Shown one piece after another: positions 1-64,000 of a DNA stretch of 64,000 bases. Origin of the DNA: Heterodontus francisci (taxonomy: Eukaryota). The notes beneath the pieces are model-generated. The model was given only the letters and a program-made list of their open reading frames with translations, did not search any database and was not told where the DNA came from. Location of the stretch: positions 28,828,034 through 28,892,033 of the forward strand of contig NC_090397.1 in assembly GCF_036365525.1 (NCBI RefSeq). The letters are read 5' to 3'. A program made the translations under genes and the position numbers. Each line of letters starts with the position of its first letter. Position 1 is the first letter of the stretch.

Positions 1-83
1 TTGGGGTTCCTTGCCAAGGTCAAAGTTGACCTGCTGTTTCTGCAGGACCGCAGAATATCGCACCTCAGCACCTATAGGTGCTC
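1..83 (+). mobile_element. Fragment of L1/Tx1-type LINE endonuclease
   Basis: Translation FLAKVKVDLLFLQ resembles the APE endonuclease N-terminal D-x-x-F-L-Q-E motif; truncated by the window edge. Confidence 0.5.
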
Positions 84-765
84 CGACAGAGGCAGGAGGA
101 GTGCACTGTCTTTGTCTAGTTCCGCTTCTCTACAGGTCACAACATATTTAAATGTTCACTCAGTTACTGATACGGCCAGTTATATATTCTATTTTTATTT
201 CAGAATAAAATCCACCAACTAGGTTTCTTTATTAAACAACAAAATCATCAATTTATTATAAAACAAGACACATTCAGTAAAGGTGCAAAGCATTAACACA
301 GATTGTAATATAAAAGTTCCCTTCTAACTTAGCCCAACATACACACATTAAAGAAAAAGAGGGGTTTTCTCTGTAGAGATCACTTTACAAAAAAGACAAA
401 ATAATCCTTTGGCCAAATAGTTGTCAATTCTTGAAGGAAAAGGATAAGAAATGGAATGGTATCAGTTGTCCTGTTTTTGGCTTCCCAAATACGTATAGAT
501 GGCTGTCACTAGGATCTTTTTGGAGCAGTTCTCTTCAGACAATGTCAAGGATTAGACTGGCAGACTTTCCAGGAGAAATGCGGCATCAGGGGTTTCAGCT
601 AAATTCTCCGTTTCTCAGAGAGGTGGAGAAAGGTGGTTGCTTCTCTCAGCAGACTGCACACCCAAGTGACTCAAAACAATATCCAAACTGAAATCAACTC
701 TTGATCACCATAAATCTTGATATGTTCTCTGTAAACAACTCCTATAGTCAGGAGGCACCTGCTGT
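84..765 (-). mobile_element. Truncated LTR, same family as 55009-55857
   Basis: Reverse complement aligns along its length with the 55-kb copy (e.g. ACCTGT-GAGAAG-GGAACTAGA-AAAGACAGTGCACTCCTCC); terminal TGTTA is missing. Confidence 0.75.
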
Positions 766-1395
766 TTTAAAACTCACCAAAGGGAGTAGTTGAGGCAAAT
801 AGTGTAGAAATAGCAAGAGTTATGCTGATAGATGAGGAAGGATGGGAGGAGATTTGAGCAGTGAACTGTTTAGCCGGTTAGCCTGTTTCCGTGCTGTATA
901 CTCTATGCAATGACAAATGAGAAAGGCACCAACAGTTGGTATTTGATATTCAGCATATGGAAATGAAATAACAGTTCAGATGAGATTAACAAGTCTAAAT
1001 TCTAACATTATACTACTACACTTCCAATAACCAGGCAAAAGTTATTCTGCCCACATTACCGGTGTCAAGAGCTCCACCTGAACCCATCCAAATGCTAGGA
1101 ACATAGGAGCAGGCCATTCAGCCCATCGAGCCTGCCCTGCCATTTAGAAGATCATGGCTGATCTTCCACTCTGATGCCTTTTCCCCACACTATCATATCC
1201 CTTTATGTAATTGGTATTTAGAAATCTGTCAATCTCTGCTGTTGCTAAGTTTCAATCACTGGAGACGTGAATCTCACTCCCTTCGGAATTCGTTCAGGCT
1301 CCGACACCCAAAGTGGTGCAGGACCGGCTTACTCAATAACACCCCATTACAGCAGAGTATAACTAGCGGCCGGTCTGGCCTGGCCGGGTACCCAC

Positions 1396-1513
1396 CTTCT
1401 GGAAGGGAAGGATGAAATACAAGCCGGAGGGATCCTTGATCTCATCGATCTGGTTGGAAGTGAAGGTTTTGAGACGAGCTGTCCTCGACCGGAACTGGCA
1501 GTTGGGCAAAACG
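1396..1513 (-). CDS. ACTR6: Actin-related protein 6, coding exon 2 (118 nt); gene continues beyond the left edge
   Basis: TTTCTTACAG acceptor after a 100-nt intron. Encodes (S)VLPNCQFRSRTARLKTFTSNQIDEIKDPSGLYFILPFQK in phase with exon 1 (68+118=186 nt). Donor AAG|GTGGGT. Confidence 0.95.
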
Positions 1514-1613
1514 CTGTAAGAAAGGGGGGAGAGGAAGAGATGAATGTCGGCGGCCTTCAGGCAGAGGAAGGAACGGCTGCAGGCCCAAGCCGGGGCCTCT
1601 ATTTATCACGCAC

Positions 1614-1681
1614 CTCACTCGCTTGTCGCTGAAACCGATCTTGGCCGTGTTCGCGCCGTTATCCAGCACCAAAGTCTCCAT
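1614..1681 (-). CDS. ACTR6: Actin-related protein 6, coding exon 1 (68 nt)
   Basis: ATG at 1681 gives METLVLDNGANTAKIGFSDKRV, matching the recalled ACTR6 N-terminus (MTTLVLDNGAYNAKIGYS). GT donor (GAG|GTGCGT) at 1613-1612. Confidence 0.95.
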
Positions 1682-1810
1682 CACCGTATCACCATCACCG
1701 CCTGTCTCAGCGCAGCCGATCAACCGCCGTCTTCCTGTCCGCCCTCTTTATCATTCCCCACTCTTCAAAACATCGCTTTAAAGTTCCGGATAATCAGACG
1801 TTTGGTTGCT
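1682..1810 (-). promoter_or_regulatory. ACTR6 5' UTR / CpG-rich promoter region
   Basis: CpG-dense stretch about 1350-1800 directly upstream of the ATG; ETS-type CCGGAA core on the minus strand near 1783-1788. TSS not determinable. Confidence 0.55.
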
Positions 1811-1972
1811 GTAGATTTAAAGTGACCCAGATGATGAAGCCAGTTTAACTTGACTTGGGTTTTTTTTAAAAAATAGGTTAATAGGTGGATCAAAATGAAG
1901 CATCTGTTATTTCTACTCATTTAACAGATCATCAAAATGATTTTCGCAGACTAGACAAGTTTGACCCTAAGC

Positions 1973-2218
1973 TAGGGTTGCCAACCCTCCAGGGTTAGCC
2001 TGGAGTCTCCAGCTTCTGAAGATTAATCTTCGTGATAGTGCAGCGAGCAACCATGGAGAAAAATCATAGGGGCATTTAAAAATTGTTTTTGTTCACTTAT
2101 TAGTGATAAAATTATTGGAGATGTTTAAAAAAGGCTGTTTGATTGACTGTAAAATAATATCCAATTGGGTAATGAAGAGCCTTGTCGCTTTCCAATTGGC
2201 CTGAGGAGACAGTGGACC
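1973..2218. mobile_element. Partial hAT-Blackjack-like MITE
   Basis: Starts TAGGGTTGCCAAC; internal sequence is the inverse of the 4384-4731 element; cut off by CR1 sequence. Confidence 0.55.
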
Positions 2219-2677
2219 CTGAACAGGTATTTTGCATCGGTCTTCACCATAGAGGATATAAGTAACATCCCAGAAATAGCTGTAAGTCAGGAAATGGAAG
2301 GGAGGGAGGAACTCAAGAAAACTACAATCACCAGGGAAATGGTACTGAACAAATTGTTAGAGCTGCGGGCTGACATGTCCCCGGGTCTTGATGGAATTCG
2401 TCCTAAGTGGCTAGTGAGATAGTTGATGCGTTGTTTTTGATTTTCCAAAATTCCCTAGATTCAGGGAAGGTTCCATTAGATTGTAAAATAGCCAATGTAA
2501 CTCCTTTATTCAAAAAGGGAGGGAGACAGAAAGGAGGAAACTACAGGCCAGTTAGCTTAACATCTGTCACAGGGAAAATGTTAGAAGCTATTATTAAAGA
2601 TGCCAAAGCAGGGCACTTAGAAAAATTCAAGGTAATCAGGCAGGGTCAACATGGTTTTGTGAAAGGAAAATCATGTT
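2219..2677 (+). mobile_element. CR1 LINE ORF2 fragment (RT N-terminal part)
   Basis: LNRYFASVFT...SPGLDGIRP and IANVTPLFKKG...[11 protein letters not shown]...QHGFVKGKSC are typical CR1 RT motifs. Confidence 0.9.
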
Positions 2678-2821
2678 CATAGAATCATAGAAAGTTTAAG
2701 GCACAGAAAGAGGCCACTCTGGCCCATCGTGTCTGTGCCGGCTGAAAAATGATCCACCTATTCTAATCCCACCTTCCAGCATTTGGTCCGTAGCCCTACA
2801 GCTTACGGCACTTGAGGTGCT

Positions 2822-3102
2822 ATCTTTTGGATGAGATGTTAAATCCAGTCTGACCTTTCATAGGAGATTCCCAAGGCACTATTTTGAAGAAGAACAGGGG
2901 AGTTCTCCCTGGTGTCCTGGCAAATATTTATCTCTTAACCAACAGATTATCTGGCTATTATTATCATTGTTTGTGTGATCTTGTGTGCAAATTGGCTGCA
3001 GTGTTTCCTACATTACATCAGTGACTACACTTTAAATGTAATGTAAAGTGTTTTGGAGTATCCTGAGGTTTTGAAAAGTGCTAGATGAATGCAAGTCTTT
3101 CT
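2822..3102 (+). mobile_element. Deu-domain SINE (SacSINE1-like), 5'-truncated
   Basis: Same body as 38239-38690 (GGGGAGTT-CC-GTGTCCTG...CAAATTGGCTGC...CCTACATTACA...AATGCAAGT). Confidence 0.65.
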
Positions 3103-4383
3103 GTCTTCTGTAGAAGTCTCTGGATCCTCTTAACACCTTCCCATCTTGAGTTGTCAATCCAACTGCCATTTTTCCCCATGTATGATACTTTTATAATTAA
3201 TAAACAAAAGTGTTCAAAGATAATTACAATAACACAATTTTTAATGCCCCTATAATATTTTCTCCTGCATTGCTCCCAGCTGTGTCCTGGAGATTAATCC
3301 TTTATCAGGGCAATACTGGAGTGTTGGCAAATCTAATAGCTAGCTATAACAATCCTAACCACTCACTCACCTGGCTTGTTCCCATTGACCTTGCCTGTCT
3401 AAGATACTGTGGACCTTATTTCCCTTGCTGGTCTCTGGTCTATCACTGATCATCTAGTGCTGCCATTGGTTGTGCAATTGATGACGCAAGAATGGGAACT
3501 GGTAATTCCAGGACATATAGAAGGAACTCGGCAAGGAGAAAATTATTACATTGTCCCCCAGAGCACTTAAGCTTCAGCACCATCTACTGCCATAACAGAA
3601 CATAGGATACTGAGCTGGAAGTGAGGGGATTTGGAGCAGGAAGATTACAACTCTGCTGTAAGATTAACAAATGACAAGACTCTCCTCCATAAAACAAGCT
3701 GACATTTGAAATTAAGGCTAGTTAAAAAGAGAAGCCTTACCTTAGAAACATCTAACAGGCCGAGTTCTACAGTAAAGATAGAAAAGATCTTTGAGAAGGA
3801 GAAGCTTTCAGAATTTGACCAACATGAAAAGAGAAATGGATAGCAGCACAGGTGGAAAAGTAAGTTACTATCCATTCCTAAAACTTAAGAACTCAAGAAT
3901 GGGACAGAGAACCATCATTTGTGGAGAGACCTGAAAGCATGGTTACATGCTGCACACCACCAGTGGAGCTACCTCACTAGTCCACATTAAATAAACCATG
4001 GTCACAATAACAGAGCAGAACAGAGAAAACGACTTTGGCCAGTAATCATCAAAATGGAGCTATTGCCGCAACTGAAACCCCTAGATTGTATCATTGTTAT
4101 TGACAAAGTATTCTCATTTGAAAGTTTATTTTCTTTTGAGGAGGAAGATATACTGATATTAGTATAACTTTATATTTGTAGTTAAATAGAGCAAATTCCT
4201 TGAATATCTCCTGTGACCCGGAAGTTTGTATGATTAGCAGATGCATGGTGTTATTGTAGATGGCTGAGCTATGAAGAGCATGTTTCAAACGTTTCTATTT
4301 GAACTTGATAGCAAATGCTGCATTCTGTAATCATACATTTTAACCAAGTGTGTGGTATCTTGAGTATTTGTTGAAGTGGCCAG

Positions 4384-4731
4384 TAGGTTTGCCAACACTA
4401 GCTGGATATATTCCTGTAGGTGTCATCACATGACTTCTAACTGCGCCAGCCCCCATACTCCTGCCATTGGTCACCCAACGTGCCCATCGTTGTGGCGCAC
4501 CACCTTTCCACACCAATTGGAAAGCAAACAGACTCTTCATTACCCGATCAGATGATTCTTGTGAATCCAACAGCCAATTTTCCCCATGTATGATACTTTT
4601 ATAACTAATAAACAAAAGTGTTCAAAGATAACTACAAAAACACAATTTTTAATGCCGCAATAATTTTTTCTCCTGCATTGCTCACAGCAATGTCCTGGAG
4701 ATTAATCTTTAATCAAGTGTTTGCAAATCTA
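4384..4731. mobile_element. hAT-Blackjack-like MITE
   Basis: Termini TAGGTTTGCCAACACT / AGTGTTTGCAAATCTA are imperfect inverted repeats; flanks GTGGCCAG / ATGGCTAG match 6 of 8. Confidence 0.6.
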
Positions 4732-5280
4732 ATGGCTAGCTACAACAATCCTAACCGCTCACTGCTCCTGGCTTGTTCCCATTGACCTTGCCTGCCTAAG
4801 ATACTGTGGACGTTCTTTCCCTTGCTGGTCTCTGCTCTCTCATCGATTGTTCTAGTGCTGCCATTGTTGTGCAATCGATGATGCAAGAATGGGAACTGTT
4901 AATTCCAGGACATATAGAATGAACCAGGCAAGGATCAAATTATTACATTGTCCTCAGGGCAAGCTTCAGCACCATCTACTGCCACAACAGAACACAGGAT
5001 ACTGAGTTGGAAGTGAGGGGATTTAGAGCAGGAAGATTACAACTCATTCAGGAGTATTCAGATCCATCTGTGTGTGGTTAGTACTGAGATATAGATTAAG
5101 ATAATAGAGTGATAAACGAGTGCAGGAGAGCGCAGGGCAATAGGACCCAGCCATGAGTAGATAAGCATGTGCCTCCGGAATGAGCTACACCACTATCACA
5201 TAACACAGTATAGCAAGCGGTATCTGAGGATTAGAATCAGTTCATTATAGACCTGTGTATATATAGCACTATTTTTTTTC

Positions 5281-6458
5281 ATGATAAGGTGCCACATTAA
5301 AGGTTATTGCGGAAAATAAAAGCTCATGGTGCAGGGGGTAACATATTGGTTTGGATAGTAGATTGGCTAGCTACAGGAAACAGAGAGTAGGCATAAATGG
5401 ATCATTTTCTGGTTGGCAAGATGCAATGAGTGGTGTGCTACAGGGTTCAGTGCTGGGGCCTCAACCTTTTACAATTTATATAAATGACTTGGATGAAAGG
5501 ACCAAAGGCATGGATGGTAAATTTGTTGATGACACAAAGATAGGTAGGAAAGTAAATTGTGAAGAGGACATAAGGAGGCTGCAAAGGGTTATAGAGAGGT
5601 TAAGTGAGTGGGCAAAGACCTGGCAAATGGAGTATAATGTGGGAAAATGTGAAATTGTCCATTTTGGCAGGAAGAATAAAAAAGAAGCTATTATCTAAAT
5701 GGTGAAAGATTGCAGAGCTCTGAGATGCAGTGGGATCTGGGTGTCCTAGTGCATGAATTGCAAAAGCTTAGTATGCAGGTACAGCAAGTAATTAGGAAAG
5801 CTAATAGAATGTTATTGTTTATTGCGAAGGAAATTGAATACAAAAGTAGGGAGGTTATGCTTCAGCTATACAGGGCATTGGGGAGACCACATCTGGAGTA
5901 CTGTGTACATTATTGATCTCCTTATTTAAAGAAGGATGTAAATGAGTTGGAAGCAGTTCAGAAAAAGTTTACTAGACTAATACCTGGAATGGGCGAGCTG
6001 TCTGATGAGGAAAGGTTGGACAGACTAGGCTTGTATCTGCTGGAGTTTAGAAGAGTAAGAGATGACCTGATTTTAACATATAAGATCCTGAGGGGTCTTG
6101 ACAAGGTGGATGTGGAAAGGATGTTTCCTCTTGTGGGAGAATCTAGAACTAGGGGGTCACAATTTAAAAATAAGGGGTTGCCCATTTAGGACAGAGATGA
6201 GGAGAATTTCTTTCTCTCAGAGGGTCGTAAGTCTTTGGAACTCTCTTCCTCAAAAGGCAGTGGAAGCAGAGTCTTTGAATATTTTTAAGACAGAGGTAGA
6301 TAGATTCTTGATAAGCAAGTGGGTGAAAGGTTATTGGGGGTAGGCGGGAATGTAGAGTTGAGGTTACAATCAGATCAGCCATGATCCTGTTGAATGGCAG
6401 AGTAGGCTTGAGGGGCTAAGTGACCTACTCCTGCTCCTAATTCATATGTTTGTATATG
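5281..6458 (+). mobile_element. CR1 LINE 3' part (RT C-terminus and 3' UTR)
   Basis: [28 protein letters not shown] and SQRVVSLWNSLP motifs with stops and frameshifts; ends CCTACTCCTGCTCCTAATTCATATG. Confidence 0.92.
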
Positions 6459-6541
6459 AGAAGCTGTTTGAAGCCATTTGAAAGTAGCGTTATAAGCAGG
6501 ATCGCATTTAGAGGCTCTTTGCAGTGACCGTCTGCTTTTTA

Positions 6542-6878
6542 GGGCGGCACAGTGGCACAGTGGTTAGCACCGCAGCCTCACAGCTCCAGCGACCCGGGTT
6601 CCGTTCTGGGTACTGCCTGTGTGGAGTTTGCAAGCCCTCCTTGTGACTGCGTGGGTTTCCGCCGGGTGCTCCAGTTTCCTCCCACAGCCAAAGACTTGCA
6701 GGTTGATAGGTCAATTGGCTATTATAAATTGCCCCTAGTGTAGGTAGGTGGTAGGAGAATGGTGGGGATGTGGTAGGGAATATGGGATTAATGTAGGATT
6801 AGTATAAATGGGTGGTTGATGGTCGGCACAGACTCGGTGGGCTGAAGGGCCTGTTTCAGTGCTGTATCTCTCTATGAC
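6542..6878 (+). mobile_element. tRNA-derived V-SINE (HE1-type)
   Basis: tRNA-like head with A/B boxes, V-domain TGCGTGGGTTTCC-CCGGGTGCTCC-GTTTCCTCCCACA, CR1-derived tail GAAGGGCCTGTTTCAGTGCTGTAT. Confidence 0.85.
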
Positions 6879-7250
6879 AACACTTAGAAAAGTATGATCA
6901 ATGCTTGGAAACACATTGGCTAACAGTCTAATAAGTGAGACTGCAATCTTCTACCTCAGTGGCATGAAGTCAGACTAATGAAGGGTCTGTTTCACCCCGG
7001 GATACAGAGTAGCACAGGAAGCACCATATTAACAATATGTGTCGGTTTGCCACAGAAAAAGCCACCTGTCCTATTTGCACAGACTCCACCAGTCCTGCAA
7101 TTTCTTCTCTCTAATGTGTCTTTATTTCTACAGAAAGATATAAGGGAAAACAGCCAGGTTTCTTTGTAGTCTGTAATGCAAGTGAAAATATTCTATTAAA
7201 ACTGTTGGCTTATTGTTTTATTACATGGCTTTCACTTGTGCTATGGACCT

Positions 7251-8243
7251 TGTAACGGAAACCACACCTGCCAAAATGAGATATTAATTTTGTCATATGG
7301 AACATTATTTTTGAACTGTTACTGGACTTGAAAAAACTTGTTTAAAAAGACCACAACAGTGGCTGAAAACATGGCTGCACATTTGCATTCTAAAAGACAG
7401 TTGCATGAAGAAGACAATGGGAGTATTCCCTGATTCAATTAGCAAGATGGATTTTATCCATAGTGATGATCAAGAAACATTGAGAGTCATTGAGCCAGCA
7501 TCCAACCCCCCCACTGACAGTGTCTGTTGAGCTTGAAGAAATCCACATTTCGCAGGCAAGGTGCTCTAAACAACATGACTAACCTACTGGCCAACCTGGG
7601 GTTTTTTTGAATTATGTCTGATACAGAACAGTTTTGGAAGAGACTGCAACTGAACTTCAAGATGAGAGCATCCCTCCCTCTCGCACAAAGTTCCAGGGAC
7701 CCACGGAAGTAACTTAAGCCTCAAGACAGAAGACCAGCGAAACAAGTTTGAAAGTGTGCACTGGGCCCCAACGAGAACTGCAAGACTTAACTTCAATCAA
7801 AGACTTTACATCCAATCCAAAACCAGTAACTGAACTCCAGCTATTACTTCAAACCTTTCCCCTTCTTTCTCTGCGTTAACTCTGCTTCTGTCTCCATAGA
7901 TGCTGCCAGACCTGCTGAGTATTTCCAGCATTTCTTGTTTTTATCCCTTCTTTCTCCTCCTCTGTCTCTATTTGTGTGTTTATCGCATATGCATGCTAGC
8001 GTTGTGTATTTTTAGTAGTTTTAACTGAATTAGAGTTTTAAGGTTAATAAACTTACACCTTGTTTAAATCTGAAAAAACCTGTCTAGTTGATTTCTTTGC
8101 TATTACAATTAGAGAGCAGTAAGCAAGGACTCACTGAGAGGGAAGCTAAAGCACAGTGTTTTAAAAAGTTAAACCCTGTTACATCCAAACCAGGAAGAGG
8201 CTGAGAGGAGAGCCCTAGACCCCTTCCTCACCTGGTCGTAACA
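7251..8243 (+). mobile_element. Solo LTR (probably Gypsy-type), with nested 73-bp Penelope-tail insertion
   Basis: TGTAACG...CGTAACA termini; 4-bp TSD ACCT (7247-7250, 8244-8247); internal AATAAA near 8046; homologous to 39342-40120. Confidence 0.85.
7872..7944 (+). mobile_element. Penelope-like terminal-repeat fragment
   Basis: Near-identical to 10705-10775; 12-bp TSD CCCTTCTTTCTC (7860-7871, 7945-7956). Confidence 0.85.
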
Positions 8244-9159
8244 ACCTCTATAGCCTCAACATCATATAATTTTGTATTGCTTTTTTTCAGTTTCAGTCAG
8301 CTTGCAACTTATAACCATGTTTCCGTTAATAGCAGGAGGCAATGCTCGGCTTCCAACTGAAAACCTCATGGACAGGATTTGCCCAATGCATTCAATGATG
8401 CTGGTGTGGATTGTTAACTAGAATGCATTAGTGTGAGGACCAGGAACACTGACGTTTCCTCAGCTGAAACATAGTAAGTTCCACAAGACTACAACACATG
8501 GTTCAATCACTGGGTTAAAAGTTCTAGTGCTTAAATTATTAAACTAACAACTCTCCGTGGAATAGAAACAGCAGCTGGTGAATGAGATCTCTGTCCTGTT
8601 CGAAGGTGCAGATTGGGTTGATTTGTGTAAAAATATAACCATATACGTTTTCCAGTTGACATCTATTTGACTATATATATATTTAGAATTGGTATGAATA
8701 GTAAAGGTATTTTTCCAACTTTAAAAAGTATAGTCAATAAACAGTTGAATTTAACAAAGCTAGCAGTTAGTAAAGGACCATAGGAAGGTAATTTAACATC
8801 TGATAAGCACCAATTTTGCAATTATATTCATCAGCTGGTCAATGAGACAGAGCGTTATTGGAAGGCCATAGGAAAGGATACTGAAAGATTAGAATTGTAT
8901 TCCATATAAGGTATACTGTTGTGTGTGTAAGAAACAGTAAAGTAAATCACCATATAACATTATTTAAAGGGTCCTGAAATTGAGTAGAATAATGAAGAAG
9001 AAAATTATATTAATAGGCCATTAACTAGAAAAGGTAATACCGATAAAAGAAAGTCTTAGCAGACAAGAGAAGTTGTTTAAGATTTCAAAGGGTAATTTGA
9101 AAAATATACAAGAGACTCTCAGAGCATGACATGAAAACAAAAGCAGTTAACATAGGACA

Positions 9160-9290
9160 AAAAAGCTGCAGATGTTAGAAACCTGAAATAAAACAGTAAG
9201 TATGGAAACTTTCAGCAGATCTGGCAGCATCTGTGGAAAAAGGAGAAAGATTAGTATTTCAGATCTTATGACTCTTCATCAGAACTGGGA
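9160..9290 (-). mobile_element. Older Penelope-like terminal repeat with decayed hammerhead motif
   Basis: Reverse complement reads CCAGTTCTGATGAAGAGTCATAAGATCTGAAATAC...CCACAGATGCTGCCAGATCTGCTGA. Confidence 0.7.
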
Positions 9291-10200
9291 ATTGTTGTAG
9301 AAGAATGGCTCATAAGGAGGAACAGAGCAAGGGAAAAGGTTTGGCAGGGGTGGGAATAGCAGGGGAAAATGGCCACATCCAGAAGATAAAAGAAAGAATG
9401 ATCTGTTAAGTGAAATGGAGAACAGGAGATGATTAAATTACTTCAATGTGAAAGAAAATTAGACAGAGTACAAATCGGACTGCTGATTTGCTATTGTTTG
9501 TTTTGCTATCTCCCAGGATGAATTATACCCCACATACCTTCTGTCAGGGGATGATGTAGTGCTGTGCAAGATAATTGGCATCAGTGTGTGGTTAGAAAGA
9601 AGTGTAAAAACTATATATTTAACATCTGAATGGGCTTTGGAGAATACATGAACTGTCTAGCAAAAATATTCTGCATCTGACGCCGGTGGGGTCCTTCTTT
9701 AAATATAGAGATGGGGGATCTGATGCCATCATAGGGCCGACCTACTATTTTAGCTGGAGGCCTGAGCAGGAAAGCCATTCCCTCCAGGTCCACCTAGCAG
9801 GAAAAAGAGTGAGGGTCGAATAGGCAATTTGTAAAAGCTTTTCTTTGAACTTTTTTTGTGGGGCCAGGACAGGGCAGGAAAATTTAAGGCTTTCCTGTCC
9901 CAGGCTCCCCCGCCCCCCACCCTCATCCTTGATCACAAGACCCTTTTGAAACCCCCTCCCCGTGATTTACTCTTAAAAGTTGACACAGCCTCTGCTTCAA
10001 TCACTAACTCCAGTAATGCATTCCACAGCTCACAACAGTTCTCTTTTTTTTAAAAGAAGTTTCTCCTTCTGTTGCATTTAATCTTATATCTATATCCCTT
10101 CATTTTAGACCCCTCAACCACTGGAAACTGTCTGTTTCAATATACCATGCCCCATCCCTTCATATTTTACATACCTCTATCAAATCACCCTATCATTTCA

Positions 10201-10814
10201 GCAGGTCTGGCAGCATCTGTGGAGAGAGAAGCAGAGTTAACGTTTCAGGTCAGTGACCCTTCATCAAACAGAAGCAAGCTTGAGGAACAGCATCTCATTT
10301 ACCGATTAGGCACACTACAGTCTGCCGGACTGACCATTGAGTTCAATCATTTCAGAGCATGACAGCCCCCCATTTTACTTTTATTTTTAGTTCTTTTTTC
10401 TTTTTTATATATTTTGTGTTTATTTTATTTTATCTTAATTTGTTCAGTTTGCCTACCCACTTTTCTCATGTTTGTACTTGTGGCTGTTCAGTTTTCAGTT
10501 CGTTAACACCCTATCTTGTCTTTCAACACACCATTAACATATTGTTTGCCTTTGCTCCATAACCTTCTGGTCGGTTATTCTCGGCGACCTTGTCCTATCT
10601 ACGCCTTCTGCTTTGTTATCTCTTGCCCCACCCCCCTTTACTTGCTTAAAACCTTTTACATTTCTAATATATGCTAGTTCTGATGAAGGGTCACTGACCT
10701 GAAACGTTAACTCTGCTTCTCTCTCCACAGATGCTGCCAGACCTGCTGAGTATTTCCAGCATTTCTTGTTTTTATTTCAGATTTCCAGCATCTGCAGTAT
10801 TTTGCTTTTATTTT
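10201..10814 (+). mobile_element. Penelope-like element, 5'-truncated, with inverted terminal segment; nested in an old antisense CR1
   Basis: 10201-10266 is the reverse complement of 10681-10746. KLEEQHLIYRLGTLQSAGLTIEFNHFRA* resembles the PLE GIY-YIG endonuclease C-terminus. 14-bp TSD ACCCTATCATTTCA (10187-10200, 10815-10828). Confidence 0.88.
10676..10712 (+). ncRNA. Minimal type I hammerhead ribozyme motif
   Basis: AGTT-CTGATGA-AGGGTCACTGACCT-GAAA-CGTT-AACT: both core boxes, stem II hairpin (GGTC/GACC), stem I AGTT/AACT, palindromic ACGT in place of stem III, GUU cleavage triplet ending 10708. Confidence 0.72.
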
Positions 10815-12307
10815 ACCCTATCATTTCATCTGTTCTATGAAACAGTCACAATTTTTCAAACGTCTTCAAATTTGTATTTGCTCAGTCAAGCATCATTGAG
10901 TCAGTCTGTGAAGTACTCTTCCTATTGCCACAATATCCTTCCTTTTGAGTGGTGTCCCAAAGTGCTTGCAGTACTGCACCATGTTATTAACATAGTTTTA
11001 TATAGATTTGCCATTCCTTCTTGACTTTTAAATAAATAAAATATTTGCCATTCCTTCTTAACTTTTATACCATGCACTTCTTGCCATAACACCCAGTATT
11101 CCATTAGATTTTTATGGCCTTATCCACTGGAGATGTTGCTTTTAATGTGAACCTGAACCACTAACTTCTTCTGCACATCACCTAGTCTTCCTCATTCAAA
11201 GTATAAATATTATTTTTTTAACCATAAATGTACCACCTTGCACTTACTGACATTGAATCTATTTACTTATCCAAACATATTTTCTTGCAGCTTTCTTTGG
11301 TCCTCAGAATTAGTTATTATGCCTCAGAACTTAGTATCATCTACGAGCTTGAACACCATTGCCTCTAACCCTTCGTTCAAAACTGTGTATACGCAGTGAA
11401 CAGAGTGGTTCCAGAACCAAACCACATTGGACACTGCTACCCATTCCCAACACTCTGAAAACTTGGTTTCCTCCCTTCTAACCATTTTTAAATACAATTT
11501 TCCACCCTTGCTCCTAATTCCGCAATACTTTCCAGTGTATTACCTTTCCAAAGGCTTTCTGAAAATCCAAGTATACCACATTCATTGCATTTTCACGCAT
11601 CCACATTATCTGTCACCTTCTCAGAATTCTATCAGATTTGTAAAGCACAATCTTCCTTTTTGAAATCCATATTGGCTGCATCTAATAATTTTCTCTCCAT
11701 CCTGATATATAGAAACATCTTTAATTAAAGATTCCACTGATAATTACCCAGGTTGGCTCTCTGATCAAACTGAGAAACTGATCCTAGCCCATTGTTGCAG
11801 CTTGCAGCAGACCAATTGAGCAAGTCTCTCATCTTGATTCCATTCTCTCCCTTCGACCACTAATAATGCTTCGCATTTCTACTGTCCCTTACCTTTTATG
11901 TGATCCCACAGACTCCCTTTATCTTTTCATTTAAAACTCTTTCAGGAAAGTCATGCACAAGTTCTCCTGTTAATATCGGTAAAAATCAGTACCCCTATCC
12001 TACAGCACAATAGTAGGTCTACAAAAATGTTACAAAGAAACCACTGATGGTAAGATATGTACACAGCTGTAAATAAATTGGTACTAATACAAGGGCCCTA
12101 AAACAGCTGCCACCAGTGTTTTTAAAAGAACCTTACACATTGCTATCTGCTTAGCACCACTTTCCTCCAGCTGCAAGGGACGTGAAAAAAAACAAGACCT
12201 GTATTGAGAGGAGTGTATGCAAACTTCTATTTTTAGTAATAGGTGTTGTGTGGCTTCGTATCCCAGTGCCATCAAAGGGTGGCAGTACAGCAGAAGACTC
12301 TCAAATA

Positions 12308-12426
12308 CCTCAACTGACCTGAACCGTTAACTCTGCTTCTCTCTCCACAGATGCTGCCAGACCTGCTGAGTTTTTCCAGCTGTTTTTATTTCAGATTTCC
12401 AGCATCCGCAGTATTTTGCTTTTATT
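12308..12426 (+). mobile_element. Penelope-like terminal-repeat fragment
   Basis: Matches 10693-10812; 10-bp TSD CTCTCAAATA (12298-12307, 12427-12436). Confidence 0.8.
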
Positions 12427-12699
12427 CTCTCAAATAAACCCTTGAATTAATTTAAAATGAATATTTCAGAATTTAACGACTGTCAGCTGGAAGTTTGTGT
12501 TCATGGTGCAGCGATAAAAACAGGACATTTGCATCCCGAATAGATGGGTACAAATTGTACAGTTCCTCCGATGGGTTTGCATTTTTGTTATAATTCAACG
12601 TTTCTTGATCAGTGCATGTGTGAACTTTAAGTGAGTAACTGTTCTGTGTGACTAATATTGGAGTGACAGTGCCTAAGTAGTGGTTGATGGAGTAGTAAC

Positions 12700-13052
12700 G
12701 GCAGACAGGCAATGGTAACGTTTGCAGAGTGCTGGGGGGAGGAGGGGAATGAAACAGCGCCAAGCGGCAGCTCCGCAGGAGGACTGTGTAGCGTTTGTCG
12801 GTTCCCATGGAGACAGCCCAGCCCGGGCTATCACGTGACGCCGCTTCCCCTAGCAACAAAGTAAAGGTCTGCAGGTTCTACGTCACATCCGTCAACAAAC
12901 AGGTCGAGCTCCTGAGTGAGGGCATCAGGAGGGGGAGGGCTGGCGGCAGCTGCAGGGACAAGGCTACATTTGTGGCAATATCATAGCGGCTTTACCGGAC
13001 GGAACGCACTGTGAAAACAACATTAGCGGCTGTTGAAGCTTCTAGCCGCCAG
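12700..13052 (+). promoter_or_regulatory. TCP11L2: TCP11L2 CpG-island promoter and probable non-coding exon 1
   Basis: CpG/GC-rich island (about 12700-13310) with X-box-like GTTCCCATGGAGAC (12801-12814), E-box TCACGTGAC (12831-12839), CCTAGCAAC (to 12857) and TACGTCA (12879-12885). Strong donor CAG|GTAAGG at 13052/13053. Confidence 0.7.
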
Positions 13053-14533
13053 GTAAGGTTGAAGATGTGCAGAGGGTGAGTCTCGGTGACTGTTTTCCCC
13101 CCCCACCCCCCGGGCGGAGTGGAGTCGCCGGGACCCTGCGGCGACAGGAGCGGGGCAGCAGGCTGGCGGAGCCCCTTTAACCGGGAGCGAGCCTGGTCCC
13201 CGGATCGGCACCGTCCGCTCTGCTCACCTGCCACGACTGGCATTCGGGCCTCGGTTCCTCTCCGCCTGGTTGCCCAACTTTGACACTGTTTATGCCCGGA
13301 CTGCGCACTTTAAATTGCTGATAAACGAGGGGGTTTTGTTCGGGTGAGACTCTGTTTGGAAAGGGTCAAATTCCCCCTCCCGTGTAGACCGGGTGGGCTC
13401 GGGTTAGTGGCTGGGCTCTTCGCCTTGCCCTGTTTGTGCAGCTGCTGATTTTTTTTTTCTTGCTTGTTGTGGTCGCTCTGATCACATGAGTGCCTGCATG
13501 ACGTGGGAAGAGGAGCTTTACGGCTGAGCATCAACTCGCCAAAGCCAGCCATCTATGGCCGTGTTGTTGAACCGAGTGCAGGAAGCAGCCTCCTGAGAGC
13601 TGGCATTGCAGGGAACTCACTCATTCCGTCACTGACCATTCTCATTCCTCCGGCTACTCCAGGGTTTGTCGCTGTAATTCCGGTTTGCCTCCTGTATTTG
13701 TAAACAGCCTTTGTAGTAGTTTGTACACGAGTACTTGCTGAACTGCAGCTGTCTGAAGTTTGTTTTTTGAGTATCAACCATAAAGGTCACGCATGAGCTG
13801 GTGAAAGCAATCATATATTGGCTGAAAGGACTGCTGTGTGATTTAGTGCTAAGTGTATATTCCTTATTCAAAACCGCATACAGTTACTTGGTACTTAAAA
13901 CCAGGGGTCGGGGTGTGTTGTTACTGGGATTTTGATGAAATATAGTGATGGACATGTTTCCTGTAGGGTTGCACTGAGGGTCAAGACCAAGTGTGGTTTT
14001 CAGGTTAGGCGTGATGCGTGGGTGGGGGGATAATCAGACAAGGGTGTACAAACATAATTCAGCCCTCATTTTAAAGTCAGACATTATGTCCTTATTTTAA
14101 TATTTATTATAAATTCATATGACCACGTTTGTTATATAAGCGTATCTTGTAATTGTACGCTCCTGCCAGTAGCTGCACTGCAGCACTTTCACTAGGGGAG
14201 GGTCTAGTTGCAGAACGACGTTTTCATAGGCAGTTAAATATGTGACCATGAGAATCCATAAGGAAAAGTGTTGAGAGGAAGTGCGTGCAGATGCCAGAAG
14301 TTTAATCTGACTGACCGGTTCAGTTTCTGCAGCATAGATTGTGTACTATGAAATCAATTCTAGAAAGTAATGAACAAACACTTCAATCGCATAATTCTGC
14401 AGTTGAAATTAGCGGAGATAAAGATGTCTAGGGAAAAGACTGGTATGCAGAAAGACTATTAGGAAATTGTGTTGGGATATCAATGGACACGTTTGATTTA
14501 CTGTATTTTAAGCATTCTCAGAAACATCAGATT

Positions 14534-16231
14534 CTTCTTTCTTCTTTGGCCTCCTTGTCTCGCGAGACAATGGATACGCGTCTGGAGGTGGTCAGTGGTT
14601 TGTGGAGCAGCGCCTGGAGTGGCTATAAAGGCCAATTCTAGAGTGACAGACTCTTCCACAGGTGCTGCAGATAAAATTGGTTGTCGGGGCTGTTAGACAG
14701 TTGGCTCTCCCCTTGCGCTTCTGTCTTTTTTCCTGCCAACTGCTAAGTCTCTTTGACTCGCCACACTTTAGCCCCGCCTTTATGGCTGCCCGCAAGCTCT
14801 GGCGATCGCTGGTAACTGACTCCCACGACTTGTGATCAATGTCACAGGACTTCATGTCACGTTTGCAGACTTTAAAGCGGAGACATGGACAGCCGGTGGG
14901 TCTGATACCAGTGACGAGCTCGCTGTACAATGTGTCTTTGGGGATCCTGCCATCTTCCATGCGGCTCACATGGCAAAGCCATCTCCAGCACTGCTGGCTC
15001 AGTAGTGTGTATATGCTGGGGATGTTGGCCGTCTCGAGGACTTCTGTGTTGGAGATACAGTCCTGCCACCTGATGCCAAGGATTCTCCGGAGGCAGCGAA
15101 GATGGAATGAATTGAGACGTTGCTCTTGGCTGACATACGTTGTCCAGGCCTCGCTGCCGTAGAGCAAGGTACTGAGGACACAGGCTTGATACGCTCGGAC
15201 CTTTGTGTTCCGTGTCAGTGCGCCATTTTCCCACACACTCTTGGCCAGTTCTGGACATAGCAGTGGAAGCCTTTTCCATGCGCTTGTTGATTTCTGCAGT
15301 GAGAGAAAGGTTACTGGTGATAGTTGAGCCTCGGTAGGTGAACCCTTGAACCACTTCCAGAGCGTGGTCGCCGATATTGTTGGATGGAGCATTTCTGACC
15401 TCCTGCCCCATGATGTTTGTTTTCTTGAGGCTTATAGGCCAAATTCATTGCAGGCAGCCGCAATCCTGTCGATGAGTCTCTGCAGACACTCTTCAGTGTG
15501 AGATGTTAATGCAGCATCGTCAGCAAAGAGAAGTTCCCTGTTGAGGACTTTCTGTACTTTGGTCTTCGCTCTTAAACAGGCAAGGTTGAAAAACCTGCCA
15601 CCTGATCTTGTGCAGAGGAAAATTCCTTCTTCTGAAGACTTGAACGCATGTGAGAGCAGCAGGGAGAAGAAGATCCCAAACAGTGTAGGTGCGAGAACAC
15701 AGCCCTGTTTCACGCCACTCAGGATAGGAAAGGGGTCTGATGAGGCACCGCTATGCTGAATTGTGCCTTTCATATTGTCATGGAATGAGGTGAGGATACT
15801 TAGTAGCTTTGGTGGACAGCCGATCTTTTCTAGTAGTCTGAAGAGACCACGTCTGCTGACGAGGTCAAAGGCTTTGGTGAGATCAATGAAAGCAACGTAG
15901 AGGGGCATCAGTAGTTCACGGCATTTCTCCTGTAGCTGGCGAAGGGAGAACAGCATGTCAATGGTCGATCTCTGCACGAAAGCCACACTATGCCTCAGGG
16001 TAGACACGCTTAGCCAGCTTCTGGAGCCTGTTTAAAGCGACTCAAGCGAAGACTTTCCCCACTGTGCTGAGCAGGGAGATTCCACGGTAGTTGTTGCGGT
16101 CACCCTTGTTCTTATAGAGGGTGATGATATTGGCATCGCGCATGTCCTGTGGTACTGCTCCCTCATCCCAACACAGGCAAAGCAGTTCGTACAGTGCTGA
16201 AAGTATAGCAGGCTTGGCACTCTTGATTATT
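14534..16231 (-). mobile_element. RTE-clade LINE, 5'-truncated, frameshifted
   Basis: FIDLTKAFD, GVKQGCVLAP, LFADD and C-terminal CSTCGRVCHSRIGLYSH; GAA-rich tail; flanking TCAGATT (14527-14533, 16232-16238). Confidence 0.92.
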
Positions 16232-16845
16232 TCAGATTACGAGCCTGATAATCCCAGAATTAGAATAGGAAACTGTCAAACCCTTTTTAACTGGGTTTCA
16301 TCTTTCATCGTGACCTACAGATAGTCTATTACCCTAAACTGTTGCTGCTCCTTGACTTGAGACATGTGATGGCTTGTCTCATGGCACCTCTTAAAAGATA
16401 GGGAGAAAGTCAGTGGATGGCCCATAAAACCAGAAAGATTCCAAGTTTGATTCCTGATTTCTGCTGAGATAACTGAGCTCAGTGGGGCAGCAGTAAGGAT
16501 GATAATATTGGCCTCAACACCCATGGGTTAGACAGGAAAAACTGGCAGTGTCCTGTTTCTTATTGACCCTTTTTGGAAATATACAGCTGTCGGTTGAGGA
16601 CACAATCTGGTTTGTCCTGATGCTTCCTGTGTCAAATAGTGTGTCAAGATTCATGTGTGACTGATGTTTGTGGAGCTGGACCATGGTAGATGAAATTGGG
16701 GGAAATTTAATGTCGCGAAAATCAGACTACAGGAAATGTAAAAAAGCCTCTAAGTAGCATCCAATTCTACAAATTTTTTTTATGGAGACTGGCTCTGAAT
16801 TGAAGCAGCGTATGATATTGCTGTTAAATTGTTTTTGTATGATCT

Positions 16846-17275
16846 AAAAAGAAAGACTTGCATTTGTTGGCTGAAAGTTGCTAAATAAGTACTTTTTGTA
16901 GTGTAGTCAGTGCTGTAATGTTGAAAACATGGCAAGCCATTTGCACACCTCAAGGTCTCTCAGATATTATAATGACTGGATAATCTGTTTTTGTGATATT
17001 GAATGAGGGATAAATATTGGCCCGAGCACCAGGGATAACACCCTTGCTCTTCCTTGAAATAGTGCCATGGGATCTTTTTTGTCCACCTGAGCGGGCAGAA
17101 AGGGCCTCAGTTTAACGTCGCATCCAAAAGCCGGCATCTCTGACCAGCACAGTACTGAGGGAATGCTGTACTGGGTGTCAGCTAAGATTTTTGTGCTAAA
17201 GTCCAGGAGTGGGACTTGAACCCACAACCTTCTGACTCAGAAGCAAGAGTGCTACCAACTGAGCCACAGCTGACA
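16846..17275 (-). mobile_element. Deu-domain tRNA SINE (SacSINE1-like), near full length
   Basis: Reverse complement begins TGTCAGCTGTGGCTCAGTTGGTAGCA...GGTTCAAGTCCC (A/B boxes) and parallels 38239-38690. Confidence 0.75.
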
Positions 17276-17448
17276 TTTAATGTAACTGCCAACTATATCC
17301 AATCATGAATTAAACTGGACACAAATATAGTACATTTAAGATCCTCTTGGCTACTTTCATGTTTTCAACAGTCTTTCAAATCCTACCCACAATTTTCACT
17401 TATTGGGACCCATTGAGTGGTCACTCATTATTTCTCCAGTCCACACCT

Positions 17449-18011
17449 AGAGTCATAGAGTCATACAATACAGCAACAGGCCCATCGTGTCCATGCCGGC
17501 CATCTAGCACCAATCTATTCTAATCCCATTTTGCATCACTTGACCTGTAGCCTTGTATGCTATGGCAATTCAACAGCTCCTCTAGATACTTCTTAAATGT
17601 TGAGCGTTCCTGCCTCTACCACCCCTTCAGGCAGTGTGTTCCAGATTCCAGCCACCCTCTGGGTGAAAACATATTTCCTCAAATCCCCTCTAAACCTCTT
17701 GCCTCTTACCTTCAATCTATGCCCCCTGATTATTGACCCCTCCGCTATGGGAAAAAGTTTCTTCCTATCTACCCGATCTATGCCCCTCAATTTTGTATAC
17801 CTCAATCAGGTCCCCCCTCGGCCTTCTCTGCTCTAAGGAAAACAACCCTAGCCTATCCAGTTTCTTTCTTCATTGCTTAAATGCTGCAGCCCAAGCAACA
17901 TCCCGGTGAATCTCCTCTGCACCTTCTCCAGTGCAATCACATCCTTCCTATAGTGTGGTGTCCAAAACTGTACACAGTACTCCAGCTGTGGCCTAACTAG
18001 CGTTTTATACG
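17449..18011 (-). mobile_element. CR1 LINE 3' fragment
   Basis: RGHRLKVRG...FTQRVAGIWNTLP on the minus strand; CTCTATGA-type tail. Confidence 0.88.
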
Positions 18012-18015
18012 GCTT

Positions 18016-18531
18016 ATAGAGTACTGCTTATAGTTTTGGTCTCCGTATTTGAGGAGGGATTCACTTGCATTGGAGGCAGTTCAGAGAAGGTTCACTAGGT
18101 TGGTTCCTCGTATGAAGGAATTGTCTTATGAGGAAAGGTTGAGCATGTTGGGCTTATACTCAAATGAGAAATGATCTTATTGAAACATAAGATTCTGACG
18201 GGGCTTGACGGGGCAGATGCTGAGAGGATGTTTCCTCTTGTGAGGGAATCTGGAACGAGGGGTCATAGTTTCAGAATAAGGGAAGAATTTCTTCTCAAAG
18301 TTGTGAATCTTTTGGAGTTCTCTATCCCAGAGAGCTGTGGGAGCTGAGGCATTGAATATATTCAAGGTTGAGATTGACAGATTTTTTGAACTATAAGGGA
18401 GTCAAGGGTTATGGGGAACAGGCAGGAAAGTGGAGTTGAGGCCAAGATCGGATCAGCCATGATCTTATTGAATGACAGAACAGGTTGAGGGGCCATATGG
18501 CCTACTTTTCCAATTTCTTATCTTTTTATGT
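18016..18531 (+). mobile_element. CR1 LINE 3' fragment, different subfamily
   Basis: EYC..FWSPYLRRD.LALEAVQRRFTRL; 3' UTR like that of 5281-6458. Confidence 0.85.
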
Positions 18532-18632
18532 TACATGCTGTATCATCAAATGTAACATAAGAGAAAATTCTCTAAGTTTGACTTTTCATTTAAAAACTTG
18601 CAGATTTGATGAATTTTTTGTTTATTTTTAAG

Positions 18633-18685
18633 GTGCACCTCTTGAATTACTTGCAATCCTTTTGTAGAGCTACTACACTTGAAAG
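18633..18685 (+). other. Candidate 53-nt non-coding 5' UTR exon of TCP11L2
   Basis: T-rich tract ending TTTTTAAG, then AAG|GTAAGC donor; lies between the promoter and the first coding exon; contains no ATG. Confidence 0.45.
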
Positions 18686-20366
18686 GTAAGCGATACTTTC
18701 ATTTTGGGAGTGAAAAGGAATAAAGAGACTGATACTAACAAGGGCTTTTATTTCTGCATCAGATGTCCCATGCATGATTGAGCAGATAATTCATGGAATC
18801 GTAAAATGGTTACCGCACAAAAGAAGGCCTTTCATCCAGTCAAATCTGTGTCAACTCTTTGCAAGAACAATTTAACTAGTCTCACCCCACCGCCCTTTTC
18901 CCCCCTGCAAATGTTTTTTCTTCCGGCGCATATCCAATTCCCTTTTGAAAGCCATGATTGACTCTGACTCTACCTCCACCACTCTTGTGCAATACATTTC
19001 AGACCCTAATCACTTGCTGGGTAAAAAAGTTTTTCATGTTACCTTTGATTCTTTCGCGAATCACTTTGAATCTGTGTCGTGTTTGAAGCAGACGGTGTCA
19101 AAGCTGCTTGATTTTGGACAGGGTTGGTAGTGCAGTGGGGATGGTGGGGGCAATAGAGTCTGTGTGAATAAGAGAAGTTCGAGTTATTGGAAGGTTCCTG
19201 GGCCTGGCCCAATGTTCTAATGAAGAATGCATGTGGGTGCTGATGAATCCATGCTTTCACCCCATTTTCTCCTATTAACTGTGTGCATGGATCTCTCTTC
19301 AGTTCTGATATATATTGCTCCCTGCTCCGCTGTTTGTTTCCTTGCTCTGCTCTCTGGTCCCATCTCTAATCGTCTGAGTTGAGACAAATGCCACCTGCCA
19401 CAGACCCATTATGGGGGAGAAAAAGCAATGATGTTTGGATCAGACAGAGCTCACTGTTCTGCTGCATCTGTCTGTTTGAGAACAAACCTGCAAGAGTTAA
19501 TAAAATTCTGATTAATATATACTAGAATCTGCGAATAAAAAGGGGAAAGGCTGAAACTGACAAATGGCAGGAGTGATAACAGCTTCACTTTCACTGCTGC
19601 CACCTCTTTATCGCAGTTTAGGTTTTTATTTTTCTCAACTTATTAGAATACAAGTGTTAAAATTAGCCAGGACTGCTGCTGCTCAGAAATGGGATAAAGT
19701 GAGAGGCAAATGTTGGAGGTGGCAGGGTAGGGGAAGAGAGGGTGGAAGGAGAGAGAGAGAGATATGCTAAAAATGAAGATTAACAGAAAGGGAGCCAGTT
19801 TTTTTACATTTGTTCATGGTGTGTGGGCATTGCTAGCAAGGCAAGCAGTTATTGCCCATCCTTAATTGCCCTTGAGAAGGTGGTGGTCAGCCACTTTCTT
19901 GAGCTGCTGCAGTTCATGTAGTGTTGTAGATTGATGCTTTTTTTAAAACATGAGCACTACCATGGTCAATTAGTTTTGTCAAGAAAAGTACAGTTTTACA
20001 TTTTTTCTTGTACCTGCCCCCTTTGACTTGTGGCATATGGAGAATAGCAGAAAATTGATCACACTTCCTGCTTGTTTACTGGACCGGTTTATTCAGGCTT
20101 TTTTGTTTGGGATTAGAAGTTGACCAACTCCCCTGCAGCTGGTAAGAGATTACTAATTTTTGTCTGAGGATCATACAAGTAACACTTGCTTTTTCTTTGC
20201 TCCTTCCATTCTGTGTTTGTTTGGTCTATTGTTTCAAATGCTTATTGTTTCTTTCAAGTTATTTTATGAAATCCCAATTAAATGTGTTAATGAATCCAGA
20301 AAGCATAGGAACAGTTTTCAGTAATGGATTTCTGAATTAGCACTTTTGTTTTTTTACAGTGAGAAG

Positions 20367-20526
20367 ATGCCTTTCAGTAATGAGAAACATTCCTTGAATG
20401 ATGAATCATTGAACAGTGACACTGAATCTTGTGAACGGTCAGATAGTGTCAACTCTTCCAACGACTACGAATATGCTCGACAAAGCTTCAGTAGTGATTC
20501 TTCCAGCAAACCCAGCTCTCCAGCCT
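20367..20526 (+). CDS. TCP11L2: T-complex protein 11-like 2, coding exon 1 (exon starts 20360, ATG 20367)
   Basis: TTTTTACAG acceptor. MPFSNEK...DYEYARQSFSSDSSSKPSSPA resembles recalled human TCP11L2 (MPFNGEK...DYECSRQSFASDSSSKSSSPA). GTAAGT donor. Confidence 0.95.
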
Positions 20527-20670
20527 GTAAGTCTTTGAGCTCTATCTTTCACAACAGTTGCAAAATGTGGTCTGTGATAGATAGTAATGTATCTGAAGCT
20601 ATTATTACCTTCTGCACATTTAGGTTGAATGCAGCCTTGCTTTATTTTACTGTGCAAGAAGCACCTAATA

Positions 20671-22128
20671 TTAGAATTAGAACATTACAGCGCAGTACAG
20701 GCCCTTCGGCCCTCGATGTTGCGCCGACCTGTGAAACCATCTGACCTACACTATTCCATTTTCATCCATATGTCTATCCAATGACCACTTAAATGCCCTT
20801 AAAGTTGGCGAGTCTACTACTGTTGCAGGCAGGGCGTTCCACGCCCCTACTACTCTGAGTAAAGAAACTACCTCTGACATCTGTCCTATATCTATCACCC
20901 CTCAACTTAAAGCTATGTCCCCTCGTGTTTGCCATCACCATCCGAGGAAAAAGACTCTCACTATCCACCCTATCTAACCCTCTGATTATCTTATATGTCT
21001 CTATTAAGTCACCTCTCCTCCTCCTTCTCTCCAACGAAAACAACCTCAAGTCCCTCAGCCTTTCCTCGTAAGACCTTCCCTCCATACCAGGCAACATCCT
21101 AGTAAATCTCCTCTGCACCCTTTCCGTAGCTTCCACATCCTTCCTATAATGCGGTGACCAGAACTGCACGCAATACTCCAGGTGCGGTCTCACCAGAGTT
21201 TTGTACAGCTGCAGCATGACATCGTGGCTCCGAAACTCGATCCCCCTACTAATAAAAGCTAACACACCATATGCCTTCTTAACAGCCCTATTAACCTGGG
21301 TAGCAACCTTCAGGGATTTATGTACCTGGACGCCAAGATCTCTCTGTTCATCTACACTACCAAGAATCTTCCCATTAGCCCAGTACTCTGCATTCCTGTT
21401 ACTCCTTCCAAAGTGAATCACCTCACACTTTTCCGCATTAAACCCCATTTGCCATCTCTCAGCCCAGCTCTGCAGCCTATCTATGTCCCTCTGTACCCTA
21501 CAACATCCTTCGGCACTATCCACAACTCCACCGACCTTCGTGTCATCCGCAAATTTACTAACTCACCCTTCTACACCCTCTTCCAGGTCATTTATAAAAA
21601 TGACAAACAGCAGTGGCCCCAAAACAGATCCTTGCGGTACTCCGCTAGTAACTAAACTCCAGGATGAACATTTGCCATCAACCACCACCCTCTGTCTTCT
21701 TTCAGCTAGCCAATTTCTGATCCAAAGCTCTAAATCACCTTCAACCCCATACTTACGTATTTTCTGCAATAGCCTACCGTGGGGAACCTTATCAAACGCC
21801 TTACTGAAATCCATATACACCACATCCACTGCTTTACCCTCATCCACCTGTTTGGTCACCTTCTCGAAAAACTCAATAAGGTTTGTGAGGCACGACCTAC
21901 CCTTCACAAAACCGTGCTGACTATCGCTAATGAACTTATTCTTTTCAAGATGATTATACATCCTGTCTCTTATAACCTTTTCCAACATTTTACCCACAAC
22001 CGAAGTAAGGCTCACAGGTCTATAATTACCAGGGCTGTCTCTACTCCCCTTCTTGAACAAGGGGACAACATTTGCTATCCTCCAGTCTTCCGGCACTATT
22101 CCTGTCGACAATGACGACATAAAGATCA
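20671..22128 (-). mobile_element. Young CR1 LINE, 5'-truncated
   Basis: Nearly uninterrupted RT ([34 protein letters not shown]); one in-frame TGA at 21563-21565 and a late frameshift; CpGs retained; (TTCTAA)2 tail. Confidence 0.95.
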
Positions 22129-24371
22129 ATGTTTGTTTGTTTTACTTAACAATTGAGTGATGTCCAGTTACCATGATGATTAAAAAAAAATGTTCAAAGG
22201 TATAAGATTGATACAGTATTTAAATAAGTACTAAAGGACCCAGTCAGATTTGATGTTCGTACCTTCTAGACATTGGACTACCCAATTTACATCAATTAGC
22301 CTAAATGGTTTTGAACTTATTGAATTCAGGAGCAAGAAATTTGTGTTTTTTTTTGTTCTCCACAATGCCAAATGGAGTTAAAATATTCCATCACAGGGTT
22401 GAAGGAACAGTGAGGTTGCTAATATTGACCTTCTGAGTATTTGCAATCTTCTGCAATTTTCACCACTTGCTTATCCCAGTGTAAATCACCAAACCAAGAA
22501 TGTGAATGCTTGTTTATAATTGAACAGCACTCACAGTCCAATGAGTAGAAGAAGGCCAATATTGCAGACTGAAAGTTACTGTCTTAGTATCACTGTGCTG
22601 TAGATAACCCATCTTCTGTTTTATGTCTGTCTAAAGTGATTTGATTGTCCCTTATCTTGGATGGCTAGGTGACGGCACCTTCTGCTTATTGAAGACATGC
22701 ACTTGGTTAATGGCATCCACCACATCATTGATTAGGATAGTAAACCAAGTATATTTACCTAAAGTGCACCTGTATAGATGCAAAATAAAATGGAGGTTTG
22801 TTTTATCGTGACCTAATGTTTACGTCCTCCTGAGGATTGTCCGCCCGAGGATAACATGCATCTAATTAACAATTCACTACAAGAAAAGACCAGTTTCTCT
22901 CAAGGCAAGAATGCTGCACGCCAGTAAAGGCCCCAAAATTCCAAGGGCTGCTGTTGTAAGTTCTTACTAGATATGGAGAGAATTTCTGTGTTTCTGCACT
23001 GTGAATTTGACCATATCATCAGTGATCAGACTTGCTTTCAAGCCAAATTGGCGATCAAAGGTGATTTTTAATTTCAGATAAGCTTTTCATTCAGTATGAT
23101 TTTTATGGCCTTTGACACCATTGTCAGGGAGATTGAAGGCCTGGGCCGTTAAAAGCATGAAGTTGAAAGCAATGGAGAAATGAAAAATTCTGAGGCAGAG
23201 TAAACATAGGGTGAAGGAAGAGATTCAGAAGTTAGGACTATTTCTGTTGCCTGTTATTCTTGCGATTGAAACACTATCTCCTCATGCTCTTAGAGGTACA
23301 TCATTCTGTAGCTGGAGTTCAAGTTTGAACCTTGAATGAGCCACTAATAGGTGGTTGGAGACATTAATTTTCTTCCTGCTCAAGGTGAGGGACTAGCTGG
23401 AGAGTGAAAAGCTTCCACCTTTTAAGTCTAAGCCGGATACGAAATAAAATGCTTTCTATTTCAGCTCAAGCTGCCTTAACATCAGCTTCAGAAGAGAATC
23501 TTATACTATGCCGGTGTGGCATTTGTTTCTCATATCAGTGTGGCCGCCTTGTCTTCCTGAATAAAATTATTCATTTTTGTAATTGAAAGAAGTCTTCTGA
23601 TGTGGATGGTTGGCAATTAGGAGCTGAGTTGAGATTTCCTCATAGTCATTTAACTTGGGACTCTTACAGCTAGAAGAAGAGCCTTTGATCCCATCCATAT
23701 AGGCTGGATTCAGATTCAGGTTCCAAAAGTTAGAGGATGCTGCCTTAACCCACTCTACTATCCAACCCCCTTGTTTACTTCATTAGACAGGGGAAATGAG
23801 CATTTGGGCATAAATCCAAAAATAGTAATTGCTGAGACTTGAGTAGGAGTTGAGCCTTGGGGAAACTGGGACACATGGGACATGGGTCAAAATCCTGGAA
23901 CTCCCTTCCTAACAGCACTGTAGATGTACCTACCCCACATGGACTGCAGTGGTTCAAGAAGGCAGCTCACCACCACCTTCTCGAGGGCAATTGGAAATGG
24001 GCAATAAATGCTGGCCTGGCCAGCGACGCCCACATCCCATGAATGAATAAAAAAAAATAAAATCAAGATCTATCTGGAATTCTGAATGTAATCTTGGATA
24101 TGCTGCCACATGGCAGGAAAATGTTAGCAAGTGCTTATGCAAGATAAAAAGCCATCTTACTCGCATTTTTGCTACATGTGTGGTATGCATTCTCACACTT
24201 TCCTCCTCACCTGGTTTTAATGGAAGTACTAAATTGTAGATGTTAATGTTGAATAGCTGGAGTAAGATGTGTATTCCTACACAAGTGATAGTTATGAGCA
24301 GTTGCATGTTTATGCTGAGACTTTCCAGAGTATGAATCGTCAAAAGTTATTTTTTGGTTTTGTCACTGCAG

Positions 24372-24504
24372 CAAGCCCTCCTAAATTGGTTTCTTTTGAT
24401 GACCTGATGGAGACTGCAAAAGGATTGTCAAATATGACTCTGGCTCATGAAATAGTCATGAATAGCAACTTTCAAATGAAACCAATTGATCTTCCTCCAC
24501 AAAG
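24372..24504 (+). CDS. TCP11L2: TCP11L2 coding exon 2
   Basis: CTGCAG acceptor; SSPPKLVSFDDLMETAKGLSNMTLAHEIVMNSNF; AG|GTAAGA donor; phase consistent. Confidence 0.95.
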
Positions 24505-27500
24505 GTAAGAAAAGCTGCTAAGTTTCTCTAGTTGGGATGATAGGTGTATAAACTTGTTCATGGCCATCCACTAGTGTTGTACTTCAGGAGGTATAGGATG
24601 GAGATTAATTATCTTTAATGTTTGATCTGCCACCCTTGCCAATATTGATGCGACTGATCTTTGAGTGTCAAGCACAGCTCACAATGTTTTAGTGGATATG
24701 CCACCAATTCATTTGCACTCATTTCAGTTTCAACAAAGAAAATCAGATTCTGTTTTAGATTTTTTTTTAAAAATCTGATATAAATATGCTATCAAACTTC
24801 AGTGGACTGTTTCTAATTTTGTTCACTAAAATGTCAAGAAGTTACAAATGGGGGGTAAAACAAGACCAGTGAATTTTTCATTTAACCTAAGACTAATTTA
24901 AGATGGAGATGCATTTCTATTAAGGGGAGAAGAAAGGTATTTATGGTGCTGTATCTGCTTTATAATTTGATATGTGATCTCTGACAAATCATTTAAATGA
25001 TGAAGCATTGGCCTCCCAGTGAAAAAGGCCAGATTCACATTTCAGCTTTGAAGGTTAATGTTACTTCACGGAGGAGGAAAGCATAAATAATTTAAATGTG
25101 AAATACATCCATCCCTCAAGAATATATTATTCCAAAATCTTCTAACAGTGAGGTAATATTTTCGGTCCAGAAATGAATTGGCAGAGATGATTGGTGTCTC
25201 AGAAAGGGTGATAGTTTGGAAATTGTCTGAAGAAAGTTAGTGCAGCCCATTTCCACAAGTGTGGATCTCAGACTGCCAACTCCAAGCATGGTGTGAAATT
25301 CTGCGACATGATAAGACTGGAGGTTTTAGGACCCACTAAAAATGGATCTGCCTGGCAACCAAATTTAGGGCATCATGTCAGTTTTGGAATTCAGCTTGCA
25401 ACTGACTGAACAAGATCTGTGTTTCCAGGTGGCACTACTGTGTGTCTTATGCAATGTAAAATTATCGAGCAGAATTTCTTCTTTTTAAAAAAAAAGTCAG
25501 CCAGCTTTTAAAAAGCGAGTTACTTGGTAATCTATTTGAATGGTAAATATTTTGATTTTAAGTGCTGCTCTCCTGCTTTAATCCTGATGCAGCCTATTTC
25601 ATTTTGTTACCTTTATTTTTTAAGACAGTTGAGTAGGAGCCTTTCAACCTAACAGCATGAATGACAGTGTCAGTTTGGCTTTGGTTTATATTTCTCTATG
25701 ATGCAATTCAGCTGGTCTAAAACTAAACTTGAATATGTAATTTGGGTTCTTTATCTCTCTTTGAAAATAAAATTCAGATTAGCAAAATCTCAAAATAGTG
25801 CCCATGTTGAGATTTGATCTAAATGCCTGTTTTGAGTTTAAAATTCTCTTTTTTATCTCCGTAACTTGAGGCAGTCCAATTCAGACCATCCATATCAACA
25901 ATGTGGCTACAAGAGCTTTGTAGAGGGTGGGTATTCCGATGAGTGGCTCACCTGCTGACTTCCCAAAGCCTCTTCAAGTACAAGGTGCAAGCCAGGAGTG
26001 TGATGGAATGCTTGTCACTCGCCGAGATGGGCGAGGCCAGAACAACACTCGTAGCTCGACACAATCCAGGACAAAGCAGCCTCTGTCACTGGACCCAATA
26101 TCCACCTTTCACCGCCAGCACACTGATCAAGTGTGGGCCATCTACAGGATGTAATGCAGCAACGCAATAGGATTACTTTGACGACACATCTCAGCCCCAC
26201 AGTTTCAAACACAGGGTGACAATATCAACAACATCTGGGAACACTAGCCCCTGCAAGTTCACTTGCTTCCTTCAGTGCTTCCTCGAAGTGATATTGAACA
26301 TAGGAGTATGGATTCACCATATGGAGTAGAGGGTTAGTGGTGGTATAGGTTATAGGTGCTAATCAGCATGAGGTTTCCTTGGCTGCCTTTTATTTGAAGC
26401 CATGAGATGTCATAGGGTCCTGAATATATGTTGAGGGCTCCTACCAATGTGTATAACACTGCCCTCACCTTGATGAGTCCATCCTGCCAATGGAGAAGTA
26501 CGTCTCCAGGACTCTGACATTGACTGATGGGTGTTTGTTTAAGACTCCGTCAGGCTGTTTGACTAGTCTGAGACAGTTCTCCAAACTTGCACACCAGTTC
26601 TCGGGTGTTAGTGAGCAGGTCTTTGCAGAGTTGTGTCCTGATGGGTACTGATAAGAACCATCCAATATTTCTCTTTGATTGTGTTCTGTAGCAATTGTTT
26701 TACAACTGAGTGACATCGATTACACATTGTGGGACTGGATGCATGTGTAGACCAGACCATGTTCCCTTCCCTGAAAATCTGGCTGCTTTCATTGTGGCTT
26801 TTACTGGTGCTATATTTATTACCAGATGTATTGCATTTACAACTTGCCACGGTGGAGTTTGAAGCTGTGATCTCTAGGTTGCTAGTCCAGTACCAAAGCC
26901 ATTACAATACTCAACTATGTGTTCCTACAGGAATTGGTTGAGAACATTATGAGCAGGATTTAGTATGTTAGAGTTCAATGTTTCTATAGTGTCATTCCTT
27001 TTTATAGAAGCTTACAGAAGTAATCATTCCTTGGTTCTAAGCCAGCAGACACCAAGGATTATATGTCTCCTCTTTCTGATGACCTTTCTGGGCTTAACCA
27101 ATAGTTAAACATAGTTCATCCTCTAACATTCATGAGATACATGGCAGGGTGCCTGTAAGACCACAATCAGCAGAATTAAATGATAACTAGGACTTTCCTC
27201 CCTGCTGTGAATTATGATTGGTGACATTTTTCCACTAGCGTCATTTTCTTTTTTTGTTTATATGCCACTGATGAAATTGTTAGGAATGCTGCCAAGATTA
27301 TTGGGCCCAATCACAAGAGTGGGTTGAAATAATTATACCATTGGTGTTGAATAATCCATAGACTTGCACATCTTTAATTGTACTTCCTCTGCATCTCCTG
27401 CAATGGCTTCTCTTTGTGCCCCTACAGTGTCATTTCCTAGGGTGTCCCAAGATTATAAAAGTATATCATTAATAATATACTATTATATGGCCCAGTAATT

Positions 27501-27633
27501 TATATATGGAAATTCACTTTGTTCTCATTTTACGTGGACTGTGTCACAGGAGATGCACTCATTACTATAATCTACCAATCTTAAAGCCATTCCAATAAAT
27601 ACTAGGCCTGACCAGCTTCTCATAAATCTATAA

Positions 27634-27856
27634 AAAGAAAAATACTGCAGATGTTGAAAATCTGAAATAAAAAGAGAAAATGCTGGAAACACTTAGCACG
27701 TCAGGCAGCAACCCTGGAGAGAGGAAGGTAGAGTTAACATTTCAAATCAATGACTTTAGGTTTAAATGGAAGGTCATTAACCTGAACTGTTAACCTTACC
27801 TTCCTCCCTCTACAGATGGTGCCTACAAGCTTACTGTTTCAAGCATTTCTGTTTTT
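27634..27856. mobile_element. Foldback pair of Penelope-like terminal repeats
   Basis: Left arm is the minus-strand and right arm the plus-strand version of the 10680-10810 repeat; arms meet at the hammerhead region with almost no spacer. Confidence 0.7.
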
Positions 27857-28735
27857 AGAAATACAATTGGCTTTGAATTGCATTTATTTCTGGTAAAATT
27901 GCTTGCATTTCTTCCTTATAAAACCTGTTTTCAGTTCTTACTTTATAATCATGACATTTTAATAGGTCTATTATAGGCAGGATGAAGCCTCTGAGTCTAA
28001 AATTTAACAGTTGCAATTTAAAAAAAATAAACTTCAACTCTAATTTCCATATGTGTTTTTAGTTGCATTCTATTTTTGATGGCTGTCTTTAGTATTCAGT
28101 ACCTCATTTTTGATGGCTGTTTTCTATTGTGCATATGACGGTCAAATCTTATACTTAGAAAGTATGAATCTATTAATACTCTCCAGCTAATTACCTACGC
28201 TTAAATAAAGTCACACAGGAAACATTTAGCCCATTGCTTGAATTTGGTTTGGGAAGGGGTCTTAAAACCACTTTTTATTTTTCTCCAATATTCTCCCAAT
28301 CTCTCCTGGAGGTACAGCTTATGTTAGGATGTTTGTTTGTTCTCATGTACCTTTCTCAAATGGCCATTATCTACTGGTTGCCTTGATCTTGAGTATCAAC
28401 AGATAACTCAACAGTGGGAATGGCAGAAATCAAATGAGTGCCCAATTCTGTCCTCACTTGATACTCATGTGCAACTCCAGCATAAGTCACTGGATGATGA
28501 TAGGAATAGGAGCCCTGGCCCCGATTCATGGATGCTGTGGCCAAATGTGGTATTCACATTGCCACTTTAGCTAAGATCAACTAGTTCAGTATGGATCAGG
28601 GATTGAACCCTTCAAATTCTGTAGTAGTTGATTACAGATGACTAATGCGCAGGGGAGACTTGGTAGAAGAGAACTGCCCATGAGTCTCATGGCTGAATTT
28701 GGCTGACAATGAAATGAAGCTGCATTGGTCTAGTG

Positions 28736-29666
28736 CAGGGGTCGGCAAACTGCTGCTCTTTAACATCTCATTTGTGGCTCCCAACCTTTTCCAGTTGGCC
28801 TAAAAAAGCCTAAAAAAATGACAAAGAACTCGATGGTAACACAATTTTCCTTATTGAATTATTCATTTGCTTAGTCAAAAATTTTGTTTCTTCGCTGTCG
28901 AGCTTCAAAATAGTATTTTCTGGTGATTGTTTTGGAAAGTATATGGTAATTGTGATCGTAAAAAGGTAAATTAAAAGTTCAAACTGCCCTTAACTGTGTC
29001 GTCTTCTAGTTGACAGTTTATCTCATGATTCGATTCATAGAGGTTAAAGAATTTAGCATTCACAATGATTTAATGCTAGAATTTACTAAGTTATATAAAT
29101 GATATTTGGAGAAATATCACATGCAGGGATTTGTCTCACTTGCTGAGAAGACTAGATTTTGTATTGTTATCACGCCAAACAGGACTCGTGTATCTCTGAT
29201 ATGGGAGGAAATGGTTCATGTTAACAAAAAATCAAATTCTGTCTGGCAATTGTTAGCAAAGTTCAAATCCTTTGCCGAAAAATATCCACCGTTATGATTC
29301 TCCAGGAAAAAGTTGATAAAGCCGAAGGCAAACTTAAGATTTGGATAACATCAAGATTCAATATTGAAAACAAAAAATAATGGTTTTTACCTATTCTTGG
29401 GATGCAGAAACCAGACTTTTGCCCGATCTATATACAAGATTGAAATTACATGAAATTCAGTAATAACTGCGGTCATTCTTATAAGCGTCAGAGAAGTCAA
29501 AGCAAGTGACTTTTTGCAGCATCAAATAAGTGCATAATGTTTCCTAGCATTTTGATAAACAACTTTTTCTTAAGGTATGCTTATGCGTTTACTCCATTCT
29601 TTAATTTTTTTTTGTCTTGAGGCTCCCAATAATTTTTATTTTAAGGAGAAAGGTTGCCGACCCCTG
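28736..29666 (+). mobile_element. Non-autonomous hAT (Charlie-like) DNA transposon, 931 bp
   Basis: TIR CAGGGGTCGGCAA at both ends; perfect 8-bp TSD GTCTAGTG (28728-28735, 29667-29674); internal VSLIWEEMVHVNKKSN...SFAEKYP resembles a decayed hAT BED-finger region. Confidence 0.92.
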
Positions 29667-30141
29667 GTCTAGTGTTTGTTGAAGTTAATGGATGCCATTT
29701 AAGTAGTGTTTTCTAAAAATTGGATATAAGCGCCTGTGGAGTTGAAATGGTTGGTAATAATATCAGTACTTTGTTAGTTACTTTAGTTACTTTCTCCTTT
29801 TAATGGCTATTGTGCCAGGTTTCTTTGGAGTTGACAAAATGGTAATTTTTTTTATTCGTCTCTGTAATGTTAGCAGGCTTGGGTTGATAGGCTTGTTGTG
29901 TCACACTCTGAAAACTTGATGACTGTATGCCTGAATGTTATGTAGAAAATACATGCAGTACTGAACGCTTTTTAAAATCTAGTTATCATTACCATTTCTT
30001 CCGAACTTTATTTTGCAATCTTTCATTGACCGGCTGCAGTTTTCTGCTTTCTTGAATGTTTTTTCTTCTCTCAAGGGGGAGGGTGAGATTTTGGCCTAAA
30101 ATTTAGATCTCACCTGAATCGAAATGCAGGACACATTGCAC

Positions 30142-30385
30142 ACACCAAGTGAGGCTGGCAGCAGAACCACAGCAAATATGTTCATTACTGGTGAGCTCTG
30201 AATGGAAGTTGTGACCCTGTAGACATCTTGCTGGTTGTGGGGGTGGGCGGGGGGGGGTGGTGGAAGGGGAGGGATGGGCACTTCCCCACTTCCTGTTTCC
30301 AGTTGCATTAACTAGGGAAGCACTGGAGAGTGATTAGGTGCTAAATCAAATTTGCTGTGGTGCTGCTGCCAGCCTCATTTGGTGT
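30142..30385. repeat. Inverted repeat with 36-bp arms (probable MITE)
   Basis: 30142-30177 versus the reverse complement of 30350-30385 match at 34 of 36 positions. Confidence 0.85.
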
Positions 30386-30547
30386 ATATATATATATATA
30401 TGTGTATGTAATTTCTGGAGTACTGCAGCTTCCCAACATTCTTCTACTATAGCCCTCAAAGCGTTTAAAGTGTAATACTTAATAATTGAAGTGTAAAATA
30501 AGTGTTAACTAATCCACCTGAGACCACTGCATTTATTTAATATACAG

Positions 30548-30668
30548 TTTACAGAGGAGAGTGAAAGAAATAGTTCACAAAGCATTCTGGGACTGCCTGG
30601 AGGCTCAGTTGAACAAGGATCCTCCTGAATATCATCACGCCCTCTTGCTTTTGGGAGAAATTAAAGAG
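30548..30668 (+). CDS. TCP11L2: TCP11L2 coding exon 3
   Basis: TACAG acceptor; [40 protein letters not shown] (TCP11 family AFWD motif); GAG|GTAAAG donor. Confidence 0.95.
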
Positions 30669-31664
30669 GTAAAGGATTGAATGTTTTAATTTCTCTTGTT
30701 GTTTTGAAGACCCATCACATCGGATTTAGTCTCCCCTCCCCTCCAAATCTTTGATCTGGGATATTGTCTGATAAAGGTGAAGAAAATATCAAAGAAGGGT
30801 GATGTATATAAGTATTTCCTTTGTCATTAGTTATTTTTCATATCAACACTAATTCACACATGTATCAGTAAAATCTGTGATATGCTTGCATGTTCTCTTT
30901 CCTCCTCCTTTTCTAATTCCACCAGACTGAAATGCGAATGTGGGGTGTTTATACATTAGTAGACAAGTTTGTTTTTTAAATTTCAGGTATAATCAGTTCG
31001 GTCACCATTTAGGGAGCAAGTACCCTACCTAACCTGATTTATTTTTTTTGCCGTGTAGACCAATTTGACAAGATAGCTAATATGGTGGCAATTTTAATGA
31101 TCTAGTACAACCAGTTTCATACAGTAACAAGGCAATGAGTCCTAAAGATGGATAGTACTCCAATCTTTCCGAAGCCATGGACAAGATTTGGACTTATTCA
31201 AAATCCACCCATTTGTACAAAGTTAAAATCAGCCCCATGTGTTGAAGCTGTCTGGTTCTTTGCTCCTGTTTGCACTTTCTCCTTAAGGCAGTTCTTTTAT
31301 ATAGCCCTAACTCCATGTGATATCCCTAAGAACATTGCATCTTTCACCAGCAATAATCATTAAAACGTAGCCCATTTTACCCATATACGGACATGCTCCC
31401 ACTCCCCGATCCTCTTTCAGCAGTTTTCCATCAGATACAACTTGAAACAAACTACAACAATACAGTTTAGTATTGCAACTGCACCCAATTATAGCACCAA
31501 ATCTCAGTTTATGCGATGAATAAGTGCTGAAAACGCCATTATAAAATGAACCTAATAAGTGGAGTCTCTTACTACAAATGTAACACCAGTGAATCTAATG
31601 TTGTAGATGCCCAGATACGAGATGAAAGCTTCTTAATTTATGTAACTTTTTAAAATCATTTTAG

Positions 31665-31885
31665 ATACTGCTCTCATTTCTGATACCTGGCCAGAACAGA
31701 CTTCGGAACCAGATCTCGGAGGTCCTGGATTTAGATCTAATCCAACAGCAGGCCGAGCACAATGCTATTGACATTCATAAACTGGCTGTTTATATAATTA
31801 CATTAATGGGAAAGTTCTGTGCCCCAGTCCGGGATGATGATGTGAAAAAATTAAAATTGGTTACTGGAATAGTGCCACTGTTCAG
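31665..31885 (+). CDS. TCP11L2: TCP11L2 coding exon 4
   Basis: TTTTAG acceptor; [32 protein letters not shown]...[13 protein letters not shown]; AG|GTAAAT donor. Confidence 0.95.
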
Positions 31886-32133
31886 GTAAATAAGTTTTCT
31901 ACATGGCTAGGGGAGGAGTGGGGCGTGGGTGGTGAAATAGGAGGTAGATTTACAAGCTCCTACTTTTGAAGTTTTTAAGTTTATTTAAGAAATTGAAAAC
32001 CTTCCTCTTTCCGATTACTGGTGTTGATTTTTGAAAAGGGGACCAGCCCTTTGTACATTTGTGACCAGAATGTTGCTTTTTCTGACATACTTCTGTCATA
32101 AAACTTTGTGTGAGCTTTGTATTTCTTCATTAG

Positions 32134-32270
32134 AGAGATATTTCATGTCCTTGATTTGATGACTATGGATATGGTCAACTTCACCATTCAAAATATCCGA
32201 CCACACATCCAACAGTGTTCTGTAGACTATGAACGAAGCAAGTTCCAGGATTTTCTCAACAAACAGCCCA
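32134..32270 (+). CDS. TCP11L2: TCP11L2 coding exon 5
   Basis: CATTAG acceptor; [38 protein letters not shown]; A|GTAAGT donor. Confidence 0.95.
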
Positions 32271-33016
32271 GTAAGTTTGGTAGATTTGATGTTAACTAAA
32301 CAAGTAAACATACAATATTTCATCAACAGTTTTTTCTCTCTGGTCCTTACTAATACCGTGCAGAATTAATTTTTGATTGTCTGGGAGATCGAGCAGACAT
32401 ATATTTGAATAAAATTGGGTGTGGCCAGATTCATCCCAGGAGCAAGGCATTTGACATCTTCCAGCTATGGAATGGCAGCTGACCTTTTAACATAAATTAA
32501 GGTACAACAGAATGAAATCAAAAGCATCTGGGGCATTAATTGGTAAAGGTCTAAAGGGAAGATATCCCAATGAATGCAATAGTTTTTTTGCCACTAGAAG
32601 GAGGTATTGCCAGTAAAGAATGGGAGATCAGATTTGAATAATGCAGATACAGGATGCATGAATATTCAGGATATTTATTTGAGGACTAGGAAGTATTTAT
32701 CCAGAACTTTCCCTTGAGATTAAATGGGATGGGAGTGTATGATGCGGTAGATTCTAAACATTCTGCAATAGGAGTAAATTTTAGTTGAATGGCTTTTCCA
32801 CATTCTGTTTTTTGTTTATCCATGGAGAAATTGGCAGTGACCCAGTTGGCTTATTCACCCATTTGAATTGAAATGGCACTCCTGTCTGCGAAGCTGAAGT
32901 ACTCTTTTACTTTTTAAAAATAGTTTTAATTCTGCAGGATATTAACATTTCTGATGACTAGCCCTACTTGAGGAATACTTTAATTTTTATAAAAACATGA
33001 ATATTTCTATTTATAG

Positions 33017-33207
33017 ATGCTCTTGATTACACAACTCAGTGGCTAAAGGAGTCTACTGCTGAAGTTTCAGCCTCAGTGCCCTCCTCAGACACATCACCCT
33101 CTGATGCTGGCGGGAGTTCCTGTCTTTCCTTAAGCCCATCTTCTGTGCTAAACAATGGTTATTTGAAATTCTTGCAGTGGGACTACGACAATAAGCCAGT
33201 ACCTGAG
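33017..33207 (+). CDS. TCP11L2: TCP11L2 coding exon 6
   Basis: TTATAG acceptor; ALDYTTQWLKES...LSPSSVLNNGYLKFLQWDYDNKPVPE; GAG|GTAAAT donor. Confidence 0.95.
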
Positions 33208-33962
33208 GTAAATGCTAGATTTTTGTAGAAGGGATCCTGAAATTCCTGTAAATTTGGAGATCTTTTTCCAAGTTGCAGCAAATAGTAAAGTTGGAGGAAC
33301 CGACATGGAACTCTAGAGCTCTCTAGGATCTTTCTGGCTGAGATGACTCTTTAGGGTCTAATGATTTGGTGTGCGGTGGAGAGGAGGATGAGAATACATT
33401 TATTCCAAGAACTTGTAACTGCATCTTCTGGGAAGATCTTTTAATGAGTATAATGCCCAAATAGTTTTGGGAAGAAAAAAAACTGAGCTGCTGTTGGATG
33501 TATCCTGCAGACAGTCAAAGAGACTGTCTCCCCTTCTGTTGGCAGCAGAGGTGCAAATGACATTTTAAATGAGATGGAATCTAAGAGTTGTCCATTAAAT
33601 GTATTGTTTTCAATCCAAGAATAATGTACGGGGCATTGGCTGCTGTTATATGTGGTGTTACTGAAACTGGACTTTCTTTTTGAGTTTTCCGTTATTTGTA
33701 TCTGTCTTTATCTTAGCACAACTTCTCCTATTGTCATCTCCCATTAGAATATGGGGATGAAGTTGTTAATTCTTAACTGCATGGAATGCATCCTAAACAG
33801 AAACAATTTGCTGATTCCCTCTGCCTGATAAACACTCTCCAGAGAGGAATATTTCACCCCAGACTGGTCTGGAAAGTTTGGACCCTCAGCCAGTTAATTC
33901 ATCTGCACAACATGTTGAGAAGTAGAACAGAATTATTTCCCCTCCATTGCAGATAACATTAT

Positions 33963-34133
33963 GGACTAAAACTTTGTCTCTGCCGGTGGCCTAAGATGGG
34001 ACATATCAGATTGAATAGCGCCTGCTATTCAGTTCCATTGCAGCCAATGAATTAAATATCAGACGCTGCGTATAACGGGCAGCTGATCGATACGTCCTGT
34101 TTTGCGTCACCGCCTGAGACAAATTTCTAGCCC
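33963..34133. mobile_element. Small foldback MITE (GGGCT...AGCCC type)
   Basis: About 45-bp imperfect inverted arms (GGACTAAAACTTTGTCTC.../...GAGACAAATTTCTAGCCC); flanks TAT / TGT. Confidence 0.6.
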
Positions 34134-35537
34134 TGTAAGTCTGCTGAATATTCTTTATATTTCTAAAGAAGGGAATAGATATTTAGCAATTCTATTTGTG
34201 CCTGAAGTGATGTTGATTTCACTTACAAAGGTGTTGACTCTTGATCTGCTAGAGGCAGATAGATGTCTTTTGACTTCAGATGTCTTTCCAAATAAAAGTC
34301 TATTAATTGAAGGTGGTTTGTCTTTAATGTGGAGTCTATCAAAGATCAGGCCTCCTGTTTGACACTTCATTGGAGGAGGCAGTGTAGGGTGGAATCTTTG
34401 CTCTTCACAACCTGTGTGTGTTCCTATTGAGTCTGTCATTTTGTGATATTCTTGTGTTTACAATGACACCTACCCATGGCTGTCAGCCTGAAGCATTCAG
34501 ATTTGATATCATTGAAGATCCACCAAGCTTATCTGGTATTTAGTTTGGTGGTGGAGGTGGTTATTAGGCGTCAATCAAAACTCCTTTCCCTCATCACCAC
34601 CTCACCACCACCGCCCACCCCATATTCCAATCTTTCTATTGTAATACAACCAAGTTCCTGGAGTCCTCCATTCATATAACAAACAAGTCAAATTTTGTGG
34701 CACATCTTCCCACTTGCTGTAGAAAAGTTTTAGTTGTAGTTGCATATTTGTCTTAAGCAAAGTGTAGCAGTGGCAATTTTAAAAGAAAGAGATGCTTCAA
34801 TTAGAAACTTGGGAGCGCTTTGATGAAAAGAGGGGACCAGGACATTGAAGCAGCAGAGCTGAAAGTCACAGTAGGCAGCAGCACAATGGAAAAGGGTGAC
34901 CTGGAGGAGCCAGCCATCTGCCCACTGAATGGAGCCCCGTATTAGGGTTCCCCAGGGGTTGAGAGCAGGATTGTGGAATAATGGACTTGACATATGTGGA
35001 GTGGATGCCGAAGAATTCCATGCAAACCAAGGGCTCGCTCAGTGCAATTTCTTTTATTTTGGTTTAATTTCCTGAGGCTTTTTACTATTTTCAAAGAATC
35101 AAAGAGAGTAAATTGATGTTGCATGGTGTTTGTGTCTGTGTACAACACATGATATTTTTAAAAAATCCTCCTTTTTTCCTTCTTGTGGGAAAAGAATGAA
35201 TTTTGGGCTTGTTGCCTTTTCCACTCCATTTTAATATGTAATTTATTACTTGTCATTCCTAATGAAGATCAGGTGAACTGCTTCCAGGTCCCTGACAATA
35301 GTACCCTGTAGCCGTTTGGAAATGCAAAGAAGTATCCAAAATTACATTTTTTTAAATACTCCTGCATCACAGTGCATTAGAATGTCACCCATTTCCTGCA
35401 GGATTCACTTTGTTGGAAGTCAATAGCCATCTCGCCAAATGCTTCTTCTGAAAGCACAGAAGATGTGATATGATAATTACTTGGACATAGGCACACCATG
35501 TTAATGCAGCTTAGACACAATGCAACAGGGCTGATTA

Positions 35538-35905
35538 CCTTGGAGCAGAGAAGGCTGAGGGGGGACCTGATGTAAACAAAATTATGAGGGGCATAGATAG
35601 GAAGAAACCTTTTCCCTTAGCGGAGGTCTCAATAACCAGGGGGCATAGATTTAAGGTGAGGGGCTTTGAGGAAAAGCTTTTTCACCCAGGGGTGGTTGGA
35701 ATCTGGAACACTCTGCCTGAAGGGGTGGTAGAGGCAGGAACCCTCACAACATTCAAGAAGTATTTAGATGAGCACTTGAAATGCCATAGCATACAAGGAT
35801 ACGGGCCAAGTGTTGGAAAATGGGATTAGAATATATTGGCTTGATGGCCAGCACGGACACGGTGGACCGAAGGGCCTGTTTCTGTGTTGTGTTACTCTAT
35901 GACTA
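35538..35905 (+). mobile_element. CR1 LINE 3' end
   Basis: RGHRFKVRG...GIWNTLPEGVVEAGTLTTFKKYLDEHL; tail TACTCTATGACT. Confidence 0.88.
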
Positions 35906-36366
35906 TACACCTGAATGCACAGTAAGTTCTGGTATTGGCTATGTGGGAGTTGTGGGCATTGACCTACATCCTGACTGAATGGTATGATGTGTTAGACCAC
36001 AAATTTGCCATTCATTACCAACTTTCTTTTGTCAAATTACAATGCAGTGTATACTGAAGGAAGGGAATGTCGGAAGCTTGTTATCTCCATGTGGCTGGTT
36101 TAAGCAGCAGTGGTAGAGGTTTAGGAGCTAGTCCTTTCGCCACAGTTCGTGAACGGCCTGCTAAGACCAGGGAAATGCGAAGGAGAACTAAGTTTGCATT
36201 TTGACCCCCATGAAAAGTATTCAGAGTTGTGCTGAAGTGCAGTTCCTCGATACACAAAATTACTGTAGTGGGAGAGCATCTTTTGTAGGATCATAAAACC
36301 ACAGAAACTAATTGCAACAAAACATTTAAGCTCATGGCATTCAAACTATAGTTTATTCTCTTTTAG

Positions 36367-36548
36367 ACTCTGATGACTGATCGATCACGTCTGCAAGAAC
36401 TGCAGCAAAGACTCAACCTGCAAAGGCTTGTGGCCTATATAATGCTGATCATTTACAACATGGTGGGGGCAACCATTTCGGGCCTACCTGAGTTTGCAGA
36501 CAAATTAAAGCGAGTTATTGTTGTCTTACTTGAGGGCATGCACGACAA
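36367..36548 (+). CDS. TCP11L2: TCP11L2 coding exon 7
   Basis: TTTTAG acceptor; TLMTDRSRLQELQQRLN...GLPEFADKLKRVIVVLLEGMHD; AA|GTGAGT donor. Confidence 0.95.
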
Positions 36549-38238
36549 GTGAGTTTGATTTTCCTTTCTTCGTCCTAATGTTATAATTGATTTTGAATTC
36601 AATGAGCCACTATAATAAGCCTGTGTGCCATGATCAGTGGTATTGTCTGGTGTCAGGTTAAAACCAAGGATGAGAACCTGCTTATGCAGTATTGAGATGG
36701 GTACCGACAGTATTCAGATTTTCAGTTTCCTGATTTTTTTTTAAAATCCCGGATGTAAGAAATCTGGGCTGGGGTGAGGCAGTTTAGTATAAAATCACAT
36801 CACTGCCTATGAGGAAAACACGATTCATGTGCAGGATCTGAATAAGCTGAATATGTTATGAAACTGGACTATCCCTTTACTAAATATTGTATTCCACAGG
36901 CTGATGGTACGTTTTCAATTTCATCGAATCATACAGCACAGAAACATGCCATTCAACTCATCATACTCTTTGAAAAAGTTATCTATTTAGTCCCATTCCC
37001 CTTCTCTTTTCCCATCGCTGTGTAAATTTCTCCTTTTCAAGTATTTTTCTAATTCCATTTTAAATGTTACCATTGAACCTGTTTCCACTGCTTCTTCAGG
37101 TAATGCATCTTGGATCATAACAATTAACAATTTTCTGTTTTTATATATTCTAATTTCCCCCTAGATTTTTTTTTTTGCCAGTTATCCAATTTATGTCCTT
37201 TGGTTACCAACCCACCTGTCAGTGGACAGTTTCCCCTTATCTATTCTATCAAAATCCCTCAATTTCTAATGTTTCTTTTAAATCTCTTAATATTCTCTCC
37301 TCCAAGGAGAACAGTTTCTCCAGTCTCTCCACATAACTGAAGTCCCTCATCCCTGGTACCATTCTGGTAAATCTCCTCTGCAGCCGCTCCAAGGCCACGA
37401 CATCCTTCCTAAAGGATGCGGTGGCCAGAATTGGACACAATACGCTACTTCAGGCCTAGCCTTTGATTTATAAAGGTTTATCATAACTTCCATACTTTTA
37501 AAATTAAACCTCAGAAAAAATGGCAATGCAGTGTATCATGGCGCATTTGCTTATAAATGGTTTCTCAAATAAAGCATTGTTCTAAATTTATGTATCTTTT
37601 GGATATATTAAAATACATCTTATAACAATCATTCACAAGTGTTTCAGTGGCTCAGTAGGTTCAATGCATCATATGATTATTGAGCCACAGAGAACCGAAT
37701 GGTCCCAGGTACAATCTCTAGTCTGTTTAAATTAGTTAATCTCAGCTAAGGTTGCATTGAAAGCATGATAATCGACTTCTATGTCCCATGTTTGTGGGGC
37801 TAATAATTTGGGATTCCAGCTTCCACTGGCCTGCTGAAATTGCATGTCTCTGGTTATCTGTAGTACATTGAGCTTGCCTGATGGTCCCTAAGGTGATATA
37901 TCATTGTAGGCTCTCAGATGAAAAGATACCAAAGGATTGAAAGCAATGAATTTTTTTTGAAAGCTGAGAGGAGCAACTGCACTTGCAATTGTGAGCAACC
38001 TGTTAGGTCACTGAAATTCCATGATCACAATGTGTGTTCAAATAATGCTATTCAGGTCAAGTAAGTAGCCCTGTGCTTTAAACAAAAGTAATCCAGTTTA
38101 GCCATCTTTAGAGTGCTGAAAACTCTGTTAAATTCTTCAAGCTTTTCTGATGCAGTTTTTTTTATTTGTGTGTAATTTGTGTCTCTGTATAATTTTTAAT
38201 AACTTCAAAGGAATCGCTGACCATGGACATGAAGAATG

Positions 38239-38690
38239 TGTCAGCTGTGGCTCAGTTGGTTGTGCTCACCTTGGAGTCGGAAGGTTGTGAGTTCAAGTCC
38301 CATTGCAGAGACTTTGGCACAAAAATCCAGGGTAACACTGTTGTGCGGTACTGAGGGAGTGCTGCACTGTCAGAAGTTGCCAACTTTGGGATGGGCATTA
38401 AGCTGAGGTCCCGTCTGACACCTCTCAGGTCAACGTGGCAGTATTTTGAAGAAGATCAGGGGAGTTATTCCCAGTGTCCTGACCAATATTTATGCCTCAA
38501 CCAACAACACTAACAACAGATTATCTGGTCATTATCGTATTGCTCTTTGTGGGATCCTGCTCTGCACAAATTGGCTGCTGCGATTCCTACATTACAACTG
38601 TGACTACAGCTCAAAAAGTATTTCATTGGCTGTAAAATGCTTCGGGATGTTCTGGCATTGTGAACGGCGCTATGTAAATGCAAGTTTTTT
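38239..38690 (+). mobile_element. Deu-domain tRNA SINE (SacSINE1-like), near full length
   Basis: tRNA-like head (TGGCTCAGTTGG...GTTCAAGTCCC), conserved central body, L2-type tail GGCGCTATGTAAATGCAAGT. Confidence 0.75.
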
Positions 38691-39341
38691 TTTTTTCTTT
38701 TTACCCTAATATTGCCTGTCATTTTTAATAATTTGCAGTCAGTTTCCAACCTTAAGATCTGAATGCAAATAGCGTAAACTTGATTTGCTGAATAACAGTC
38801 AAAGGAACAAATCACAGAATCGTAGAATAATACTGCACAAAAAGAGGTCATGCCTCTTTGTGCCGATGTCAATTAATCCCACTTCCCTGTCTTTTCCCTA
38901 TTGCCCTGTAATTTTTTTTCCCTTAAAGTATTTATCCAATTCTCTTTTTGAATGTTACTATTAAATCTGCTTCCACTGCCCTTTCAGGTACTGCATTCCA
39001 GATCTCTCAAAGTAGTGTGTTTTAAAAAAAAATTGATGCAAACATTGGCTTTGAAAATTAAAAAAAAAAAAAGACAGAAATTTGACTTTCCTCTCATCTT
39101 CCAGGGTGGTACATGCTTTCAGGTCTCAACTGAATCTGCTTTTGAGTTGGCAGGTGGGAGGTGCACAACAGTGGCTAGGAAGCTTCTGTGTCACAATATG
39201 TTGTCACAACAAGCTGCATCATCAAGCTGTTAGGAAATTATCCAATCTGATTTTTCTTTTTAAATAATTTTTTAACATTATGAAATGTTGAACAAAAAAT
39301 GCCATTTGTCCTTGTATCCAGCATAAAACATTCACTATGAT

Positions 39342-40120
39342 TCACCTGCCAAAACTGAGGCACACATTATTTTGCCACATGAACATTAAAACTTAAAATC
39401 GCAAGCCCCTGACTGGAAAGACATTTTTGCATAGTAACTAGCAGTGTTGGAACAAAAGGAACCCAGCCATTGCTTCCCCAACACACAGTAGAAGTGGTCA
39501 GACTAGTTTTAGTCACATGACTAGCTGGCTGTTGAAATTTGAACTTCCAACAGGAAAATAGATCAGAACGCCATGTGCTCCTGGAACTGAAGCAAGAATT
39601 GCAGCCTTTCCTGTCTGCCTGCTCCCATCTCATTCCCACGGAACTGAATCTTGTGAAAACATGTGAAACTGAGAGAGAAAAGTCTTCTACGTGAACAAGG
39701 TTTAAGAAGAATACTAGGCCCCCAATGAAACGTAAGACCATATCTTCAATCAAGAACGACAGCGAGCTCGAAACACAGTAACAAGATATTGCCTCATACT
39801 GTTCCACTTTATCTTTTCTTCTGTTTTCTGTCCCTAACTGCATGTGTATATCGCTTGTGCATGCTAGCGTGAGCGCGAAGTATATCCATAGGCGTGAACC
39901 GTACTAAAGTTTAAGTAAGTTAATAAATTTCACTTTACTTCTTTAAACCAAAGAAAGCCTATTTTGTGCTCATTTCTTTACCTTATAATTGGAAAGCTGT
40001 GAACAAGAATGCACAAAGGGGAGCTCAAAACACACTGTGGTTAAAATTAAACCCTGTTACAATAAGACCAGGTGAAGATAGTAACAGATCCCTAGACACC
40101 TTTCTCACCTGGTCGTAACA
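39342..40120 (+). mobile_element. LTR related to 7251-8243, 5' end eroded
   Basis: Shared CACCTGCCAAAA, GCATGCTAGCGT, TTAAACCCTGTTACA and terminal CTCACCTGGTCGTAACA; no clear TSD. Confidence 0.75.
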
Positions 40121-40646
40121 CTGAAGTAAATTGAAATGCAACATTTGACACAGATTTGAACATTTTTTTTGTAAAAATGAGACCTTGTTTTGCAAGATTA
40201 AGTCCAGTATGTATTATTTCCTTTACAATCCTGTGGGTGAAGACGTGTTGAATTTGGTAACAGGTGGTGCATTTGTACTGTCGTAGTGGAGTTGAGGCCT
40301 AACCTGAGTCTAGACTGCATTGGTGGGAGACTCTCCAGGGAAGGGTACTTGGGTATGACAGCACATAGCATGTGAGGTTGAATCTGGTTTAAAAAGGGGT
40401 CCGTTGGGCTTCCTATGGATCTTTTCTTTTATAACACACTTTAAAACTTTAAATACTGGAAGGCACTGTATTTCTGCACTTAAGGATTTGTGCACACAGC
40501 TTTCTTCTGGGCAGGAGTAGCAGAATAAACAAGATTCTGTCTGTTTACAATCAACACACATTGGTTTCTTCAGTTACAATAAACCATTTACAACATATTA
40601 AAATTCTTGCATCTGGTAGACCTGTCTACAAAACTTTTTTTTATTA

Positions 40647-41965
40647 GTCATAGAATTATGCAGCACAGAAACAGGCCCTTCAGCCCATCATGTCTATGCT
40701 GGCCATCATGCACCTATCTATTCTAATCCCATTTTCCAACACTTGGCCCGTAGTCTTGTATGCTATGGCGTTTCAAGTGCTCATCTAAATACTTGTTAAA
40801 TGTTGTGAGGGTTCTTGCCTCTACCACCTCTTCAGGCAGTGCATTCCAGATTCCAACCATCCTCCGAGTGAAAAATATTTTCCTCAAATCCCCTCTAAAT
40901 CTCCTGCCCCTTACCTTAAATCTATGCCCCCTGGTTATTGACCCCTCTGCTAAGGGAAAAAGTTTCTTCCTAGCTAACCTATCAATGCCCCTCATAATTT
41001 TGTATACCTCAATCATGTCCCCCTTCAGCTTTCTGTGCTCTAAGGAAAACAACTGGAGCCTTTTCAGTCTCTCTTCATATCTGAAATGCTCCAGCCCAGC
41101 CAACATCCTGATGAATCTCCTCTGCACCCTCTCCAGTACAATCACATCCTTCCTGTTGTGTGGTGCCCAGAACTGTACACAGTACTCCAGCTGTGGCCTA
41201 ACCAGCGTTTTATACAGCTCCATCATAAGCTCCCTGCTCTTATATTTTATGCCTCGGCTAATAAAGGCAAGTATCCATATGCGTTCCTAACCACCTTAGC
41301 TACCTGTGCTGCTGCCTTTAGTGATCTATGGACAAGTGCACCAAGGTCCCTCTGACCCTCTGTACTTCCTGGGGTCCTACCATCCATTGTATACTCCCTT
41401 ACCTTGTTAGTCCTCCCAAAATGCATCACCTCACACGTCTCAGGATTAAATTCCATTTGCCACTGCTCTGCCCATTTTACTCGTCCTGTAACCTAAGACT
41501 TTCCTCCTCACTATTTAAGACACCACCAATTTTCGTGTCATCTGCGAATTTACTGATCATACTTCCTATATTCACATCTAAATCATTAATGTACACTACA
41601 AACAGCAAGGGTCCCAGCACCGATCCCTGTGGTACACCACTGGTCACAAGCTTCCACTCGCAAAAACAACCCTCTACCATCACCCTCTGCCTCCTGCCAC
41701 TAAGCCAACTTTGGATCCAATTCCTATAGTGTGGTGCCCAGGACTGTACACAGTACTCCAGCTGTGGCCTAACTAGCGTTTTACACAGCTCCATCATATC
41801 CTCCCTGCTGTTATATTCTATGCCTCGGCTAATAAAGGCAGGTATCCCATATGCCTTCCTAACCACCTTTTCTACCTGTGCTTGATTCAATGGGCTCTTA
41901 CCTTTTTAACCAATCTCCCATGCGGGACCATATTAAAAGCCTTACTGAAGTCCATGTAGACTACA
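40647..41965 (-). mobile_element. CR1 LINE 3' portion with internal duplication
   Basis: [27 protein letters not shown] motifs; segment about 41723-41882 repeats about 41150-41310. Confidence 0.9.
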
Positions 41966-42383
41966 TGGACCACACTACTTGTGTCACCTTTTTCCCAATT
42001 TATAAATTGTATCCCTACTTCTAATGGGAACTGCCTATGTAGATCTTTCATGTATAATTACACCCTCCTGCAAGTGGTAACTTGGTAGCACTCAGTTTTT
42101 TGCAACTCTCATCTCTTCAGCCTGTATAACATGAAACTTCTATGCTTCAACCAGCTTTTTAGATTTGCTTTCTAAATTGCTGTAAGTTTTGCTTAGTTTG
42201 CTAAGTTTAAAGAATCAAAGCATTACACAAAAATAAGAACCAAATGCATTAGTTTAAAATGAATTACATTTGCTTGCTCTGCTTCAATTATTTTATGCAT
42301 GTTAAATCTGCTTCACCTGAAGACACCATTTTAGTCTGGTTTGCTGTATGGAACACCACAGGAGATCAATTGGTTCATTTTGT

Positions 42384-43235
42384 TGTGATCCCCATGGAGA
42401 TCACAAACCAAAAGACCCCAATCCACTGATTGACCCCAATTTAGAAACAAAACCCCAAATGGACAAGATTTCACTTTTACAAATGTTACTTTAACACTCA
42501 AACCAAAATCAACAAAAATTAAACATGAACTAACAGTTAAATCATGGTTGATGAGATTGCTTGTTAATTATCAGGTGCAATAAAGATGGATTTCATGAGT
42601 CTTTTTCGGCAGTTCTCTTAGCAAAGATAGCACCATTTACAGCCACAAAGTCCTTCAGATATTTGAACTTTTCAAGTAGATCTCCAGATCCAGTCTTCCT
42701 AGATGCAAACACTGATTTCCATTCAATAGTTACCCTGCAATCCTGAACTCCACCGATACAGTCTCCACCAAAACTGTGCACCCTTCCAGAACTTCTGTAG
42801 TTTTGCTCACAACAGTCTTGATGGTGTAGCTGCACCAGTGTTGCCTAAAGTAACTCTTTCAATCACTGAAAATAACTGCACAACTCGTATTTGCCAAGGG
42901 CCAGCCCCCAGAATCAATTCCAATCACAGCAGCCCGTCTTTTTAAAAACAACAGCTTGCTGTTTTCTTCAAATCTCTGCAATTTGTAATCTTGTAAACTG
43001 AAATCTGAGCTCCAGTTACAAGTCTCTGGTCACACCTCTGATCATATGACTGTTTGTTTTAACTGGTCTTAACCAGTTTTGCCTTCCCCAGAACTTTGAA
43101 GCTTTCAGTTTCCTTTTCCAGTAAAGGACTGTCTCAGAAAAAATGCAAGCTTTGAATCCAAAGTCAGTGCACCTGGCAGTACATTCAATTGGTCAGCTGC
43201 TCAGGTAGTAGTCTGCACACATGGACTCCATCACA
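42384..43235. mobile_element. Possible solo LTR
   Basis: TGTGAT...ATCACA inverted termini, 852 bp, similar in size to the other solo LTRs; no matching TSD and no second copy in the window. Confidence 0.35.
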
Positions 43236-43305
43236 ATTTTGATAGCCAGCATACCAACCACTAATCTGATTATTCTCTCTCTCTTTTATTGGTTATACGG
43301 TGAAG

Positions 43306-43478
43306 AAATTTCAATCTTCAAGAAACACTCAACACCATAGGTGTAAAGGTTTGTTCTGAAATAAACCAATCCTTGACTGAACGGGGTTACCCTGTGCTTA
43401 ATAATGAAAACCAAGCAAACCTCACAGGACAAATCTGCAGCATTGAGCAAGAGAGCAACCCCGTCCGTATCCTGATCA
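43306..43478 (+). CDS. TCP11L2: TCP11L2 coding exon 8
   Basis: NFNLQETLNTIGVKVCSEINQSLTERGYPVL...NPVRILI; the only phase-compatible nearby acceptor is GAAG ending 43305; A|GTAAGT donor. Confidence 0.9.
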
Positions 43479-44595
43479 GTAAGTACAAAAATTAGCTTTG
43501 CTTATGTGTTTGTTAAATTTTCTGTCTTAATTATATGGTATAAAAAGATTTTACTGGAACTTTTTATTTCCCATTTAGTGAAAGTATGAAAGTAGTTATA
43601 ATAACAAAACACATTTTTGTGATCGGGAAAGATCAATTTCAAGCAGACTTTTGACTTTTTAAAAACAAAATTGAACTTAATCCATTGTTATTTGGATAAT
43701 GTCAGCTCTGGTATTTGAGTTCAGATCTCCACCTCATCTCTCTTTCTCACAGATGTGATTCTCTGCAGTACCAATCAGGAAGTATCTCTTAGTGATGTAG
43801 AATGTTACAGCACAGAAGGTGGCCATTTGGCCCATGCCTCTGCTGACTCTTTGAAAGAGCTATCTAATTAGTTCCACTCCCCTGCTGTTTTCCCATAGCC
43901 CTGCAAATTTTTCCCCTTCAAGCATTTATCTAATTCCCTTTTGAAAACTATTATTGAATCTGCTTCCACTACCCTTTCAGGTAGTGCATACCAGAGCACA
44001 ACAATTCCACATCTACCCTGTGATTCTTTTGCCAATTATCTTAAAGCTGCGCCCTCTGGTTACTAACCCTTCTGTCACTGGAAACAGTTTCTCCACATTT
44101 AATCTGTCAAAATCCTTCATGATTTTGAACACCTCCATTATATCTCCCCTTAACCTTATCACTTGCCTGAAAGGACTTAGATGACAAATGACAGTTAATC
44201 ACACTTTAGCAAGGTGCGAGCAGTGGCTTCAACTGCCCAAAATTAATGTTGGGGAAATAAATTTTCCGATCATAGGTGGTTACCTGTGGTAAGTGGGGAA
44301 GGTGTAAATGGTGGGGACAGTACAAAGTTCGACCCTCAGCTAGGAATTTACAAAAATTCTAATTGATTCACTTCTCTGAATCCAGCAGTTGTAGATGTTG
44401 AGAATCTCACGAGTGTCTAACCTCCTGGCAGGGTGCCAAAACTTGGGGACTATTTGCAATAGCCAAACTTTTGCAGTGCATTACAGGGGATCAACTGCAG
44501 TACCTCCATGAATCAAAACCTTGCTATTCAATGTCAATTTACACTATTAGAAATTAGGTAGCATGGGTAAAAACTTAGACTTGGAAATTCCATCT

Positions 44596-44754
44596 CTTCT
44601 CTTCTTTGGCCTCCTTGTCTCGGGAGACAATGGGTAAGCGCCTAGAGGTGGTCAGTGGTTTGTGGAGCAGCGCCTGGAGTGGCTATAAAGGCCAATACTA
44701 GAGTGACAGACTCTTCCACAGGTGCTGCAGAAAAAATTGGTTGTCGGGGCTGTT
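44596..44754 (-). mobile_element. RTE LINE 3' stub (159 bp)
   Basis: Near-identical to 14535-14695; 17-bp TSD ACTTGGAAATT(C/G)CATCT (44579-44595, 44755-44771). Confidence 0.92.
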
Positions 44755-45293
44755 ACTTGGAAATTGCATCTATATTTCAGAAAAATAACTAGAGCAGCAG
44801 GCAGGTGCCCATCAAAAATGAAGGGGAGTAGGGAGTGATAACTATTTAAGCCTTCTAGATTTTTGACTTTGTATGCAGTTATGTAAATAGAACAGTACGT
44901 TTTTAAAGAATATGCTTGACTTGGATAATGGGAAAAGTGGAGAAGATCCTGGAGCGATTGAGGGAAGGTAAGCAAAATTTGGATCTGCATTTAGACTTTT
45001 GACAGGGTTTCCTACTTGTGTGTTCACCAGCCTATAATATTCCTGTCCATTTAGAATGAATAGGGTGTGAGGCAAAATTGTGGGCTGGCATAAGGACTTT
45101 GTAATTTTTTAAGTGTAACTATACCTAATCTAGAATTGTGTAAACTTGCACATTTTGCACAGTGGCTATTGGGCTTGATTTTAATCCATTCATGGTCAGT
45201 GGGTGGAAATTATGGCCCAATCATGACTTTAAATATGATCCAACTTTCTGTGCTCCTTTGATATTTAAGATGAATGCCTTAATTAATTTTCAG

Positions 45294-45535
45294 ATAACCG
45301 GATTGAACAGTATGTAAGAAACTTGCTCAGCGTACCAAATCTGCCAAAGACTGTTTCAGTTGTTCCAGGAGGTCTTGCACCCATTCAAGCTGAACTGGAG
45401 GAGATCGGATCCCAGTATGTCAGTATTATTAAATACAACATACAGGTGTATGGGCCATTTTACTCTGGCATTTTGCGAAAACTGCTGTTCAATAATCTAG
45501 CATTGGCAGGTACCACAGCATCACATTCTCCTTGA
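45294..45535 (+). CDS. TCP11L2: TCP11L2 final coding exon; joined CDS is 1560 nt = 519 aa + stop
   Basis: TTTTCAG acceptor; NRIEQYVRNLL...PGGLAPIQAELEEIGSQY...QVYGPFYSGILRKLLF; TGA at 45533-45535. Exon lengths 160+133+121+221+137+191+182+173+242. Confidence 0.95.
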
Positions 45536-47150
45536 GTGGAGAAGGTTAATAAAAGGGAGCACGCATATTCTGGTTTGTAGTGTTTTTTGTATTGCATCTT
45601 TGTATGTTGACTGTGTGGAATAGTCTGCTTATCACTTAAATGCATTTGGATAATTGCAAATATATAACATTTACTGCGCTTTTGCAAAGCCACCCAATTA
45701 TATCATAAAACTTATTTAATATCATTTGAAAATAAATTTATACATTGTATTTGTACTAGATAATTGCGGCCTTACTCAATTTTTTTTTAAATTGGCCGTC
45801 ACTTTTAACTTGTGCCCTGATTTTAAAAATAAATTTTAACAGGATTATAAAATTGCTTAGTATTTTTCTATTAAGTGAGAATCAAAACATTTCTGTTTTT
45901 AAAGTAAATTAATACTTTTATATATGATGTCAAAGACTGAAAATTAGCAGTTTGGTTTAATGACTGAAGAAAGAATCCAGTGAAATCTGTTTCAGATTGG
46001 TTGAGGTAGTTAATATATCAGCAGCAACTCCTCATTGTACAAACTGCATTTATTCATTGGCCCTCAATTTAACATTTTGCTTTTCACTTTTCTGTATTTG
46101 GGGTTTAATGGTGCTTCAGGAGCAGTCCATAGGTTTTACAAACATTTATGATCAGTAAAAACTTGAAAGTAGCTTCAACATAAAATTATTTTAAAAAGTA
46201 GCACTAATTGTTTGTTGTATTCTTTACATGCATTTTTCCTATGTATCTAGTTTGGGTTTGTTGCGTAAACTTTTATTCTGTAAATGTTGTTTATAGTTCC
46301 ACTTGCTTGGAACAGGATTTGTAATGTCAAACTACAACATGTAGTTGGTGCCACACCTTTGTTGTAATTGATGCATTTTCTTCATTGCAGGAGACTGATT
46401 TGTGCATGTTTTTTTGATTTGCTTAACATGAGACCTGAGCTGGTTGGAACAGTGTTGCACGACTGTATTTGTTAATCTTGTCATTTATGTTGCAGACTGC
46501 TGACTGTCAAACTGGTGCTAAGTTTACTGTTAACTGACATGAGCAGTCTTTTTTAAAATCAAAAATATACTTTTTCATTTTACAGTAGCAGGTTTGTAGC
46601 CAATAACTTGTAAATTTTAGGTACTGAAGTACTTTTTGTTATGAACTGAACGTGAGTAACATTGGCTGTTGTTCATCTGTGGCTTTTCTTGAGTAACTTT
46701 CCTGACCAAAGCAAGAAGAGCGTTCTTCACCACCCCCTGTACTTGATTTATCTGTGGTCTTTAAGTTTTCAGTAGTGGGTAGAAGATTCATGTAATATAC
46801 AGTTTAAAATCATTCAAAGCTTTTTAAAAAAGCAACTCAATTTAATATTCACATTTACAGTATGGGATGGATTTTCATCTTTACTGGCTGGTAATTCAGC
46901 ATCAGCTTGATAGCGTGCAGAGAAGAAAATCAGACTGCATGATTGCATGGTTATACTGGAGCAACTTAATTGGAAGGAAATTAAGATGAATTCCATTAAG
47001 GGCATTCAATTACATCCACCCATTTTTCTTCTCTATTCTGTCCAAACATTAACCTAAATCTACCCCTTTATTTCTTGGACTGAATGGAACTTAAGACTAA
47101 CCCTTAACTTAATAAAAGCGAGTCATGTTATTGTTGTGTAAAATAAACAG
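45536..47150 (+). other. Probable TCP11L2 3' UTR with several candidate AATAAA signals
   Basis: AT-rich stretch without recognisable repeats; AATAAA at 45548, 45731, 47111 and about 47142. True end unknown. Confidence 0.5.
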
Positions 47151-47677
47151 TAGAAAAGGCTGCAATTGTGCTTTGTTTATCCTGCCCCAAACCTCAACTC
47201 AAAAGAGGCCAATACCCCTACAGCTTTATCCATTACTGGCATTTATTCAAGGCTGAGGTAGAAGCAAAAATCCTGGACATTGATATTAATTTAAGTAGGT
47301 GAGATGGATATTTGGAAATGGAAGCCTTGTTCAGTACCAATCTGAAGGACAGCTGTGGAGGAAAAAGCTGATGTTAAACCTCAGTCAAATTGAGAACAAA
47401 AATCCAAAACTGCGTGGAAAGAGATGGTGCTCTCATTCTATTTGCTATGCTTCAAATCTCTCCTCAGTTCTTCGTAGTTGATGGCAAAACTGATACTGTA
47501 TAAAAATGAGGTTATAACTAAGTATGAAGTTTTATATTTAATAAAATCATAAATGGAGTCTGTGTTTTAATATTTATTTCATAATCTTGAAAGCAGTTTT
47601 CCCAATATCTCCAAAATATAGGCAAGGTACAGAACATGATAACTTGTGAATTTCATGACTTCTGTATCACGTCTTTA

Positions 47678-48822
47678 AAAATAGACTTGCATTTCCATAG
47701 TGGCTTTCATAAACATAGGACGTTCCAAACCACTTTACAGCCAATGAAGTGCAGTTGTAATGTAGTAAATGCAGCTGCCAATTTATGCATAGCAAGGTCC
47801 CACAAACAGCAATACGATACTGATCAGATAATATGTATTTGCGATGTTGACTGAGGGGAAAATAGTGGCCAGGATGCTGGGAATAACTTCCCTGCTCCTC
47901 TTCAAAATAGCACTACAGTATCTTTTACATCCATCCAACAGAGGGGAGATGGGGCCTCAGTTTAACTTTTTTCATTTGAAAGACTGTGGGCTGGTTTTAC
48001 CTTAGGCGGACGGGAATTCGTCACCGATGTAAAAGTCCGTGGCAAACCCGCTTCTTCCTAGCTCAGGGATATGTCCTGCATTTTACGGGTCCCCGGGCTT
48101 TAATTGTTCCGAGGCGGGACTTCCACCCGCTTGAGGGAGGCAGTCCCGCCTCAGTGAGCTACTTTCCAATCAATAGGCTGGCAGCTCTGAGTCCCAGCAG
48201 TGCCACCGGGAGCGGTGGCCACTGCTGGGACTGCAGTCCAGCCGATGCCATGGAGCCAGGACTTCAGGTAAGTTGGTCATGCCTCACCAGGGGATCGGTC
48301 GTTCTCTGGTGAGGCTGGAGGGGGGGTTTCTTGGGTCCCAGGGTGGGTTGGGAGGTGGGGGCGGCCCTCAATCAGGCACCCTGTGCCCGATTGCCATGGC
48401 CCCCCGCCCCCCCAACCCCTGGGCGCGAGGAAAGGCTGGCAGCTATTGCTGCGCAGCCTTTTATGTCCCCAACAGGCCTGCTTGCCACAGGCAAAATACC
48501 CATGGAGGTGGGCGAGGGCCCTTAAGTGACTACTTGAGGGCCTTGATAGGCCATGGGTGAGCGGGTTGTTTCCCTCCCCCCTGCCGCCCCCCCCTCCCCC
48601 AACCAGTGAGCCTCCTGCTCAATTTTGCACCACTCCCCACGCCACAATCCGACCTACTGGGACGGTGTAAAATTCAGCCCTGTGCCTCCAACAGTGCAGC
48701 ACTCTCTTAGTACTGCATTGGAGTATCAGTGTAGTTTTTGTGTTCAAGTCCCAGTGGGGGACTTAAACCCATAATCTTCTGACTTGGAGGCAAGAGTGCT
48801 ACCAACTGAGCCACAGCTGACA
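47678..48822 (-). mobile_element. Deu-domain SINE split by a MITE insertion
   Basis: 47678-47987 and 48681-48822 join into a copy collinear with 16846-17275. Confidence 0.75.
47988..48680. mobile_element. GC-rich MITE (PIF/Harbinger-like), 693 bp
   Basis: Termini GGGCTGGTTTTAC / GTAAAATTCAGCCC; 3-bp TSD TGT (47985-47987, 48681-48683). Confidence 0.75.
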
Positions 48823-49189
48823 CTGATCAGCTAGCTCCCTGTCCAAATTTCTGCTAATGTTGGTTGGGGCCAGAATCCACAAGATGACTCCATAACCAGC
48901 AGAGCTTTCATGAGCTGATGTTTCTAATCTATCTCCTCATACAATGAGACAATGTATGTACACTAGATGTGCATGATTCTGGGTCACTTGAGATGCTAAT
49001 GGTGGAAATATTAAATCTGAAGTTGCTCTTGTTCAAAATATCATTTTTAGCAGTAGAGCAGGAAGACACATGATTGTGCATCAATAAGAGAGCACGTATA
49101 GTGTAGGACAGCCTCAAATTGTTTGTCATTGTGCTTTTCCAGCTTTTTGTGTTGTAGTCTAGCTCTGTTCATATGAACTTTTAAAAAAA

Positions 49190-49800
49190 AACATATGAAT
49201 TAGGAGCAGGAGTAGGCCACTTGGCCCTTTGAGCCTGCTCCACCATTCAACAAGATCATGGCTGCTCTGATTGTAACTTCAACTCCACATTCCCACCTAC
49301 CCCCCAATAACCTTTAACCCCTTTGCTTATTAAGAATCAATCTACCTCTTGTCTTAAAAATATTCAAAGACTCTGCTTCAACTGCCTTTTGAGGAAAAGT
49401 TCCAAAGACTCGCACCCCTGTAAGAAAAAAAATTTCTCCTGATCTGTTTTAAATGGGCGACCCTTATTTTTAAACAGTGATCCCTAGTTCGAGATTCTCC
49501 CACAAGAGGAAACATCGTTTCCACATCCAACCTGCCAAGACCTCTCACAATCTTATATGTTTCAATTAAGTCACCTCTTACTCTTATTCTACAAGCCTAA
49601 CCTGTCCAACCTTTCTTCATAAAACAATCGCCCATTTCAGTTATTAGTCTAGTAAAACTTTCTCTGAACTGTTTCCAATGCATTTACATCCTTCCTTAAA
49701 TAAGGAGACCAATACTGTACACTACTCCAGATGTGGTCTCACCAATGTCCTGTATAACTGAAGCATAACCTCCCTACTTTTGTATTAAATTCCCCTCACA
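49190..49800 (-). mobile_element. CR1 LINE 3' fragment
   Basis: Reverse complement parallels about 5830-6458. Confidence 0.88.
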
Positions 49801-49944
49801 ATGAGGCACAGAAAAATTCTCCATGCATGTTGCAGCTCACATTGATCCTGGTCTACTCAGAACTGGTTTCTGTAGATTAATAATAGGGATCCAGTTGGAG
49901 ATTAGTGAAAACATGTAACAGTTCTACTGAGATGGACTGCAGGG

Positions 49945-50170
49945 GTCGTCATCGGCTGTCCCTCGATTTGAAGATGACATCTACTCAGGGTCGCAAGATT
50001 CTGGCATGGGTCTGCATGTGACTGAACAGGCCGATTCTTGACCTGCAGATCTTTGGGCACGTGGGACACTACATCCCACAAGGTAGTGGGATCTGGAGAG
50101 CAGGATTTGCTTCCTCTTTGCTGCCGCTCTGCCTCATCATTAAGGCGTTTGGACTCAAAGGACTGCATGT
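49945..50170 (-). mobile_element. 3' end of a second, older RTE-like family
   Basis: Minus strand encodes KICRSRIGLFSHMQTH followed by a GATGAC-type tail. Confidence 0.6.
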
Positions 50171-50416
50171 GTACTTGGGTCCTTGCATGCTTACTTTAAA
50201 AAAATGAAATTAGTGTTCATCAAGGTGAATGGCAGCAATCCAACTGTCTGATAGCTTTTGTACCCAGTATTTCGAAGCATAAGTAACAGTAAAATAAATC
50301 TTAGTATGCCAGCTATAACAGCAGTGTTCTGCTTTAATTTCTCTACACTTGGGCCATTTTAACTGAAATTATTTAGTGCAAATTTATGGACAATTGCACA
50401 AATGTAATATGGTTAC

Positions 50417-51988
50417 TATGCAACAACTACCGTGGAATCTCCCTGCTCAGCATAGTGGGGAAAGTCTTTGCTCGAGTTGCTTTAAACAGGCTCCAGAAGC
50501 TGGCCGAGCGCGTATACCCTGATGCATAGTGTGGATTTCGTGCAGAGAGATCAACCATTGACATGCTGTTCTCCCTTCGTAAGCTACAGGGGAAATGCCG
50601 CGAACAACAGATGCCCCTCTACGTTGCTTTCATTGATCTTACCAAAGCCTTTGACCTCGTCAGCAGACGTGGTCTCTTCAGACTACTAGAAAAGATCCGA
50701 TGTCCACCAAAGCTATTAAGTATCATCACCTCATTCCATGACAATATGAAAGGCACAATTCAGCATAGCGGCACCTCATCAGACCCCTTTCCTATCCTGA
50801 GTGGCGTGAAACAGGGCTGTGTTCTCGCACCCACACTGTTTGGGATTTTCTTCTCCCTGCTGCTCTCACATGCGTTCAAGTCTTCAGAAGAAGGAAATTT
50901 CCTCCACACAAGATCAGGGGGCAGGTTGTTCAACCTTGCCTGTCTAAGAGCGAAGACCAAAATACGGAAAGTCCTCATCAGGGAACTCCTCTTTTCTGAC
51001 GATGCTGCTTTAACATCTCACACTGAAGAGTGTCTGCAGAGTCTCATCAACAGGTTTGCGGCTGCCTGCAACGGATTTGGCCTAACCATCAGCCTCAAGA
51101 AAACGACCATCATGGGACAGGACGTCAGAAATGCTCCATCCATCAATATCGGCAACGACGCTCTGGAAGTGGTTCAAGACTTCACCTACCTAGGCTCAAC
51201 TATCACCAGTAACCTGTCTCTCGATGCAGAAATCAACAAGCGCATGGGAAAGGCTTCCACTGCTACGTCCAGACTGGCCAAGAGAGTGTGGGAAAATGGC
51301 GCACTGACACGGAACACAAAGGTCCGAGTGTATCAAGCCTGTGTCCTCAGTACCTTGCTCTATGGCAGCGAGGCCTGGACAACGTATGTCAGCCAAGAGC
51401 GACGTCTCAATTCATTCCATCTTCACTGCCTCCGGAGAATCCTTGGCATCAGGTGGCAGGACCATATCACCAACACAGAAGCCCTCGAGGTGGCCAACAT
51501 CCCCAGCTTATACACACTACTGAGTCAGCGGTGCTTGAGATGGCTTGGCCATGTGAGTCGCATAGAAGATGGCAGGATCCCCAAAGACACATTGTACAGC
51601 GAGCTCGCCACTGGTATCAGACCCACCGGCCGTTCATGTCTCCGCTTTAAAGACGTCTGCAAACGCGACATGAAGTCCTGTGACATTGATCACAAGTCGT
51701 GGGAGTCAGTTGCCAGCGATCGCCAGAGCTGGCGGGCAGCCATAAAGGCGGGGCTAAAGTGTGGCGAGTCGAAGAGACTTAGCAGTTGGCAGGAAAAAAG
51801 ACAGAAGCACAAGGGGAGAGCCAACTGTGTAACAGCCTCGACAAACAATTTCTACTGCAGCACCTGTGGAAGAGTCTGTCACTCTAGAATTGGCCTTTAT
51901 AGCCACTCCAGGCGCTGCTCCACAAACCACTGACCACCTCCAGGCGCTTACCCATTGTCTCTCGAGACAAGGAGGCCAAAGAGAAGAG
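50417..51988 (+). mobile_element. RTE-clade LINE, 5'-truncated, with 456-codon open RT segment (50563-51933)
   Basis: Same family as 14534-16231; FSDD at the catalytic motif; upstream in-frame TAG; TSD AATAT(G/A)GTTAC (50406-50416, 51989-51999). Confidence 0.95.
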
Positions 51989-52599
51989 AATATAGTTACA
52001 GAAGAGTTTCCACTTCCAGCCCACTGACATGCAACTACTTCAGAGGGCTCCCATAAAGTTTCAAATGCATTGGTAAAAATCATGACACACAGATACTGAA
52101 ATATGTTGATATCAACACAAGTAGATCAAAAGGATCACAGACTTCACTGGGAATTTTCTAAATTGGTAAAAGATAAGCTGTAATTGAGCAATTACTTGTG
52201 TCTGGGAATGCTTAATTCGCTAAAGCTTCTAAATGGGGTGAAGTTTCAGCAATGGGGTAGAGTAAAGTAGTAGGGGATAAAAACAGCTCAATACCTCTTG
52301 GGATAGCAAAGGAATAAATAGATTTTATGGGAAAGCAACCTGAAAGTTAAGGTTATATGGGTGCAGTGGAGAGGAAGTAAGGTGAAAGAGAAAACAGTAT
52401 GAAGTAGATGATGAGGGGAACTAGCCTAAGAAAACAACTAAATCATCAGAGGGAAGAAAAAAGTGATACAAAGTACCAAATTAAAAGGGACATCAGACAA
52501 GTAAAATCAAAAGGGAACACCTGGGGTAAAAACAAAGTTAAACCAAAAGCTGGCAACAGGGGAAATGTAACAAGAAAGAGAAACAGCTGAAACAGGGAA

Positions 52600-54760
52600 A
52601 TTTAAATTGGAGACCATGAGGTTTGTTTATTGTGGGATCTTTGCTAATGAGAAAGAAATATAACAGAGGAGCTAAGAGATGCAAAAAACTGCTTTTAAGC
52701 TTAAAAAAAATTCTGGCATTATATAGCTCGGTACAGGAACTACAAGGGCAGACAGAAGTGAAGGGATTTTTGAGGGTGAATAGATCTTATTTCAGTTAAT
52801 AAGTAATATAATTCCAGGTAAGTAATATGCTGAAATTAACGGCAAGCCTTGAGAATGAACATTCAGGGATTGGAGATTCTTACAATCAGTTTATATGACC
52901 AAGGCATGCCTGCTGAAAGAAGCCATGATAGTGGAGATATTGGATAGATTAAGACTGGTGAAAGGTGGGAAACCCTGTGTTGCGATCCAAACAAATTACA
53001 CTCATGAACAGATAGCAGGTACTGTCCAACATTGCAAAACCAAACATTGTCCTAGAAGTAAAATAGATTAACAAAAGAATACAGCCTGGACAAAGATGCA
53101 CTTTCCAGTTCAGAGAGATTGTAGGCATAGGCAATTCTTTGCTCATGAAAGTGTATCGCCATGTGTGATGCAAGGACAATACCTACATGATGGTGAGCTG
53201 ATTTCTCAAAGCTAGTTTAGTATAAAAGAAAGAAGAGATACTGAAGGAGACAATTAGGAATCCAGTAGCAGTAGTACACATCGGGTTAAATGACACAAGG
53301 AAAGCTAATATATAAGCTCTAAAAGCCACAAATGAGGATTGGCTCAAAACTTAAAGGGGATACTAATTGATATGCTTCCAGTATTTGGGAAATGAGGGGA
53401 GTTCACACAAAATATTGAGAAGTTAAATGAATGGCTGTGAACCTGGTATTAACACAGCAACGCCACCTTCATAAAGAGCTGGGAATCCTTCCCCAGAAGA
53501 AAAAAGACTGCCACAGGACAGATGAGGTGCATTTAATCAAGTAGGGAAGATGCAATTTGCAAGGAACATTGAGCTAGCAATAGAAAATCATTCAATGTCG
53601 ACAGGGTGGAGGAGGACAGGAAGTGTACAGCATCTCAGAATAGGGTAAAAGGCAGTCAACATGTATGTATGGACACACATACCCAGGAAGACATACATAA
53701 ACGAAAAGAAAAATACTGCGGATGCTAGAAATCTGAAATTAAAAACAGAAAATGCTGGAAATACTCAGCAGAGCAGGCAGCGTCTGTGGAGAGAGAAACA
53801 GAGTTAACATTTCAGGTTGATGATCTTTCATCGGAACCCCATTCTGATGAAAAGTAAGAGGTGGTATTGTCCTATATGTCACGGATTACTGGGAGAGAAC
53901 TTAAGTTGCAGAAAGTTATTTGCCAGTTTTGATGAAAAGTTATAGACCTGAAACATTACCTCTTTTCTCATTGTAGAAAGCTACAACGGAACTACTCTAA
54001 GTAGACATTACTAATAATAAAAAAAATCCAAGCTAACTTTAGGTGTATGCTATTGACCATCAAGTCAACATAGTTAGGAGAGCAAGTTTCTCTAAAGAGA
54101 TTGAAAGAATATGTGAGAACAGGAAGGGTATTTTAATGACAGACTTCAATTAGCCAAATATAAACCGGGAAAAGCCAAGTTTAAAGTCAAAGTTGGTAGA
54201 TATAATGCATGATAGTTGCTTTGATGTATTGGATCAGGAAGCAATGACAGATAATGCTCATCTTTAAACTGGTGATAATAAATAACCCAGAAAATCTATA
54301 AGAAATGGAAGTCTTATCAGCTCTGGGAACAGCGACCAGAGATAAAGTTTAACATGATCTGGAAGCAGAAACACCTAAAATCAAGAACCAGATGCATAAC
54401 TTAAAATGACTAATTTCAAGAAAATGAGGGAACAATTAAAGGAACTAAATTGGGGAGAGTTATTCTGCAATTCAGTAGAGGTCATATGGAATGTCATTAA
54501 TGCAAGATATTCCCCAAACCAACAAGTTCAGACGAAACAAATATGTTTCAAAATCATAGAATCTTACAGCCCAGAAGTCAACCATTCTGTTCATCATGCC
54601 AGTGTCTGCTCGCAAACGCCCCACTTTCCACATAGCCCTGCAATTTTTTCCCTTTCAAATATAAAATGAATTAAAAATCAAAAGTGAGATAAAACAAAAA
54701 ATAGCCTGTATGAATTTTGCAAAAGTGATACAAGAAAACGCAGAAACACATTGAAAAGGT
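52600..54760 (+). mobile_element. Highly decayed CR1-type LINE 5' region (ORF1 esterase and ORF2 endonuclease remnants)
   Basis: PVAVVHIGLND (about 53260-53293) and DEVHL resemble SGNH esterase blocks of CR1 ORF1; ILMTDFN*P near 54130 and NFKKMREQL...NW resemble APE/tether sequence. Confidence 0.5.
53705..53975. mobile_element. Foldback Penelope-like terminal repeats
   Basis: Minus-strand repeat 53705-53837, then plus-strand TTCTGATGAAAAG and CCAGTTTTGATGAAAAGTTATAGACCTGAAACATTA. Confidence 0.65.
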
Positions 54761-55008
54761 GATCAAAAGGGTGACGCGAAACCTGGAAAAGAGAATAGCA
54801 GCTGACTTTGGTACTTGCATCCCATAATAATCTTATCAATGTGTTCAGAAAACCATGGGTCATTTGCATCTGAATTAAGAGTATGGGCGAAACTCGACAC
54901 TTGTAGTGTGGACTTGTAAAATTATCTCTGCTCATGGGATATGAGAAGATATAGTCATACAGGATACCAGAAGCACAATGCCACTTAATTGCCATAACCT
55001 GTAATTAT

Positions 55009-55857
55009 TGTTATGAAAGTGCTTCCATTTTGAAATATTTTTTGAGGACTCTTGTTTTAGAATTGTGGAGATAGATTCATTGGAGGACTGAAGTGATTCC
55101 ATAGATGCTGGACTTTTTTTTAAAAGGGTCACTGGAAGGACTCTGTTTCAAAACATTTACTGGATGTCACATGTATTCAGCTAAGTAAAAAACAGGTGCC
55201 TTTTGACTATGGGAGTTGTTTACAAGAGAAGTGACATGTCAAGATTTATGGTGCTCAAGAGTGGGTTTCATTTTTGAATACTGGTTTGGAGGTCAACCTG
55301 CTAAAAGACGAGACCAGTTCATCTTTTCTCCACCTCTTTGAGAAACCCTGAGACTCAAGTGTAAGAAATAGAGAAACCGAAGCAGCATTTCTCCTGAGGA
55401 GCTTCTGGAAGACTTCTTCTCGACATCTCTTGAACGACCTGCTTCTGAAAAGATCCCAGTGACCCATCTACGTGTACTCGGATGCCAGACTGTATGCCAT
55501 CTTAGACATAACATATCTTATCCTTTTCTTCAAGAATTAACAAGTACTTTGGCCAAAGCATCTTTATTTTTCCTTTAACTGGTGTGTGTATGTTGGGTAT
55601 TTAGAAGAGAATATATATATATTTACTGTCATATTTCAAACTGTGTGTGAAAGCTTTGGATCTTTATTGACTAAGTCTTGTTTTATAATAAATTAATACT
55701 ATGAAAGAAATCTGGTCTGTGGATTTTATTCTGAAACTAAAATAGAGTATATAATTAACCACATCAGTAATTGGGTACACATTTAAATATGTGTTGCGAC
55801 CTGTGGAGAAGTGGAACTAGAGAAAGACAGTGCACTCCTCCCGCCTTGGTCATAACA
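55009..55857 (+). mobile_element. Solo LTR (probably Gypsy-type), 849 bp
   Basis: Perfect terminal inverted 8-mer TGTTATGA...TCATAACA; 4-bp TSD TTAT (55005-55008, 55858-55861); internal AATAAA. Confidence 0.88.
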
Positions 55858-55920
55858 TTATGCTGTCATTTAAACCTGTTTACATAAGGAATTTCCATTA
55901 TAACTGATTATAATGGCAGA

Positions 55921-56238
55921 TTTTATTTATTTATTTAGAGATACAGCACTGAAACAGGCCCTTCGGCCCACCGAGTCTGTACCGACCAACAAACACCCAT
56001 TTTATACTAACCCTACAATAATCCCATATTCCCTACCTACACTAGGGGCAATTTATAATGGCCAATTTACCTATCACCTGCAAGTCTTTTGGCTGTGGGA
56101 GGAAACCAGAGCACCCGGCAAAAACCCACACAGACACAGGGAAAACTTGCAAACTCCATGTAGGCAGTACCCAGAATCGAACCCAGATCCCTGGAGCTGT
56201 GAGGCTGCAGTGCTAACCACTGCACCACTGTGCCACCC
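55921..56238 (-). mobile_element. tRNA-derived V-SINE (HE1-type)
   Basis: Reverse complement parallels 6542-6878; (TAAA)n tail. Confidence 0.85.
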
Positions 56239-57074
56239 ATGTTGACATTGATATGAAAAGAATGGCCAAAATTCATGGTAAAAGCAAGTGAAATTTATGG
56301 ACAGCAAATGTATGTATTCACAAGATTTTTTTATACACCATGGTTTGTACTGTGGTGGTTTTATTGCAAATACATATTCATATCATGGCAAAACAAATAA
56401 ATCTTGATCCTTAGCAATGAATTTTACGAGATATGATGATTTTTTTTTTTAGTACTGATGCCGCTCAGGTTTGAATATTTTACTGTTATGTTTTCTGCTC
56501 CATACCAAACAATAATCCATTTTTCTGTGATTTATTTAGGCATTAAAGTTTTTCTTGCAGTACATCAACCATTTGCACTGTTACTAAAGTCCACACAGAA
56601 TATAAGCGATAAAGCTTCATACATCACTTCACCTACATTAGTATTAGTTATCTGGAACTTCCACCCTTCTCTGCAAATGTTTCAGTCCAACGATTGGCAT
56701 CACTTGCTGATCCAGAATTCATGAAATGTAATTTGGGCTCAAATTTCTCAGGGCTAGATTTACCAGGAAAATACTGGGGAGCCACATCGGAACGGCTTCC
56801 CGATACATACCCGCCTCTGAGGGACTTGCCCGGGGTGAACTGGGAACCAGGTCAGCTGCCTGCTCCATGGAGTTGGGCAGCCAAGTGGGGCCATTTTGCA
56901 TATTTTACTGACATTGGAATGGCCCCCTGCCGTGTGCTGCGGCCACCAGCTCAATCGAGGCAGCTTCCCAACGTGAGATCGGGTGGCCATAGCCACGGGA
57001 TGAAAGGCCACAGCCAGATCTGTCAATAGTCCATGTTGAGGTGCCCTCGTGCTTGCCTGCCTGCCTGCCTTGGC

Positions 57075-58367
57075 AACACAAGAACACAAGAAATAGGAGC
57101 AGGAGTAGACCATATGGCCCATCGAGCCTGCTCCACCATTCAAAACAATCACGGCTGATCTTAGGATTCAACTCCATTTTCCTCAATTCCCTGAGAAGTC
57201 AAAAATCTGTCTATCCCAGCCCTAAATGTACAAGGATGGAGCATCAACAACTGTCTGGGGTAGAGAATTCCAAAGATACACAATCCTTTGAATGAAATAA
57301 TTTCTCATCATCTCAGTCCTAAATGATCGGCCCCTTATCCTGAGACTTTGCCCCCGTGTTTTAGATTCCCTGACCAGTGAAAATAATCTCTCATTGTCTA
57401 CCCTATCAAGCCACTTTAAAATTTATATGTTTCAACGAGATCACCTCTCATTCTCCTCAACTCCGGAGAATACAAGCCCAATTTACTTAGTCTCTCATCA
57501 TAGGCCAATCCCCTCATCCCAGGGACCAATCTAGCGAACCTTTGCTGCACTGCCTCCAATGCAAGTATATCCTTTCTTAAATATGGAGACCAAAACTGCA
57601 CACAGTATTCCAGATATGGTCTCACCAAAATCTTGTACAAGTTTAGCATTACATCCTTATTCCTGTACTCCAATCCCCCTACAATAAAGGCCAACATGCC
57701 ATTTGACTTCCTGATTGCTTGCTGTACCTGCATGTTAATTTTCTGCGTTCCTTGTACAAGCACACCCACGTCTCTTTGAACATCGACACTTACAAGTTTC
57801 ACACCTTTTAAAAAATATTCTGCTTTTCTATTCTTACGACCAAAGCGTATAACTTTACACTTCCCTACATTATACTTAATTGGCCATCTTGTTGCCCACT
57901 CATTTAACCTGGCTATATCTGTTTGTGCCCTCTCTACAGCTTACCTTTCCACCTACCTTTGTATCATCAGCAAACTTAGATACTTTATTCTCTGTCTCTT
58001 CATCTAAGTCATTAATATAGATTCTAAATAGCTGAGGCCCCAGCACTGATCCTTGCAGCACTCCAATATTTACTGCCTGTCAACTTGAAATGCCCCATTT
58101 ATGCCCACTCGTTGCTTCCTATCTGTTAACCAATCATCTATCCATACAAATATATTACCCCCAACTCCATGAGCCCTTATTGTGCCAATTAACTTGTTGT
58201 GTGGCACCTTATCGAATGCCTTTTGGAAATCCAGGCATACTACATCTACTGGTTCCCCTATATCTATTCTACTAGTTACATCCTCAAAAAACTCTTAATA
58301 AATTTGTCAAACAGGATTTCCCTTTAGTAAAATCATGTTGACTTGTTCTAATCATACTGTGCTTTTC
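57075..58367 (-). mobile_element. CR1 LINE 3' portion
   Basis: QHDFTKGKSCLTNL, RPYLEYCVQFWSPYLRKDILALE motifs; TTCTTGTG repeat tail. Confidence 0.9.
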
Positions 58368-58678
58368 AAAGAAGAAGATTTTCAAAGTAAGAATGAGTTC
58401 AGCCAGGCAGAGGAGGGTGGTGGTTGATGAGGACTGGTGGGGCCTCCATTTAAGGAAGAAATGAAGGGCCTGCAGGCCATCTGGGTGCAGGATGGAGGTG
58501 TTGAGGGACTGGACATCCATGGTGAAAAGGAGACAGTGAGGGCCAGGAAACTGAAAACTGTTAAAGTGGCCGAGGGTGTGAGAAGGGTCCTGGATAGTCA
58601 GAAGAGACTGAATAAGGAGAGAAAATATAGAGTCGAGCTTGGAAGACATAAGTTCTGTGTTGAACAGGCTGAAACAAT
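58368..58678 (-). mobile_element. Penelope-like reverse transcriptase fragment
   Basis: LDSIFSLLIQSL...FQFPGPHCLLFTMDVQSLNTSILH...LAELILTL resembles the PLE RT (TMDVxSLYTSIPH motif). Confidence 0.8.
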
Positions 58679-58681
58679 TTT

Positions 58682-60990
58682 AAAAAAATTTGTTTATAGG
58701 ATGTGAGAGTTGCTGGCAAGACCAATATTTATTGCCCATCCTTAATTTCCCTTGAGAATGTGATGGTGAGCTACCTTTTTGAACTGCTGTAGTCCATGTG
58801 GTGTAGGTACACCCACAGTGTTGTTAGGGAGAGAGTTCCATGATTTTGACCCAATGACAGTGAAGGAGTGACGATATATTTCCAAGTCAGGATGGTGTGT
58901 GACTTGGAGAAGAACTTGGATGGTGGTGTTCCTATGTGTCTGTTGCTCTTATTCTTCTAGGTGACAGAAATCATGGGTTTGGAAGGGGCTATTGAAGGAG
59001 CCTTGACAGTTTTCTCCAGGGCAGCTTGTAGATGGTACACACTGCTGCCATGATGTGCCGATGATAGAGGGAATGTTTAAGGTGGTGGATGGGGTGCCTA
59101 TCAAGCAGGCTGCTTTGTCCTGGATGATGTTGAGCTTCTTGAGTGTTGTTGGAGCTGCACTCATCCAGGCAAGTGGAGCGTATTCCATCACACTCCTGAC
59201 TTGTGCCTTGTACATGGTGGACTCGGGAGTCAGGAGGTGAGTTACTCGCCACAGTACACAGTGTCTGACCTGCTCTTGTAGCCAAAGTATTTATGTGGCT
59301 GGTCCAGTTAAGTTTCTGGTTAATGGTAACACCACCCCCCCCCACCCCCCCACCCTCCCAGGATGCTGACAGTGGAGGATTCTGTGATGGTAATGCCGTT
59401 GAATGTCAAGGGGAGATGATCAGATTCTTTCTTGTTTGAGATGGCCATTGCCTGGCATGTGTGTGGCATGAATGTTACTTGCCACTTATCAGCCCAAGCC
59501 TGAATGTTGTCCAGGTCTTCCTGCATGTGGGCACGGACAGCTTCAGTATCTGAGGAGTCTTGAATGGTGCTGAACACTCTGCAATCATCAGTGAACATCC
59601 CCACCTCTGACCTCATACTGGAGGGAAGGTGATTGATGAAGCAGCTGAAGATGGTTGGGCCTGGGACCGTGTCCTGAGGAACTCCTGCAGCAATGTCCTG
59701 GGACTGAGATGATTGGGCTCCAACAACCACAGTCATCTTCCTTTGCGCTAGGTATGAATCCAACCCTGGAGAGTTTTCCCCCCTATTCCCACTAACTTCA
59801 ATTTTGCTAGGGCTCCTTGATACCACACTCGATCAATGCTGACTTGATGCCAAGGGCAGTCACTCTCACCTCACCTCTGGAATTCAGCTCTTTCATCCAT
59901 GTTTGGACCAAGGTTGTAATGTGGTCTGGAGCCAAGTGGCCCTGGCGGAATCCAAACTGAGCATCAATGAGGAGGTTAGAGCTGAGTAAGTGCCATTTGA
60001 TGGCACTGTTGATGATACCTTCCATCACTTTGCTGCTGATCGAGAGCAGACTGATGGGGTGGTAATGGCCAGATTGAATTTGATCTGCGTTTTGTGGACA
60101 GGACATATCTGGGCAATTATCCACATTCTTGGATGGATGCCAGTGTTTTAGCTATACTGGAACAGCCTGGCTTGGGGTGCAGCTAGTTCTGGAGCACAAG
60201 CCTTCATTACTACAGCTGGGATGTTGTCGGGGCAGATAACCTTTGCTGTATCCAGTGCATTCTACTGTTCCTTGATACTATGTGGAGTGAATCGAATTGG
60301 CCAAAAACTGCCATCTGAGATGCTGAGGACCTCAGGAGGAGGCTCAGATGAATCATCCACTTGGCACTTCTGGCTGAAGATGGTTGCAGATACCTCAGCC
60401 TTGTCTTTTGCACTGATGTGATGGGCTTAGTTTAGAGATACTGGGCTCTTACATCAGTGAGGATAGGGATATTTGTGGAGGCTTCTCCTCCTGTTAGTAG
60501 TTTAATTGTTCACCACCATTCATGCCTGGATGTGGCAGAACTGCAGGGCTTTGTTCTGATACATAGGTTTTGGATTACTTAGCTCTGTCTATTGCATGCT
60601 GATTCCACTGTCCTGCATGCATGTAGTTCTGTGTTGGAGCTTCAGCCTTTTGGCACCTTCACTCCTCATTGAACCAGGGTTGATCCCTGGCATGAATGGT
60701 AGAGTGAGAGATATGCCAGGCCATAAAGTTACAAATTGTGGTTGAATACAATCCTGCTGCTGCTGATGGTCCATAGTATCTCGCAGATGCCCAGTTATGA
60801 GCTGCTAGATCTGTTCTGAATCTATCCCATGTAGCATGATGGTAGTGCTACACAATACAATGAAGCGTGTCCTCAGTGTGAAGGCTGGACTTTGTTTCCA
60901 CAAGGACTGTGCGGTGGTCTCTCCTAACAATACTGTCATGGACAGATGCATCTGCGAATTGATGAGTACGAGATCAAGTAGGTTTTTCCC
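58682..60990 (-). mobile_element. CR1-clade LINE (third family) inserted into the Penelope RT
   Basis: YHPISLLSISSKVME, QFGFRQGH, AGVPQDTVPGP, MFTDD, YKAQVRSVMEY; 3' end matches 23884-24055. Confidence 0.9.
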
Positions 60991-61110
60991 TCTGTCAGGT
61001 CAGTCCAGTTTGTGGATCTTGAGGGGGAAGTCAAAGCAGGCAATGTGGGGTTGGAGGCCATAGGAGATGATCTCCAGGGGAGTTGGGGTCAGGTCCTCCC
61101 TGGCTTGCTG
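60991..61110 (-). mobile_element. Upstream part of the same Penelope-like RT
   Basis: QPHIACFDFPLKIHKLD*PDR resembles PLE QPRTARFYLLPKIHKPDCPGR, which precedes the IVSAC that resumes at 58678. Confidence 0.65.
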
Positions 61111-61129
61111 CTGAAGGGGAGGGGCTGTT

Positions 61130-61470
61130 GGTGAGTATGTGCGCATGCGTGTGGGGAAGTCCCGTTTGAATTGCGCCAAATTAAAGGTTGCCTTTCGCAA
61201 AAATGTAAGGATCAGTATGAAACCAGGAATTAAAAATGACACGATGGATATTTTCCAATGTAATATTTGACGGGGTTCAGTCTACGGCGCTCGACCAACG
61301 ACTATGCTGCGAATGATTAACAGCCCGGCGCGCTGTGTACGGCCGTCGCCTAGCAACCGGGCGGTTCTCTCACAGGGATCCCTCCGCCGTACTGCGGAGA
61401 ATTGGGGGCGGAGGCGGAGGGAGACTGGTGAACAAAGCGGAGGTGAAGAGTTCCTGTTCCACTGCCAGAG
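61130..61470. promoter_or_regulatory. CpG-rich promoter of an unidentified gene
   Basis: CpG cluster with NRF1-type TGCGCATGCG (61140-61149), RFX X-box GTCGCCTAGCAAC (61345-61357) and GC box GGGGCGG near 61405. Confidence 0.6.
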
Positions 61471-63107
61471 GTGAAGGATGAGGAAGAAGCGTCTACTTGC
61501 AGTTTGGATCATGGCTTAGCATTGAGAGCCAAGCCAGTGTGTTTCATCCACACCAGCTGAATCCTCAGGTGATGGGCCATTTCTTACCTTTATGTTGAGT
61601 TGCATGTGGCTGTAAGGATGGATGATAAGCAAGATGCTCCACAGTTAGTGTGTGATGATGTCCACATTACACAGTAACATAATAAATGGGGAACATTTGT
61701 GTTCACATTACAATTTTGGTTAAAAAAGTTTAATTTGGTTACTTGAAATGAACAGTTTGAGCATATTGTCACTGATGTTTGCAGTGATTTCTGTATTTTA
61801 CCAGTACTGTGCTTGGAAATATATAAAGGATACTTTAAATAAATGTACTGTTTGAGTCCAAACTATGAATGGATTCCCACAGTGTCAGGCTATGGTTGTT
61901 GAGCAGATCTGACTTTGCACTTCCTAGAATTCCAGAAACATACTTTACGCATCTATGCTTTGCAAAATAAACACTGATTTTGAAAAGCTGCTAATAATAA
62001 AGCAACTAACAACCAGCCTCGTGGCACAGAACATTGTTGGATAGTATCTTTCATGGCTTGTTTTGCAGGTTCTTGAGCTCATTTTGTAGGAAAAATTGGA
62101 GGGATAGTTGTCACAAATAATATGTTTGTATATTTTACTGATCAGCTAGGTTGACATTGCAGAGGAAGAGGAGCAGGTAGATTAACCAGGGATTACACTC
62201 CTACTGATGTATGATTGTGGTTTGAAAAAACAAGGTGGAAAGTGTCCAATAATTTCCAATTTTTCCTGACTCCCAACTATATCAGCCTGCATTTATATAG
62301 CACTTTTGATGTAGTAAATATGAAAAGGCACTTCACAGAAGTGGAAACAGACACTGAGCAGCAGTAGAAGATTTAGTGGTGATTGAAGGCTGAGGAGGTA
62401 GGTTTTAAGGAGAGGGGAGAATAGTAGCAAGACTGAGGGATTTAGGAACTAAGTTTCATAGGTTAGGAAGTGTGGTTCCAATAGCTGAAGACTCTGCCAC
62501 CAGAGCTAGAATGGGGGCAGGGATTCTACAAAGGAAGCCAGAGTTGTAAAAATGGAGGGCATGATCTGGAAGAGGTTGGAGAGATAGTGTGGGGCAAAGC
62601 CACAGAGGGATTTGTAAATGGGAAGAAATATTTAAAATTTAATACATTGGGGCTAGGAGTTGACAAGGAGAGGAGTGATAAATGAGTAGGACTTTATTTT
62701 CAATAGGATGCAGGCAGTTGGGTTTTGAAAGAGAGAGTGTTTCTGGTGGATCATGAGAGGCTGCTGCAGTAAATGTTATAGAAGTTGAAACTGGAGGTGA
62801 TGAAGGATAAGGGTTTTAGCAGTAGTGAAAATAAGTTAAGAGCACAAGTGGAAGTGGAAAGGGGCAGTTTTTGTAATGAATAGGACATAGGATTTAAACC
62901 TGAACTCAGGAACATTCCAAGATTGCACACCAATGTATTCAACCCGACTAAGCAGTCAGGGTGGGGTAATGGAATTGGAGCTACAATACAGAGCTTTTGG
63001 TGGGAGCTGAAAGAAAGAAAGAACTTGCATTTATATAGTACCTTAATGTAGAAAACATCCCAAAGTGCTGCACAGAGGCATAATCGGACAAAATTGAATG
63101 CTTTTTT

Positions 63108-63495
63108 AAAAAATTCATTCATGGGCTGTGGATGTTGCTGGCTGGGCCAGCATTTATTGCCCATTCCTAATTGCCCTTGACCTGAGTGGCCTGCTAGGCC
63201 ATTTCAGAGGACATTTTTAAGAGTCAACCACATTGCTGTGGGTCTGGAGTCACATGTAGGCCAGACCAGGTAATGACAGCAGATTTCCTTTCCTTTAGGA
63301 CATTAGTGAACCAGATGGGTTTTTACAACAATCGACAATGGTTTCATGGTCACCATTAGATGAATTTTTCAGTTCCAGATATATTAATTGAATTCAAATT
63401 TCACCATTTGCTGTGGTGAGATTCAAGCCCACGTCCCCAAAGCATTAGCCTGGGCTTTAGATTATTAGTCCAATGACATTGCCACTATGCCACTG
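63108..63495 (-). mobile_element. tRNA-headed SINE with CR1-type tail
   Basis: Minus strand starts TGGCATAGTGG with a later B-box-like segment; ends with the tail shared by 58682-58760 and 23884-24055. Confidence 0.55.
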
Positions 63496-63654
63496 CCTTC
63501 TCAAGGGCAACTGGGGGTTGGCAACAAATGCTGGCCTTGCAAGCGTTTGCATCCCAGGAAAGAATTTTTAAAAAATTAGGAGGTGACTAAAAGCTTGGCC
63601 AAAGAGGTGGGTTTTAAAGAGGGTCTTAAAAGGGAAGGAGGGGGAGAGGTTTAG

Positions 63655-64000
63655 GACCTCATGATGTCTCAAAACATTTTAAAATGTAATCACTGTTCTT
63701 TTGTAGGCAAGCACAGCAACTAGTTTGAACACAGCAAGGTCCCACAGGCAGCAATGAGATAAATGAGCAGCTAATCTGTTTTGATTGTGTAGGTTGAGAA
63801 ATAGATGTTGGCCATTGCACTGGCAGATGTCCCTTGCCCTTCTGAAGTAGTGTCATGGGATTTATTGTATCCACATGAGCAGGAAGATGGCTCTCAACTT
63901 AATGTCTCTTCCAAACAACAGCATCTCAGACATTGCACCGTGCTGTCAGTGCTGCACTAAAGTGTCAACCTAAAGTATGTACTCAAGCCCTGAAATAGGG
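63655..64000 (-). mobile_element. Deu-domain SINE, partial
   Basis: Parallels 16870-17215 (AAGAAATAGTGCCATGGGATCTTT-type body). Confidence 0.6.

What the first reader, a model, noticed from the sequence alone, without database searches (positions are those of the whole stretch)
10676..10712. Intact minimal hammerhead ribozyme in a young Penelope-like element
Seen: CUGAUGA and GAAA cores, stem II hairpin, 4-bp stem I, a GUU triplet and a palindromic ACGU replacing stem III, in the 3' terminal repeat of an element with a perfect 14-bp TSD. Known: Penelope-like elements carry minimal type I hammerheads proposed to work as dimers through such palindromes. Inference: this is a candidate self-cleaving RNA about 2 kb upstream of the TCP11L2 promoter on the same strand. 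There is no tandem same-strand partner, so it would need trans-dimerisation. I do not know whether this shark family has been tested.
Basis: partly seen in the sequence, partly recalled or inferred. Interest (0 to 1): 0.7.

Follow-up and report, generated by a model that had tools for sequence, protein, structure and literature searches.

The report
Penelope hammerhead at likely RNA start
This hammerhead ribozyme motif is real but is one of tens of thousands of near-identical copies in the end repeat of a Penelope-type jumping gene, and because many genomic copies begin at the motif's first bases and very few at its predicted cut site, it likely marks the start of the element's RNA, which is likely copied into DNA uncut.

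Summary
The motif is there as described. It is the known minimal hammerhead of Penelope-like element (PLE) end repeats, in a 614-bp truncated copy with a 14-bp target duplication. It is not special: 16,362 places match the same U4 core pattern and 36,661 a U4-to-C variant. Long copies encode RT, a Cx4CxxC linker and GIY-YIG (Neptune/Nematis type), and one partial tandem holds two hammerheads 3,616 nt apart, so a cis partner exists in parent elements. Of 136 copies, 49 begin at 10674-10682, the motif's first bases, 30 nt after a TATA-like box; 4 begin at the cut site, and genome-wide counts agree. So the motif is likely the first 37 nt of the transcript, and uncut RNA is likely what is copied. 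Cleavage is untested; the active dimer folds poorly. Nothing links this copy to the Tcp11-family gene 2.2 kb downstream beyond position. The scan noted the same family features before, in this and other genomes.

The parts
10187..10200 (.). Left target-site duplication, 14 bp
   Evidence: Exact match to 10815-10828
10201..10266 (-). Inverted short arm, head to head with the main arm; equals 10681-10746 (10749 with 3 nt shared with the duplication). Starts at +6, so it lacks C3 and stem I 5' strand
   Evidence: 69 nt, 100% complementary
10267..10273 (.). 7-nt filler between the two arms, origin unexplained
   Evidence: Matches neither arm; splice-junction reading tested and not supported
10274..10362 (+). 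Last 28 codons and stop of the element's RT/GIY-YIG frame (5'-truncated)
   Evidence: Translation matches the C-terminus of long copies, 95.5% DNA identity; too short for a Pfam hit
10363..10675 (+). Upstream part of the end repeat (pLTR): 3' untranslated stretch and predicted promoter; C-rich box 10626-10634, TATA-like TTAAAA 10646-10651 (-30 to -25)
   Evidence: TTATAA in 34 and TTAAAA in 14 of 49 long copies at the variable position; promoter function inferred
10674..10680 (+). Initiator-like YYANWYY; predicted +1 = A10676, the first base of stem I
   Evidence: Motif (consensus recalled, weak alone); 49 of 136 copies begin at 10674-10682
10676..10712 (+). Minimal type I hammerhead motif; predicted cut after 10708
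10713..10814 (+). Leader/tail after the ribozyme; family 3' ends cluster at 10772-10782 and 10807-10814, read as two reverse-transcription start sites about 35 nt apart
   Evidence: same signature as PAc in PMC11167929; in tandem copies it runs on into the ORF leader
10815..10828 (.). Right target-site duplication, 14 bp
12313..12427 (+). Second, truncated copy on the same strand: no CUGANGA, A15.1 changed to C, but the triplet and stem I 3' strand are kept (12325-12332); own short duplication
12946..13052 (+). Likely first exon of the downstream Tcp11-family gene (neighbour, not part of the element)
   Evidence: Contig of a related organism covers 12946-13054; Tcp11 exons further down on +; link between them inferred

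Best explanation
The motif is the minimal hammerhead in the end repeat of a truncated copy of a very abundant Penelope-like retrotransposon; it likely forms the first 37 bases of the element's RNA, is predicted to cut only slowly or with protein help, and was likely copied into the genome from uncut RNA. Mechanism, step by step. (1, inferred) In a partial tandem the upstream repeat supplies a polymerase II promoter (TATA-like box at -30, initiator at +1 = 10676), so the transcript runs ribozyme - tail - ORF - repeat - ribozyme - tail. (2, shown) Such tandems exist, with two motifs 3,616 nt apart. (3, inferred from copy ends and from PAc) The element's protein starts reverse transcription inside the tail, about +100 or +135. 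From the far tail it makes long, mostly truncated copies; from the near tail it runs off the RNA's 5' end and leaves 100-140-bp stubs that begin at the ribozyme. (4, inferred) The window element is one long arm plus one inverted run-off arm at one nick. (5, untested) The two motifs of one RNA could pair through ACGU and cut after +33, which would remove the cap and free a unit-length RNA; this is a minor or late step, not needed for insertion. This copy itself is likely a passive relic.
For: Copy 5' ends: 49 of 136 at 10674-10682 (0.053 per nt among copies at risk) against 4 at 10707-10712 (0.005), 20 at 10683-10706 (0.007) and 21 at 10277-10673 (0.001). Genome-wide: 5,168 and 6,814 hits for starts at +1 and +2, of which 96 and 88 of the 100 listed rows are true ends by my eye count; 1,854 hits at the cut site with about 14 of 100 true ends, and 1,591 at a control 2 nt downstream with 9-13 of 100. 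G before the first templated base in 54 of 100 and 51 of 100 rows, p 0.05 and 0.03 against dinucleotide background, as a copied cap would give. Bimodal 3' ends match the tail of PAc; PAc ribozyme mutants still insert, cleavage needs the protein, and no RNA reads ended at its cut site (PMC11167929). RT, linker and GIY-YIG in a long copy; tandem L181. U4-to-C in 36,661 against U4 in 16,362 hits and in the least diverged subfamily; U4C lowers activity in vitro (PMC3088659). Active dimer -8.5 kcal/mol against -23.6 for the best dimer and -7.3 for an inactive monomer fold.
Against: No RNA 5' end was seen: only contigs of related organisms were served. Starts are spread over about 9 nt, not one base. 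The extra-G excess is weak, and only 2 of 16 copies with a found duplication show exactly one extra G. The TATA-like box is imperfect and the initiator consensus is short. D. virilis Penelope has a TATA-less internal promoter with its start 46 nt before an intron (PMC2377424), a different layout. A linear RNA starting at +1 cannot by itself give the promoter-bearing upstream repeat of L181. The first sample came mostly from the first 7.6 Mb of one contig and was chosen by an exact tail anchor, so it favours young copies. RVT_1 and GIY-YIG scored below Pfam's cut-offs (E 0.002 each). Folding energies ignore core tertiary contacts and proteins.
Confidence: 0.7

Rival explanations
1. The motif is an active processing ribozyme: the two copies of one transcript cut as a dimer, the unit is ligated to a circle, and the circle is the template that yields partial tandems (the model proposed in PMC4209133). 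Re-ligation restores the site, so copies need not end at the cut.
For: Two motifs in cis 3,616 nt apart and a 689-bp direct repeat in L181; 10 of 11 invariant core positions and the palindrome are fixed across subfamilies; pair 10.1-11.1 changes without breaking (GC 14, GU 13, AU 12, other 3 of 42 rows); U4C still allows viroid infectivity.
Against: A circle has no end at +1, yet about a third of copies start there; no excess of ends at the cut; poor predicted dimer; PAc inserts without cleavage in vitro. It may hold for the rare events that make tandems while the main reading holds for most copies.
Confidence: 0.2
2. The pile-up at 10674-10682 is not a transcription start but a stop of reverse transcriptase, or a nuclease block, at the 5' edge of the folded motif, or a 3' splice site (YAG at 10675-10677) as in D. 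virilis, where the intron ends at helix I.
For: YAG after a T-rich stretch; D. virilis precedent; starts spread over several bases.
Against: A polymerase moving 3' to 5' on RNA should stall at the 3' foot of a hairpin, not after it (general knowledge). No shared upstream exon in 30 of 56 junction-pattern loci read nor in the 200 rows. TATA-like box at exactly -30 and a slight G excess fit a start.
Confidence: 0.15
3. This particular copy has been co-opted: its promoter and ribozyme act on transcripts running towards the Tcp11-family gene, cutting in trans or using the truncated copy at 12313 as substrate.
For: Same strand, 2.2 kb upstream of the likely first exon; promoter-like part and core are intact; the 12313 copy keeps the substrate half.
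Against: With 79,790 exact hits of a 33-nt tail anchor in 6.0 Gb, one copy within a few kb of a promoter is unremarkable. The heterodimer is weak (-4.4 against -11.0 kcal/mol). No transcript or orthologous conservation was shown.
Confidence: 0.04

Closest known systems
Minimal hammerheads (min-HHR) in pLTRs of metazoan Penelope-like elements (Cervera and De la Pena 2014, PMC4209133; parts 1-2 of 4 read)
   Same: Type I, 4-bp helix I, unpaired base between 9 and 10.1, palindromic 15.2-16.2 with no helix III, in the repeat, mostly as single motifs of truncated copies, often a second one close by on the other strand.
   Different: This copy has G.U at 10.1-11.1 and a 5-bp helix II; most of the family has C at position 4. 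The parts read name fishes, coelacanth, Xenopus and reptiles, not sharks; the supplements were not read. No link of the motif to the transcription start is given there.
PAc, Poseidon element of Anolis carolinensis (Frangieh et al. 2024, PMC11167929; parts 1-2 of 4 and passages read)
   Same: Hammerhead in the pLTR, two 3' end positions that define a tail, target-primed insertion from uncleaved RNA.
   Different: In PAc the ORF starts at stem II; here the long frame's ATG lies at about +173 (L164). This family has the Cx4CxxC linker of Neptune/Nematis. No start site was mapped for PAc in the text read.
Endonuclease-positive PLEs of the Neptune/Nematis type (Craig et al. 2021, PMC8557442; passages) and Adineta Pen2a_Av (PMC3846280; passages)
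   Same: RT, zinc-finger-like linker, C-terminal GIY-YIG; partial tandems; inverted 5' copy; 30-40-bp tail; target duplication; putative TATA plus initiator in the pLTR (Pen2a_Av).
   Different: No tree was built, so the clade rests on the linker motif. In the passages read the Adineta promoter is predicted from motifs only, with no copy-end evidence.
Penelope of Drosophila virilis (PMC2377424; passages)
   Same: Promoter in the repeat, close to the hammerhead.
   Different: TATA-less internal promoter, start 46 nt before a 75-nt intron that ends at helix I; here the predicted start is helix I itself and no upstream intron was found.

Membership tests
min-HHR of metazoan PLEs | Core C3-U4-G5-A6-N7-G8-A9 and G12-A13-A14-A15.1, U16.1-H17 | tested here: met
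   Window copy has all; GUU is listed among cleavable NUH triplets in PMC3138052
min-HHR of metazoan PLEs | Short helix I (4-5 bp), unpaired base at the 5' end of helix II | tested here: met
   4 bp; A10687, kept in 89 of 92 copies
min-HHR of metazoan PLEs | G10.1-C11.1 pair | tested here: inconclusive
   G.U in this copy; GC 14, GU 13, AU 12, other 3 of 42 distinct rows
min-HHR of metazoan PLEs | Palindromic 15.2-16.2 in place of helix III | tested here: met
   ACGU 10704-10707; C15.2 in 86 and G16.2 in 84 of 92 copies
min-HHR of metazoan PLEs | Position in the pLTR of a PLE, both repeats in tandem copies | tested here: met
   314 nt after the GIY-YIG stop here; both repeats of L181
min-HHR of metazoan PLEs | Self-cleavage as a dimer | not testable with these tools
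   Only folding energies (unfavourable) and copy ends (no excess at the cut)
Canonical type I hammerhead (Rfam models) | Helix III and loop I-loop II contacts; Rfam match | tested here: not met
   No hammerhead family among 3 matches at E<=10; no helix III in the monomer
EN+ PLE, Neptune/Nematis type | Single ORF with RT and C-terminal GIY-YIG | tested here: met
   L126:6418-7986: RVT_1 and GIY-YIG, each E 0.002 but under Pfam's cut-off; YIDD and YIGET motifs visible
EN+ PLE, Neptune/Nematis type | Cx2-5CxxC linker between RT and EN | tested here: met
   CNRRRCNTC in 3 of 3 long frames printed
EN+ PLE, Neptune/Nematis type | Partial tandem, inverted 5' copy, 30-40-bp tail | tested here: met
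EN+ PLE, Neptune/Nematis type | Placement in the RT tree | not tested
   No reference proteins were fetched
Non-LTR retrozyme (tandem, ORF-less unit) | Head-to-tail repeats of a non-coding unit with a hammerhead | tested here: not met
   This copy carries the ORF end and is not in an array; arrays elsewhere in the genome were not searched for

The most novel reading that the evidence does not exclude
In this vertebrate Penelope family the hammerhead is the capped first 37 bases of the transcript, a built-in self-decapping switch: uncut RNA is translated and copied, and the genome holds over ten thousand run-off stubs, the equivalent of retroviral strong-stop DNA, that map the start and both priming sites to a few bases. 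The most successful subfamily spread after weakening the switch (U4 to C), and a predicted 96-nt intron that holds both priming sites would separate the message from the template.
Probability: 0.4. Interest if true: 0.6.

Novelty: new member of a known kind. Interest (0 to 1): 0.3.

Why it matters
The motif class is known since 2014, and this copy is one of tens of thousands. What could matter is the family record. The role of PLE hammerheads is open: PAc inserts without cleavage in vitro. Here copy ends in a genome point the same way in vivo, give a precise predicted start site, and supply a natural pair (U4 and C4 subfamilies) for one cleavage and transposition assay. My searches listed no paper whose title or abstract start reports a shark PLE hammerhead test or a start site at the ribozyme; subscription papers, including Lunse et al. 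2017, and supplements were not seen.

Tried and rejected
Spliced copies with an upstream exon joined at 10677/10678: the junction pattern gave 56 hits, but in the 30 loci read the matching letters came from inverted arms or flanks and none showed a longer exon; with about 80,000 copies this is chance. Free-exon template ending at the predicted donor 10749/10750: 1 of 95 copies ends there, the window arm itself; in 100 listed rows about 8 are true ends by eye and none is a spliced junction. Rfam: no hammerhead. A first generic hammerhead scan returned nothing through a script error; the corrected scan found only this family in 1.05 Mb of loci, so cross-family covariation could not be tested. 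Alignment A1 was not used for pair counts because most rows were chosen by a pairing filter; A2 was used. RNA: 23 runs, all contigs, best share 0.33, related organisms; summed depth rises about tenfold at +1 in 4 of 4 runs, but contigs cannot show starts and intronic stubs would give the same; no GT-AG joint among the joints shown, 26 not shown. Cap-G by target duplication in the first samples was inconclusive. Look-up of earlier notes by sequence found nothing. Lunse et al. 2017 is not held; I know it only from the review PMC6765202. That U17 is the weakest H17 is recalled, not from a call.

Full report
Observation. The motif is at the stated place on the + strand: stem I (10676-10679 with 10709-10712), CUGAUGA, one unpaired A, a 5-bp stem II with a G.U first pair and a 3-nt loop, GAAA, ACGU, and U10708 as H17. 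My descriptor matched once in the window and never in 100 Markov resamples. Rfam did not detect it, as expected for a motif without helix III. The insertion spans 10201-10814 between exact 14-bp duplications. It consists of an inverted arm (10201-10266, equal to 10681-10746/49), 7 nt of filler, and a forward arm with the last 28 codons of the element's frame, the end repeat and the tail.

The family. A 33-nt tail anchor has 79,790 exact hits in the 6.0-Gb genome. A 34-place pattern over the ribozyme gives 16,362 hits with U4 and 36,661 with C4. [quoted passage not shown] By the passages of PMC8557442 the linker marks Neptune or Nematis; no tree was built. One of 8 long loci fetched (L181) is a partial tandem: a 689-bp direct repeat, 97% identical, with two motifs 3,616 nt apart, both C4; its frame is broken. 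So parent elements have the dimer partner in cis. The window copy is 98% identical to its best relatives over 175 nt and 95.5-96% over longer stretches, and it carries the letters of the older U4 group (minor-letter fraction 0.065 in 34 copies against 0.014 in 51 C4 copies). U4 is inherited, not CpG decay of C4: 34 of 92 copies have T at 4 but only 2 have A at 5.

Conservation. In 92 copies reaching the motif's start, positions with one alternative letter at 10% or more are 4 of 37 in the motif (4, 7, 10.1, 11.1), 11 of 40 just upstream and 1 of 18 just downstream (read from the table). So the motif is better kept than the upstream part but not better than the tail, and one of the four changes hits an invariant base. 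On 42 distinct rows not filtered for pairing, 91.4% of cells pair, and only pair 10.1-11.1 shows repeated change on both sides (GC 14, GU 13, AU 12, other 3). That is about two events in the master line, not independent support. PMC3088659 states that U4C considerably lowers activity in vitro but still permits viroid infectivity (passage).

Where copies begin. I took 138 copies from 87 loci chosen by the tail anchor or at arbitrary places, dropped 2 at locus edges, and mapped their 5' ends. Of 136, 49 begin at 10674-10682, 20 at 10683-10706, 4 at 10707-10712, 10 further down, 21 across 10277-10673, and 32 reach the end of the reference. Per base among copies at risk that is 0.053 at the motif's start, 0.005 at the cut and 0.001 upstream. 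Genome-wide patterns agree. Starts at +1 and +2 give 5,168 and 6,814 hits, with 96 and 88 of 100 listed rows being true ends (my eye count). The cut site gives 1,854 hits with about 14 of 100 true ends, half of them inverted arms joined through stem I microhomology; a control 2 nt downstream gives 1,591 with 9-13 of 100. So starts at the motif's edge outnumber starts at the cut about twentyfold per base, and the cut is within twofold of the control.

Why there. A TATA-like box lies at -30 to -25 of A10676 (TTATAA in 34, TTAAAA in 14 of 49 long copies, the latter in the window) and an initiator-like YYANWYY covers 10674-10680 (consensus motifs recalled). G precedes the first templated base in 54 and 51 of 100 rows against 45.5% and 41% expected (p 0.05 and 0.03); among 16 loci with a found duplication, 2 have exactly one extra G, 3 have longer inserts ending in G, 9 have no insert, and 2 have other inserts. 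This is suggestive only. The 3' ends are bimodal, about +100 and +135, the tail signature that PMC11167929 ties to two internal priming sites. The simplest reading is that the RNA starts at the ribozyme and that priming at the near tail runs off the 5' end. Any copy that holds both the tail and the core came from RNA that was uncut or re-ligated at 10708.

Can it cut? Nearest-neighbour folding puts the monomer in an inactive fold (-7.3 kcal/mol against -5.9 for the open target). The active dimer scores -8.5, against -23.6 for a dimer paired through the palindromic stem II. These numbers omit core contacts and protein. They agree with the low activity of min-HHR dimers (PMC4209133) and the protein dependence of the PAc ribozyme. 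In the 2026 preprint 10.64898/2026.07.22.740005, 1 of 9 Xenopus dimer elements cleaved (passage). Cleavage here is neither shown nor excluded.

This locus. The copy keeps the predicted promoter, so it could fire towards the Tcp11-family gene, whose likely first exon is at 12946-13052. The only same-strand neighbour, 12313-12427, lacks the enzyme half; as a substrate it folds weakly (-4.4 against -11.0). The RNA runs served were contigs of related organisms and say nothing about this site. With this copy density, nearness to a promoter is expected by chance.

Papers seen: PMC4209133 and PMC11167929, parts 1-2 of 4 (the latter also passages); passages of PMC6155905, PMC8557442, PMC6765202, PMC2377424, PMC3846280, PMC3088659, PMC3138052 and the preprint; the rest as search listings only. 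No supplements were read; those of PMC4209133 and of the preprint (one chondrichthyan sampled) may list shark motifs.

Earlier notes of the scan. I wrote down the start-site reading and the C4 subfamily before the look-ups. Searches then showed many AI notes with the same reading in this and other genomes; they are not independent support. They prompted the genome-wide extra-G and cut-site tests.

Verdict. A real motif and a new member of a known kind. The single copy is ordinary. The family's copy ends give a testable map of start, priming sites and uncut template. Interest 0.3.

Noticed in passing
L164:205-324 (window equivalents: ATG 10731, donor 10750): An ATG at +56 is in frame with the long frame's ATG at about +173 but is stopped by TAA; a GT..AG intron of 96 nt, same length in 4 of 4 copies that run on into the leader, would join them in frame, and both family 3' end clusters lie inside it. 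No spliced joint or spliced copy was seen.
   Followed up: partly
window 7874-7944 (+), 9160-9286 (-), 27633-27857, 53698-53963: Further truncated or older copies of the same family, some as head-to-head pairs; the 7874 copy begins 3-4 nt before the predicted cut.
   Followed up: partly
window 10688-10700 and 10703-10711: Stem II is a near-perfect palindrome, and two overlapping 6-nt palindromes span the cut site; these favour inactive dimers in folding.
   Followed up: partly
window 1442-1747 (-): Start of a frame that looks like an actin-related protein 6 first exon (name recalled; no Pfam hit), divergent from the Tcp11-family gene, which makes the element intergenic.
   Followed up: no
G000:C1:235840726-236110894: A cluster of at least 18 hits with A at position 17 or nearby changes, spaced 0.4-50 kb apart, suggests local amplification of copies with a GUA, AUA or non-cleavable triplet.
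   Followed up: no
L192, L194, L205, L207, L212 (around base 1500): Several stubs carry a short duplicate of their own first 5-10 bases just before +1, as from slippage or a template jump at the RNA's 5' end.
   Followed up: no
window 14592-16031 (-), 50530-51933 (+), 20789-22141 (-), 58284-58679 (-): Other retroelement frames: two RTE-like copies, CR1-like fragments (names recalled from the translations) and an older RT fragment of this PLE family.
   Followed up: no
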